Part shown: positions 1 to 64,000 of the stretch, in pieces
Position numbering within the stretch: the first letter of the stretch is position 1
Layout: every line of letters starts with the position of its first letter
From: Podarcis erhardii
Taxonomy: Eukaryota
Length of the DNA stretch: 64,000 nucleotides
Assembly (NCBI GenBank): GCA_964252035.1
Contig: OZ176201.1
Strand: one strand, 5' to 3'
Made by a program: the position numbers and the translations under genes
Notes under the pieces: model-generated
Databases searched by the model: none
What the model saw: the letters and a program-made list of their open reading frames with translations, nothing else
What the model was told of the DNA's origin: nothing

Positions 1-2005
1 AGGAATGCCGCATCAAAGAGATCTTCAGTGCAACAGCATTATGTGAAAGAACCTCAAGAGGCACCGAACTAATAAAATTTTGCAAAGCACTCAGAAGTGT
101 TAATTGCTTTTTAGTGTGTATTCCGGAACGCTGGTACAATAGGCTATCAAATTGTAAGGAAACCAATAATGACTCCTTTTTAAGTGCTTGTTGTGGAGAT
201 CCACCCCCACCCCAAAAGACATTTGTTTAAAGCAACTCCATCACTGAGAACTTATTTATTACGTTCTTTGAGACTGTTTGCATACTGTTCATTAAACCTC
301 CATTAGGCTGCAAACTTATAGCCACATCTGGCAACAACTTTCTGTAAAATCAAAGGAACTTCCTTCTGCTAGACATGTACAGCATGCTATCTTATTAAAC
401 TGATGAGATCTTGATGAAGCACATATTCACGATCTTTTATTTCCTGGATAAGAGAACTTGGACAAGCTAACTGGTATTTGAGGACATATTACCAACATTT
501 CCCCCTTGTCTGGCTCTGAAAGGGGTCCAGGCAGAAGCACTTTTGCAGTGGTACCAGCCTGAGACCAGTTTCAGCTGAGCCAGGACATGCTTGCCAGGAC
601 ATGTGGAGGCTATTTAAGGCCTGCTTCCTCCTCCAGCTTTCTCTGAAAATGATGCAGCAGCCAGCCCACCCTCACAGTATGCAGAGGAAGATGATCTGGT
701 CGCCAGAGTTGGGGCCATGTCAGATTCTTTTGTTCTCTCCTTTTATTTACTCAACTTTATTTACTCAAAAGACAATGTGGATGCATAAATTGTTAACAGC
801 TCCACCAAATTTGGGATTTTGTAGTTTTAACTCTGCAGGACAAGTTATTTTTAAGTCCACAGGTTTCAATGATTATAACACAAGAAAGGAGATTTGGCTT
901 GAAAGGATTAAACTATCACAGGTACGAAAAAGTGTCCAACACATCCTATACCTGGAAATAGGTAGGATGCATTTCTTTTAAATCCCAAACCTTACTGTGC
1001 TCTCACCAAGTACCACTGTTTCCCAACCACCAGCAGGGCATATTAGAGAGATGGGAAAGGATGGAGGGCTAAATATTTGATCTGAAACTCCTTGTATCTA
1101 GTTGTAAAATATTTGGACCTTGTGAAATTTTGTTTCAAGCATGGGCTGAGAAGGAATGGGGTAATGGCATAGGATAAATCCTATGAAGGTTCATTACTGA
1201 TCTCTTTGGAAATTGGAGGACCTACATGGCTAATCATAGCCATTCAGTGCATTTAAGTATAATATTTGGGCAACACATGAGGTCAAAGGCGCTTACTCTT
1301 ATTGACAAAGGTTTAGCAAGTTGGCTTCTTTAGGACTGGGTGGGTCATCACATATTAAATATATTCATGGTGAAGCAGTTCTTGCCACACTCCATCAAAC
1401 CCAATTTACCAAGAGATTTGTACCATTAGTAGTAACCATCAGTAAATCGGGAACTTATTGGCCTGCAACATCTGTTGATTTCAATTTAAAAAATGCTGGT
1501 AGTGAGATCACTATGATGCTTCCTTTGGATAATGAATACAGATTGCCAGGTGTTGGCACTGAGGGGTTTTTTCCTTTTCTTTGGGTTGTTCTCTTCTTCA
1601 AAACAAAAATGGGGAATTTATACAACAGACAGAAAACAGTACTTAAACAACAATCAAATTAATCACCAAATTATGACAATAATGTTAAAAAATGAAAAGG
1701 CAATCGCTTAGCAACCATCCAAGTAGCTCAGAAATGCCAACAATGTAAATTTAATTAGCTATTAAATTTGTTTAGATGCTCTGTCTAGACTTTCTATTTT
1801 CTTAATATAAAACTAGCTTTAAGAAAACCGAACAAGTAAGTGTTTTTCATCTTGTCTGTCAAGAAAATTCAGATTATGGCCAATACTATGCAAACACATC
1901 TCAAAAAGTATTATTATTACTAATAATGTGCTACTATTTACTACATAATTGGAACTCAAATGTACAAGCTGCATTGTCATTCCTTGTTCTTCTATTCTAT
2001 TATAA

Positions 2006-2128
2006 CTTTCCCCAAACTGTGTCTATCCTGATTTTTTGACTACAACTGTCATCATCCCTGGCCATTGGCCATGTTGGCTAGGGCTGTTGGGAGTCAACAA
2101 TGTCTGAGGCACCAGGTTGGGAAGGCTG
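2006..2128. mobile_element. Degraded palindromic hAT-type MITE (ACTACAACTCCCATCATCCCT family)
   Basis: Contains gactacaactgtcatcatccctggcc...ctagggctgttgggag, similar to the intact copy at 10182-10317. Confidence 0.55.
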
Positions 2129-2877
2129 ATCTGTTACATTTATCTTGCTTTCAGGCCAGGGCCTTTTTAAATAGTAGCAAACCAGCAGGACCCTGACCAA
2201 ACATACCTAGAAATAAGCATCATTGAATTCTGTGGGATTTACTGGAGTCTTAGGTAATTGGAAGCAACTCTTATTCCCCACAAACCATGAGAAAGCTTCT
2301 CAAAAATTAGGTGAAATTAAATTGATTGCCAGTAGATTCAGGTCAGACAAAAGAATGCAGTGCCTCATGTATAGTACACAGTGTGCCAAAAGCAGAGTTC
2401 AGGAGTGAACAAAGTGGCTCCTGAGATTATAACTGTATCATTTACACAAATACGATGCAGCTATCAATTTAGGTTTCAGTTGTTCCATCGCTCTCCTCCA
2501 TGGAAACTCACTGTTTGCTGCTGAATGGGAACAAACATAAATTGGGTTTTCTCTGGACAGACATTTGTTTTGATTCAGTGGTAAACATTGGGTTTTCCTG
2601 AGGAAAGCAGCAGGCCAAACGAAAAACCTCTGGAACCTGTGTCTAGAAAGCACAGGGCAAGAGGAAATGTGGATGACTTTGAAGTGAAGACACATATTGC
2701 ATTTCCCCCAATCTCATTATATCATCAGATACGAAGTTTGGGATAAATGCAATTCCACTCTCCCCAGGCTAAACCCACCCACCTACCGTTGTGGTTCATC
2801 AGATCAAATATTTGCTTCCATTTTCTGCACCAGCAGAAAGGAGAAGTGCCAAAATCCAGTCAGATTTAGATCTGGAC

Positions 2878-2993
2878 CAGTGTTGGGTCTCTAGCTGTTT
2901 TTGAACTACAACTCCCATTATCCCTAGCTAGCAAGTCAGGGGTGATGGGAATTGTAGTCCAAAAACAGAGATACCCAAGTTTGGTAAACACTG
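2878..2993. mobile_element. Palindromic hAT-type MITE
   Basis: CAGTG...CACTG ends; internal inverted actacaactcccattatcccta / ggggtgatgggaattgtagt; 8-bp flanks atctggac / ggctggac (6/8). Confidence 0.75.
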
Positions 2994-3582
2994 GGCTGGA
3001 CTATGCAACACTTAAAGGAAACTGAAAATGGTCTCTACTTCACAGACTGTCTGCAAGCATGCTGACATATAGCATCTGCATTCATCAACTTCCTGGTGAC
3101 AGCTGGTATGGAAATTATCCATAGCAGGCAGAAGACTCAGGTAGTGGTATTACACATTCGGGAAGAGACTATCCCCAGATGCTGTTATGTCATGCAGGCA
3201 ATGCGTTGTGGAGTGGGTCTTCTTCACTTTGAAGTGAGGAACAACTTGTTTGCTTGAGATGTCTTTGTTCGGGGGAAACATTCATTAAACTAATTGCCTG
3301 AATGAAGACTGCAGAAACAAAACAAGGCTCAGATTATCCGTAAAGGTAGTGAAGGAGGCAAAAGAATCGAAACAACATTGCTCAGGTTAGACTCATCAGT
3401 GGAAAGGAGAAAAGAAAGATAGATGCATTGTAAAACTTGCTAATAAAAATGGTATTAAGCATAAGGATTATGGAAATTAAGGGGGGGGGGACCAAAACTC
3501 ATGTAGGGAATATAAAAGGTCTACTAAGTAAAATATGTGTGGACATCAAAGTTGTCTGTCAGATAAAGCACAAACACAGAGA

Positions 3583-3930
3583 AAAGTTTTTTCTCCCTCC
3601 AAACACTGGAACTCGTGGATATCCAAGGAAGCTGACTGTTGAGTGATCCAGAAAGTACAGCGTATAGTTTAACTATGGAACGCACTCCAAACAGGAACCA
3701 ATCACGGCCACTAACTTTGATGGCTTTAAAAGAGGAGTGGACAAATTCATGAAGGAGGAAAGGACTGTCGGTGGCTACTGTCAGAATGGCTAGGTTGAAG
3801 CAGCAATGCTTCTAAGTCCCAGTTGCTGGGAAGCACAGGAGGAGACAAAACTCTTGTCCTCAGGTTCTGTTTGCTGGTTTCCCACAGGCAGCTGTTTGGC
3901 CACTGTAAGAACAGAATGCTGATGCCCTAG
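3583..3930 (+). mobile_element. CR1 LINE 3' fragment
   Basis: Remnant of the CR1 ORF2 C-terminus (TRGYPRKL...LWNAL...NFDGFKRGVDKFM) followed by a CR1-type 3' UTR. Confidence 0.75.
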
Positions 3931-4003
3931 GTGATGGGAAAACCCCTGCAGCGCTGAGACTGGAGGGCAGCTGTGCCTGGGGAACCACCAGCCCCCTGGA
4001 GCA

Positions 4004-4023
4004 GTGTGTGTGTGTGTGTGTGT
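4004..4023. repeat. (TG)n microsatellite
   Basis: Direct reading. Confidence 0.9.
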
Positions 4024-4468
4024 GGGCACACACACACGTGCACACGCACATGCATGCACACACATGCTTTCTGGGGAAAGAGCCCTTCATCTCCTGGCAC
4101 TGGTTGCCCATGCCACTACAGCAGCTCTGGCAAGTGCCCTGTTCACGAGACGTCCCTCCCCATCATCATCTTCTCTTCTTCCCTTCCAGCCTCTGTGGGG
4201 TGGAGTCTGGCTTCACACCAACCACTGGCTGGAAGTGAACTTCTGCCTGCCCCACAAAATCCACTGCTCCATTCCCCTAGAAGCCATCATGAGGAGGCTC
4301 TCTGGTAATGTCCATCTTGGGTTGGGGTTTATAATAAAATAATGGTTGTTTTTTTGTGGCGCTTCCTGGTCACAGAGTGCTCTAGGCACTCTTCTAGATC
4401 TGCACTCAAGGGGAGGGGGACGCTTCTGGCCTCTGCTGTGAAACTGGAGCAGAGGGGGCAATTGTTGT

Positions 4469-4551
4469 GATTCCTGCATTGCCAGGGGTTTGGACTAGAT
4501 AGCTATTGGTGTCCCTTCCAATTCTACAATTCCATGTTCCTGTGATTCTAT
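4469..4551 (+). mobile_element. CR1 3' tail, interrupted by the hAT element at 4552
   Basis: gattcctgcattgccaggggtttggactagat...cccttccaattctacaattccatg...gattctat is a typical CR1 terminus; similar tails at 9012 and near 42860. Confidence 0.75.
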
Positions 4552-5254
4552 CAGCGGCGTAGCGTGGGTTATCAGCACCCGGGGCAAGGCAAGTAATTTG
4601 CGCCCCCCAACCCGGGGCAAGGCAAATAATTTGCGCCCCCTAACCCGGGGCAAGGCAAGTACAGTAATTTACTCTCCCAAGCAGCAGCAGCAGCGAGGCT
4701 TCTCTCCTTAATTGATTCCCCCTCCACACCGCGTCGTTTCCTGGCTGCTCCCCCCCCCCTTCCCCTCTCTCTCCTCCTCGCTCTGCTTGCCTTGCCCTGC
4801 CCTGCCTGAGGGCACCCTGAGGAGACTCCGCTCTCCTTTTTGACCAGGCGAGGTGGGAAAAAGGGGGGAAAGTCTCTTCCCGCCCCCTCGCCAGACTCCC
4901 TGCTCCGCTCGGCTCACTACCCAGGCGGCCAGTGGAAAGAGAGACGCAATTACCTCTCCCTCCGCTTCGCCAAGCTGTCAAAGCCCGGCAGCAGCGGCAA
5001 CGGCAGCAGCAGGCGCAGCCAGACCCCCGCGAGCCAGCCCGCCCGCCCGCCCGCCCGGCTTCCTCTCCTTTTTTTGCCAGCGGCAGAAGGCTTTGCTCTC
5101 CCCCTTCTGCGACCTCCTCGCCAAGCCGAGCGAGCGCGGGCTCCCTAACCAGTGGATTTTAGTAGGGGCAGAGAGCTGCTAGTGCGAGTGCGCCCCTGCC
5201 CAAGTTGCGCCCGGTGCGGCCGGCACCCCTGGCACCCCCCACACTACGCCACTG
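4552..5254. mobile_element. Non-autonomous hAT DNA transposon, 703 bp, GC-rich interior
   Basis: TIRs CAGCGGCGTAG / CTACGCCACTG; perfect 8-bp TSD GATTCTAT (4544-4551, 5255-5262); 33-bp subterminal repeat x2.6 (4577-4661); both ends match the 35217-35380 element in reverse orientation. Confidence 0.9.
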
Positions 5255-5681
5255 GATTCTATTATTCATTGTTTGCTTGGCCCTCCATAAACTGAGCTTT
5301 TTCAAAGAAAAGGAGGTGCATCTTAGCACAATATTTTCCACAAAGCTAACCCCTCTCTTATCATCACAGGAAGGAAGCTCTTGAGGGCTCTCATTATCAG
5401 CAAGTACTGTTAAAATCCAGTTAAAGATTCCCTCTTGATTTCAATGAGAATGTCGCTCAGACTCTGTAATGGTGGTCGAGCCCTCATCAAAATAAGCCCT
5501 CTTACTGAGTGCTCCTAGGTCAGAGTCCACCTTTCCCACTGACTCTTTCATTCTTCTTCACAGCATGCACTGTAAGATTACCATAATAGCATTGCTATCC
5601 CCTGGAATGCACCTCAAGCATTTGTTGCTTTCAGATTACTATACAAAGCAGGAGGAAATTCAAAAACTACATTTGTGAGAC

Positions 5682-5748
<67 letters not shown>
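5682..5748. repeat. Compound (GT)n(AG)n microsatellite
   Basis: Direct reading. Confidence 0.95.
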
Positions 5749-5752
<4 letters not shown>

Positions 5753-6920
5753 CAACAGTTCTGGCCCTCAGCAAAGAATTCAAACTTCCAGATCAGGTTT
5801 CTGCCCAAGACTTTAATGCTTAAATCAGGCACTATTACAATGTACAGCATGTGTACAAAAGAATACATGGCTAAGATACTGATTCTGCAGCACCTTCCTT
5901 TTGAAGGACAGGGTGGTCACAGCACTTAGTGCAGCAAATGGGTGGAGCCCAGTCAAGAGAATAGGCATTCCTCCAGGTGGGTTGATATGTGTTTATGCCG
6001 CAAGTGGCGGACCTTAGGGTCTTGAATTTCAGTGGCACCCAGTGTGAAGCCAAAATTTGGCCCCTCCCTCTTGCCTTCTATTCTAAATCATAGTTGAGGC
6101 ACCCCCTGCAGCGCCCCAAACCACTTGTGCTTCCCTGGATCTGCCTCTGATGCCAGTGCTGGCATCTCCATTTCCTTGGAGGTAGAAGCAGAGTTGACAC
6201 CAGCTCAACATCCAATTCACTCTCGTTGGCTGACAGGTGGAGGTTCTGGAGAAGGTTCTGATTAGAGGTGTCCAATGTCACTGGAGCAGAACATTCCTCT
6301 GCTATGCTGCATGGTCCCTCACCAGGATCCAGCTCACCACCGCCCACAGTACCAGCCCTGTCTCTGGACTCTGACCTCCCTTGGGTTCTGCCGACACTTC
6401 CCATCATTACACTGAGACTCTGTCCCGTGTGGTCCAGCTGCAGCAATCTGAGTCCCTGCCATTCTTCTCAGAAACAGACCATCTCCCCATGACACCTCCA
6501 CAGGACTCATGCCAGATACTGAGTACCAGCATCCCCTTCCTTCCTTCCTTCCTTCCTTCCACATTGAAAGATGTGATGTGGGAATGGGTCGAGGAGCTCT
6601 AGAGAGCGTGGAAATCCATATTATATGGATGAGTGGATGCCTTATGGTGCTCTGCATTAATCTCTGGAATTCAAAGAGGAGGCCATGGCCACATTCTCCA
6701 GAAGGAAGGGTATGGGAAACCATCCTGATGATTCTCCCCTGCACGGAGCAGCCTGTTAACTCCTCAAAGACTTCCTGTAGATCTTTTCAGGACGTTGGGC
6801 TGTGGACATTATACTATACACGCACGTTTCTAATGGAGTCCTAAGTAGCTCTTCCAGTAACACACAGCATGAATTTCCTGTGACCCTTTCCTTCCATCTG
6901 CATCCCCACAGTGTAACTAG

Positions 6921-7190
6921 CAGGCCTGGTCCACGCATGAGGCCAGGTGAGGAGACTGCCTCAGGTGGAAGGACCAACTTGGGTAGCAGATCCCAATGTC
7001 AATCTCTATTCAGGGCAGCCCCATCCAAGTGGCCAGGTGAGGCAACAGACTCAGGAAGCATCTACCAGGTCAGCTGTTCCCAGTGTTGATGCTTCTGATG
7101 TAGATCTTCCCTCGCCCCTACTTCCCTGGTGGGGAGGGGGCACCATTTTGGGTTCTGCCTCAAGTGCCCAAATGTCTTGGGCTGGCCCTG
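6921..7190. mobile_element. hAT-type MITE (CAGGGCCAG TIR family)
   Basis: Ends CAGGCCTGG / CTGGCCCTG; perfect 8-bp TSD GTAACTAG (6913-6920, 7191-7198); homologous to 45886-46143 and 47502-47870. Confidence 0.8.
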
Positions 7191-9011
7191 GTAACTAGGA
7201 ATCCCACAGTCTCCAGAAACAGATTTGGGGGGGGGGGTGTGCACAAGGAAGGAAGGGGTGGGAAAGCCCTGTTTTCTGAATGGAACACTGTTTGTTTCAT
7301 AGAAAAGAACCTAGCATCCAAGCCCAAAAGGGAAATAATTATTAGTAGCATAGTACTACTGGTGGTATAACTCCACATAATAAATTACTACTATGTATTA
7401 CAATGCAGCATTTGTGACAGAAGACACCCTTGAGACTTAAACTTATGCAACATTTATTAAATCAACATTCGTAAAGGGAGAGAGGAAACCTTTAAACCAT
7501 TGCTAATAATTCTAGTAAGAAGGAGCACACCAGAAGTGTGCAATGTGCGCCAGAAGGCCTACTATCAGTCAAAGACACATTAAAACATGCTACGATTAGC
7601 CTCCAAAGCAAGTACCCTCATTAACATTTCTCATGAAACTGATAAAACTCATCTGAAAGGGGGAAAAAAAGAATAACTGTTATTGCTACTATTTTTAAAT
7701 GCACCACCAGCAAAAATCAAATATCTCATTAAATGTTTCTGGCCAGCTTGACCATGCCAACTGAGAAGACAAAATCTGTGATATTGCTTCTCTTCTGGGA
7801 AGTGGAGAGAAAACTTTGGTGATGATACTTAGTGGCAGTTTCAGTAGTGTCAACTTAAAATGTAATTAAGAGGATGCTGTATTAATGAGAATGCTCCTCA
7901 GCTAATATGGCAATACATAAAAAGCACTAATATGAATGACTAGAGATCTCAGCAATTAAGAGGGTAAAATATACTTTGCAAACTGCATTTGAAAGTGTAC
8001 ATAAAACGATTCTGTCATTAACATTTCATACTCTGCTATGCAGTATATTTAACCCATGAGAGAAATGAAGTACAGTCCATTGGAATGTACTCAGGCAGAA
8101 TGGGGGGAAATCACTCAATACAGAGAAAACTGAGGATGCATAAATTATGCCTCTCGTTAAGAGAGGTTTAGCCCGTCTACCAAACTTCCACCTCCTGTCT
8201 CATTTATGATGATTTTCAGCTTTTAAACCCAATGGCTCCCTCTGTGGAGATATTTATTTTAAAGGGGTTACCCAAGGGATCTCTTCATTATGTATGTTCC
8301 TTTAGCACATGATGGATGGATGGATTTGGTGTGATGAGACTGCATCTCTCTCCCCCCCCTCTGCCGACTACTGTTTCTGCTCGGCACAAGAAATGCCTTT
8401 AATTTGGTATAAGGTTGCATGTCAATTCAATATAATTAGCCAAGGGTGAGAGGAGTCCAAGACTACAGCCATTCTCTAGGTACATGTGCAAGAAGCTAAC
8501 TCCTGGGGCGTTCTGAGCAAAGCAGCTTGAAAGCCTGACATGGATTAAAAAGTAAAACTGTTTTGTGAGGTGCTTTCATCCAAACGTTATGGAGCTGAGC
8601 AGTGTTATATCAACTGGTGCCCTCATCATCAGTTAGAAATTAGGTGCGTCCCAAACATGCCACCCTTCATTATGCTGCTCAAATTGCTTTCAAAGGGACA
8701 TGCAGTTGGACCAGCATAAGGAAAATTGGGAGTTCTTGGCAAGGGGTTCTTCAGAGCTCTAATGTTCAAAGTAATTGTTATTTTATATGCAGTTAGAGTG
8801 GTCAAACTGAATAATTCTCCCTTATTTATTGCAACTTTCCTTGCAGGTCTCCATAGAAATATGCAGCTTTAGTCTACGGTTCCAATGGGGCTGCAAGAAG
8901 AAACTGCAAATGAGAACAATGTCAGTATTTGCCCATCCTAACTCTCAGGGCAAGTACTGGAACATCATGTGAGTTCATGGATCCTGGCTTTGACCCACAT
9001 GTTGGGCTAAA

Positions 9012-9090
9012 GAATTCCTGTATTGCAGAGGGTTAGACTAGATAACCCGCATGGTCCCTTCCAACTCTACAATTTTAAGACTCTATGATT
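9012..9090 (+). mobile_element. CR1 3' tail fragment
   Basis: gaattcctgtattgcagagggttagactagat...cccttccaactctacaatt...ctctatgatt. Confidence 0.7.
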
Positions 9091-10181
9091 AGAATACATG
9101 TTGCCATTTAAAGAGGGAAGGGGACTTTACTGGCTGCCTGATCCTTCAACAGTTAAAAGTTTTACTGGGGATTTAAGGTAGTGCTGGGGCAATCTGCATG
9201 CACACATAGCTGCTGTACCACTGAGCTGAGGCTCTTTCTCCTTGTAATCTTATATAAATTTGCCCCAAAGTAAGTCTCACTAAGTTAAAAGAAATTCACT
9301 TTTAATGGTCTTATCCTTATTGCTATTGCAGTCTGATCCTTAACTGAACATTCCCTCCCTAATACACACACATCCTTTTAACCTTTTAGTCAGCAATTAA
9401 CCTCACTAATTACTAATTAAGAAAACCAGTTCATCAAAGATATGATGTTTAAGATTTGTGGCCAGTAGTAGCATCAGTAAATCCAAATTATCTGTTGACA
9501 TTTTAATCATTGGGGGGGGGGCTAAAAATAACCCCCAAACAAACCACACAGACTGCAGAATGCAATTCAGATCTTCATCCCCTGTCACAAAGACAAATCT
9601 AAACTAACTTGAAGTGCCCATAATAAAAGTCACTTTAAGAAGAATTATGAACTCCAAAAGGACAAGTCGCGGTCTTCCGATTCTGCTAGTGTGTCTAAAA
9701 AATTACAGAAAGAATAATGTTCTCTAGTTACTGTTGCAAGCCTTGAGAATTTAGCACTTTGGCAGCTACTCCGGGAAATAACCCAGAATAACAGGTAATT
9801 TGGCACAGATTTGAGGGTGAGGATAATAAACATTTTATCACTTATGAGAAGACTTCTTGTACATCAATGAAAGCTGAGCATCAGAAAGAATTAAATGCAG
9901 ACTGTCAGCCAGCCAGAATCTCCTACATATTCCAGCAAATCACTTTTGAACTGTACCAGTTTTGATGCAAGACATGCATCATAATATGGCATGTCCAGCA
10001 TAATATTAATAACACTTAGTATTTATATTTGTTCCGCACAATGTATGGTTGCCATATTTCAAAAAGTGAAAATCTGGGCACAAATTGCCCCAAAATCAAC
10101 ATTTCCGATATGGGCTGCCATATGCGCAGGTTTTCCAGGAAATTTTTCACCTACTTTGGGAGAGTGTTCAAAGGTGTAGGG

Positions 10182-10317
10182 CAGGCTTCCTCAACCTCAG
10201 CCCTCCAGATGTTTTGAGACTACAATTCCCATCATCCCTGACCACTGGTCCTGCTAGCTAGGGATCATGGGATTTGTAGGCCAAAAGCATCTGGAGGGCT
10301 GAGGTTGAGGAAGCCTG
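10182..10317. mobile_element. Intact palindromic hAT-type MITE, 136 bp
   Basis: Perfect 30-bp TIR CAGGCTTCCTCAACCTCAGCCCTCCAGATG; perfect 8-bp TSD GTGTAGGG (10174-10181, 10318-10325). Confidence 0.92.
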
Positions 10318-11133
10318 GTGTAGGGAGAGTGTGCTTTGCCTGTTTGTGATTTTGGCTTTATGTGCTATCCCTGCTCCTTCAAACACACCTGCATTGAAAT
10401 AGTTTTTAATTGTTCAATTCTTTGTTGTTTTCTGCCCTGGGTGTCCAGGAGTGGGGAGCAGGGAACATAAATTTAACTAATAAATAGTTAAATAAATAAG
10501 TTCATCAGTTCCTGCAATATTAAATCCCAAACATTTCCCCCTTAATGCTACATTAATATGCGTCCAAACCAGGAAAATGCATGTAAATACCAGCAGCTTC
10601 TGAAACATCAACATATTGTATCTTGCTTCTAAAGAGATCTTTTTGAAACTGCAGCTTCCCCACCACTGCCATTTTTACATGGATTATGCTCAAGAATAAG
10701 ATGCTTTAAATTACCCAATGACAGCTTTGAGTGTTGTTAATCAGACAGATGCTCTTTGACGTATGGATAATGCAGGAAATCTGCAAAGATGCAGTTGTTG
10801 CTGCCGCCACTGAACTAGTTAATTAATCCAGCAATAAACACAAACTTCATGTGGCTGCTTGAGATCATGGAAAATTTATTCCATGACCTATTTTAGATGG
10901 AAATCTCATTGGAGGTTGAGAAGATCTCATAGGAGGGCAAATCTATCTGAAACCCATGAGAAACATTTTAAATTTTGACGCAGTTTCACGTATTTGTTTA
11001 GTCTACTTAGTTTATTTTACCTAAAAACTTGATGTGTTAGATTAATAGTTCACCTAGCTCAGTGGTATCCAACACTAAGTCAAAGAACCAGTAGCTCTGG
11101 AGCATTGGAGACAGGCAGGTGTGACTTTTTGCC

Positions 11134-11290
11134 ACAACCCATGAAAATCAGCTTGCACACCAGGTGACTGGGAAATGGCCAATGTAATAACAATGTCAGA
11201 TAGTCTTTCCTGCCTAGGAATGCCTCGAAAATCCCACTGCCTATGATACAGCCTGTTGATAACTGCAGCCAAACCAAGTTTTCCAGAACA
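11134..11290 (+). mobile_element. Ancient CR1-type ORF2 fragment (N-terminus of RT region)
   Basis: Translates GDWEMANVIT, resembling the CR1 DWKxANVxPxFKKG motif. Confidence 0.5.
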
Positions 11291-11755
11291 ATACTCAGCA
11301 CGTATTTTGGCCAAATGGCCCATCCAACAGCAGAGTGGCAAGGAAAAAGGATGGCTTTTTACGTTTTAGTCTAGCACTTCAACTCTCCCTTTGATGCAGT
11401 CAGCACACTCTGTCCAGGTTAGCAATGGAAACTCCAAACCATTGACAGGGAACTATGTACACTTCTGGCATTCAACACCCGCCCCCCCCCCCCAAACTCT
11501 GCATTACTGTTTCTTGGTATTTTAGTTTTGTAAACTACCCTGAAATCATAACTGGTAAAGAGGGTGATATATAAAGTTCGAATGAATGAATGAATGAATG
11601 AATAAGAAAATTGGAGAACCCAACACATTATGTGTGTTGCCATCATCTTAAATATTCCGCCTTTGCTTCCCATTATACATTACATTAGAAGAACTGTGTT
11701 AAAAAGTGGGGGAGGAGGCTAATCCACAAACTAAATTACAGCAATGGCATTCATC

Positions 11756-11900
11756 CAACCCATGAAAATCACCTTGTATACAAGATGACTGGAAAATAGC
11801 CAATATAAGAACCATGTCAGAAATTTAAAAAGAAAAAAAAAATCTGAGGGAAGTGAGCATGTATTAAGTGACCACAGGAGTATCCTGGCAGAAATGTGTA
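11756..11900 (+). mobile_element. Second ancient CR1-type ORF2 fragment
   Basis: Translates QDDWKIANIRT; ~66-bp similarity to 11134-11199. Confidence 0.5.
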
Positions 11901-13633
11901 TGTTGTAATGGGGCAGGGTGAAAATGAGGTCAGGGAGGTGCTGGATTAGCCCTAACTCTGACCTCACCACTGCCCCACCCCACCCCACAAAATACTTCTG
12001 AGTTATATCAGTATTTTTACCCTCATTCCTTTGTCTGCAAAAGGAATACCATACTTCTGAATGATAACTGTTTAGTCTCACTTTCTGTATTGATTGCAAG
12101 TATTGACTGCAAGTGATCGATATTGATTGCAAGTATGTTAAGGTAATATAACAAAAACTGGGCAATGAATTCAAGGTGTAGTGTGACCATCACTTTACAC
12201 GTGGACATACTATTTCTGCAAGTATTCACATTTCTGTAACTAGAACATGGAGTTATATATTTGGGGTGGCAGCATTTATACATCTCTCCTGATGAAAAGT
12301 AAAATTCAGATACTTTAATCCAAGTGGCTTATTTAGTCTCCTCGAGTCCTTAAGTCTATCCTGAACAGAGGCAGCAAAATCCTTTCACCGGGGTACACTT
12401 TCCTCCGTAACAACCTGCTTCTTAAATCCACCAAATGTCTCAGCTTATCTGAGCTAGCAGAAGACTAGCTTTCATTTTCTTACCATCTGGAGTGTTCTGT
12501 TTTGAGATGATGTATTTCGCTATGGCAAAACAGGTTCCGTGCATGACTCTCAAGTTGTGCTGCAGAGAACCCTGGGATTCTTTGGAAATGTATCAAGATT
12601 CTCAGTGAGGAGATCAGTAGCAGCAGATAAACTCACATGGAAAACGGCTTGTACTCAAGGCAGTGACGGAGCCCATAAGCAGTACTAGGTGATGGGGTGG
12701 GGCTGCAGCACATCACTACGACATACCAGGGTGGAGAGGGTTGAGGCAGCAGTGAGGTCACTATGATGAAAACACACCAGCAGAACCAAGCCAGCGCTCC
12801 CACAGGTGCATTTGCTGACCTTGCTGACACCTTACCTCCCTCCCTCTCTGTATGCAACAGCAATGTGGGCAACTGGATTTCAGATATCTACTGCCAAAAC
12901 CTATGGATGGACATTCTAAAATGTGGCCATGAATCTTCCACCACATACTAGTATTTCAATAAAAGACATGTGCAGGGGTTCCACAGCAGACTCATCATTG
13001 TGGAAAAGTTTCCCAAAAAGGTATGTTTGAAAACCACTGATTTATCTCAAATAGTGTGGGAATATCTTCAAATGTAAGTGGGGAGCCTTTGAACATATAT
13101 CAATGGACTGGACTTCTCTAGGCTTCCAAGCCCACTGCATTAAAACAGGTTTGGTGTCTCTTCAGAGCTAATAACCTTTGATCCCTCAAGCTGATACCTC
13201 CTCACATTGTCCCATCTGATTTAAAAAAATATGTGTAAAATTATTTGAAAGACATAGAAGAATTGTCTGACATAAAGTTTATATCTAAGAAATTGCTTGG
13301 TTTAAAAGCACTCTTGGCTGTGAAGAGATAAGGACTCAATATGCTAAAACGTTGCTTTGTACTATCTCACCATAGCACGTGATTTTAACAGTGGGCACAC
13401 CAGAAGCTTGATACAATTTCACTGTTATATCTTTCTCCAACAGAGCATTAATGCCATTTAGCTCTCAGACTCATAAATGCTTTGTTCCTAAAAACCTGTA
13501 TGTTAAGTTGAGAAGAGAGAAATGAAGAAACCATAGGAATGGAATTGTGAAGGTATGAATAATGTTAAAGGATAAAGCTTCATTCAATATAGTATTTAAA
13601 ATAAGTTCCCATTTTGTGCAGCGTGGTTTGTCA

Positions 13634-13873
<240 letters not shown>

Positions 13874-14369
13874 TTATTTGGAGTTATAAATTGATAAACT
13901 CAACACACGCACAACAATTAGCTTGAGCTATAACACAATTAGTCTTCCCAGTGCCCATCTGTTACTTTCTATCTCCGTCAGTGCCTAAGTGAAAGTCAAT
14001 GAAGCCATCTTTCAAATGATTTTCATTATGTGAATACTAATAGGCCAATTAAACTATTATCAGTTTTGTCCCCCAAAAAACTTCCATGAACCTATTTGAT
14101 GAAGGATAAGTTAGCATGCTTTGAGATAAGCCTTGGGTAAGCTTGCCCCCCCCCCATGGACTTTATGATGCGTGATTTGTCAACAATATTTCACCATCTT
14201 TAGGGTTCTTGAGTATTTGCCTGTTTACACTTAGCTCTGCTAGTCTGAATACTGCCTACTAGAGCCTTAGTTCCCACCAATTTGTGATCATCTCTGTTAC
14301 TTTGGCTCTCATCAATCTCAGTCATAACCATTGCCAATTTATGAGAAAATCCAGTTAACCAGCCATTAA

Positions 14370-14450
14370 AAACATAAGAGCTTGCTGGATCAGGCTAAGC
14401 CTATCTAATCCAGCATCCTGTTCTCACAAAACTGGCAAGTAGGACCTGAG
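14370..14450 (-). mobile_element. CR1-type 3' end fragment
   Basis: aacataagagcttgctggatcagg...atctaatccagcatcctgttctcaca resembles the reverse complement of a reptile CR1 terminus. Confidence 0.6.
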
Positions 14451-15585
14451 CGTCAGATCCACTGGAATCTCAAGTATGAAGCCCTCCCCAAAATTCAGGG
14501 ATTAGGTGCATCAGCTGTTCCACGGGACATAATGGAGCAGTGTAGAGCACTTCAAATCCAATTCCCAATCAGCAAAATTCCTAGTCAGACCACCTCTGCC
14601 TTCTGAAATTTCACCAGGGCTGCCTATGTATGTTCTGATTGAACTATTCAGACACGAGACCTTGATTTGTGTCTCTTTTAAGAAAAGAATAGGCAGGATT
14701 CACCTAACCAGCCCCCCCAGTGGAAACCCCACATAATGACTTCCACTTGCATAACTGGGCTTTTCCTTATCTCCTTCTCTCATGCCTCTTGATTTTGGTT
14801 TGGGGGAGGCATTGGAAGAACCCCCAGAACAGGGCATGGGAGGAAGAGGAGGGGGAAGATCATAGCATCCGGCAAGGTGAAATGCTTGCAAAGACAAAAT
14901 GATTGGAAGAGTGCAAGGTTGAATAGCACCTATTAATACTAAATTTCACTCTTGTATGTGCAATCATGGCCATACTCAAAACCACACAGCACTGCCAAAT
15001 CCCATTGATAATGATATGTAACCATTTGACAACATCTTTCTGTTGGAAGCGTTACACTGTTCATTGACATGTCTGTTTGGTTTAACAGGGCTGACCCTGC
15101 ATTATTTAATAATTATTTTCAGTAAGGTCACCAAACAGAAAGAACCTGCTGCATCAGCCTCTCCTTGCTATTGTAAATTATTCACCAAAAAAGTGCTCAA
15201 ACTTTCAGGCAAGGTTATAGAAGCATTTCTTACATTTTAAAGAGAAATCTATCCCTCATTACCTTTCCTATCCTTACTTGCCTTTCTGCTAGGATTGCAT
15301 TTTTAAAAGAATTTGTTGCTCATTTTAAACAGGTCCCTGTCAAGTCAGTAAGTGTCTCAAACAGGGAACTGAAATTTTTAAGGGGCTGGATCACCCTGAG
15401 CATACCTTCTTGCAAGAATTTGAGGAGTGCTATCTTCAACACAGAGATTTACTATCACAGTTTCAAAATAAAAAGGTATACTTACTACCACGTATTTGAT
15501 AACATTTATGCAATATTACAAATATTACAAAAGCGAAAATATGATGATAGTGCGGAGAGTGTGTTTATGAATTCAACAGTGATTA

Positions 15586-16120
15586 CCGTATTTTTCGTCC
15601 CATAGGATGCTCCGTCCCATAGGACGCACCTAGTTTTTTTTTTTGGGGGGGGGAATAAGGGAAATTTCCCCCCCTTTATTTCCCCCCCAAAACCAGGTCG
15701 GGGAACAGTGGTATGGCGGCGCTGCGCCTCCCAGCTGTCCCCCGAGCTTGTGGGGCTGGCCGATCTCTGCCCGGTGCGCGGGGCACCCTTAAGCAGAGCT
15801 GCTATCTAAGCAGAGCTCCCGCAGGGCTCCCGACGCTGCGGATGTCTGCCTGGCACGAGGGGCGCTCTGCTTAAGGGCACCCCTTGCGCTGGGCAGCAGG
15901 CTGCTATCTGCAGCGTGGGGAGCCCTGCGGGAACTCCCGCGGGCTCCCCAGGCTTGCTGATAGCATCCTGAAGCCTGGAGAGTGAGAGGGGTCGGTGCGC
16001 ACCGACCCCTCTCGCTCTCCCAGCTTCAGCAAAAGCCTGTATTTGCCCCATAGGACACACACAGATTTCCCCTTCATTTTTGGAGGGGGAAAAGTGCATC
16101 CTATAGGGCGAAAAATACAG
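15586..16120. mobile_element. Tc1/mariner-type MITE, 535 bp, CpG-rich interior
   Basis: TIR CCGTATTTTTCGTCCCATAGGATGC matches the reverse complement of the right end GTGCATCCTATAGGGCGAAAAATACAG; TA on both sides (15584-15585, 16121-16122). Confidence 0.85.
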
Positions 16121-16277
16121 TAGTTTATTTCTTGGTTGATATTTTGTTAATGTTGTTAATATTGGTTTTTAGATAATTTATTGTATTATAAGCAGGCCTG
16201 CTGGGAGACTGAACATGAAGACTAAGCCACTTCAATTCTTCTGCTGGCACTGCAGCAGAGAAACCCAGCAAAAGACT

Positions 16278-16712
16278 ATTCTATCATCTATCTAGAGCTA
16301 TCTATCTATATCTATCTATCTATCTATCTATCATCTGTTATTAAATTTCTATACTGACCTTTATCGAAGGATCACAAGGCAATTTACAATGTAAAAACAC
16401 AAAAATAAATAACAAACAAAAACAGCGAACCCAAACACACAATTAAAAAGGTCATAGATGGTTTAATTAGCCAAAGGCCTGGGAGGAATGCTTTTGCCTG
16501 GCACCAAACTATATGTAATGAAGGCGCCAGGCGAGCCTCCCTGGGGAGAGCATTCCACAGGTGAGGAACCACTGCAGAAAAGGCCTGTTCTTGTGTTGCC
16601 ATCCTCCAGACCTCTCATGGATGAGACACATGAAGAAGGGCCTCAGATGATGAATGCAGTCTCCTGGTCAATTTATATGGGAGAGGCAGTCTTTGAGGTA
16701 TTAAGTTCCTGA
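16278..16712 (-). mobile_element. L2 LINE 3' fragment with (TATC)n tail
   Basis: Minus-strand QEQAFSAVVPHLWNALPREARLAPSL matches the L2 ORF2 C-terminal AFSxxAPxLWNxLP motif. Confidence 0.85.
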
Positions 16713-16779
16713 GCCTAATACTGCCTCCCATCCATTAGCAAGGCAAGACAACAGTCCAACACATCCACTGCCACACCTG

Positions 16780-17150
16780 CAGAAGCAAAGGAGCAGAAGA
16801 GCTGTGTGTCATCAGCATATTGCTGACGTCGTTTTCTGAAACTCTGGAAGATCCCACCTCAGTCGTTTAGTGTAGATTTTAAACAACATGGGAGATGAAA
16901 TCAAACCCTGAGGATCCCCTCGGTGAAGCCTCCAGGGGCCGAAGAGCATTACCCACTGGAAACTACCATCCAAATAAGACTGGAATCACCACAAAGCAGT
17001 GTCACCCACCCCTAATTCAGACAGCCTCTCCAAAAGGTTGCTATCAAAAGCCACTGAAAGGTTGAGTAGAATTAACAAGGACACATTTCCCTGTCTCTCT
17101 ATCAACATAGGTCATCATGCACGGTGACCAAAGCTGGCTTAAGTTATCCC
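16780..17150 (-). mobile_element. L2 LINE reverse-transcriptase fragment (decayed)
   Basis: Reverse complement gives ALVTVHDDL, LLILLNLSVAFD, LERLSELGVGDTALW*FQSYL and QQYADDT, with frameshifts and stops. Confidence 0.8.
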
Positions 17151-18014
17151 AAGGTTCAGAGAGCTTGTCAGCACCCATCCTGCCAAACGGCCTTGTGAAC
17201 AGCATCACTTGGTGGCTAATTTGGAGCATTATCTCTAAATATAACAATATTCAGAACAGCGTCAGTCATTATGTGGACTGCCTCTGGCAGCCCTGCAGGC
17301 AGGCAGAGAAGTGGCGGCAGTGGCAGCAGGTATGATGGCAGTGGCAGGGCAAGGCTGCTCTTCCTGTTTCACCTCGTGGCAAAAAGAGACACGGCTCCCC
17401 TGATCCTTTTTCATTTATTTAATGGATTTATAATCCACATGTTCAGAAAGATATACCAATATATAAGAACAAAACCAAGATATCATAAAAACACCACACT
17501 GCCAACTCTGAGATGCCTGAACCTGTAAGTCAAGCTATCCCTTTAGCTTGGAGGGCTTCTTTGTCCTGGTTAGTGGACTATGCTGATGGACTGTTTTCCA
17601 GCAGGTTAAATAACTGGAAAGAGAAATCTATAACAACACACAGGGCATTAAAGAAAGGAATGGGCTCCTTTGACAGGCCCCCTGGCTTTGACATGTCCCT
17701 ACCATCTTGCCTACCATGCAAGATGGGGTGGAGTGGGGTGTCAACAGCAATAAAAAAATGTATGTGCTCATAAGCAGTCATTATTTGTAACCCATCCTGG
17801 GACCTTATGGTAAGGGGTGGGTAAGGAATCTAATGGGTGAGAAATCTGAAAAGGAATTAAATAAAGCCCTGGCTTCTTGAAATTCTTTGTTTCCTTTTTA
17901 AATGAGTGAGTTGCCGCATGATACACAGGGCTTTAAATCTGATTGTGTGTGTGTTTAACTCTTGAGACACATAATCCAGATGTCAGCTTCATTCCACATT
18001 TTCTCATATATATA

Positions 18015-18256
18015 CAGTGGTACCTTGGGTTACAGATGCATCAGGTTACAGACGCTTCAGGTTACAGACTGTGCTAACCCAGAAATAGTACCTTGGGTAA
18101 AGAACTTTACTTCAGGATTAGAACAGAAATTGCGCAGAAGCGGTGCGGCGGCAGCGAGAGGCCCCATTAGCTAAAGTGGTGTCTCAGGTTAAGAACAGTT
18201 TCAGGTTAAGAACGGACCTCCGGAACGAATTAAGTTCTTAACCCGAGGTACCACTC
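18015..18256. mobile_element. Tc1/mariner (Tigger-like) MITE
   Basis: TA|CAGTGGTACCTTGGGTTA ... TAACCCGAGGTACCACT; internal caggttacaga / caggttaagaac repeats; abuts (TC)n(TG)n at 18255-18293. Confidence 0.85.
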
Positions 18257-20171
18257 TCTCTCTCCCTGTGTGTGTGTGTGTGTGTGTGTGTGTGCATATA
18301 AACTTTGTGTGGCATGAGGAATTTTGTACAGATTGTTTTCCCCCTTTCTTTTCTTTTTTGCAGTGTCACCAGTTTGGTCCAATATTTCCTGCAAGCCCTG
18401 CAATAAACTTCGTGAGCTATGCTGAAGTCCTCTTTCCATCATATCTACTCCCTGAAGGATCATCACTGCAATTTACAGCACAAAGTTACCATCTCATATG
18501 TATGAAACAAACAACATCTGCTCAAGTCAGCTAAAAGAAAAGAAAAAGCTCAATATACCACTTCTTGAGTCAAAAAGTTCAATTCTAGAGCAATCAAGTC
18601 ACAGATGAATAGGAAACTGAAAGGTGTCTTCAAGAGAGAGATGCTTGTCAGTAAACAAAGCAGCCAAGAATCTGCAATCATACGGGAATCATAAATTTAG
18701 GAAGTCTAGAATCAAAACTCAAGCTAGTGAACTACTATAAATTGTGAGTGTTCAGCTGTCAAGGGCCTTTTCTGGTAGGGATGAGAAGTGGAGTGTGCAA
18801 CACAAACATATGTCATTGACAAGATATTGGGAACTCAAAAACATCCACAATTTCCTGAGAGAATACAGCAGTCTCTCAGCATCATTGGTATTTATGAACA
18901 TATTTTTCGTTCCCTCTAATGCAGAATTCAGGTAGGCAGATGCTGATCAACTTGGGAGGTAAAACAGGGACACCGAGGAACAATACAAAGGTATACAGAA
19001 ATACTTATCTGTAAAATTAGGTCCCAATCCCTCCCCCCAAAATGCTACTTGGTGATTACTCCACATGCTTTGCATAAGGCCCCCAGCACACGGTGGACTG
19101 AACTCAAAACGCTGGCTTGTGTTTGTTGTCCTCTGCAGGTAGTTGAAATCGTGTAAGTCAAATGTGTGTAAATGAGGGATTACTGTATACAGTATATAAT
19201 ATAGTACATTGGGTTACCTCGTGGGAAGCTGTTCATATACGAACTAAATAAAACAACAACCAAAAGCCTGAGTATTGGCCAGCCAAAGAGGGGTGGCTAA
19301 CTCTTTCTGAAATACAAAAATATCAAAGAGACAGCTTTTAGTGGGATGGATACTTAGGCATAACTAAAGAGAGTAAATGCATTAACAAAAGAGACAACAA
19401 AAGTTCCTAATGCATGCTCTGCTGCTATAAAAATGTCAGTATTAGAATTCAGGGTTGGAGCCCTGCTATACTTTCTTTCTTTCCTGTTTTTGATCCTGCG
19501 ATGCTCCGGTGTTTAAAGCACCGCACCCTGCTGCCATGGGAATGGCAGGGATGTCAACAAATTCAGCATTACCATGGCTTTGCTGCAGGATTAAAAGTAG
19601 AAAGAGAAGAGAGGCTGACAAGGAGATGGAATTTGTTTAAGCACACAAAAAAAGCATCTTGGCTAATTCACACTTTAAAAAATGACTGGGAAGCCATGAA
19701 CCATAAATCCATTACATAAGCACCTTCGGATTGATATGTAATAGAGACCCAGCATGAGCATTCAATCTTAAAGCTGCAGGGTTTCACCTCAACAGTCCTC
19801 AGTGATTCTCACCACAAACTCTTCTTCTAAACAAGGATCATGTGAGACACGTTTATAACCTGAGTGTGTATTCTTCTTTTCTTTGCAGAGGGGCAGCTCT
19901 CTCAAACTCTCTTAGTGTAATTTTTTTTTTGGGGGGGGGTAATGGTTGCCTTATTTTTACCCTGTTTTGCAAAGTTTTTGGTGACAAAATGAAGCACAGT
20001 TAGCTTGACATTTGGTAGTTCCGCTTTCCTGTTCCTTTCTGTCATGGTAAATTGGACCCCGATAGCTTAGTAAATTAAACATATTCCTAGGAATTTGAAT
20101 AGGACTGACCCATGATTGTTGAGTACTACACAGAGCACAAAGGGTTCAGGTTTGCTAAATTTGCTTTTCAA

Positions 20172-20220
20172 AATAAAAATTTAAAAAAAATTGTCCAGTA
20201 GCACCCTATAGACCAACTAC
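20172..20220 (-). mobile_element. Older truncated Penelope-like 3' terminus without ribozyme core
   Basis: Reverse complement gtagttggtctatagggtgctactggacaattttttt resembles the terminus at 50848-50880 and shares gtagttggtctat with the copy at 44038-44050. Confidence 0.7.
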
Positions 20221-20230
20221 CGTAATATTT

Positions 20231-20526
20231 AAAACAAAACAAATTCCTTCCAGTAGCACCTTAAAGACCAACTAAGTCAGTTCTTGGTATGAGCTTTCGT
20301 GTGCATGCACACTTCTTCATTCTTCATTCTTCATTCTTCATTCTTCATTCTTCATTCTTCATTCTTCATTCTTCATTTCGTGTGCATGCACACTTCTTGG
20401 TATCTGAAGAAGTGTGCATGCACACGAAAGCTCATACCAAGAACTGACTTAGTTGGTCTTTAAGGTGCTACTGGAAGGAATTTGTTTTGTTTTGACTATG
20501 GCAGACCAACATGGCTACCTATCTGT
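20231..20526. mobile_element. Rearranged Penelope-like terminal insertion: 89-bp perfect inverted repeat around a (TTCTTCA)9 microsatellite
   Basis: Arms 20231-20319 and 20405-20493 are exact reverse complements and nearly identical to 50801-50878; 13-bp TSD TACCGTAATATTT (20218-20230, 20527-20539). Confidence 0.9.
20394..20443 (+). ncRNA. Minimal type I hammerhead ribozyme motif (Penelope-associated) with 10-bp stem I
   Basis: UUCUUGGUAU-CUGAAGA-A-GUGUG(CAUG)CACAC-GAAA-GC-UC^AUACCAAGAA. Core CUGANGA/GAAA/UH present; palindromic AGCU stem III; predicted cleavage after C20433. Confidence 0.75.
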
Positions 20527-20899
20527 TACCGTAATATTTGTTTTTCAAATATATGAAATACTGTAGCTGCTATATTTCGAAGCAGCCCCATTGGAATAGA
20601 GAGTTAAACTGGCCAATTTTATGTACTCCTGATCTGGATTGGAAGTTTGCCCCCAATAGTCCTGTTTGCATGGAACAGAGCCTTTGGGGGGCAAATGGAA
20701 GCTGAGTAGGAGGAAAATGATTTTCAGGAGGAAACTGGCACAGTTCCCGATCTGGATTAGAAACACATTCTTGATCGGGGGCCCTGCAGCTATTTTTTCT
20801 TCAGAATGAGAGCAGCCAATTTAAGCACACTTTTTAAAGCAAGTGTGAATAATGTTAATGTGCAGATTGGCCTCTAGCCTCAGCGGAGCATATTTTGCC

Positions 20900-21030
20900 T
20901 ATCTCAAGGTGCTGCAGCGATTGCTGCCATGCTTCTGGGCTCAATTCAACTGTAGGTTTTTAACCTTTAAAGTCACAAATGTCCTGGTTCTTAAGGGTAT
21001 CTCAAGAAGGACTTTGTCCTTGAGCCTTAT
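20900..21030 (+). mobile_element. Decayed L2 ORF2 fragment
   Basis: LQRLLPCFWAQFNCRFLTFKV resembles the L2 LHWLPVxFRxQFKVLVLTFKAL region. Confidence 0.5.
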
Positions 21031-22453
21031 AGTCTTGCTGAGGAAGTTTGGTTTATGTAGCCTGGTTGATATGGATTAAATGGACAATTCCGCCCCAAAT
21101 ATAAGTTTTGCTTAAAAATGAACAGTACATTCAGATATTTACTGGAACTTAACATCAGGCAGGATTTTACTGGGTTTCACTCTGTGCCTTCTGCAATCTG
21201 AATGAAATGTATCACCTCATTCCCTTGGCCTGCTGATACCACGGCTGATACCTTGGCACCAATCTAGTTGAAAATGTTGTTTGCTTTGCCCTGTAGTGCC
21301 AGGGGTTTAAGCCGGCAGTATATTGTTCTTTGTCCTTGCACACCAGCTGGTCTATAAATGATATTCATGGGGCTTTTTTTTAATCAGATGAAGATTTCTA
21401 TACCATTCACAGAGTATTCCTCTTCGTAGCAGCAGCAAAACTAAACAAATGGCTAGTTTTCAATGAGATTGCCATTTATCATTATTCTGGTTTGTTGGTC
21501 TAATATTTTACATTGGGTTGAATGGGTGAGGAACCTCAAGCCCAAGGGTCAAATGTGCTCCTCCACACCTCCCTAATTGGCACTCAGGACTGTGATTATG
21601 CTTCCAGGATGGAGGATCTGTGTGTGGATGAGTGTGCAGAAACCAATGGCTTTCATGTGGCTGGTACGGAGTCTTCTTCAGTGCCATACAGAGTGGTGAT
21701 CCATAGGCTGGTGCTGATCTGCACTTGAACAGAGAAGCCAACCTTCTAAAATGCAATGGCAGGACTCACTTTTAAAAGTCCAGTATAATTTTCAATATCA
21801 TTTTGATATATATAATTGTTTTCAAGAACTCTTTCTTTTTCATATTGTGCTGCAAAGCTACAATGCATGGAAAAGTACATAGAAATCCTAGTAATCAAAT
21901 AGAATGCATCCATTGGCATTTTATTGCATTGCTCTTCATCATATTTTCCCCCCATTACCTTATTTGTACAGAACTCTATTCTCGAAATCTTTTTTGTTTC
22001 CTCCCCAGGGAGAGCTATCCCCCCTCTTTTCTTACTGAGTTTCTTCTGAAAGTCAGGGTTTACTGAACATGATTGAGTGCTGTAACATATTTCATAACAG
22101 ATGCAGTGAAAACATCCCTGTGTTGTAGGGATTAAACTGAGCCAAAAAAATGGATGAAAACAGATGTTTTCCATAGTCTCTCAACAGAAAAACTGATGCA
22201 GACTCTACAAATGTACCATCCAGTGAGATGTATGCTTCACACAGAATTGATAGCCCTTTGGACCATGCAGAGAAAGAATATGGGGTAAATCTTCCTCCCC
22301 CTCCATAAACAAAAGTGCAACAGAAAAGTGCCCTATGGCTTAGGGCAATATATTTTTCCGAGCCCCAGGTACCACCTTGGTGGTCAACTGCTGCCTCTAT
22401 TCTCATTGAGCACACTTGCAGATATTTTTCATGAACTATCCCTCAGTGATATA

Positions 22454-22812
22454 AAGGTAAAGGTACCCCTGCCTGTACGGGCCAGTCTTGACAGACTCTG
22501 GGGTTGGTGCGCCCATCTCACTTAAGAGGCCGGGGGCCAGCGCTGTCCGGAGACACTTCCAGGTCACGTGGCCAGCGTGACAAAGCTGCATCTGGTGAGC
22601 CAGCGCAGCACACGGAAACGCCGTTTACCTTCCCGACGGTAAGCGGTCCCTATTTATCTACTTGCACCCGGGGGTGCTTTCGAACTGCTAGGTTGGCAGG
22701 CGCTGGGACCGAGCAGCGGGAGTGCACCCCGCCGCGGGGATTCGAACCGCCGACCTTCCGATCGGCAAGCCCTAGGCGCTGAGGCTTTTACCCACAGCGC
22801 CACCCGCGTCCC
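22454..22812 (-). mobile_element. Full-length Sauria SINE, divergent young subfamily
   Basis: Minus strand starts GGGACGCGGGTGGCGCTGTGGG with intact B box GGTTCGAATCC and ends in (ACCTTT)n; perfect 15-bp TSD TCCCTCAGTGATATA (22439-22453, 22813-22827); CpGs retained. Confidence 0.93.
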
Positions 22813-23232
22813 TCCCTCAGTGATATAGGGACCAATAATTCTTAATTTAACTCTTGGAGAAGTGGCAGTGTGGTGGGCCCAAGTTGTGAAGCTGCTCTCC
22901 TAACACCAGTGATGCTATAGCTTCCCTGGGCAGGGCTGGAGCAGGCAGGGTGGCAACAACATTGAGACTGTGGCTGTGGCAGGCCGCTGGGTTGCCTGTG
23001 CATTCACAAAGCCCTGACCTGGCTATCGCCTTATCCACCTCAGCCTCACCCAGGCCAGCTGTTCAGAGGTTGGCTCCATGGCTCTGCCCCAACATCCCAT
23101 TCATTATGAGAGGGGGCCTGAGTAGGGATGGGGAAATATCTCCACATATATAGTGGATTGCATTTCTAAAAGGAACCACAACAGTGAAGAAATTCATGGT
23201 CCCAACCCAGTTGGAGGACTAACCCCTTAGAC

Positions 23233-23358
23233 CAGGCATGGCCAAACTCGGCCCTCCAGATGTTTTGGGACTACAACTCCCATCATCCCTAACTAACAGG
23301 ACCAGTGGTCAGGGATGATGGGAACTGAAATCCTAAAACAGCTGGAGGGCCAAGCCTG
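23233..23358. mobile_element. Palindromic hAT-type MITE (family of 10182-10317)
   Basis: ggccctccagatgttttgggactacaactcccatcatccct ... agggatgatgggaac ... ctggagggcc; flanks ccttagac / ccttaaac (7/8). Confidence 0.85.
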
Positions 23359-23487
23359 CCTTAAACTAACCTAACAATAAAAAGCCAATCAGAGTTTAAC
23401 AAAGCACACCAGAAATGCTATTTAGATTGGTGGTTATTAACAGGGGGGAAAGTAAATGTTGAAATGTTCTGAGTTCTTGATCTTTGA

Positions 23488-23844
23488 GGGAAAGTGGTGC
23501 TGTGGTCTAAACCACTGAGCCTCTTGGGCTTGCTGATCAGAAGGTTGGCGGTTCGAACCCCCGCGACGGGGTGAGCTCCCATTGCTCGGTCCCTGCTCCT
23601 GCCAACCTAGCAGTTTGAAAGCATGTCAAAGTGCAAGTAGATAAATAGGTATCGCTCCGGTGAGAAGGTAAAAGGCATTTCCATGCACTGCTCTGGTTCG
23701 CCAGAAGCGGCTTAGTCATGCTGGCCACATGACCCAGAAGCTGTACGCCAGCTCCCTTGGCCAATAAAGCGAGATGAGCACCGCAACCCCAGAGTCGGCC
23801 ACGACTGGACCTAATGGTCAGGGGTCCCTTTACCTTTGCTTTAC
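23488..23844 (+). mobile_element. Full-length Sauria SINE
   Basis: tRNA-like head (gtggtgctgtgg, ggttcgaaccc), conserved body, tttaccttt tail. Confidence 0.93.
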
Positions 23845-25087
23845 ATTTTGCTGATCACACTTGAAAATGTGAATTTGAATGCAGGTTGCCCCCCCCCCCC
23901 AAGTAAGCTAAATTAACAATTACTCTAAACATTGACTCTAAATGAATGTTTACTCTGAGTATCACCCACAGATGGTCAGAAGTTTGTAGCCTCGTTTTTG
24001 TTTTGTTTTTAGGTTCTGTTTTTACAACCAAGCGGTGTCTATATTTTATTAAATAAATAAATTGTACAGTTTCGTTTCTCTGGCCACAACCCAACGTGAG
24101 CATTGAATCTCATGGTTGCATTGTTGCTACTGTGTCTCACTTAGAATATGGGAGAGAGCAATCCACAAAGGATATATAGCCTGCTTCACTGTGACATCTG
24201 CCACTGCTGGCTGATCAATCTCCTCTGCCCTACTGCTTTCGCTCTGTTACTTGCTTGGTTTCTCCCACTGTGTAAAAAGAAACACTGACATTAATAGCAA
24301 TATAAATGCAATGTCTAATGTTATATCACTTCAAATTACTAAGTAAATTTTGCTATTCATCTCTTTTGCTACCGAGGCAGAATTTAATAAAATGAGACCA
24401 ACCTGAAACTTCTTTCCAAAAGACAGTTGTTAGGAAACTTTTAATAAAAATAAAAAGGCAATTTCTTTAAGGATCATGTGCGATTAAGATAATGCATGAG
24501 TGTACCTGTTGAGATATTAATGAGCTCCCACTGGGGTATTATTAAGTGCACAGTTTGCTGTAATTTCACTTTCAGCCTCCTATTAAGTTTTATTGATATG
24601 GGTTCCAGACAACACGAAGGGGGGGGGGGAAATGCCACAGAAAACAGATTCGCAACCTTTTGAACCAAAGTTATTTGGAAAAGTTATTTTAGCATCCGTT
24701 TCCTGGTGGCACAATGCACTTTGCATATAAAGTAAGAGGACTATGAAGAAATTTGCAGTCAGACACTAAACAATTCAATGTGATTGATGGATGATTAACG
24801 GCTCTGAATGGGTTTTGGGTTTCACTTGTACTGATGTAGAAATGTTCCTCTGTCAGAGCTCAGATCAGTTCTCCCAGCTGTTCTTTGTTCACAATTTACT
24901 TCACTAATTGCATAACAAAAAAACTCTGGCATTCCAACAGCAATGAATAATAATTTGCAGCCCTGAATTAAAGTTATTCACTTAGAAAGTGCTTCCACTG
25001 CTAGGACAAACACCAAGGGCCCTTCCCCCTGGAATGCAGTCTGAGACCAAGCGCTCATGCCCAACAGCATGACAATATCATCCAAGT

Positions 25088-25440
25088 AAAGGTAAAGGTA
25101 AAGGGACCCCTGACCATTAGGTCCAGTCGTGACTGACTCTGGGGTTGCGGCGCTCATCTCGCTTTATTGGCCGAGGGAGCTGGCGTACAGCTGGTCATGT
25201 GGCCAGCATAGCTAAGCCGCTTCTGGCGAACCAGAGCAGCGCACGGAAATGCCGTTTACCTTCCCGCCGGAGCAGTACCTATTTATCTACTTGCACTTTG
25301 ACGTGCTTTCCAACTGCTAGGTTGGCAGGAGAAGGGACCAAGAAACGGGAGCTCACCCCGTCACGGGGATTCAAACCGCGGACCTTCTGATCGGCAAGTC
25401 CTAGGCTCTGTGGTTTAACCCACAGTGCCACCCGCGTCCC
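25088..25440 (-). mobile_element. Full-length Sauria SINE
   Basis: (aaaggt)n tail on plus strand; ends cccgcgtccc; highly similar to the other copies. Confidence 0.93.
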
Positions 25441-25789
25441 TTTACATCTGTGCAATTACATTTAACTCCCCCCCCCCGATTTTTTTTTGCTTTTGAAGCT
25501 TTCAGATCTTCCAGCATAGTAAAAGCCAAAGGAGACTCCTGTTTCAACTTCTTAACATACCCTAATTTAGTCTGCAACCTTATAGAAACTTATCTGGGAG
25601 CAAGCCCCTTTAAATTCTGAGATGTTTACTTTTGAGTTGGCATGCACTGAATTCTACTGTGAAGCTAAATGTAAATATAAATATACCATTGTAATGAAGT
25701 GTTGGTTTATTTGACTATTGAACCAACATCTGAAATTAAGTAAAAATAATTATAATATGTTCAGCAAGCGATCCATTACATGCTAACTA

Positions 25790-26041
25790 CAGTGGTGCCC
25801 CGCAAGACGAATGCCTCGCAAGACGAAAAACTCGCTAGACGAAAGGGTTTTCATTTTTCGAGGTGCTTCGCAAGACGAATTTTCCTATGGGCTTGCTTTG
25901 CAAGACGAAAACGTCTTGCGAGTTTGCTTCCTTTTTCTTAAAGCCGTTAATACCCGGGGAATCCGCGCTCCGCAAGACGAAAAAATCTCAAGACGAAGCA
26001 ACTCGCGGAACGAATTAATTTCGTCTTGCGAGGCACCACTG
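25790..26041. mobile_element. Tc1/mariner MITE (CGCAAGACGAA-repeat family)
   Basis: TA|CAGTGGTGCCCCGCAAGACGAA ... TTCGTCTTGCGAGGCACCACTG|TA; multiple internal cgcaagacgaa motifs. Confidence 0.9.
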
Positions 26042-27137
26042 TATACCACTTCACCACTGAGGATGACATATGCTAACTAATCACAACACTGGCATGGCTT
26101 GTCTAGTGAAACATTTAAACTTATTTCAGAAGAAATACTCAGATTAAGAGAACTGGAGTGGCTGAACAAAAGAGGCTGCTTTAATACAGTCTTTCATATA
26201 GTGAAATTTTTGCAAAAACATTAAGCTGTTTACAGTTCACATTTTCTCCCCTTACTTTGCCTGCTCATGTTTGCCAATTACTAAAGCTACTTGTGTTCAA
26301 ACAAGATCCTGTTTGCTCAAATCCCAGTCTTTCTCCTTTGTTATCTTTGTAGTGCATTCATAATGATGAATTAGCAACTCTGCATTACTGGGGCAGTAAA
26401 TGTAGAAAGCTTTTGTAAGGAACAGACACATTTGTGGCTTTAGGCATTCTCAGGTCACAACTTCATAAAGGGCAACATTTTGGATAAAGTCTCAGGTTTT
26501 CAATACGTTCATCGCCCTCCATTAGAGCATTCAGGACTTTAGAGTCAAGGCACCCACAAACTCAACACAATATGCAAAACATAAAACACAGATTAAAGCA
26601 TCAGAAATAGAAAAACTAGTGTAAATATCTCCTGAAATAAAACTCACTAAACCTGGTGTCTGAAATTTAGCAGGGACGGGTCCTGCAGGCTTTCTATTAG
26701 AATAGAGTTTCAAAGAGCTGGACACACTATGCTAAAAGCACAACTGCTTGTTGACATGTGCTTCTGGTCCATGAGGAACCATTCACAGTTCTGGCGTACA
26801 AAGAGCATATTATTGTATAAACTTTCAAGATCATCTGATAGGATTATTTAGCAATGGCTGATCAGACTACACAAGCTGTATGGAGAAAACATGGCCAAAG
26901 GTACACGACAAATTACGCAACAGAAAGGGGAAGCTGCAGTAATGCCTGGAAAGCCTTGCACAACTGTAGATTATATAGGCTTTTAAACTTGCTACCTGTC
27001 CCTCAAGACTGTATCCAGAAGAGTCCGTTAACTGCACGCTTCCTCATGAGAACAAGTTCACTGAATAAGGGAGCCTCCTTCTGCTTATTAGACTGCAGGA
27101 TTTCAGTCCCTTTGAAACAGGCAGGCAGGCAGACATA

Positions 27138-27450
27138 CAGTGGTGCCCCGCAAGACGGAAAACCCACTAGACGAAAGGGTTTTCCGTTTTGGAGGCGCTT
27201 TGCAAAACGAATTTCCCTATGGGCTTGCTTCGCAAGACGAAATGTCTTGCGAGTTCCTGCAGGTTTTTTTTCCCTTTTTTCCTCTTTTTCCAAGCCGCTA
27301 AGCCGCTTATCAGCTGATCCGCTAAAAGCCGCTAAACCGCTAATAGCGCTAATCCGCTAAGCTGTCAATGGGCTTGCTTCGCAAGACGAAAAAACCGCTA
27401 GACGAAGAGCCTCACAGAACGGATTAATTTCATCTTGTGAGGCACCACTG
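27138..27450. mobile_element. Tc1/mariner MITE, second copy of the CGCAAGACGAA family with a (CCGCTAA)-type internal expansion
   Basis: TA|CAGTGGTGCCCCGCAAGACG ... GAGGCACCACTG|TA; same orientation as 25790-26041. Confidence 0.9.
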
Positions 27451-27475
27451 TATCTCAATACATTTGGCAATGTGC

Positions 27476-27476
<1 letters not shown>

Positions 27477-27518
<42 letters not shown>
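27477..27518. repeat. (ATT)n microsatellite
   Basis: Direct reading. Confidence 0.95.
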
Positions 27519-27519
<1 letters not shown>

Positions 27520-27671
27520 CTCACTCCTGAAATCCGTAAATATTAGAACGCATGCCAGTAATTGTGAACACTGAGCTTAAAGATGCATCAACATTGTTAA
27601 TTGTAGGCAGCTAAAAACTAGAAAAGATTGCTGTGATTGTCTATCAGCTCTTGCTTCAAAATCTAAGGTTT

Positions 27672-27863
27672 TAGTTCTGTGGTGGGGCACCTGCTTTCCA
27701 TGCTGAAGGTCCCAGATTCAATCTCTGGCACTGCCAACTAGAAGGGTCAGGTAAATAGATTATGAGAAAGATCTTTACCTGAGAGCCTGAAGAGCCAGTC
27801 ACAGCTAGACAATACTGGGATCGATGGACAAAATGGCCTGGCGTAAGGCAACTTCCTAGGTTC
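27672..27863 (+). mobile_element. tRNA-derived SINE, Squam3-like (decayed)
   Basis: tagttctgtggtggggcacctgctttccatgctgaaggtcccagattcaatctctggca head; ...agacaatactg...gatggac...taaggcaacttcctaggttc tail. Confidence 0.65.
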
Positions 27864-28689
27864 ATAACTAGGTAAGTCACAGTGCCAAAGAACAAGCAGA
27901 TATACTTTGATGCAAGGTTATTTTCTCTCTCAATGAAACTAAAAAGAGAAACAAAATAAAACCACATATGTGCAAAACAGAACCCCACATTTCATTTTTC
28001 TCTTTGGAAAATGCAACTGCATCAGCCGGTTTAGTGTTTGGCTTTCAAAGACTAGTTTTGAGGCACATCAAGTGCATCGACGTTCTGCATGTATGCACCT
28101 CCATAACAACGACAAATTCAATCCTTCCATCTCTTCTGGCACACTCACATACTGTGTATTGGTGGTGGGATGCTATATGCAAGGGATGCCCTTGTTCAAG
28201 TTGACCACTTTGTTGGCTCAACTAGAGACATTCAGTAGTAAACTGGTCAGTTTACACTTAAATCCCAATATACGGGCTATGAGTTTGTGCAAAAAGCTCC
28301 TCCTGCCCATCTGAGGCATACAAGGAGAAAAAAATGTTGATATTGACATCCTTGGTCAGTGGCTGCATCTGCATATTCTTATTCCAGTATGGATGAGTTT
28401 GAAAGGAACATGGTGCTTTGAAGCATATAATTTGAAGTCTTACTTGACCCCCAAATTCACTTGTCTCTTTTGAGGTTATGTTTCAGACCAATTATTAGCT
28501 GAGCTCACTTGAGGATGGGGTTGCTCTGGAGCCCTCTTAACCTTTCTAATTAATGCATTGGGTAATTATATACTGCAACAAAGTTGCTTCTGTCACAACA
28601 AAGATACCGCTATATCAAAAGGGTGGAACATCGCAACTAGGATCAAAACTTTGATCAAGGAATGGAAAAGCTCCTCTAAGAGGAAAGGA

Positions 28690-29150
28690 TCCAGCACTTG
28701 ATGATTTTTAGTTTACTGAAAAGGTGAGTAAGAGGTGATATGGTAGAAGTTTATAATATTGCACATGGTATGAAGAAAGTATATACAGAGAAGTTTTTCC
28801 ACCTCCTTTGGAACACTTGCTGAATGTTGGAATGTTCAAGACAGATAAAAGAAAGTAATTCTTTATGCCACACATAATTGAACTATGGGACAGACTCCCA
28901 CAGGAGGCAGTGATGGCCACCAACATGGAAAAGAGGATTAGACAAATTCACAGAGGACAAGGTGAACAGCTGTAGTGGCTATGTTCTACCTCCACTGTCA
29001 GAATGTTACACCTCTAATTACTAGCTGCTGGGAATCACAGGTCAGGCGTTTCCAAGGGGCATCTGGTTGGCCACTGGGTCAACTGCTGGCCATTCATATC
29101 CAAAATTGTATAACACATACAAGCTGCCCTTTGCTCATTTGCAAGGCAGC
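28690..29150 (+). mobile_element. CR1 LINE 3' fragment
   Basis: Remnants of RGDMVEVYNI.HGMKKV...FKTDKRK.FF...IELWDRLPQEAVMATN...GLDKF plus a 3' UTR similar to 3583-3930. Confidence 0.75.
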
Positions 29151-29208
29151 TCTCTCCCTGGATTTGTAATCATTCTATGCTATCGAGGAAAACTGGAGCT
29201 GGATGGTT

Positions 29209-29506
29209 GACTCTGGGGTTGCGGCACTCATCTCACTTTATTGGCTGAGGGAGCCGGCCTACACTTCTGGGTCATGTGGCCAGCAATACTAAGCTGCTTC
29301 TGGCGAACCAGAGCAGCACACAGAAATGCTGTTTACCTTCCTGCCGGAGTGGTACCTATTTATCTACTTGCACTTTGTGCTTTTGAACTGCTAGGTTGGC
29401 AGGAGCAGGGACCGAGCAACGGGAGCTCACCCTGTCACGGGGATTCGAACTGCCGACCTTCTGATTGGCAAGCCCTAGGCTCTGTAGTTTAGACCACAGC
29501 ACCACC
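29209..29506 (-). mobile_element. Sauria SINE, truncated
   Basis: Aligns by eye to the other copies; lacks the 3' tail. Confidence 0.9.
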
Positions 29507-30018
29507 AAAAAAGGAGGAAAGGGCAGGGAGACTGATAGATAAGGATGGTGGAATCCACCAGGCCTGATCTCAATCAGTCTGAACAGATCTGAATGAAAAT
29601 TCTGGGAACACATGGTCATCCCTACTTTCCCTGTTCCCATGCATAAAGGAGACTTGGTTACTTCCAGTTATTCTCACTCTTCTTAGTTATTTAAACTTGT
29701 TACCCTACAGAAGCCTTAAGTACAAGGTTTACTGGGGTTTCAAGCTTCGTGGTGCCTTATTGTTGTTTCCATGTCTAACGGCCTTCTACTCTACCAAAAA
29801 TAAACGAACTGCCTATATCCCTTTCTGAAAATGTGAGGTGCAGTCGATACTGCCACATATAGCTTGTTGTGTTGCTTTAGACAGTTCAAGCTGGAAAAGA
29901 AGGATATAGATATTTTAAATTAACAAAGACATACACAGCCTACGTGTACGGCAGGACCTTTTTAGCTGAGCCTGGAACCTTTTACAAGACAGAATGTCTT
30001 CATTCACACCTATGGCTT

Positions 30019-30019
30019 C

Positions 30020-30051
<32 letters not shown>

Positions 30052-30110
30052 AATTTTATTTATACTCTGCCCTCCCCGGCCGAGACCGGGCTCAGGGCGG
30101 CTATCAACAA
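30019..30110 (-). mobile_element. L2 3' terminus with (AAT)n tail
   Basis: Reverse complement matches the terminus at 58970-59067 (ccctgagccc...ggggagg...ataaataaaa(att)n). Confidence 0.75.
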
Positions 30111-31129
30111 ATGAACAAAATGTTGACACAAGGAAATATTTTTTTAATAACCCCCCTCCCCCACAAATTGGATGCTTTGCTCTAATGCACATCCATTAGG
30201 CACACCCTTCAAGGCTTCTGAAAAATCTCAAGTCTTGGGTATTTTCACTTACTCTTGCACATCACAAGTTCTTTATAAATTTGCAGGATTCTATTAAAAG
30301 CCAGCCTATAAGGCCACAATGACAGTTTTACAAGTCCTAAAAAGACCCAGCTATTAAACCATAACAAGTCAAGTTTCAAGCATAAGACATTTTTGGACTG
30401 GATAAATGAGCTGTGCAAAATCATAAGCATGTATAATTTTGATTTATGAGCAGTACACAATGATTTAGAATGGAGGGAATGAATGGAGGAAGTCCTCACT
30501 TCCCCTGAATCCCTGCAATAAATGATAAGAAACAAGCAGAACTAGTTTATAATATGATGGACCAATCAGAAGATACGTCTGCATTCTAGCTGATCCTCTC
30601 CACACGTGAAATTTCCTATGGTTTAGTAGCCAATACGAGCATGGTGAGGTGGTTCATTTGCAGTTATACACTGTCACTGCTGAAGAGCAATTGATATGGG
30701 ATGGTTCATTACTTGTGATAATTGGGAGGCAGCAGTAGAGGCTGGAGGCAACTCAGTCAGCAAGCGCATGGCTGATGATTGGCTAGCATCCCTGCTGACA
30801 TCAATAGCTGCCCTGTAGACTGTTAGTCAACCAGCAGACATGCACCTTTATGGTGTCAATTGAGCTACCCTTGCTTCCACCATCATCTACCAACAGTCTC
30901 CAGTTAGAATAGGCATTCCTCTACCCTCTTATGTCCTTTCCTCAGGGACAGAGCATCTCTGCCAGATGCTGCCTTAGTTGTTGCCGGTGCTAGTGACTCT
31001 TCTAAATTCCTTGGTCATATGTTGTTGCTTGACTGAACCTCCCGGAATACTGTAATGCTTTCAACAGAACTCTACTAAACTCATCTGGTCAATAAGATGA
31101 GTAATTTTGCTTCACTAAGACATTCATTT

Positions 31130-31262
31130 GGACTGAAGGCAGCCCTGTTCAGGGAGGTATTTAATGGTTGATGTTTTACTATGTTTTAAATATTTTTTGG
31201 GAAATAGCCCAGAGTGTCTGGGGAAACCAGTCAGATGGACGGCATATGAATCATCATAATTA
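31130..31262 (+). mobile_element. L2 3' terminus, decayed
   Basis: ctgaaggcagccctgttcagggagg...cccagagtgtctggggaaaccagtcagatgg matches the termini at 37135-37250 and 40598-40710. Confidence 0.75.
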
Positions 31263-31388
31263 TCACCATGGGGAAATGTAAACTGACCAATATGGTCAAC
31301 TCTAGTATGGCACCACTAAAACCGCCAGAGTTGTGCCAGAGACTTGGGAAACTTGTTTCACCGCGGGCCTATTTGACTGATATTCATC

Positions 31389-31480
31389 AAGTTATTTATT
31401 CTGAGCCTCAATGCCTACCTACATGAAAATGAGAATGATAACAGAAGCTCTACCTCACAAACTTGTTCTAAGTATTGAAT
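31389..31480 (+). mobile_element. Ancient CORE-SINE (MIR-like) core fragment
   Basis: aagttatt..tctgagcctcaatgcct.cct.catgaaaatgagaatgataac...ctacctcacaaacttgttctaagtattgaat resembles the MIR core consensus as I recall it. Confidence 0.55.
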
Positions 31481-32085
31481 AAAACTTGGGTAGCAATTTA
31501 CATACGTACTATAAAAATAAGAACCGTAGCAAGATTGTTATTCTGCCCTGAAAACTGAGGAAAAGGAGATTAAATATACTGACTAGAGCCCATGTGTTTT
31601 AAAAGTACACACTTGAAATATTGTGGGTTTTGTGTGTTGGTTCTCATGCGCTGGCATGATTAACAAACTAGCAAACAGGTTGGAAAAATCCCAGGATAAA
31701 GTGAGTCCTTAATGAGTATGGTAAGCCAAGCTGTGTGAGTTAAATTAGGACCTGCCAACCTTTGGGGGGGGGGGCTGTTGTGGATTCTGCACACAAACAT
31801 ACCAAAACCAAGCACATATCACAGCTATTGGGTACAATGGAATGTCTCTTTTATGCTTCATTTCAGTAAGGAGAGCGACATGGGCAGGAACCAGAAGGCA
31901 CGGGGGGGGGGGGGCATATCTAGGCCTTCTACATTGGCAACACTTGAGTTACGCAGTCTACTCTGCTGCTACCCTTTTGCTTCTCAGATACAGGAGAAAG
32001 GTACCCCAGTTCAGGTTCAAGCACTTTGCTTATCTGCTTGGAAGGAAAATGAGGGTGCTGCTGCTGATGATGATTAAGTATGCTT

Positions 32086-32442
32086 AGGTAAAGGTAAAGG
32101 TACCCCTGACCATTAGGTCCAGTCGCGGACGACTCTGGGGTTGCACGCTCATCTTGCTCTACAGGCTGAGGAAGTCAGCTTTTGTCCGCAGGCAGCTTCT
32201 GGGTCATGCGGCCAGCATGACTAAGCCGCTTCTGGCAAACCAGAGCAGTGCACAGAAACGCCATTTATCTTCCTGCCAGAGCAGTACCTATTTATCTACT
32301 TGCACTTTGATGTGCTTTCAAACTGCTAGGTGGGCAGGAGCTGATATCGAGCAATGGGAGCTCACACTGTTGCGGGGATTCAAACCGCCAACCTTCTGAT
32401 CGGCAAGTCCTAGGCGCTGTGGTTTAGACCACAGCGCCACCT
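32086..32442 (-). mobile_element. Near full-length Sauria SINE
   Basis: (aggtaa)n tail; conserved body; head ends acagcgccacc. Confidence 0.92.
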
Positions 32443-33872
32443 GCTCACATACTGCTTTTTGTCACAAGTGACCTCAAACCGGTCTACACACAAAAATATA
32501 AACAAATCACATTGTTACAAATCACAGAACAATCAAACTGAGAGAACCTTGTGTTGAAACACCATTCATGTCCTGAGAAGCAGAATAAAACCAAACTAGA
32601 TGAATCTTGCTGCTCATAAAATGTGCTTCTTATATTGAGAAAAAGCATGACTTTTATATGCCTTCTGTAACTATAATAGAGATTTTTGGGGGCCTAAGTT
32701 TGTTTATAAAACTCCCTCCCGCCCACCCCTCTACCTGCTATAAATACATAAGCAAACTGCACATTCAATTTCCCCCCTAGCAGATGGGAAAAGAATAATT
32801 ATTCTAAGAACATATTATTTGCAATTTAAAATTGGATCATGAACTGGCTGGCACTGTGGATTTTCACAGAATTTTATCCGAGTTGATAATGTGAACTGGG
32901 AGGGAGGATGTGAAATTGTTTGGGGAAAAGTTAATAGTTTAATGACCTACATATAGCTCACTAATACCTGCAGTGTTTCTCAGTGCTATTTCTACAAGAG
33001 CTTTCAGTAAACTAGCTGAAAGCCTTTTTAAAAAAATAAAAAATACCTTATATGCTAATATTGATAAAAATATAAACTGCTTCTTCTATCATCTCCAAAA
33101 ATAGCTCTGTAGTGTGTGCGTGTTGGCTTTTGTTCAATAGACACTGCAAACTTGTTAAAGCGTCACGTTTATTTGCCTTGGTGGCTAACTGCAAAAACAA
33201 GAGAGGGAGAAAACTAACAAATGCCAAAAGAATACCACTTGTGAGTTAATGAAGGAACTGAGAGAGAAAAAACACACAAAGACCCTAAAGAAAGGGAGCA
33301 TAAAAACAAACCTTTACAATGGTAAGTGAGCGTCCTGAGTGGATTTCCCAACTCTCGAAGTGAGCAGCGTCTCAACTGAGGGGGAATTATGTCGTTCTTA
33401 AATAATATTCAGCGTTTATATAGTGCAGAATGAGTGTTTGAACCCCTTCACATAAATTATTCGCAATAGTCCTTTGAGATATAGCACTATTTCACTCACA
33501 TTTGCAAATGGCCCCTGAGGATAAAGGCTTTCCTGAGGACACTTTCTGAATTTGTGGCTGAGGAGAGCTTGAAACAGGGGACTTGATTCACGGCTCACAT
33601 TCAGTCGCTATGCTGTATCAGCTTCTCGTTTGTCCTCCTTTCCACTGTATTAGAAGTCTAATATCCCCTTCTGTGTCCTCCCGAAAAAGATTGTGTGTGT
33701 ATTTCTTACTTGTCTGTATATGTGTATGCGTGTGTGCACGGATACATACATACATAGCTCTCTTCAGTTGTTTATTGGGTGAAGAAGGAAAGTGGGCACA
33801 AAAGGAACCAACAGATTCACATCAATGGCTTCCTGCTTGGTCTCTGAATTGGGATTTCCCCCCTGGTTCTCT

Positions 33873-34428
33873 CTTTTTTTTTTTTTAAATAATTTTTATT
33901 AATTTTCATAAACAAAAAACACACAAATAAAAACATTCACAAACAACACATGACTTCCCCATACCTCCCCTTCACTGCACCCTTGTTTCCAATTTTTTAG
34001 CAATCCTTCATTCCATTTCTATATTTAACTTCCCTCAGGTTCTCTTAACTTAAACATTTACAGCTATAATTCTCTGTTTCTTACCCCTTGACATTTTATC
34101 AGTCTGAAATTTTACAGCAGTTCTTGAGATATATTTTAAATTTTTTCCAGTCCTCTTCCACTGTCTCTCTCCTCTGATCACGGATTCTGCCGGTCATCTC
34201 TGCCAGTCCCATATATTCAGTCACCTTCGTCTGCCATTCTTCCAGAGTAGGTAATTCTTGCATCTTCCAATACTTTGCCAAGAGAATTCTTGCTGCTGTA
34301 GTTGCATACATGAAAAAAGTCCTATCTTTCTTTGGTACCAATTGGCTGACCATACCCAAGAGAAAAGCCTCCGGTTTCTTTGCAAATGTCCACTTAAGGA
34401 TTTTCTTAATTTCATTATAGATCATTTC
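33873..34428 (-). mobile_element. 5'-truncated L1 LINE with poly(A) tail
   Basis: Open frame MIYNEIKKILK...PEAFLLG...YATTAARILLAKYWK...PTLEEWQTKV... typical of the squamate L1 ORF2 C-terminus; poly-T at 33874-33886; perfect 22-bp TSD GGGATTTCCCCCCTGGTTCTCT (33851-33872, 34429-34450). Confidence 0.92.
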
Positions 34429-34675
34429 GGGATTTCCCCCCTGGTTCTCTGCTGTGTCTGAACTTATTTCCCAAACAGTTCAGGGAGCAAACCGCTAATG
34501 GACTTGATCCTTCATTCCTTGTTTGTCTTGTCAATAATTTAGTGCCAGTTACAGACTGTCATTTTACATAGCAGCATTATTTATGTACAACACTGCAAAA
34601 AGCAGTTTATGACAACAATAAATAAAAATAGCATTATTAATACTAATTATAAGCTGCTTTCTCTCTAACACTGTA

Positions 34676-34859
34676 CAGTGGAAGCGCGGGTTGAGAACAT
34701 GATCCGTGCAAGATGCGCATATGCAAAGTGCAATTTAGCACTTCTGCACATGCACAACTGCCAAAATCCGGAAATAACCTGTTCCAGTACTTCCGGGTTT
34801 GGGCGGTCCGTAACTTGAAAAAACGCAACCTGACGTGTCTGTAACCCGAGGTATGACTG
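34676..34859. mobile_element. Tc1/mariner (Tigger-like) MITE
   Basis: TA|CAGTGGAAGCGCGGGTT ... AACCCGAGGTATGACTG|TA, imperfect TIR. Confidence 0.7.
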
Positions 34860-35068
34860 TACCACAGAATTAGGGATAGGCCTTTCAGTCAAGTCTCTAG
34901 TCAACTGAGCCATCAGCAAAGGAAATTGCTCCTCTCTAGAGAGCTGATTCGCATATTGATAACTAATGATTTTTTTAAAAAATCCTTTTCATGATATTAC
35001 ATGTGAGCCTATGCTGGAAGTTTTATGGGATAAATGCAACAGAGATTTAGCAGTAGCCTAAGGAGTAC

Positions 35069-35593
35069 AGGGACACAGGTGGCGCTGTGGGTTAAACCAC
35101 AGAGCCTAGAACTTGCCAATCAGAAGGTTGGCGGTTCGAATCCCCGTGACAGGGTGAGCTCCCGTTGCTTGGTCCCTGCTCCTGCCAACCTAGCAGTTCA
35201 AAAGCACACCAAAGTGCAGTGGCGTAGTGTGGGGGGTGCAGGGGGGCCGGCCGCACTGGGCGCAACGTCTGGGAGGCGCGCTCGCACTCACAGCTCTCTG
35301 CCCCTTCCTAAAATCTACGGGTTAGGGGGCGCAAATTACTTGCCTTGCCCCGGGTGCTGACAACCCACGCTATGCCACTGCCAAAGTGCAAGTAGATAAA
35401 TAGGTACCGCTCTGGCAGGAAAGTAAACAGCATTTCCGTGCGCTGCTCTGGTTCGCCAGAAGTGGCTTAGTCATGCTGGCCACATGGCCTGGAAGCTGTA
35501 CACCGGCTCCCTTGGCCAATAAAGCGAGATGAGCGCTGCAACCCCAGAGTCAGCCACGACTGGACCTAATGGTCAGAGGTCCTTTTACCTTTA
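35069..35593 (+). mobile_element. Full-length Sauria SINE interrupted by a hAT MITE
   Basis: Head gggacacaggtggcgctgtggg; tail ttttaccttta; 12-bp TSD CCTAAGGAGTAC (35057-35068, 35594-35605). Confidence 0.93.
35217..35380. mobile_element. 164-bp hAT MITE nested in the Sauria SINE
   Basis: TIR CAGTGGCGTAG / CTATGCCACTG; perfect 8-bp TSD CCAAAGTG (35209-35216, 35381-35388) made of SINE sequence. Confidence 0.92.
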
Positions 35594-36264
35594 CCTAAGG
35601 AGTACTGGAATAAACTCCAGTTTTAATGGCACTGCTATGAGTATGGATTATGTGTCCCTCAAAAGAGACTGTGAAATGGTTTCCTTCCTCAGGATGAAGA
35701 AAGGAAAAGACAGCCTGGAAAGGTGCTGACTGAAAGAGAGAACTGTGGGAGCATGTCAGTGCTGGGGTCTATAGATGCGACTGGAGAAAATCCTTGGTAG
35801 GAGATTGAAAGTAAAAGGTAGTGCTGGAGTCATTACACAAATTGACTCTGCTGGAAAAACCTAGGACTAGAAAGACCAGACATGCTGCTAAACACACACT
35901 GTTCTACTGCTGAATTGGCAGCAAGAGAAGCTTAGTTAAAGAATTGTTAAGGTGTCAGCAAAGTGTTTTACCAAAATTTATTAGCAGCACTGTCATTTAC
36001 AAGTCAACTGAAAAGTAAGTTCCATCAAGTTAAATGGGACTTGTGCTGGTTTGATAGGCATGTGTCAGGGTGGCTGCTGTGCAGTAATCCTAGTCTGTTT
36101 ACGGATATGAAACAACAGTAATCTAAAATTATTAAATTTACTGCGCAGCCCAGACTAACCTATCTGAATTACCTAATTCCCCCCTCCCTCACAATTATTA
36201 AATTAAACTGAAATTTAGAATGCTGTATGTCTTCCCTTTTCATGTTCTGAAAGCCCCTTACCAT

Positions 36265-36283
36265 CAATGCCATCTAGTGGCCA
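36265..36283 (-). promoter_or_regulatory. Candidate CTCF binding site
   Basis: Reverse complement TGGCCACTAGATGGCATTG fits the CTCF consensus GCCASYAGRKGGCRSY with one mismatch; lies outside recognised repeats. Motif only. Confidence 0.5.
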
Positions 36284-36934
36284 TTATAAACTGTTGATCT
36301 TAATACAGATTTCAGATTTCCAGTGGCTTAAGGAACTTAATGTAGTAGGCTATTAAACTCCCTGTTAGGTGTCCAGTTTGCCCTGTATCTCTGCCCTGTA
36401 ATCAAATGTAGAATGTCTTGTCTTAAAGCCTCTCCGCTGTCACTATAGGTCACCCCTTTAGTGACACCTCTGCACTTGTTTCCTGTCTCGCTATGCTCCC
36501 AACACATCAACTTCATACTATGAGTCCTCATCTTTAAGGATTCCCCCCCCCCCTCATTTCGCTCTATACAAGCACCTCAGCTATTAGCCGTCTCCATGCA
36601 TTTGTCTACATTTGTACTTATGACTAAATAGCCTCCCCATTTCTACACCATTTCCCATTTTTTGAAAAGATATTCCAGGAAAACTATTCTTTTAGAAATG
36701 CCATAGCTGATCCTCCACTGTCTCTTTCACCCCACTCTTCTTCATGCATGGACATCACATCATATCTTATACTGTAATATGATTACTTAATATTTGATAC
36801 ATGTGTGAGCAGAATCCACTGAAATTTATTCTGAGAGGTGATATGGCTTATTCGAGTTACCATTTTGATGCTGCCATCAGGAAATGAACATTTATGAGCC
36901 ATCCTATAGATCCTAAGAATGCTTCCCTTCTTAG

Positions 36935-37280
36935 GAAGGAGCGTCTCCATGCCCATCATTCTGCCCGGACAGTGAGGACCAGCACTGAGGACCTTCTGGT
37001 GGTTCCCTCACTGAGAGATGTGAGGTAACAGGAAACCAGGCAGAGGGGCTTCTCCGTAGTGGCGCCTGCCCTGTGGAACACCCTCCTATCAGATGTCAAG
37101 GGAATAAACAACTATCTGACTTTTAGAAGACATCTGAAGGCAGCCCTGTTTCAGGAAGTTTTTAATGTTTGATGTTTTATTCTGTTTTTAATCTGTTGGG
37201 AGCAGCCCAGAGTGGCTGGGGAAACCCAGCCGGATGGATGCGGTATAAATAAATTATTATTATTATTATTATTATTATTA
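36935..37280 (+). mobile_element. L2 LINE 3' fragment with (ATT)n tail
   Basis: ERLHAHHSARTVRTS...QRGFSVVAPALWNTLLSDVKG...FRRHLKAALF followed by 3' UTR and tail. Confidence 0.9.
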
Positions 37281-38004
37281 TACCACTAAGAGTAAGAGTT
37301 TAGTCTGAAATTGCTACCTTTTGTTCACTTGCTTTCCCCACAAAATCGAGATAGCATTACTGCCAACCTATTGCATTCCAATGTTTGGTGGTGTCCTTTC
37401 TCCATATCTCTTCTGTGGCAAAACAATTGCAGGCCCAGCCAGCCTAAGAATAGCTTCATTGTCACTAAATGTCTCTTGTTCAGCATGGTCAGTAACTGAT
37501 GAATTGTTGCATAATTAGTCGGTTCTTCCCTCTATGAAAGGTGGCATTGCTTGCAGAGTTTCTCTTATTCATTTTCTTTTGGAGAGAATACAAGAAAGGC
37601 CGTGTGGTGGTGGTAGCAATGTTTCAAAAACCAGTAATGAAAGCCAACATCAGCCACAACAAGAAACTTGACTCCCTAAGAGACCTTTCATCACTAATGT
37701 CAAGTCACGCTGAACACAAAAAGCAAATAGAGAGAAAAAGCTGTAAAGAGGAAACTTCTAACTAAAGTTGCAGAGGACCTTGCAACATCATACCTCTGGG
37801 TAAACATTATGGAAATACCACGACCACGAGAAAATGCATTACCAGATAAGTGTAAATTGCTATGTAGAACCATTATTTTAATTCTGCTTCCTGTTGCATA
37901 TGGAAAAGTGATACATCTGCACTGCTAAAGAGCCCTAGCATGGAAGCAAGCAGGATCATTTCCCCTGGCACTTCTCTCTGTGATTCTAATGTTCTTTTTA
38001 CATT

Positions 38005-38006
38005 GC

Positions 38007-38049
<43 letters not shown>

Positions 38050-38102
38050 CGCTGCCCATCTGACTAGGTTGCCCCAGCCATTCTGGGCGGCTTCCAACAT
38101 AT
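38005..38102 (-). mobile_element. L2 3' terminus with (ATT)n
   Basis: Reverse complement ttggaagccgcccagaatggctggggcaacctagtcagatgggcagcgtata matches the other L2 termini. Confidence 0.8.
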
Positions 38103-38164
38103 AGAAAAACACATTACCTGTTGTTTTATGGAACTGTGGCTTTTTGATTAATATACTGCCAAGT

Positions 38165-38400
38165 ATTGCTGCTTTTTAAATGGTGGGAAAGAACTGTATG
38201 CTGGGATACCACCCCAGATTTCATCACATCAAATGGCAATGCAATGGTTTCGAGGCTTAACAGGGCTGCAAATTGTGTTTTTTTCCTGGAAGCAAATGAC
38301 ACAGAAATGAGTGCTAAGCTTCCGAAGTTTTCTGCTAGTTTCCCAGATGTGGCTTTTACATCGTATGGTAAATGGAATAAAGTGCTGTCTGAATGCAGCC
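38165..38400. mobile_element. Putative PIF/Harbinger-like MITE (GGCTGCATTCA terminus)
   Basis: Reverse complement aligns with 44741-44940 (ggctgcattca..., ttattccattt, gcagaaaa..ggaag.ttagcact.atttctgtgt). Superfamily assignment is inference. Confidence 0.5.
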
Positions 38401-40396
38401 TTTAGCACCAAAATGTTAGCTGGGATATAAATGTAAGAAAATAAATGAAGAAGTAAATGATAATGCTAAGTAATCATATCCATGGTTTCTGCCATATTCA
38501 ACACATCTGAAGAAGCTGTGAGATCCAGGATGTCCTGGATAGCAATGTTAAACCTTAACAGTAATTTGTTAACAAGGGCTGTGAGTTCTGCTGGTGATGA
38601 CATTCTAACAGGGCAATTAAAACTTTTTCTGCTCAGGCTCATCTCGGCAGGAGATGGATTCTTTCACCTCGAGTTTTCCAAGTGTGGCCTGTGATGCACA
38701 TTCTGTCATATCCATCAGACTTCAAGAAGTGACACTGCTAAAAGTGGCACAGTGCGAGAACTCTGGAGCAAACCTTATCAGTTCAGCTAGTCTATTTTTG
38801 TCATTTCCCTCCTCGGTTCCATCACCCACAGGAAACCTCCCCCATTTTCCAATTGTGTTTCCACCGCCGCATCAGCATACACCTACACAAAACAGCATGC
38901 TTGCTAATGAGAATATCGTGCAGCATTCAAGATTAGAATATTTAAATTGTGGTTGCCAGACCCTGCACAATCCCCAGGGAGATTCTAATCCTTTATTTCT
39001 GCCTTTCTGCCATCACGCCTGGCTATATGGCTCATCCAAGACATGGTTCATTTATTATGATGGACATTGTTCGTCCCTTCATCCCTTCCATAATTTGGGG
39101 TGACCCTACATCTTTGTTGCTACCTCCCCTAAAAACTTTATTTGGCACTATCACCTAAGCGTTTGAAGAGGTACCTCATGACCTTTTTGTTCTGCAAGGA
39201 CTCTGATTACATAGCCTCCAACTTGCCCCAGTGGAAAACAGGGATGTGTGTTTTGGGGCACCATGTTCTTATGCGAAAGCATACCAAAACTGGGAAGTCC
39301 TGATTTAATCGGGACAGTTGAGGGGTATGTGATTCAGCTATTATTGACTTTTTTCAGCTTTGTTTCTCTTTTTAGTATCTGATTTTGTGCATGTGTTGCA
39401 AAGGGCAGTTATTGTATGACACCTTCAGAGGAATTGTTCGGAAAGGTGGTATACAAACAAATAACATTAAGAATGCCCAGACACTGGTGGCATAAAAGAC
39501 GAGTTTCTCCATCCTCCAGAAAATGAACCTTTTTGTCTTTTAACTCCCTTTCTTCCAGTTAAATATTCCCTCCAAACATTTCTTCAGAGTCTACACAGAA
39601 CATGCCATGGAACAAACCCCATGTGCATATATTTTCCAAGATCCATTGACCAGCTGGTAATTACTCAACTCACAACGCTCAACCTTACAAGCAATTCCAA
39701 ATGGGGATCAAACTAGACTCTCTTCAGAGAAGCACAGCAAGCATTTTATCAAAGACTGAACCCTCCACCCACCCAGAAGTCACGAAAGCGCAGGAGCTTC
39801 CAAGATGCTACATTCTTCACAGGCAACCATCAAGAAAATTAGCATTGTGAAATGGCAATCTCCTTTATATAAACGCTATGTGAAGTCTCAGTCTGCATAC
39901 AGTCATTAGCTGGTCACAAGCAAGTTCTTTCTCTCTCCCCCCCCCCCCGCCCCAACCTGAGCATGTTGCACTGGGAGAATCTTTTGATAGTTATACATTG
40001 ATGTTTGAGGCACAGCAGTGACAGTTCACTGACAGGTCTACTTAAATGACAGGGACATTATTATTAATTACCCAACGTATCTGTCAGTATGAGGGAGAGA
40101 GCTGGGATGCGTGGCAGGTATAATTTGCTGGCACTGAGCTATAAATAGCCAGATTACTTCAAGTAAGTTTTGCAGGTATTTTGATTTGCAGCCAAACGTC
40201 AGTTTCATTGCACTTCTTCCTCTGTGTGCAGTGCAGAGTAGGAGAGAGATGGTCCACCTTTAAACTGACCCAACAAACAACTACCAGTTACTTCCAAATG
40301 TTCATTATTTAGTCTCTCTCTTGGGAAAGACCTTGTTTGCATAAGTACTATTTTATAGCCATTAGAAACAGAAACATGGGGAAGTTTTGCCATAAC

Positions 40397-40724
40397 TTGA
40401 AGGAGCGTCTCCACCCCCATCGTTCTGCCCGGACACTGAGGTCCAGCGCCAAAGGCCTTCTGGCTGTTCCCTCGCTATGAGAAGCCAAGTTACAGGGAAC
40501 CAAGCAGAGGGCCTTCTCGGTAGTGGCATCCGCCCTGTGGAACGTTCTCCCACCAGATGTCAAAGAGAAAAATAACTACCAAACTTTTAGAAGACACCTG
40601 AAGGCAGCCCTGTTTGGGGAAGCTTTTAATGTTTAATAGGTTATTGTATTTTAGTGTTCTGTTGGAAGCCGCCCAGAGTGGCCGGGGAAACCCAGCCAGA
40701 TGGGCGGGGTATAAATAATAATAA

Positions 40725-40765
<41 letters not shown>

Positions 40766-40777
40766 CATTATTATTAT
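40397..40777 (+). mobile_element. L2 LINE 3' fragment, relatively young, long (ATT)n tail
   Basis: LKERLHPHRSARTLRSSAKGLLAVPSL*EAKLQGTKQRAFSVVASALWNVLPPDVKEKNNYQTFRRHLKAALFGEAFNV. Confidence 0.92.
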
Positions 40778-41108
40778 AACACTAAAGAGTTTTTGGTACC
40801 TTAAATACCAACCAATGCCATTATGGCATAGGTTTCAATATATGATCTGGCTTTATTCCACTACTGGGTGATTTCTGCAGCATATGTGAATGAAGAATGG
40901 AGGCAGTCAAGACAAGTTAAGCTCACTGTCCAAGCAATTCCAAATGGGGATCAGTTTCTGGTAGCTCTCATTAGAATGGCACCTAGATCCATTGTAGGGT
41001 AGACCACTTCCAGGAGGGATAAGGACATGATAATATGACAAAGCAAGCAACACAACTGAGGCTGCAATCCTACAGTTTATCATTATGTACACCTTTATCA
41101 TTATGCGG

Positions 41109-41623
41109 CATAGGCGCCGACTCCATGGGGCCTGAGGGGGCTCGAGCCCCCTCAAAAATTCGTTTTGGGGGGCTCCGCCCCCCAATAATTTAAGAAAGTT
41201 ATTAGTTATATTATGCTTTGTAAAATCACAAAATTATGTTGGTATTTTTTATTTTCCTTGTTTGACGATAGTTACCTTTTAAAATACATTCAGTAATGAG
41301 TTAAAACAAAGCCACTCCCGATCTAGAGAGGGGGTGGGGTTGCGGGCTCTCGACCCATCAACAATCTCGCGGGGCTGGCGTCAACCCCGCGAGAAGCGGG
41401 GATTCCCCCTAGCTCATTAATATTCACCGCCCACGGCGGCAGCCAATCGGCTGCCGCAAAGGGCGGGCCCTCACAGGTTCACTTAAGGTCGGGGCAGCCC
41501 GGGGCTCGCCCCTTTCGTTCCCCCAGCAGCAGCGGTTTGGAGGTCTTGGGCCCCCCCAATATTTTTTATAAGTCGGTATGGGCCCCCGCCCCCCCCAATA
41601 TTTTTTATAAGTCGGCGCCCCTG
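41109..41623. mobile_element. Non-autonomous hAT element, 515 bp, CpG-rich
   Basis: TIR CATAGGCGCCGACT matches the reverse complement of AGTCGGCGCCCCTG; perfect 8-bp TSD TTATGCGG (41101-41108, 41624-41631); duplicated ~30-bp subterminal unit. Confidence 0.9.
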
Positions 41624-41734
41624 TTATGCGGTACACTATGCATGTTTTACCACTGGAATTCCAAGTGGTTTTTGTGGCTAGGTGTGCTTGTGCCCAGCTT
41701 AGGCTGGTTTACCAGCTACAGCCATACCTTATCA

Positions 41735-41848
41735 GGACAGTCTAGCTCAGTTGTACATGCTGTGCTGACCTGTCACCTAGACTACTGCAATACACACTAT
41801 GTTCGGCTTCCCTTGAAGACAGTCCAAAAGCTGCAGCTAGTACAGATA
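41735..41848 (+). mobile_element. Decayed L2 ORF2 fragment
   Basis: VVHAVLTCHLDYCNTHYVRLPLKTVQKLQLVQ resembles L2 LVHAFxTSRLDYCNxLLxGLP...QKLQLVQN. Confidence 0.75.
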
Positions 41849-42713
41849 AATCGGAAGCTCAACTCATTCACATTTATTTGAATGAGTATGAAAGTTGTTC
41901 GATGTTGCGTTTCACCAAGGGAAGAGAAAAGAACCACTTGTCTGGAGGCAGACTCCCAAGAGAAATCTTTGAGTGCTCAAGGCCTGGAAGGAGTACATAT
42001 CAGTTACTCTTTTCAAGCTTCTACAAAAGCGATTGTCCAGGGGTTTTAAGAGGGAAGAATGGCAACAATAGAAGGAACTATATAGGAGAACAAATGTGCT
42101 GAAGTCAAAGTGAAGATAATTTGTGTATAGAAAACTTTTATAACTAGGCCCTTCTACTTTTGAAATAACAAATCATGCTCTCTCTTTTTATAGACTTCAT
42201 CTAGACTCAGTTGCAGGCCGCTACTTTCTGACAAATGAGTTACAAAAGTAAAATATTTTTGATTATATCCTTGGCTCTCAAGAATGCATTTTGATTCAGT
42301 ATGAACCTCTCCAGGTTTCGTTTTGTGTGTGCCATGCTAATTGGTTTTTAAATATCCCTTTAATCAGAAGAAATTACATTCTGTCCTGTGTTACCACAAG
42401 GGAGAGAGAGGGGGAGGAAAAGCCTGCTAATCAGAATGGTATTCTTTTCAAACTACACGAATATTAACACGACAATTGAAACTAATTCTACCAATTACTG
42501 TTACCATACCTCTGTTATGATATGTAAACTGTGCCCAGCTAACTGAGCAATGGTGAGATTTTTTTTTAGGAAGAAATGGTATCACAAACTGCTGCAGTTG
42601 CAGAAGCAGAAGGAGACAGCTGTCTTCCACTTTTGGAGTTAGTACTGGTGTTGTAATGTTTCTGGGTCGAATAACAGGCACCAAGAATAGTTTTATAAGA
42701 TTCTAAAACCCTC

Positions 42714-42930
42714 TGCTTGAAAGGAGATTCCAACTAAACATCAGGAAGAACTTTCTGACAGTAAAAGCTGTTCAACAGTGGAACGGAGTCGCTCAGAAGG
42801 CGGTAGACTCTTTTAAGCAGAGGTTGGATGGCCATCTGTCATGTATACTACAGTTGAGATTCCTGCATTGAAGGGGGTTGATAGATGACCCTCAAGGTTC
42901 CCTTCAACTCTACAGTTCTATGAGTCTATG
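42714..42930 (+). mobile_element. CR1 LINE 3' end
   Basis: RFQLNIRKNFLTVKAVQQWNGVAQKAVDS plus terminus ...cccttcaactctacagttctatgagtctatg. Confidence 0.88.
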
Positions 42931-43422
42931 CGCACAAAGTTAGTAACACTAGAAAGATTGCAAGGCAGATAATGTCTGCCTAAGTGACAGCGGATGGAGT
43001 GAGGAAACTACATGTACAAATAATTTCTGCAAAATTAACTCATTATATTCTTGCTACAGGGAAAACGGCAAAATAATATTTTTAGAAGCTGTTTTTGTAA
43101 TGCAGCTGCATATACACTAATTAATAATAATAATAGAATCCTGCTACGAAGCTGTGTATAAAATTGTTTAATAAACCTGTTCTTTGTGAAACCTGAACAA
43201 ATTCTTAAGATTCAGCAGTCAGTACAGAAATCAAGGAGAAAAATAACTTCTTTAAGACCACACAGAGAGTTTGAGCCTAGGATTAGAATACTGTAGCCCA
43301 TGCTAGACATTAGTTGTTACCCTACAAGCTGGCCAAAATCTCAAGTATAAAAAGCCATTACTCCAGATCTGCAATGAGCTTTGCCAGTTAGCTCATGGCA
43401 ATCCAAAACTGGGTATCTAAGC

Positions 43423-43540
43423 CACTGGTGGAGGAAGAGGAGTGCAGGGGGAGCGCACCACGCCCGGCAGCGTGATCCTGGTAGGGTGCCATCACAGCTG
43501 CCGCACCCCCACCCACGCTGGGCATGAAATTCTGCCACTG
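43423..43540. mobile_element. 118-bp hAT MITE
   Basis: CACTGGTGG ... CTGCCACTG ends; perfect 8-bp TSD ATCTAAGC (43415-43422, 43541-43548). Confidence 0.75.
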
Positions 43541-43879
43541 ATCTAAGCAAAGCTACCGGCAACGAGACTATTCCATTGGAAATCACTTTGTAGTAGGGTG
43601 CAGATGAAAAAACTGAAAATCTAGTTGAGCAGGAATTATTACACCAGCCACTCTACCTACAACTGTGCAAGAGAATGACCTAGCGCTGACCCCACACAGA
43701 TGTTGATGCAGCAAGTTTGTTGTTCAACTGATTTGTGAGACAATGCTGGCTTCATGGATCACCTGTACTTCAGTACACACTCGATGCAAAAGCAACCTGC
43801 GGGTCTGTGCTGCCTTAGTGAGGGCGGGTGTGAACAAATGCATGCAGTGATTTTGACAGTGCAAGGCAAACACACCCAC

Positions 43880-43955
43880 ATTTATCTATTTATATTTACG
43901 ATTACAATTTATGATCTGCCCTTCATCCTAAAGTGCCAGGGTGGTTTACAATCAT
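43880..43955 (-). mobile_element. L2-type 3' terminus fragment
   Basis: Reverse complement gattgtaaaccaccctggcactttaggatgaagggcagatcataaat is a typical L2 terminus. Confidence 0.55.
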
Positions 43956-43991
43956 GACATTTTAGTTAGTTGAAATATTAAAAAAAAAAAA

Positions 43992-44050
43992 ATCTGAAGA
44001 AGTGTGCATGCACACAAAAGCTTATACCAGAACAAACGTAGTTGGTCTAT
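43992..44050 (+). mobile_element. Penelope-like terminus with degenerate hammerhead motif (GAAA changed to AAAA)
   Basis: atCTGAAGAagtgtgcatgcacacAAAAgcttataccagaacaaacgtagttggtctat; runs into the assembly gap. Confidence 0.8.
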
Positions 44051-44058
44051 CTGTCTCT

Positions 44059-44193
44059 NNNNNNNNNNNNNNNNNNNNNNNNNNNNNNNNNNNNNNNNNN
44101 NNNNNNNNNNNNNNNNNNNNNNNNNNNNNNNNNNNNNNNNNNNNNNNNNNNNNNNNNNNNNNNNNNNNNNNNNNNNNNNNNNNNNNNNNNNNN
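44059..44193. other. Assembly gap (135 N)
   Basis: Direct reading. Confidence 1.
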
Positions 44194-44600
44194 TTGAAGA
44201 TCCTAGGATGGTTCACAGCATAAAATACAAAATGAAAACACAATATTGCACAATATTAAAAGCAGCTGAAAACAAGTGGCACCTCAATTGTCAAAAGCCA
44301 TGGTAAAGAGTATAATGTTGTATAATGAAGGTGCCAGCCCCAACCCCCCGGTGGGGAGGTTCTGCAAATGAGGCTGCCACAGACAATGCCATCTCCCAGG
44401 TCACTACCCACTGAGCTTCTGAGAGCACTGGGTACAAACCATCTTAGCACCTGAAAGTATCTGTAGAGAAGGAGGCAGGAACTGGGGTGGCCCTGAGTCA
44501 TTTGGGGCTTCAAACACTAATGTGAGCACCTTGAATTGAACCTGGAAATGAACTGGCCACCAAAACAACTGTTTTAAAACAGGGGTCATTTGAGATATGA
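44194..44600 (-). mobile_element. Decayed L2 LINE 3' fragment
   Basis: Minus-strand LFWWPVHFQVQFKVLTLVFEAPNDSGP (LHWLPV region), an ALSVAA-like motif and 3' UTR. Confidence 0.75.
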
Positions 44601-44740
44601 AGGGGACTCTAGCTACTGTCTGCAGGAAGAGGCAATCCCTTGCTACAGAGCAAAGGAGCATCCAATATCAGGGAAGGGCATTATGTTTAGAGGGGGTAAG
44701 AGTTAGACATTATTGATGGTTGTCACCAGATTGGGATTTA

Positions 44741-45032
44741 GGCTGCATTCACATGGTGGTTTATTCCATTTCCCCCAATGCTTCCCAGACTGTTAATTTC
44801 CATATTGTATTTGAGCTTTCACACAGTGTAAGAGCCACTTCTTGAAATCCAGCAGAAAATATTGGAAGTTTAGCACTTATTTCTGTGTTAATTGGTTCCA
44901 GAAATAATCTGTTTGCAACCGCATTAACCCAGAAAATTGCAGGAGGAAAGGGATGAAATCTGGAGTTGTGTGCTAGCATATAGTTTTTTTCTGTCAGTTG
45001 TGGGGGAACAGAAGCATGCATGTGTGGACAGC
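44741..45032. mobile_element. Putative PIF/Harbinger-like MITE
   Basis: TTA|GGCTGCATTCACAT ... ATGTGTGGACAGC imperfect TIR; homologous to 38165-38400. Confidence 0.5.
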
Positions 45033-45885
45033 ATGGAGGAGTAGCAACATGGTCCAATGGCACTGGACCTGTGGCCCCCCTGGATAGTGGCTAAGACAAT
45101 ATTCTCCATGTCTAAATGCACCCTTAGAGTCTTTAACTTGATGGATACAGAGTAGGATTCAGCATACAAAGATCCTACAACTAGTGCTGTGCTCAAAATT
45201 TCCCCTGTGTTCCTCTTCATGCCATTCAATATCAATCAATGAGGGGGGGGGAGTAGTTGAAAATTATCAAAGGAAAGAGAAAAATTTGGTGAAATTCTCA
45301 AGGGTGGGGTGCAGTGCTTTTCTTGCACTTTCTTTACTTTTTAGGTGGCCAAGGTGTGTTTGTGTACTTCCTTCAATTCTACAAATCATCTCTCCAGCGA
45401 TCTGCACTCTGTAGCTCTCGGACGAGACTTCAGCCCAATATGTCCTCAGCTCAGCTATCCTGTAAACATGGGAATTCAGGAAAGCTACCTACTGTGTGCA
45501 TAAAAGATGTTATTTTTTAGTGAAGTCTTTTCTTAATTTTAAAGAAATCAGGGTTCTAGCAACCAGTATGCAGAAGCATTTCTGCCCCCAACTCCAACCA
45601 GTATCCACAGCTTCCTGAACTTCAATTAAAGCTCAGGGGAAGACATCAAGATGCAACCCCTCTCATGGGGTATTTCCGATCAAGAAGTACAGGGAACCGG
45701 GATGGCTGCAGAGTCTTGAAGAAATGTTTAATATAAAGAAAAAACGCACATACGACCCTCAAGCACCTTGTGACAATAAGATGAGCCACTGAAATTATGA
45801 AGAACTTTTACATCACCCCAAGGATGATAAGAGGAGGAAATAAGGCTTTCCGTTTTGAGAAACTGGAGGGCAGGTTTCTGCACAC

Positions 45886-46143
45886 AAGGGCTGTTACAGG
45901 ATGATTTGGCACTTGAAGAAAAATAGAAAATGCCCCCCTCTTGCTGCCACCTCTTTTGCAGTCTTACCCATCTCATCTACAGCAACACACACAAAGAGAG
46001 GGAGGGAGGGAGGGAGGGAGGGAGGTGATGGAGTAAAAGGAGGCTGGAGTTGATCAGGAGGTGATGAGCAGCATGCTCCTTGGAGGTCAGACCTGCCACC
46101 TGAGGCAACTACCTCATCTCGCCTCAAGGGTGGACCGGCCCTG
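45886..46143. mobile_element. hAT-type MITE (family of 6921-7190)
   Basis: Reverse complement of the right end, cagggccggtccacccttgaggcgagatgaggtagttgcctcaggtggcagg, matches 6921-6972; flanks ctgcacac / cagcacac (7/8). Confidence 0.6.
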
Positions 46144-47501
46144 CAGCACACCATTTCCTACAGGTATGTACTACTTGCTGGAGCAAGAAGCCAATCCTCT
46201 CAGCCAATCCTCTCTCAGTCTCTTTAAAGTTATCCTGGTAAGGCCTGGTGTTTATAAACCCTGTCCTGTAAGGCCCGCAAGCCATCAATTTAGACAAAGA
46301 CTATAAACAACATGGCATGAACAAAAGATTAGGATAGCAAACATTGAAGTGAACCATCTGTAGAAGTCTATAGGCAAAAGTGACAAACATCTCTCCAGTG
46401 ACTGATGGGAATGACTGAATGGCTGATATCAGTACATGGTTGAGGCATGCATTGGTGTAACTGCAAGTTGTATAAAGCAAATAAAGCTGACATTTTCAAA
46501 GGGGCCAGCTTTAATCTCAGACATTTTTCAAAGATGTTTAGATACTGTATATAAATATAGACCGTAGATATTTATTCATGAACTCAAAAGGCTCTATTTG
46601 TTTCAGCTCTTACTTTTCCAAAAGCATTTGATCTCCGGAACGTATCTCCGCATATGGAGCTTCTGATTGATTCTACTTCACGTGCAAAGCCCAAATGGTC
46701 TTTTATTATTTATGTGGCAATATGCTTCTACATTTCATTTCAAACTGCCTTTTTTCACATAACTGATGGCTTTTGTTACATTGCTTAAATTTACCGAAAT
46801 TACAGAGAAATAAAACATTTTCAAAGAAAAGCTATGAAAACATGCACTTAGCTGTGAGTTACGGCTTCTGTTTCGGATGCTGCAGATGCTGGTCTAAGTT
46901 CGGATACCAGCCATATATAGATGTAAATATACTAGCTATGGTCATCTTCAGGGGCCCTTGTTTGAGTTCTCCCCCACCACCTCTGAAAATGAGATGGGTT
47001 CACCTAGCATTTAGTATGACGGTCCTCCAGCATCATACGATGGCCCCTTTCATTAGTCTGTTGTGCATAGATAGATGTTATGTTATGTTATGTTATGTTA
47101 TGTTTAGATTGGCTGTATGGTTTGTGGGGTTTTTTACTGAGCTTTTATTTGTGGACTGATATTCTGAGAAACTTCAGGATAAAGAACATGATAAGAAATA
47201 TTCCAAATAAAAAGAGGCTTCACTCCTTTATTTCCTAGAAAGGGCATGTAGAAATGCACTACAGGAGAAGTTTTGAACCCAGCCAATGCTGTTCCCTACC
47301 ACACTATTGGAACCTTTCCCTGCAGCCTTTTTAATCACCTCATCAGATGATATAGCAGGTTGTTTTTGCTCCAATTCATAGAAAGGGTATATAGCTCAGC
47401 CCCAAACATGGAATCTACACTACAGAGGCAGAACTTCCCACACCCGTCACTGAAAGGCCCTCTTCAGTGTCTTTTCTCATAGACCTAATGGTGCAGCTTC
47501 A

Positions 47502-47754
47502 TTTGGGAAGGCCCAATATATTTTTGCACCTGAGGGGAACCACAAAATGGCTTCTCACCCAACCCCCACCAGGGAAGAAGGGGTGAGTGAAGATCTACAT
47601 CAGGAACCAAGGAGGGATAAAGATATACTTTGGTGGTAGGAGAACCTCCTATTTGCCAAGAGGCCACTTTAGAGGTTGTGTGTGGGGGGGTGGGAGGTGG
47701 TGCTGGTGAAGAGGCAGAAGATCCAAAGACCACACCTCATACATTGCTGCCACT

Positions 47755-47785
<31 letters not shown>

Positions 47786-47870
47786 GCTATGCATTCATTG
47801 GAGGCTAGATTTGCTGCCCTTGTGACTCCTGCAGCCCAAGGTGGTTGCCTCACCTTGCCTCATGCACTTC
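47502..47870. mobile_element. Decayed hAT-type MITE (family of 6921-7190) containing (CAG)9 at 47756-47782
   Basis: ccaccagggaag.aggggtgag.gaagatctacatca is shared in reverse with 7097-7135; cctcaccttgcctcatg near the right end. Confidence 0.55.
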
Positions 47871-48113
47871 ATTGTATTTGGTCCTGTGAGGGAAACAGAA
47901 AAGGATTGTAGGAAAAATTCTGAGGGTGTCCATAAGAAAACTCTTCTACCTTGAGAACCTAAAGCAGAAAGAGGAAGGGACCATTCTCCCAGAGTTCAAA
48001 ATCAAAGCTAGAGAAGACTTTAGGGAGCTCTGTTCTAAGGCTGGCTTGAAGTTCAAACTTTACTTACATCCCTTGTTAGGAGTCATTCCATAAATGTATA
48101 TACTGGGAGTATA

Positions 48114-48468
48114 AAAGTAAAGGAACCCCTGACAATTGTCTAGTCGAGATCGACTCTGCGGTTGCGGCACTCATCTTGCTTTACTGGGCGAGGGAGCGTT
48201 TGTCCACATACAGTTTTTCTGGGTCATGTGGCCAGCATGACTAAGCCGCTTCTGGCGAAACCAGAGCACGGGAACGCCCTTTACCTTCCCACTGGAGCAG
48301 TACCTATTTATCTACTTGCACTTTGACATGCTTTCGAACTGCTAGGTTGGCAGGAATAGGGACCGAACAACGGGAGCTCACCCTGCCAAGGGGATTTGAA
48401 CCGCTAACCTTTCGATTGTCAAGCCCAAGCGGCACAGTGATTTAACCCACAGTGCCACCCGCGTCCCC
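48114..48468 (-). mobile_element. Full-length Sauria SINE
   Basis: Ends cacccgcgtccc; degenerate 15-bp TSD TATACTGGGAGTATA / TATTCTGGGACTATA (48099-48113, 48469-48483). Confidence 0.92.
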
Positions 48469-49932
48469 TATTCTGGGACTATAATACCATCTTAATATAT
48501 ATTCTCCAACTTTTGGCCTTCAAATCTATATCTGGGAGATAAATTCATAAGAATATGAGAATTAAGAGGGGTGTACTGATCTTCCGAACTAAGAGATGTT
48601 ACTATTTCCAATTCTTTTATTCAACTCTTCTTCACTAGCACTGCTGCCAACCAGACCCTAGCTGAGTACAGTGCGACTCCTCCTGGAGCTGCTTTTAATG
48701 CCCCAGGCTCAAAGTTAGAGCAAATACTTGGCATGAGAAGTGTTTCAGTTTGAAACCTTGCCTTCTCCCATTAGACGTTTCTCAGGAGTAGGGCTGGAAA
48801 AGACTGCTTCTGCATCAGAGACAAGAAATAGTTGGAGATGGCAATATTTCAGTAATTGGGAATATATTGAAGTCTGCCAGAGAGGTGAGGCAAAGATGGA
48901 GACTACTTGTCCTTTTTCCTCTCAGGCTAAGACAGACTCTTGAGGCCAAAGTGAGGTAGCTGCTTATACATAAAGGAGATGGGGGCAGAATAACCTGTTT
49001 GGTCATTAATATTATCGCCATCACCATCACTGAATTCATGCCCCAACTTTCTACACAAGGCAGCTTACACAAAAATGGCACAATGCAAACTAAGATAAAA
49101 ATACAGACTTTAAAACAAAACAAAAAAGGCAAAACCAGACAAACAATCAAACCCAAATGTTAAAGACAAACAAGCAAATTATGCAGAAGTTGATGTGGAA
49201 CTGTGAGTTTTCACCAGGCTATTGACACTAAAATTATTTAGTTTTTTAATGTATTTTAAAAAATAACAAAAATTATATATCGATTACTTGTAAATAGAAC
49301 TTCTAAACCTTCTACCAAAAGTACTTGTTTTGTTAACTGTTTTAATTTAAATCATATTCACCTGTATTCATTAACATACAGCCAATAACCGATTTATGTG
49401 CATCCAATTGAACTGCAACCATGACTGTGTGCATCATGATGACCCAGAAGTGGTCACAGCAGATGGTTGATAAGTCAGGATTTTGCAGTTCTAGCCAGCA
49501 TTTGCCTATCCTACCATCTCCTCCCAAATCAGGCAGCAGCATATAGGAGAACAACTTGGAGACCTCAGCCCCTACCTATATCTGTTCTTATGCCTCCTAC
49601 AAAATGCTAACATTCGGGGGGCCACTAGGGGTGCACTGGAAGATGGCCGACAATACCATCTCTCCGACCCACACGGGGTAATTAAGAAGCTGTTATGGGA
49701 GTAGGCAGCCTCCCTTGTTGCCCCAAGGGAATGGGGAACACTGCCCTTGCCTGCTGTGCCCATAAATCACCCCCAAATTCAAAAGAAGGGGGTGAGGGCG
49801 CTAGGCAGAATGCCGCCGTGTGGACCTCGGCTCTCCTGGACGCTGTCTCTGATCACGCACTAGCTGACAGACCCAAAAAAGAAAATAACAGAACAGAGCC
49901 AGAGAGAACTTTCTTTTTTGGGTCTGTCAGAG

Positions 49933-50615
49933 CCAGAGAGAACTTGCTGCAAGACAGACCCAAAAAAGAAAATAACAGAACACCTCTAGTCATCACATAC
50001 AGCTCCCAAGTTAAAACAGTACAACGCATCATCAGAGATCTACAACCTCTCCTGGACAATGACAGTTCTCTTTCTTAAGCTCTGGGAGGAAGACCTTTCA
50101 TTGCCTACAGACAGCCACCCAATCTTAAACAACTCCTAACCCACAATAATACTACAACCAGACTTAACACGGACACTGGCACCAGAGCCTGCAATAAACC
50201 CAGATGCCAACTTTGCTGCCACATACACCCGGACAACACCATTACTGGCCCCAACAACATCACACATACCATCTCGGGACTATTTAATTGCTCATCGTCT
50301 AACATTGTGTATGCCATCAAATGCCGACAGTGTCCTTCAGCTCTCTATATTGGACAAACAGGCCAAACCTTACGCCAAAGAATAAACGGACATAAATCTG
50401 ACATCAGGAATCACAAGACAGAGAAACCAGTAGGAGAACACTTCAATCTCCCAGGACATTCTATACAAGATCTCAAAGTAGTTGTTCTATTACAAAGGAA
50501 TTTCAGAAATAGACTGGAAAGAGAAGCTGCTGAATTGCAACTTATTACCAAACTTAAAACCATGGAGAGACCTGGTCTGAACAAAGACATTGGATTCTTA
50601 TCTCATTATACATGA
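49933..50615 (+). pseudogene. Penelope ORF C-terminus: RT-EN linker and GIY-YIG endonuclease, one in-frame stop
   Basis: RENLLQDRPKKENNRTPLVITYS...NDSSLS*ALGGRPFIAYRQPPNLKQLL...CNKPRCQLC...FNCSSSNIVYAIKCRQCPSALYIGQTGQTLRQRINGHKSDIRN...VGEHFN...REAAE. Single frame except TAA at 50076-50078. Confidence 0.92.
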
Positions 50616-50795
50616 CATAGCCATTTTTCACCTTCTCACCCCTTGCTTTTTCCTGTAAGACCTACTGCAGTCGTTAAGAGTCGTCAACAGGCTCATCACA
50701 GCTATCTGCCAATCACCCATTCCCACCACCCTTCTGAGTAATACCCCTCCCCACCTTCTCACTATATAGAAGGGTCTGGTGACTTCTGTTTCAGT

Positions 50796-50833
50796 GTATC
50801 TGAAGAAGTGTGCATGCACACGAAAGCTCATAC
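50796..50833 (+). ncRNA. Minimal type I hammerhead ribozyme motif in the Penelope terminus
   Basis: GUAU-CUGAAGA-A-GUGUG(CAUG)CACAC-GAAA-GC-UC^AUAC; 4-bp stem I, palindromic AGCU stem III; predicted cleavage after C50829. Confidence 0.75.
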
Positions 50834-53800
50834 CAAGAACTAACTTAGTTGGTCTTTAAGGTGCTACTGGAAGGAATTTTTTTATTTTGTTTTAATCTCC
50901 TCAAAGGTTTGAGAAAGGAGGCAGATTGGTGAAGATTAATGACGCTAAGACTGTTTTGATGTATGGAAGTGATGTTATATGGAAAATGTCTGGATATGGC
51001 TACTGGATAAAAAAATAATAATATCCACGCAGGATTACAGACTGTTTTAACCAGCTTGTGGAGACTATCAGAGGTCACAAAGAGAAATGAAAAATATATG
51101 AAAATAACAACAAGAGATGTGGAAAAACAATAATAAAGGATTGGATAGTACTGTGAACATCATATGGTTAGATTTGTGGACATTAAAAGAGCAGCAAGAA
51201 GCAAGAAGTTGATTGGATCCCCTTCGGAACTTGAAATATGGGTACCCCCAACAAAAATTTAAAATTCGGCTGTGTAATTTGGAATTTATGTAATTTGGTT
51301 TGATTTGATGTGATTGGTCAGTTAATAAAAAATTATTCTTTTTTAAAAAAACAAAATGCTAACATTCATAAATCCAGTCCCGCTCATCACAAAGATGAAG
51401 CAGATGAACTGTTTGCTAGAGCTATCATTTGTAGAATTCATGAACCCATTACCTCCAGAGTCTAATGAGATGGATGGGTTTAAGAACTGTACCATGCATA
51501 CGTACAATTGTTGATTATGCACATTTCAAAAGTATGACTCTCACTGATCATTTAGTCTGCAAAATGCAGCTTTCTAGTCTTGGTCCAAATTACATATTTA
51601 AAATCCTCTTCCTGGTTATAGGATCCTCTTCTCCTGCCCCCTAAACTTTTTTATTATTTCACTTTATGCCTATCGCACAGCATCCATTCGGTAAGCTTTC
51701 CCATCCATATTTCAGAACAAAGTTCCTTCTTTATTACAAAGTACAAGCAGCCAAGCATCTGTTAGTGCAGTAATATATGTATCACCAGCTAAGCCCAGTT
51801 TACTTAAAATGGAGTGTTTCCAGTTCTTCTTGTGAATAGAGAAATAAATCTCTCTCCCTTTCCCTTCGTTCCCGGGAAAACGGAGCTGAAAGCTCAGTTC
51901 AATTGCCACTGCTTTCAGAATGCCAAGTGAATGATAAAAGGGATGGAATTACACACACGTCCACCCAAAAACGTAAGGGCAGGAATGGGGTAGCAATGAT
52001 TGGAGCAAATTACAGCATAGAGGCTCAGAAAAGGCCTGATGTGGAGGAGATTTCACAGACAACTAGAATCTCCATAAAATAAGGCACTCTCTACAGACCT
52101 TTCAAGCAACTGCCCGCTACAAAGAACAATTCAATCTGATAATGTAACCTGGGGATGAAAGATGCACATGACTCTGGTGCTTCTAGATGAGAGTAGTGTG
52201 GTTTTTAATTGCCCAACCCATTACATTTAATTTGTCTTTTAGAAAGAAGCAAACACAAATAGATTTAATGAGAAGATCAAATGTGGGGTGGGCAGCAAAT
52301 CAAATATTGTGGGAAGATATATTTACAGGTTCCTTCCTGTGTTGATCTTTAAATATTTAATGGGAACAGTGGGACGGGTTTCTGATTCAGAGAACTAGCT
52401 TCAAATTCTGTGTCCTAGTGCTTTACAGGAATCTAATGTCTTGCCTTAACAGCAGCTAAAGCCTAGCCCATACATTATGAAAACGGATCAAACGAGGAAC
52501 AGTGACCAGACTCTGTGCTACTCCCCAAACAGAAGCAATCTGGTGTGCAAACCCTGCTCATCTATTCAACGAGGAGGAATTCAATGTCTCACTCTCGCTT
52601 AGCAGTATACTAGCTGCGCAAGGAAGTCAAAGAGACACAGGATGAATCTCATCACTGCTTGTGCAACAGATTGCTGCTGTAGTCCTGATACTTGTGCAAC
52701 AAGCTTCCACTAGCACAACTGTTGTGCTGCATTACATACTGCACAACTTTTATTTTTGTCCTTATCCTATTGTAACAACCCTTGCACTGGTGGTCAGAGA
52801 AAGTTTAATCCGGGCCAATATTTTCTGCTAAATACCTTTCAAATTTGTTTTTCTTCCCCCTTTACTCTATTCAATCATCTCTACCATCCCCAACTTTCAA
52901 ATTGTACACACATTCACAAGTTAATAATGTAAAAGTGCTCATGTCTGGCTGCACACAAAATTTGCTTACCAAGATTAAAAGGTGAAGGCATTATATGCAC
53001 TGCTGAAGAACATACAGTCCATAGGACTGGAATGACTGCCAGCGGCAATGTGCTCTTTAGATCGACAAGTAGAATGTGAAACAGGCTGTCAGACAAACTG
53101 GGAATACTAAGAAAAATTATCCTTCCCCAGCAGACCTGGGCTGCATTGGCTTGGGAACTATGACGAAAGAGTGCATTTTCGACTAGTGTACCGGAGAAAA
53201 TAAATTTTCACTTTTGAAATCACATGCTGCAAGATAGCAATCATTCAATATATTCCAACTTTAAAAGAAAATTAATCTAGACTGTATGAGTTCTGCCGAA
53301 GGGCATATGCAGAGTCCATTTCAAGGTCAGATTTGATTCATAAAAAATTAATTGGTCAAAGGTAGCATCTGCTGGCCTGATAGCAATGTTATCTTATTGT
53401 GTAGTATTACTAGGGAGTTATCTGCCAGAGTCGCAGGTTAAGCACATATAGGATTTGCGATAGTGACTGAAATGTCTTCCAGTTCTGGTGTAAAAGTGGA
53501 AATGGAAATGAGATGGCATTTATCACAAAATGTAAACCCAGGGATATAGAAATGTGCTGGTATGGGTTCAACCAAGGACACAGCTCATGCTATAATCAAA
53601 GCACAATCCAATGCCAGTCAGTAAAATTGTTACATATTGGCAGGTGCAGCCCTCCCTATCATACAAGAAGGATACGTACCAGGAACAGGGATAAAGTGCC
53701 ACTCTCTGCCATAATTATGCACAGTGTCATGCATGCTTTAACTAACTCATTATAAAACAACTCTTTTCTAAATCGTGGTGAATATCCATTTCTACACACA

Positions 53801-56800
53801 CACAAAAAAAAGCACCACTGTTGAGCCTATACGATAATTTAGACAGCGTGCAAAGCCTTTTGCAACCCTTTTTGCAATTCTGCTTACATTTGTGCAAGAT
53901 AGATCACTGATATTTTAAAATGGGGAACTGCAGACCTAATACACAGATGCTCCTTCAGTGCCCAGAGCTCAATCTACTCCAGTCAAAGCCCTGAGCAGGG
54001 ACAAAGCAGTTTACCCTGCCAGATATATGTGATAGTCATCCAGGCCTCTCTGAAATCACTTTATCCTGCCTGACCAAAGGTTTGCACTAAAAGCTCCTCT
54101 TAAACATTAAGCACCCACATGTTCCCCTTTTTGTCTTCATAAGTGGATTTAAGAACGCATGACCAGTTTGGCCACACTGGACATGAAGCCTCGGGGGCAC
54201 TGCAACTATGAAGTAGAATGGTAGGCGAGGCATGGGGAGTACAGGGCACCACTGAAATTTGAGACCCCCAGGTCCACCACTGTTGTGATCTCTCTGTAGA
54301 TAGACACATTGGGTAGTATGCAAGTAAGTTTTAGGCAGAATAGATCCACTGAAATTAATGAACACGATCAAATTAGGTCCATTAATTCTAATATGCCTAT
54401 TTTGGGTAAAATTTAGTTGACTACCACTTACTGTTGTTAGTACTATTATTATCATTTCTGATTTAGGAATACAATAAGAATCAACCACATATATAAAAAT
54501 AATTTTGAATCCAATGCCATATGCGATAAAAAAATCTCCGCTTGGAAGGCTTGTTTTCAACAGGTGCCAAAAAGACAACAGAAATGGCAACTACTGACTG
54601 ATAAATAGCAGTGGGACCTTCTTGCTTAATTAGTTTAATTTGTATTAAATAATAAATAATCAAAGGAGCAAATAATTGCACCTTGCTAACTAATTTCTCT
54701 TGACTTCTATGTCCCTTGTCTGTGTGTAAAGTAAACCCACCGCAACACTTCAAATTTATCTACATATTCTATTTTGCCTGTTCCCACAGAGCTTTTGGAG
54801 AAAAGAGAATGCATTAAAGTAATATTTTATTCTTGTGCAGGAAATACCAGGAAAATGGCTATCACTTGCACTATGGAGGGAAACTGGAAAAATCACCTAT
54901 TTCCACTTTAAAATCTATGCATTACGTTAATTCACTGTACAACTGCATAACTTACATGCTCAGGAATCATTCTACAAGCCACTGAATTACTCTCAGTTCT
55001 CAAACATTATACATTCAATGTATTTTTCAAGCCCCTAACATATGAGCAGAAAACTGATGTATTTCTTAAGGAGAGCAAAGATATGTTATGCTGTTCTTTC
55101 TTGAAACATTTAAGACCTGAACTTATCTAGCAGTCTCTGTGTGATACTGCCAAAAAGGCCTCTCCTGAAATGAACTCCATGTTATTTACTTTTTTTAATT
55201 CCATCTCTCCTGAGTTCAAAGTGGCTTATATAAAGCAGCATAAAAACACGAAGCAATGCCGTACAAAATTCCATACACCAATCACTTGGTCCTTCAGTAA
55301 TGAAATGACTTCCTAAAAGGATAGGACTTCCTTCCTTCCTTAGTCAAGAGAGATGGACCAAAATGAGTCTCTCCTGAGAGAGTGTTCCACAGTTAACTGG
55401 GGCAACCACAGAGAAAGTCCTGCACCTCATGAGAAAGACTACATGTTGGAAGCACAGCCTTGCTGCTATTCTCAACTGGCAATTGCAAAGGTGGTTTTCC
55501 CTCCAGACTCTTTATTCCCTCAATATTAATAGGTATGTCTTTTCAGTCTCTCCATTCTTGCCAGTATTATTGTCACCACTAATGTTCAGATGGTACTTGC
55601 AACTGGGGGAGAAACATGGTAAGTGAATACTGCACTAAATGCTAGATCCAATATACAGAGTGTCAGTATGGGCTTTTAAGTCACCTCTACATAGGTATGC
55701 AAAATTTAAAATCCATTCAAAGAACTCTGAAAGAACCTTAAGCCATATGTTATCAATAGATCATCCATGACATTTCAGTCCACATAAAGAATGGACATGG
55801 AAGAATGGTGTGATGATAGCACATCAGTCAGTCAGGTAATACGGCAATACAGCAGATACATCACATCCGGGGGGGGGGGTTGGCAGAAAGGGGTGGAACT
55901 GCTTACCTGGCCTCCTGTCAGCCGTGTTGCTGTGCTTACCAGGAGGAAGAAACATGAGGCAACAGGGAAGTCAGCACGGTGCAAGCACAGTGGCAGAGCC
56001 ACTCACCACTTCTGCAGCTGCATGCTACAAAAGTATTGGCACTCAGAATATTTGTTTGCTATTAGTATATATTATTACAAATTCCTGCCAAAGGTGCTGT
56101 ATGATGTAATATATCCCCAGTGCAAGGAGACTGGAGAGAGAGAAACTGTGCAAAAACAAAAACAAAAAACCCAGCTCTCAAAACAGGTGATAGAGATTGA
56201 GCATCATAACAAATCCAGAAAGGGTGGGAAAGATCTTTGGGAAGAGTGCCTGGTGCCCTAAGAAACATGATTAGAAACCTGCTATAGACTGATAGTGAGA
56301 AAACAGAGAAGGAAAAGCCACCCCAAAGCTGCCATATCCTACTGAGGAGCAGCTTATGAGAGATTGTAATCATCGCTCAGTAGTGGATTAGACTGCAAAT
56401 CTAACAGACCAGAACATAAACTACAAAACTCTGACACTGTCAAAGCAGACTAGATTTATTAATCCGAACGCTGTTCTGTGTGCTCTTTGATTCTGCCTGA
56501 CCCATGCTACAAAACATTACTAACTTGAAAAAGTAAACAATCTTTTTGCTGTGTCCTGTTTCTTTTTGATTAACCCATGGAAAAGTTAGCAAAGCGGGGG
56601 GGGGGGGGGGCAGGGCTAAATGTGGATTAAGGCAACCCCTTTGACCATGTTGATTTAACAATACAGAAGTTACAATACAGATTTACTGAAGCCCTGGAGG
56701 TTATTTCAAAGTGGTTCAAAATTAATGTATTAACAGTGGTGGTGGCTTCAGACATTGTACCTTTGCAGACCTGATGAAAGCACAAGTGACCAGTGTTTTA

Positions 56801-58671
56801 TCTTTATATGCTTAAAGAGTTCAGTCCTAGCAGACCACATGTTTAGACAGGCTTTTCAGTACAAAAGCTGGGCCCACTTGATGCCTGGTTTTCACTCTTC
56901 CCACACCCAATTATTCTAACTAACTCCAACCATTTTCTTCTCTGCCCTTTTCTGCCAACATAGTTAGCAAAAGCAATTTTCATGTTACAATCAAACATTG
57001 CATGCTGTTTTATCAATAGATTAGGGTGGAATATGACATCAGAAATGATTTCCTTCTTTCCATCCAATCCTTTTCTCCTCAAACTTCCATTGCCGGTTTG
57101 GAAGAAGCAGAGAACAATCCATGTTTCATTTATAACTGAAAGCTTTAAGGAGGAAAGCTTTAAGGGGGAAATTCTTTGCCTATCTGTCTGCTTGTCTCAC
57201 ACAATGTACCCTATGGGTTATACGTGATCAACCATCACATAACTTCACATATCACGATAACCAACTGTGGCAAAAATACAATCTGGCAGACAGATGCCTA
57301 TCCCAGGCTTGAGCAGCCATTAGCATGCGGGGTGAAAACAGGAAGAAGAAAACTCAAGAGGAAGCAAAGACCCAGGCATGCAAACATCTGAAATTTGGAA
57401 GATGGGACTGTCCCCAGGTGGCATTGCTGAAACAGGAAATCTGAATGGGAAAAGAAAACCTAGAGACTTAATTAGCAGAAGAGTGCCAGACGTCAAAAGA
57501 CAACATTACCCTGTTCTCCATCCACCTTGCAGCTTTCAATGGTTCACGACAAAACGCACCAGAACTGCTCTTAAAAGGATGCAGAAATATTCGGAAAGTG
57601 ATCTAGCCAGCATCCAAAGAAGCTTTCAGCAACTACGGGCTTTGCAATAACTACAAGCAACGAAGGTCTGTGCTTTTTTGACCTGGATTTGGCAAATCCC
57701 CTTTGAAAAGCAGCAACAGCAGCAGCAGCCACTTATTGAGAGCACCATCTCCTGTTTTTGCTAGTGCTCTATATAGACAAAACTGGAATGAAAGGGGCCT
57801 TTCACAGAATGCACACAAAAAACATCTTGTAACTGTGAAACAATTTGTAAAGAGAGGGGTGGGGGAGCATACAGCAATAAAACAATAGGTGCCATTTAGT
57901 TAGAAAGAGACTCAAGCGCTGCCTTTTTTTCCCAACATGAAACATAATTTTGTTTCAAAAGGCAGTTTGACAAGACTGCAGCTGTTGCAAGGAAAATCCA
58001 ATACATAACACAGTCTAACACCATGACAACATATCTTATTTTCAGGGCTGTAAAAAGACAGTTGAATTTCTGAGCGATAACACACTAAAGCAGCTTAGGC
58101 ACGTAATATGTGCTGATACGTTTGGCCACCCACACTCAGATTCAAAATGAACCATATCATAAACACAACAGGCTCTAAATTATATCACAGGTAGTTAGCT
58201 GCTTACAGCTGCAATCCAATGCACACTTACTAGGGTTGAATTCAGTGGGATTTGTTTCAAAATAAAGATGTGAAGGATTACACAGAAAACCTGCAAAAAC
58301 AAGATATATAAGCCCTTTTTGGTCAACTGTAAAGAGTTGATCGACACGATACATTTGCTTTGAAAGTGTTTACTGTAACCATGTACCCCTGCGTACGCGC
58401 AACATTTTATTCTAGAATCAATGAAGACTGAGTATCTGTTTTTATTATGCAGCCCACATATCAGGGTTTTTTAAACCCCTGAAACGTTTTAACCGGTTCT
58501 TGAGAAACTGGTTTTGTTCTGAAAATAAAAGCTTGTTGCCAATTGATTCTGAGTGTGCATTTGAAAACAGATGTGGACAGGCATGGCACTAGAGGTGTAG
58601 CCACATCTGTCCAATGATGTAAGTGGACATAGACCAGGATTGCAATCTTACGGTCTGCAAATAAAAACATC

Positions 58672-59025
58672 TTGAAGATCCCAGGCCACAGAGAGGTTAG
58701 GCTGGCCTCAACTAGAGCCAGGGCCTTTTCGGCCACAGCTCCAATCTGGTGGAACACTCTGTCACAAGAGACTAGGGCCCTGCGGGACTTGACATCTTTC
58801 CACAGGGCCTGCAAGACAGAGCTGTTCCACCAGGCCTTTGGCCAGGGCGCAGCCTGACCCCCCTCCTCTGGCAATCTGCACAGAATTTTGCTTATTGGTT
58901 GCCATCATTTTGATTCTAATTAATTTTTATAATGAAATGTTTTTAGAATTGTTGGATTATTTTGATTGTTGTTAGCCACCCTGAGCCCAGCTTCGGCTGG
59001 GGAGGGCGGGATATAAATAAAAAAA

Positions 59026-59067
<42 letters not shown>
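58672..59067 (+). mobile_element. L2 LINE 3' fragment with (ATT)n tail
   Basis: HREVRLASTRARAFSATAPIWWNTLSQETRALRDLTSFHRACKTELFHQAF plus 3' UTR. Confidence 0.88.
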
Positions 59068-59068
<1 letters not shown>

Positions 59069-59171
59069 CACTTCCTTCTTCATTCACCTGGGGTGGGGGC
59101 AAGGAGGAATATGAGTGGATAACCTAATCAAGGGAAGTGCTTTCAAATATGTATCTGGTAACTGTTGGCAT

Positions 59172-59353
59172 CATAGGAGCCAACTCCTAGGGGCAGAAAT
59201 CCCTTCATCCCACCATAAAAGATTTGAGGGGGCTGGGGGGGGAGTTGATGGGCAATGCCATTCAAGTGGTGTGCATACTCCACATCTTGTGATTAATTTT
59301 GTGGGGCTGGGGTTACCCCCCCCTCCAATATTTTATTTAAGTTGGCACCCCTG
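59172..59353. mobile_element. Decayed hAT MITE (family of 41109-41623)
   Basis: CATAGGAGCCAACT ... AGTTGGCACCCCTG; flanks gttggcat / tttggcat (7/8). Confidence 0.75.
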
Positions 59354-59394
59354 TTTGGCATTCATACAAAGGGTTGTAGTTATCAAGCAGTTAA

Positions 59395-59822
59395 TACTTT
59401 TTATATATTTTTAATTAATTTTTCTGTTTTAGAATTTAAAGCACTCATTTTTACATCCTTATGATATCAGCGACTTCTTCTCTTTCCTTGGTTCATTTTA
59501 CATATCATAAATCCCTACATATTTTACAGAAACTATACCATTCAGTGTTCCATTATTACATCCATCATAACTTATTCACACTGTTGAATCTATCTTAATG
59601 CTGCCAGCATTTTTAGCTGTAAACAGTTATTTCCCATATATTCAATAAACGTTTTCCAATCTCCTCTAAACGTATGTTCTTCTTGTTCCCTTATTCTATA
59701 TGTTAAATGTGCAAGCTGTGCATATTCTGTCAGCTTAAATTGCCACTCTTCTTTGGTTGAGACCTCGCTCGTTTTCCTTTTGGGGGCTAACAAAACACAG
59801 GCCACAGTAGTGGCATACATAA
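59395..59822 (-). mobile_element. 5'-truncated L1 LINE, second subfamily
   Basis: MYATTVACVLLAPK...STKEEWQFKLTEYAQLAHLTYRIREQEEHTFRGDWKTFIEYM is homologous to the 34099-34425 ORF. Confidence 0.85.
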
Positions 59823-59919
59823 ATACTTTGCATTATGTAAGCATCCTGACTCATGGAGTATGAATCAGCATCACTAATTAGTCTGCAGCTAGTTAGTATG
59901 AAGTAAAGGTATGATTAGA

Positions 59920-60277
59920 GGGACGTGGGTGGTGCTGTGGTGTAAACCACTGAGCCTTGGGCTTGCTGATTGGAAGGTCGGCAGTTCGAATCCCCGTGAG
60001 AGGGTGAGCTCCCATTGTTCTGTCCCAGCTCTTGCCAACCTAGCAGTTCAAAAGCACATCAAAGTGCAAGTAGATAAATAGGTACCACTCCAGTGGGAAG
60101 GTAAACGGCATTTCCGTGCGCTGCTCTGGTTCACTAGAAGCAGCTTAGTCATGCTGGCCACATGACCCAGAAAAACTGTCTGCGGACAAACGTCGGCTCC
60201 CTCAGCCAGTAAAGTGAGACGAGCGCCGCAACCCCAGAGTTGTTCACGACTGGACTTAACTGTCAGGGTTTTTTTTA
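59920..60277 (+). mobile_element. Full-length Sauria SINE ending in a T-run
   Basis: Head gggacgtgggtggtgctgtgg; 12-bp TSD AAAGGTATGATT (59905-59916, 60278-60289). Confidence 0.92.
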
Positions 60278-60631
60278 AAAGGTATGATTTACTCCCCCTG
60301 CTGGCTTCTCCCCTTTATGTGATGTCTCCTGTATGAGCTGGCATACCTGTGACACCTGGATGCTGGTATTGTAAGAAGACTGCATTATGTACCTTGATGA
60401 ACCATCCAAGACTGCAACAGGAATAAAGCTCTTCTTGGAACAAGGTTTGATTCCTGAGTGCTTCATGGGGGTGGGGGGTCCTTCCCATCATTCACTATCT
60501 CCTACAGTAACCACACCCATACCTGTGTATGGCAGGATCTAAAATCAATCTAGACTGAATTCAGCGTGTCAGGGATGAACATCAGCAATTCCAGATTGAT
60601 TTAATTCCAAGGGCGTCTCTATAAATTACCT

Positions 60632-60763
60632 CAGTGGTGGTTAACTCAAGGCCCTCCAGATGATATAGGACTTGAATTCTTATCAACCCCAGCCAACATA
60701 ATGATGGCCAGGGATGATGGGAGTTGAAGCTGTACATCTAATGGTCATAGGTTAGTCACCCCA
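60632..60763. mobile_element. Decayed palindromic hAT-type MITE (family of 10182-10317)
   Basis: ggccctccagatg ... ccagggatgatgggagttg. Confidence 0.6.
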
Positions 60764-62502
60764 GATGGTCCTATACAATGTAATAAAGAAAATGAAAAAC
60801 TGTATGGTTGCAAATTTGGCAGGCATGAGAGAATGAGGGCGTTTTTTGTAGTCACCCCCAGATTAGAACTCCCTCCTCACCGAAGTGTGGACAGCATCAA
60901 TGTCACCATTCTTTAAAGGTGCAATCCTAAATAAAGTCACAAAGAATAGGCCCAACTGAATAAAAACAACCTTGCTTTCAAGCAAACATGCATTGGACTA
61001 AAATGTTTTTTTAAAACTATTTATTTCAGGCCACTTTTTCTTGATTTAGGTTTTTGCATTTTACTGGCTTAAATCAGAATCCTTTTTATCTTCAGCAACT
61101 CCTATTTGCTGTTTTATTTAACTGGCCTATGTTCTTCATGTGTTTAAATGACTTTTTGTGCTTTGTTGCCAGATCAATTGTCTGTGTTTGCTTTCTGAAT
61201 TGTATTATGTTTTTATGATATGTAAGCTGCCTTGTAAGAGCACATTGATCAAATAAATAATAAATTACCAGCTTTCATTCATCTATTGCCCATTTTCCAA
61301 CACTGTGCACCATGCATTATTCATGCGCTCCCAAGTACACAACCATGTCATCTACAAATGACATTTGCCAACAGACATAGAGTTTCCACCAAAATGTCAT
61401 CTACAGCTAGAATTTGTTGAATGCAGAGGTTTGCCCTCAACCAAACTTCTGAATAATTCTGTGAAATAAAACAAAGTGTTTTCATAAGGCTAAGGAGGTT
61501 TCTAAGGTGAGGTTTGCACACCCAAATTACTGAAAGAAGTATGAAGAAGAAGAAAACATCAATAATATAATCTTATTCATATATCATTGCCAGCCTGTGT
61601 CCTTTTGACTTACACATTCTGCATTATGGTGTCAGAAGAGATACTCAAGGAGTGGCCTCAAGATACTGAACTCCAGGGTTCCATTTTGTGTTCCATTTTG
61701 AAGTTTGGAAGAAATACATGGTGGGAAATAGTTTTTCTAAAAGGATCAATTATTTTCTGAAGCCTGTAGGCCGCACACCCATTCCATGACATTATCAATG
61801 CCTTGCCAAACTTCTGAACTTGTCCCAATCCTATAGAAGTAGACTGAGCCTTCCCTGTGGCCTATAACCCCTGAAACCTTGGTAATTATTTCAGGGTGTT
61901 GTTGCTGTTGTTTGATGGGGTGGGCTAAGGTCAGCATGTGGGGTGGATTTAAAACAAAGGCCTGGCTTCACATTCTTAGCTGCAAAACTAATTGGGCAAA
62001 GTTGAGGTCAGTCATTCCTTCAAGTTTAATTACTTCACAGTGTTGTTTTGAGAATAAAATAGGAGGGACCCCATGTGCTGCTTCAAGTTGGAGAATGAAA
62101 AATATATTTAATTTCATTGATTTTTTTAAAAAGTAAAAAAAAAAGATTGTTTAAAGTCTAGCAATGGCTCCAAAACTTGGTACAGAATATGAGTTGTACA
62201 GCTCATCATGTTCTGAAGCAATATACGTTGAACATTATTTCCCCCAGAGTTCTTCTATAGCTCAGAATAGAAAATGAGATACAATGAGGAAAGCGAGTGG
62301 TTTTTAACTTACTCTATTTTTAGACCGAGTCCTGGACACCAACTGCTGCTCACACACAGGTAAGAAAAAGAAGAAAGGGGAATTGTTAAGCTTCTACAGA
62401 TCTGTGGCTAAGCCCAGGAGGTAAGGAAAGTGTTATGATTTGCATTCAGCAATGCATCTGAGAGGAATTATCTTATGTTTTGTTATGAGCTAAAGAGGTT
62501 AA

Positions 62503-62781
62503 CAGTGGCGTGCGGTGAAAATTTTCATGGGGGAACAGTTAGGACTAGATGCGCCAACTTGCAAGGGCAAGGGGGGGGGATGAGCATTGTGCCTCCCTCC
62601 CTAAGCCAGGCATAAGCTTTCTAGGCTTTGGGAAGGTGGCAAGAGGGCTCTTGGACCCTGTCAGAACATCACAGCTCCCTCCCTAAGTTGGGCAGAAGCA
62701 TCCCGAGCTTTGGGAAGGAGGCACCAGGCTTTAATGCTCTAATTTACCTAGTCCCCCTAGTCCACTGACCACACACCACGG
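62503..62781. mobile_element. Decayed hAT element (CAGTGGCG TIR)
   Basis: CAGTGGCGTG ... CACACCACGG; flanks gaggttaa / gaggttat (7/8). Confidence 0.55.
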
Positions 62782-63486
62782 GAGGTTATGCAGTTTGAGC
62801 TAAAGAGGTTGAGAAATCACAGGGCAAGAAACAGCCGTCAGAGTCTGTAGTAAACATATTTGCTCATATTAATGGTGCTGGTTGCATTTGGAGATTCTCC
62901 TGAGATTGGTTAAGCAAGATCTGTGACTGCACAGCAACTCCATCTCCTCAAGGTTTGGAAGCTTGGGGACTTGCTTATCTAGCCCCTAGAGCTTTAGAAA
63001 TTTCTTTTGGGGGTTGGTTGAGCTGAGTCCAGTTTACAACATTCAGATGAGATTTTAAGTCAGTTTAACACAATGGGACAGTTTTCTTTTCTTTTGTAAA
63101 AAATATTGTTAATTGGTGAACCCTTTCCAAATTCCAAAATAGATCGATGTGGATGACTTTAGAAGTGATGGACCAAGTCTAAGAATTTCAAGACTCTGCA
63201 GTGACAATGTAGTGCTTTAAAATGACACCCAAAACAAGAGAATAAATACCAACTGGTTCTACCTGCCATCTTCTACATCATTCCCATCTCACTCTGTCGT
63301 ACTCAAAGGAGAGTGCAGCAGATCTGTTCTCCACTGCAGTTCCCTTGCTCCCAGCACCGAGTATTAAAAATTAATTCACATAAATACGTTTCACAGCTAG
63401 AAGAGTTAATTAGATTGCATCCATTTAGTTTCTAAACCATTAAATAAAGTTTTTGCATTGATTTACAGATTATAGGCTTGTTCATC

Positions 63487-63487
<1 letters not shown>

Positions 63488-63532
<45 letters not shown>
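63488..63532. repeat. (CAG)15 microsatellite; (CUG)15 in the GRM7 pre-mRNA orientation
   Basis: Direct reading. Confidence 0.95.
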
Positions 63533-63535
<3 letters not shown>

Positions 63536-64000
63536 TTATTTCCATTTTCTATTCCAAACACAGTTTCTTCATGGAAATCAATACTGACCTTTGTAAAGCA
63601 AGAAATAAATGCGAAGAGCTCTAAAGGCCAAGCTTTAAAATGTTAAATTTTTTAAATAGTTGTGGTTAATACTAGAAGAGAAAAACAACAAAGTCTGAAG
63701 GCGCCAATATTTTGCTTCTCTGTGAAACTGCAAATAAAAGGGACCAATACGTCAGTTATTAAAAATGCAACTGCCTATGATGCTTCGGTGCCGAAGACTC
63801 TTGACGCAAAATGTATTAAACACGTGCAATGATTACATCAGTCTAAATCAAGCGCGGCTTGCAGACGTTGTTGGACTCCAATTCCTATCAGCCCCAGCCG
63901 CTTGAGGGCCACAGGTCCGTCACCCTGGTCTAAATCTCAAGGGACAATGAGATTAGGCAAGGATGGCATCAACTCAGACAATTCTGAGAAATTACAGCAT

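What the first reader, a model, noticed from the sequence alone, without database searches (positions are those of the whole stretch)
20218..20539. Ribozyme cassette: inverted Penelope termini around a microsatellite built from the hammerhead core, with a lengthened stem I
Seen: a 296-bp insertion with a perfect 13-bp TSD. It has two exact 89-bp inverted arms and a spacer of (TTCTTCA)9, a third partial stem-II copy (20376-20398) and ggtatc. On the minus strand the repeat unit is UGAAGAA, which is the catalytic-core bases U4-A9 plus the following A. On the plus strand the junction puts UUCUUGGUAU directly before CUGAAGA, giving a 10-bp stem I versus 4 bp in the native copy at 50796. Established: Penelope-like elements carry minimal type I hammerheads (Cervera and de la Pena 2014). 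Inference: RT slippage and template switching at the ribozyme core generated the microsatellite and a rearranged, possibly more stable ribozyme. Its folding would compete with the 89-bp hairpin, so activity could depend on co-transcriptional folding. I know of no description of microsatellites arising from ribozyme cores, but I have not searched.
Basis: partly seen in the sequence, partly recalled or inferred. Interest (0 to 1): 0.8.

Follow-up and report, generated by a model that had tools for sequence, protein, structure and literature searches.

The report
Fold-back Penelope mini-insertion with heptamer filler
This is a young 296-bp insertion made of two back-to-back copies of the ribozyme-bearing end of a lizard Penelope-like retrotransposon, a known kind of structure; its one odd detail is a 7-base repeat copied from the ribozyme core at the joint, and the "improved ribozyme" there is almost certainly an inert by-product.

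Summary
A perfect 13-bp duplication flanks a 296-bp insert (20231-20526). It has two exact 89-nt inverted arms, (TTCTTCA)9.3, a third 23-nt partial copy and one complete minimal hammerhead (core 20404-20433).

[quoted passage not shown] The sense arm runs 33 nt further out than the inverted arm, which matches the one-sided 30-40 bp PLE "tail". Published anole PLE protein extends both target strands from two internal start sites that far apart.

Every base but one is templated by a single 127-nt unit. The centre reads as a chain of short-homology template switches between two same-sense cDNAs, near the predicted RNA 5' end.

Contigs of the source species enter the insert on both sides. Contigs of related species stop matching at the duplication and fit an empty site in at least one species, so the insertion is young.

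The 10-bp stem I is real. However, a 23-bp hairpin just 5' of the core outcompetes the ribozyme fold (-40.6 vs -17.3 kcal/mol), and minimal PLE hammerheads are inactive as monomers.

How the heptamer array arose is unresolved. This scan has already noted several Penelope fold-backs elsewhere in this genome.

The parts
20218..20230 (.). Left copy of the 13-bp target-site duplication (TACCGTAATATTT)
   Evidence: Exact direct repeat with 20527-20539 (D5), directly abutting both ends of the insert. The source-species contig runs from the flank through it and 23 nt into the arm (record 1).
20231..20319 (-). Inverted arm: antisense copy of unit positions 20493 down to 20405. It starts at the short (tail-less) 3' terminus of the family and ends at U4 of the hammerhead core, so it lacks C3.
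   Evidence: 89-nt exact match. Its outer end coincides with the end of the copy at 50796-50889 and with a recurrent contig boundary at 20494 in four species (table 7).
20313..20377 (-). Heptamer array (TTCTTCA) x9.3, which is (UGAAGAA)n on the minus strand. The first unit is the arm's own core copy, and eight further copies follow.
   Evidence: TRF: period 7, 100% matches. Each unit parses as an antisense copy of 20411 down to 20405. The array is unique in the window.
20376..20398 (-). Third partial copy: antisense of 20429 down to 20407 (GAAA, stem II, AAGAA). It is joined to the array through a shared TT.
   Evidence: 23 nt, 100% complementary to 20407-20429 (I3). With the sense core it forms a -40.6 kcal/mol hairpin.
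20394..20403 (-). 10-nt stretch that can also be read as an antisense copy of 20443 down to 20434 (the 3' strand of stem I plus AAGAA). It overlaps the third copy by 5 nt and the sense arm by 4 nt, and it supplies the 5' strand of the 10-bp stem I.
   Evidence: Exact 10-nt match. Only G20399 is not already explained by its neighbours, so this reading is weakly supported (chance about 1 in 4).
20400..20526 (+). Sense arm: a 127-nt unit that starts just upstream of the hammerhead and runs to the long 3' terminus of the family.
   Evidence: 97% identical to 50796-50889 over the shared part. The canonical upstream sequence ends ...CAGT before G20400. The recurrent contig boundary at 20526 is followed by AT-rich, variable sequence in four species (table 7).
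20404..20433 (+). The only complete minimal type I hammerhead core: C3-A9 CUGAAGA, an unpaired A, stem II GUGUG-CAUG-CACAC, GAAA, the palindromic pair GC, then U16.1 and C17. The predicted cut is after C20433.
   Evidence: Read directly from the sequence. The traits match the min-HHR description in PMC4209133. No Rfam hammerhead hit.
20494..20526 (+). 33-nt 'tail', present at the right end only. It is the stretch between the family's two recurrent 3' termini.
   Evidence: It is absent from the inverted arm and from the copy at 50796. Boundaries at 20494 and 20526 recur in all four runs. PLE tails of 30-40 bp at one end are described in PMC8557442 and explained by two RT start sites in PMC11167929.
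20527..20539 (.). Right copy of the 13-bp target-site duplication
   Evidence: D5. In three related species the right-flank contigs begin to match at 20527-20532 and carry 33-43 further letters that are unlike the tail (records 16, 24, 32).
20169..20219 (-). Older, diverged, 5'-truncated inverted fragment of the same family. The new insertion landed at its inner edge.
   Evidence: About 85% identity to the arm; 73% inverted match to 20450-20500 (I2); alignment. It is present in the related species D up to 20219 (record 25), so it predates the insertion.
50796..50889 (+). Reference ('native') copy of the hammerhead terminus, short form. It continues upstream into the untranslated region and ORF end of a PLE.
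   Evidence: A GIY-YIG ORF lies at 50307-50615 (Pfam PF01541, E = 1.4e-5). TATATA at 50763-50768 and TCAGTG at 50791-50796 lie upstream.
43992..44048 (+). Third family copy in the window. Its 5' end corresponds to unit position 20402, directly after an A-run, and an assembly gap cuts it at 44059.
   Evidence: It has G12 changed to A (CACACAAAA), so its core is mutated.

Best explanation
The cassette is a lineage-specific fold-back mini-insertion of a Penelope-like element (PLE), made in one integration event.

Shown: the structure, the parse of every segment, the recurrent termini and the fold energies.

Inferred:
1. The element's GIY-YIG endonuclease made staggered nicks 13 bp apart in AT-rich DNA, at the edge of an older copy.
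2. Both freed 3' ends primed reverse transcription of the same short RNA region. The bottom strand started at the distal internal start site and gave the sense arm with its 33-nt tail. The top strand started at the proximal site and gave the inverted arm without a tail.
3. Both cDNAs ran to within a few bases of the RNA's 5' end. A TATA box about 30 nt upstream in the reference copy predicts a transcript start just upstream of the hammerhead.
4. Two cDNAs of the same sense can pair only where the RNA is self-complementary. The joint therefore formed in the hammerhead region, by short-homology switches of TT, TTCTT and GTAT (the GTAT/ATAC pairing is stem I itself).
5. These switches re-copied a 23-nt piece of the core and reiterated the 7 nt between stem II and stem I eight more times. 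The reiteration most likely happened during integration, done either by the element's RT or by a host end-joining polymerase.

The lengthened stem I is a by-product of this joining. The ribozyme is not expected to act.
For: Structure and parse:
- Exact duplication, exact arms, array and third copy.
- Every base of 20231-20526 except G20399 is an exact sense or antisense copy of one 127-nt unit.

PLE identity:
- The same hammerhead lies about 180 nt downstream of a GIY-YIG ORF.
- The min-HHR traits are all present.

Tail and two-sided priming:
- The 33-nt asymmetry equals the distance between the two recurrent 3' boundaries, 20494 and 20526. In four species these are followed by AT-rich, variable flanks (table 7).
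- The copy at 50796 ends at the short site.
- PMC8557442 describes an inverted 5'-truncated copy plus a 30-40 bp tail at one end as typical of PLEs.
- PMC11167929 shows an anole PLE protein cleaving and extending both strands. Reverse transcription starts at two internal sites whose spacing is the tail, 82-89 nt beyond the hammerhead cut and 30-40 nt before that. Here the distances are 93 and 60 nt.

5' ends:
- In this window they fall at unit positions 20400, 20405 and 20402.
- Many contigs begin to match at 20397-20400 after AT-rich sequence, and most of the best-supported joints enter at 20400/20401 (tables 5 and 7).
- TATATA lies 30-33 nt upstream of that point in the reference copy.

Youth and insertion:
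- The source-species flank contigs enter the insert by 23 and 29 nt.
- In species D the left contig ends at 20219 and the right contig carries 33 extra letters. Under an empty site that is exactly a 30-nt (k-1) overlap (table 8).
Against: - No read or contig listed spans the centre. The third copy and the heptamer count rest on the assembly alone.
- The empty site in relatives is inferred from contig ends, not read directly. For species B the overlap arithmetic does not fit (7 nt, not 30).
- The published two-strand extension is from a different PLE family (Poseidon_Ac) and was observed in vitro. Joined fold-back products were not shown there.
- No simple realignment on the canonical template gives a 7-nt period. 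The homology available favours 3-nt or 8-nt steps, so the reiteration mechanism is not explained.
- The transcript start is predicted from a TATA box and initiator-like motifs only.
- Part of the clustering of contig boundaries at 20400 is forced, because this copy diverges from the canonical sequence at 20399.
Confidence: 0.72

Rival explanations
1. One reading: the rearrangement created a more stable hammerhead, with a 10-bp stem I, that self-cleaves after C20433, perhaps only during transcription.
For: The core is complete and stem I is 10 bp. Folded alone, 20394-20443 adopts the hammerhead stems at -17.2 kcal/mol, against -6.8 for the native copy, whose minimum-energy fold is not the hammerhead.
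Against: - With its 5' neighbour 20376-20398 a 23-bp hairpin wins, -40.6 against -17.3 kcal/mol, and the hammerhead fold has a probability of about 1.6e-17.
- The whole transcript folds at -170 kcal/mol, against -132 when the hammerhead is forced.
- The competitor is transcribed before the core, so co-transcriptional folding favours the hairpin.
- Single min-HHR motifs gave no detectable cleavage. Helix III, not helix I, is limiting.
- The anole PLE hammerhead needed its protein and was dispensable for insertion.
- There is no second intact core to form a dimer, because the minus-strand copy lacks C3.
Confidence: 0.04
2. The insertion carried only one or two heptamer units at the joint. The nine-unit array grew afterwards by ordinary replication slippage in a GAA/TTC-rich tract at the tip of a hairpin-forming palindrome.
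For: - Microsatellites normally grow this way.
- No clean realignment register explains a 7-nt step on the canonical template (my analysis).
- GAA-rich tracts and palindrome centres are known to be unstable (established knowledge).
Against: - The array is perfectly homogeneous.
- The insertion is young: the arms show 0 differences in 89 nt, the duplication is perfect, and the insert appears absent from relatives that differ by only about 1-2% in the flanks.
- Heptamers with one or two units rarely expand (established knowledge).
Confidence: 0.22
3. One cDNA only: after reaching the palindromic stem II, its 3' end snapped back on itself and self-primed. That produced the inverted arm without a second priming event on the target.
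For: Stem II is a perfect 14-nt palindrome, an ideal snap-back site. The third copy forms a 23-bp hairpin with the core (I3).
Against: - A snap-back copy should mirror the first cDNA out to its very start, tail included. Instead the inverted arm stops exactly at the family's other canonical 3' terminus.
- The joint is not centred on the palindrome.
Confidence: 0.1
4. The whole 296-bp unit is a copy of a pre-existing fold-back master, retrotransposed or duplicated as a unit. In that case the centre was not made at this site.
For: This scan noted several Penelope fold-backs and palindromes elsewhere in the same genome. Contigs of all four species show many rearranged joints around the core (tables 5 and 5c).
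Against: A read-through transcript of a master would not be expected to start exactly at the short canonical terminus. The heptamer array was met nowhere else in the window or in the scan's notes, though these are weak negatives.
Confidence: 0.08
5. Assembly artefact: the inversion or the array was created by the assembler or by chimeric long reads.
For: PLE tandem and inverted structures are known to trouble assemblies. No listed contig spans the centre.
Against: - Independent de Bruijn contigs of the source sample reproduce both outer junctions, 23 and 29 nt into the arms (records 1 and 8).
- The structure carries a perfect duplication and the canonical tail asymmetry, which an artefact would not produce.
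Confidence: 0.04

Closest known systems
PLE complex insertions: an inverted 5'-truncated copy plus a one-sided 30-40 bp tail (Arkhipova 2006; Craig et al. 2021, PMC8557442; Frangieh et al. 2024, PMC11167929)
   Same: Inverted duplicate of the element's terminal region, a hammerhead in the repeated part, a 33-nt extension at one end only, an AT-rich target containing ATT, and a flanking duplication.
   Different: - This is a miniature. There is no ORF and no upstream pseudo-LTR, only two copies of about 90-127 nt joined head to head.
- The family differs from Poseidon_Ac: its stem II is GUGUGCAUGCACAC.
- The joint carries templated filler, including a heptamer array.
Minimal type I hammerheads of metazoan PLEs (Cervera and de la Pena 2014, PMC4209133)
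   Same: The CUGANGA...GAAA core, an unpaired base between positions 9 and 10.1, the G10.1-C11.1 pair, palindromic 15.2-16.2 (GC) that implies a dimeric helix III, and a 4-bp helix I in the native copy.
   Different: Helix I is 10 bp in the cassette. The core is buried in 23-bp and 89-bp hairpins, and no partner motif is available.
L1 twin priming (5' inversions of LINE-1; Ostertag and Kazazian 2001, from memory)
   Same: The second target-strand 3' end also primes reverse transcription, so part of the insert is inverted within one duplication.
   Different: In twin priming the two segments are different parts of one RNA. Here both arms are the same segment, each started at a specific internal RT start site.
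Microsatellite seeding and template slippage at LINE 3' tails (squamate CR1-L3 and Rex, PMC6050309; UnaL2 slippage, from memory)
   Same: A retroelement-linked birth of a short tandem repeat whose unit comes from the element's own sequence.
   Different: In those cases the repeats sit at the 3' end, where reverse transcription begins, and are inherited by daughter copies. Here the array sits at the inner joint, where both cDNAs end, and it is known from this one locus only.
Non-LTR retrozymes (Cervera and de la Pena 2020, PMC7229834; Li et al. 2026 preprint, doi 10.64898/2026.07.22.740005)
   Same: Short non-coding derivatives of the hammerhead-bearing PLE region.
   Different: Retrozymes are direct tandem units with a hammerhead in each, able to release circles. 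This cassette is inverted and has a single intact core.
Templated insertions at polymerase-theta end-joining junctions (established knowledge, from memory)
   Same: Two 3' single-stranded tails are joined through 2-5 nt homologies, with filler copied from nearby sequence in repeated rounds.
   Different: There the substrates are resected chromosome breaks. Whether a host polymerase or the PLE RT made this filler is unknown.

Membership tests
Penelope-like element insertion (EN+ Penelope/Poseidon type) | [quoted passage not shown] | tested here: inconclusive
   The cassette has no ORF. The same hammerhead terminus at 50796 lies about 180 nt downstream of an ORF matching Pfam GIY-YIG (E = 1.4e-5, above the curated cut-off). 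An RT domain was not looked for.
Penelope-like element insertion (EN+ Penelope/Poseidon type) | Hammerhead motif in the repeated terminal region | tested here: met
   Complete core at 20404-20433, with the same motif at 50800-50829.
Penelope-like element insertion (EN+ Penelope/Poseidon type) | Inverted 5'-truncated copy adjacent to the sense copy | tested here: met
   Exact 89-nt inverted arms; the feature is described in PMC8557442.
Penelope-like element insertion (EN+ Penelope/Poseidon type) | 30-40 bp tail at one end only, bounded by two canonical termini | tested here: met
   The 33-nt stretch 20494-20526 is present at the right end only. Both boundaries recur in contigs of four species and in the copy at 50889.
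Penelope-like element insertion (EN+ Penelope/Poseidon type) | Target-site duplication in AT-rich DNA, with absence from the orthologous site of relatives | tested here: inconclusive
   The 13-bp perfect duplication contains ATT. The empty site is inferred from contig ends: exact k-1 overlap in species D, approximate in F, unclear in B. The empty allele itself was not read.
Minimal type I hammerhead (min-HHR) | Conserved core C3-A9, G12-A14 and H17, with an unpaired base between 9 and 10.1 and the G10.1-C11.1 pair | tested here: met
   CUGAAGA, A, GUGUG...CACAC, GAAA, GC, UC, read and compared.
Minimal type I hammerhead (min-HHR) | Self-cleavage (as a dimer) | not testable with these tools
   This needs a bench assay. 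Folding predicts that the active fold is not populated in context.
Minimal type I hammerhead (min-HHR) | Match to the curated Rfam hammerhead models | tested here: not met
   No hammerhead family at the gathering score over the whole window, and none at E up to 10 over 20150-20600. A helix III of a single A-U pair closing a 2-nt GC loop probably lies outside those models (inference).
Non-LTR retrozyme | Two or more hammerheads in direct tandem on one strand | tested here: not met
   There is one complete core on the plus strand. The minus-strand copy starts at U4 and lacks C3, and the third copy lacks CUG.
Retroelement 3'-tail microsatellite (seeding or RT initiation slippage) | Array at the 3' end of the element, where reverse transcription starts | tested here: not met
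   The array lies between the inner (5') ends of the two arms. Both 3' termini are repeat-free.
L1-type twin-priming inversion | The inverted and direct segments are different, contiguous parts of one RNA | tested here: not met
   Both arms copy the same 89 nt.

The most novel reading that the evidence does not exclude
The reverse transcriptases of Penelope-like elements are the closest relatives of telomerase RT. On this reading, the RT stalled a few bases from the 5' end of its RNA and copied the same 7-nt template (UGAAGAA of the hammerhead core) nine times by telomerase-like realignment. This locus would then be a natural footprint of repeat-addition activity in a retrotransposon RT, and a new route by which microsatellites are born at the inner joints of fold-back insertions.
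Probability: 0.12. Interest if true: 0.65.

Novelty: new member of a known kind. Interest (0 to 1): 0.3.

Why it matters
The main value of the locus is as a clean natural example. Its perfect duplication, exact arms and probable empty site in relatives match what the 2024 in vitro work on an anole PLE predicts: both target strands primed, from two internal start sites one tail-length apart.

It also suggests two testable rules. First, mini-insertions may be run-off cDNAs reaching the 5' end of a transcript that starts just upstream of the hammerhead. Second, two same-sense cDNAs may be joined at the ribozyme's own helices.

The heptamer array is a curiosity. It would matter only if it recurs at other joints, which would point to reiterative copying by a telomerase-related RT. 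The "improved ribozyme" should not be followed up as a functional element.

Tried and rejected
- Rfam, at gathering and permissive thresholds, gave no hammerhead hit. The only hits were microRNA-precursor models, which respond to any long hairpin. They were rejected as artefacts of the inverted repeat.
- Searches of the scan's notes for the heptamer or for a hammerhead-linked microsatellite found nothing. The operators state that such blanks mean little.
- The first attempt to find sequencing runs failed because the server was busy; the repeat worked.
- The Logan contigs break inside the repeat, so the centre could not be verified and the empty allele could not be read directly.
- A literature search on PLEs with template switching and microhomology returned nothing relevant.
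- I tried to derive the 7-nt period from a realignment register on the canonical RNA or cDNA. The available homology gives 3-nt (GAA) or 8-nt steps, not 7, so no specific slippage register is proposed.
- ORFs of 130 aa or more across the window gave no Pfam hits, so no gene context or transcription direction could be assigned. The bacterial-type promoter and terminator scan is irrelevant for a vertebrate.
- I considered a MITE or foldback DNA transposon. I rejected it because the arms are the terminus of a retroelement and the ends are asymmetric by the canonical tail.
Full report
**1. What is there**

- TACCGTAATATTT occurs at 20218-20230 and again at 20527-20539, bracketing a 296-bp insert (20231-20526).
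- Positions 20231-20319 and 20405-20493 are an exact 89-nt inverted pair.
- Between them lie (TTCTTCA) x9.3 (20313-20377, 100% matches) and a 23-nt stretch (20376-20398) that is perfectly complementary to 20407-20429.
- The heptamer array is the only period-7 array in the window, and its 14-mer occurs nowhere else in the 64 kb.

I parsed the insert against a single 127-nt sense unit (20400-20526). Every base except G20399 is an exact sense or antisense copy of that unit:

| Insert positions | Orientation | Unit positions copied |
|---|---|---|
| 20231-20319 | antisense | 20493 down to 20405 (89 nt) |
| 20320-20375 | antisense | 20411 down to 20405, eight further copies (the heptamer) |
| 20376-20398 | antisense | 20429 down to 20407 (23 nt) |
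| 20400-20526 | sense | 20400-20526 |

Alternatively, 20394-20403 is an antisense copy of 20443 down to 20434. This stretch overlaps its neighbours by 5 nt (TTCTT) and 4 nt (GTAT), and on that reading nothing is untemplated.

**2. What the arms are**

The motif at 20404-20433 has these parts:
- CUGAAGA (C3-A9) followed by an unpaired A
- stem II GUGUG-CAUG-CACAC
- GAAA, the palindromic pair GC, then U16.1 and C17

These are the traits that Cervera and de la Pena list for the minimal hammerheads of metazoan Penelope-like elements. They also describe a 4-5 bp helix I and a helix III that exists only in a dimer (PMC4209133).

Two other copies of the same sequence lie in the window, at 50796 and 43992. 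The copy at 50796 continues upstream into an ORF (50307-50615) that matches Pfam GIY-YIG above the curated threshold. That ties the family to a PLE.

Rfam's hammerhead models do not score the motif. The microRNA-precursor hits only reflect the hairpin.

Read depth shows the family is enormously multi-copy in four related species.

**3.

The sense arm continues 33 nt beyond the inverted repeat, to 20526.
- The inverted arm ends at unit position 20493, where the copy at 50796 also ends.
- In the contigs of all four runs, matches break off recurrently at 20494 and at 20526. AT-rich, variable sequence follows, as expected for insertion flanks (table 7).

So the family has two canonical 3' termini 33 nt apart. 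This cassette uses one at each end.

This is the PLE "tail". Craig et al. describe an inverted 5'-truncated copy adjacent to the element and a 30-40 bp extension often present at one end only (PMC8557442). Frangieh et al. worked with purified protein of an anole PLE (PMC11167929) and showed three relevant things:
- The protein cleaves and extends both target strands.
- Reverse transcription starts at two internal RNA sites whose spacing is the tail.
- Cleavage prefers AT-rich DNA with ATT.

In their element the hammerhead cut is after nt 29, and the main start site is at 111-118 (sequence). That is 82-89 nt beyond the cut, with the other site 30-40 nt before it. Here the two termini lie 93 and 60 nt beyond the predicted cut.

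The geometry of the duplication fits two inward-facing 3' ends. The top-strand end after 20230 begins the tail-less antisense copy. The bottom-strand end before 20527 begins the tailed copy.

**4. Is it an insertion, and how old is it**

In the run that best holds the stretch (organism A, possibly the assembled sample), the unique flank contigs run 23 nt and 29 nt into the insert (records 1 and 8).

In organisms B, D and F no flank contig enters the arms. The right-flank contigs start to match at 20527-20532 and carry 33-43 further letters that are unlike the tail.
- Organism D: the left contig ends at 20219. Under an empty site, the right contig's 33 extra letters correspond to 20190-20222. 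That is an exact 30-nt overlap, as expected for neighbouring contigs built with 31-letter words.
- Organism F: the overlap is about 25 nt plus indels.
- Organism B: the arithmetic does not fit.

This is an inference from contig ends, not a read-out of the empty allele. It agrees with the perfect duplication and the identical arms. The insertion is most likely specific to the lineage of organism A.

The older, roughly 85%-similar inverted fragment at 20169-20219 is present in D, so it predates the insertion. The new copy landed within 2 nt of its inner edge.

**5. Why the joint sits at the ribozyme (inference)**

Two cDNAs copied from the same RNA have the same sense. They can pair only where the RNA is self-complementary, which here means stem I (GTAT/ATAC) and the 14-nt palindromic stem II.

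Both arms also end within a few bases of each other, at unit positions 20400 and 20405. The copy at 43992 starts at position 20402 after an A-run.
- Many contigs start to match at 20397-20400 after AT-rich sequence.
- Most of the best-supported joints enter at 20400/20401 (tables 5 and 7).
- Part of this clustering is forced, because this copy departs from the canonical ...CAGT at 20399.

In the reference copy, TATATA (50763-50768) lies 30-33 nt upstream of that point, and TCAGTG spans it.

I therefore propose that the arms are run-off cDNAs. They reach almost to the 5' end of a transcript that starts just upstream of the hammerhead. The centre is the product of joining their 3' ends through homologies of 2, 5 and 4 nt, with filler re-copied from the core.

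Contigs of the relatives show many other rearranged joints in this area, including "go-back" joints that imply short tandem units (table 5c). The region is therefore a general hot spot for joints.

**6. The heptamer**

The unit is the 7 nt between stem II and stem I (U4-A9 plus the unpaired A), in phase with the arm's own copy. Its origin is unresolved.
- I could not find a realignment register on the canonical template that yields a 7-nt step. The GAA homology gives 3-nt steps and the UG homology gives 8-nt steps.
- The array's perfect homogeneity and the youth of the insertion favour birth during integration, by reiterated annealing and extension of two complementary short 3' tails.
- Later slippage from a shorter seed is not excluded, nor is inheritance from a master copy.
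- The array is known from this locus only. The reads tool was exhausted before I could look for it elsewhere.

**7. The ribozyme claim**

Stem I is indeed 10 bp. Four of the pairs are the native stem. Five arise because AAGAA occurs both in the core and after AUACC. One is G20399.

| RNA folded | Hammerhead fold (kcal/mol) | Competing fold (kcal/mol) |
|---|---|---|
| 20394-20443 alone | -17.2 | - |
| Native copy alone | -6.8 | its minimum-energy fold is not the hammerhead |
| 20376-20443 (adds the 5' neighbour) | -17.3 | -40.6 (23-bp hairpin) |
| Whole plus-strand RNA | -132 (hammerhead forced) | -170 |

- With the 5' neighbour present, the hammerhead fold has an ensemble probability of about 1.6e-17.
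- The competitor is transcribed first, so co-transcriptional folding does not help.
- Single minimal hammerheads showed no detectable cleavage.
- The anole PLE ribozyme needed its protein and was dispensable for insertion.
- The minus-strand copy lacks C3, so the cassette offers no dimer partner.

The rearranged ribozyme is best regarded as an inert by-product.

**8. Comparison and verdict**

The structure is a new example of a described kind: a PLE complex inverted insertion with a tail and a minimal hammerhead. This scan had already noted several Penelope fold-backs and palindromes elsewhere in the same genome. I did not check those.

It is not any of the following:
- a retrozyme, because it has no tandem hammerheads
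- an L1-type twin-priming inversion, because both arms are the same segment
- a case of 3'-tail microsatellite seeding as in squamate LINEs (PMC6050309), because the array lies at the inner joint

The unusual residue is the heptamer array derived from the ribozyme core. Interest is modest unless a census shows that it recurs.

No gene context was found.

Noticed in passing
window 20169-20219: An older, roughly 85%-similar, 5'-truncated inverted fragment of the same PLE family ends 2 nt inside the new insertion's target duplication. The young copy therefore landed at the edge of an old one. This could be homing to the element's own AT-rich sequence, as suggested for the anole element in PMC11167929, or it could be chance.
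   Followed up: partly
window 50763-50796: In the copy that continues into the GIY-YIG ORF, a TATATA box lies 30-33 nt upstream of the first base of the hammerhead unit, and a TCAGTG initiator-like motif spans that point. This predicts a transcript start just 5' of the ribozyme. That would make the abundant mini-copies of about 95-130 nt run-off cDNAs rather than random 5' truncations.
   Followed up: partly
window 43992-44058: Another copy of the hammerhead terminus starts directly after a 14-nt A-run at unit position 20402. It has G12 mutated to A (CACACAAAA), and the 135-N assembly gap at 44059-44193 cuts it off.
   Followed up: no
window 20400-20490 (contigs of organism D, table 5c): Contigs of a related species contain 'go-back' joints, for example 20488 back to 20408 with 4 letters between (summed depth about 1070) and 20437 back to 20403. 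These imply abundant short direct tandem units of the hammerhead region, of about 40-85 nt, which resemble retrozyme-like arrays.
   Followed up: no
window 20446: Most family copies in all four species read A where this cassette has G (about 55-90% of summed depth), as does the copy at 50796. Both arms of the cassette share the G, so both came from the same minority source variant.
   Followed up: partly
window 22500-23000: A 500-bp stretch of 61% G+C lies about 2 kb downstream of the cassette, in surroundings of otherwise about 40% G+C. It may be a CpG island or an exon.
   Followed up: no
window 19870-19977: A short stretch in the left flank has 4- to 30-fold higher summed contig depth than its surroundings in all four runs. 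It is probably another, moderately repeated element.
   Followed up: no
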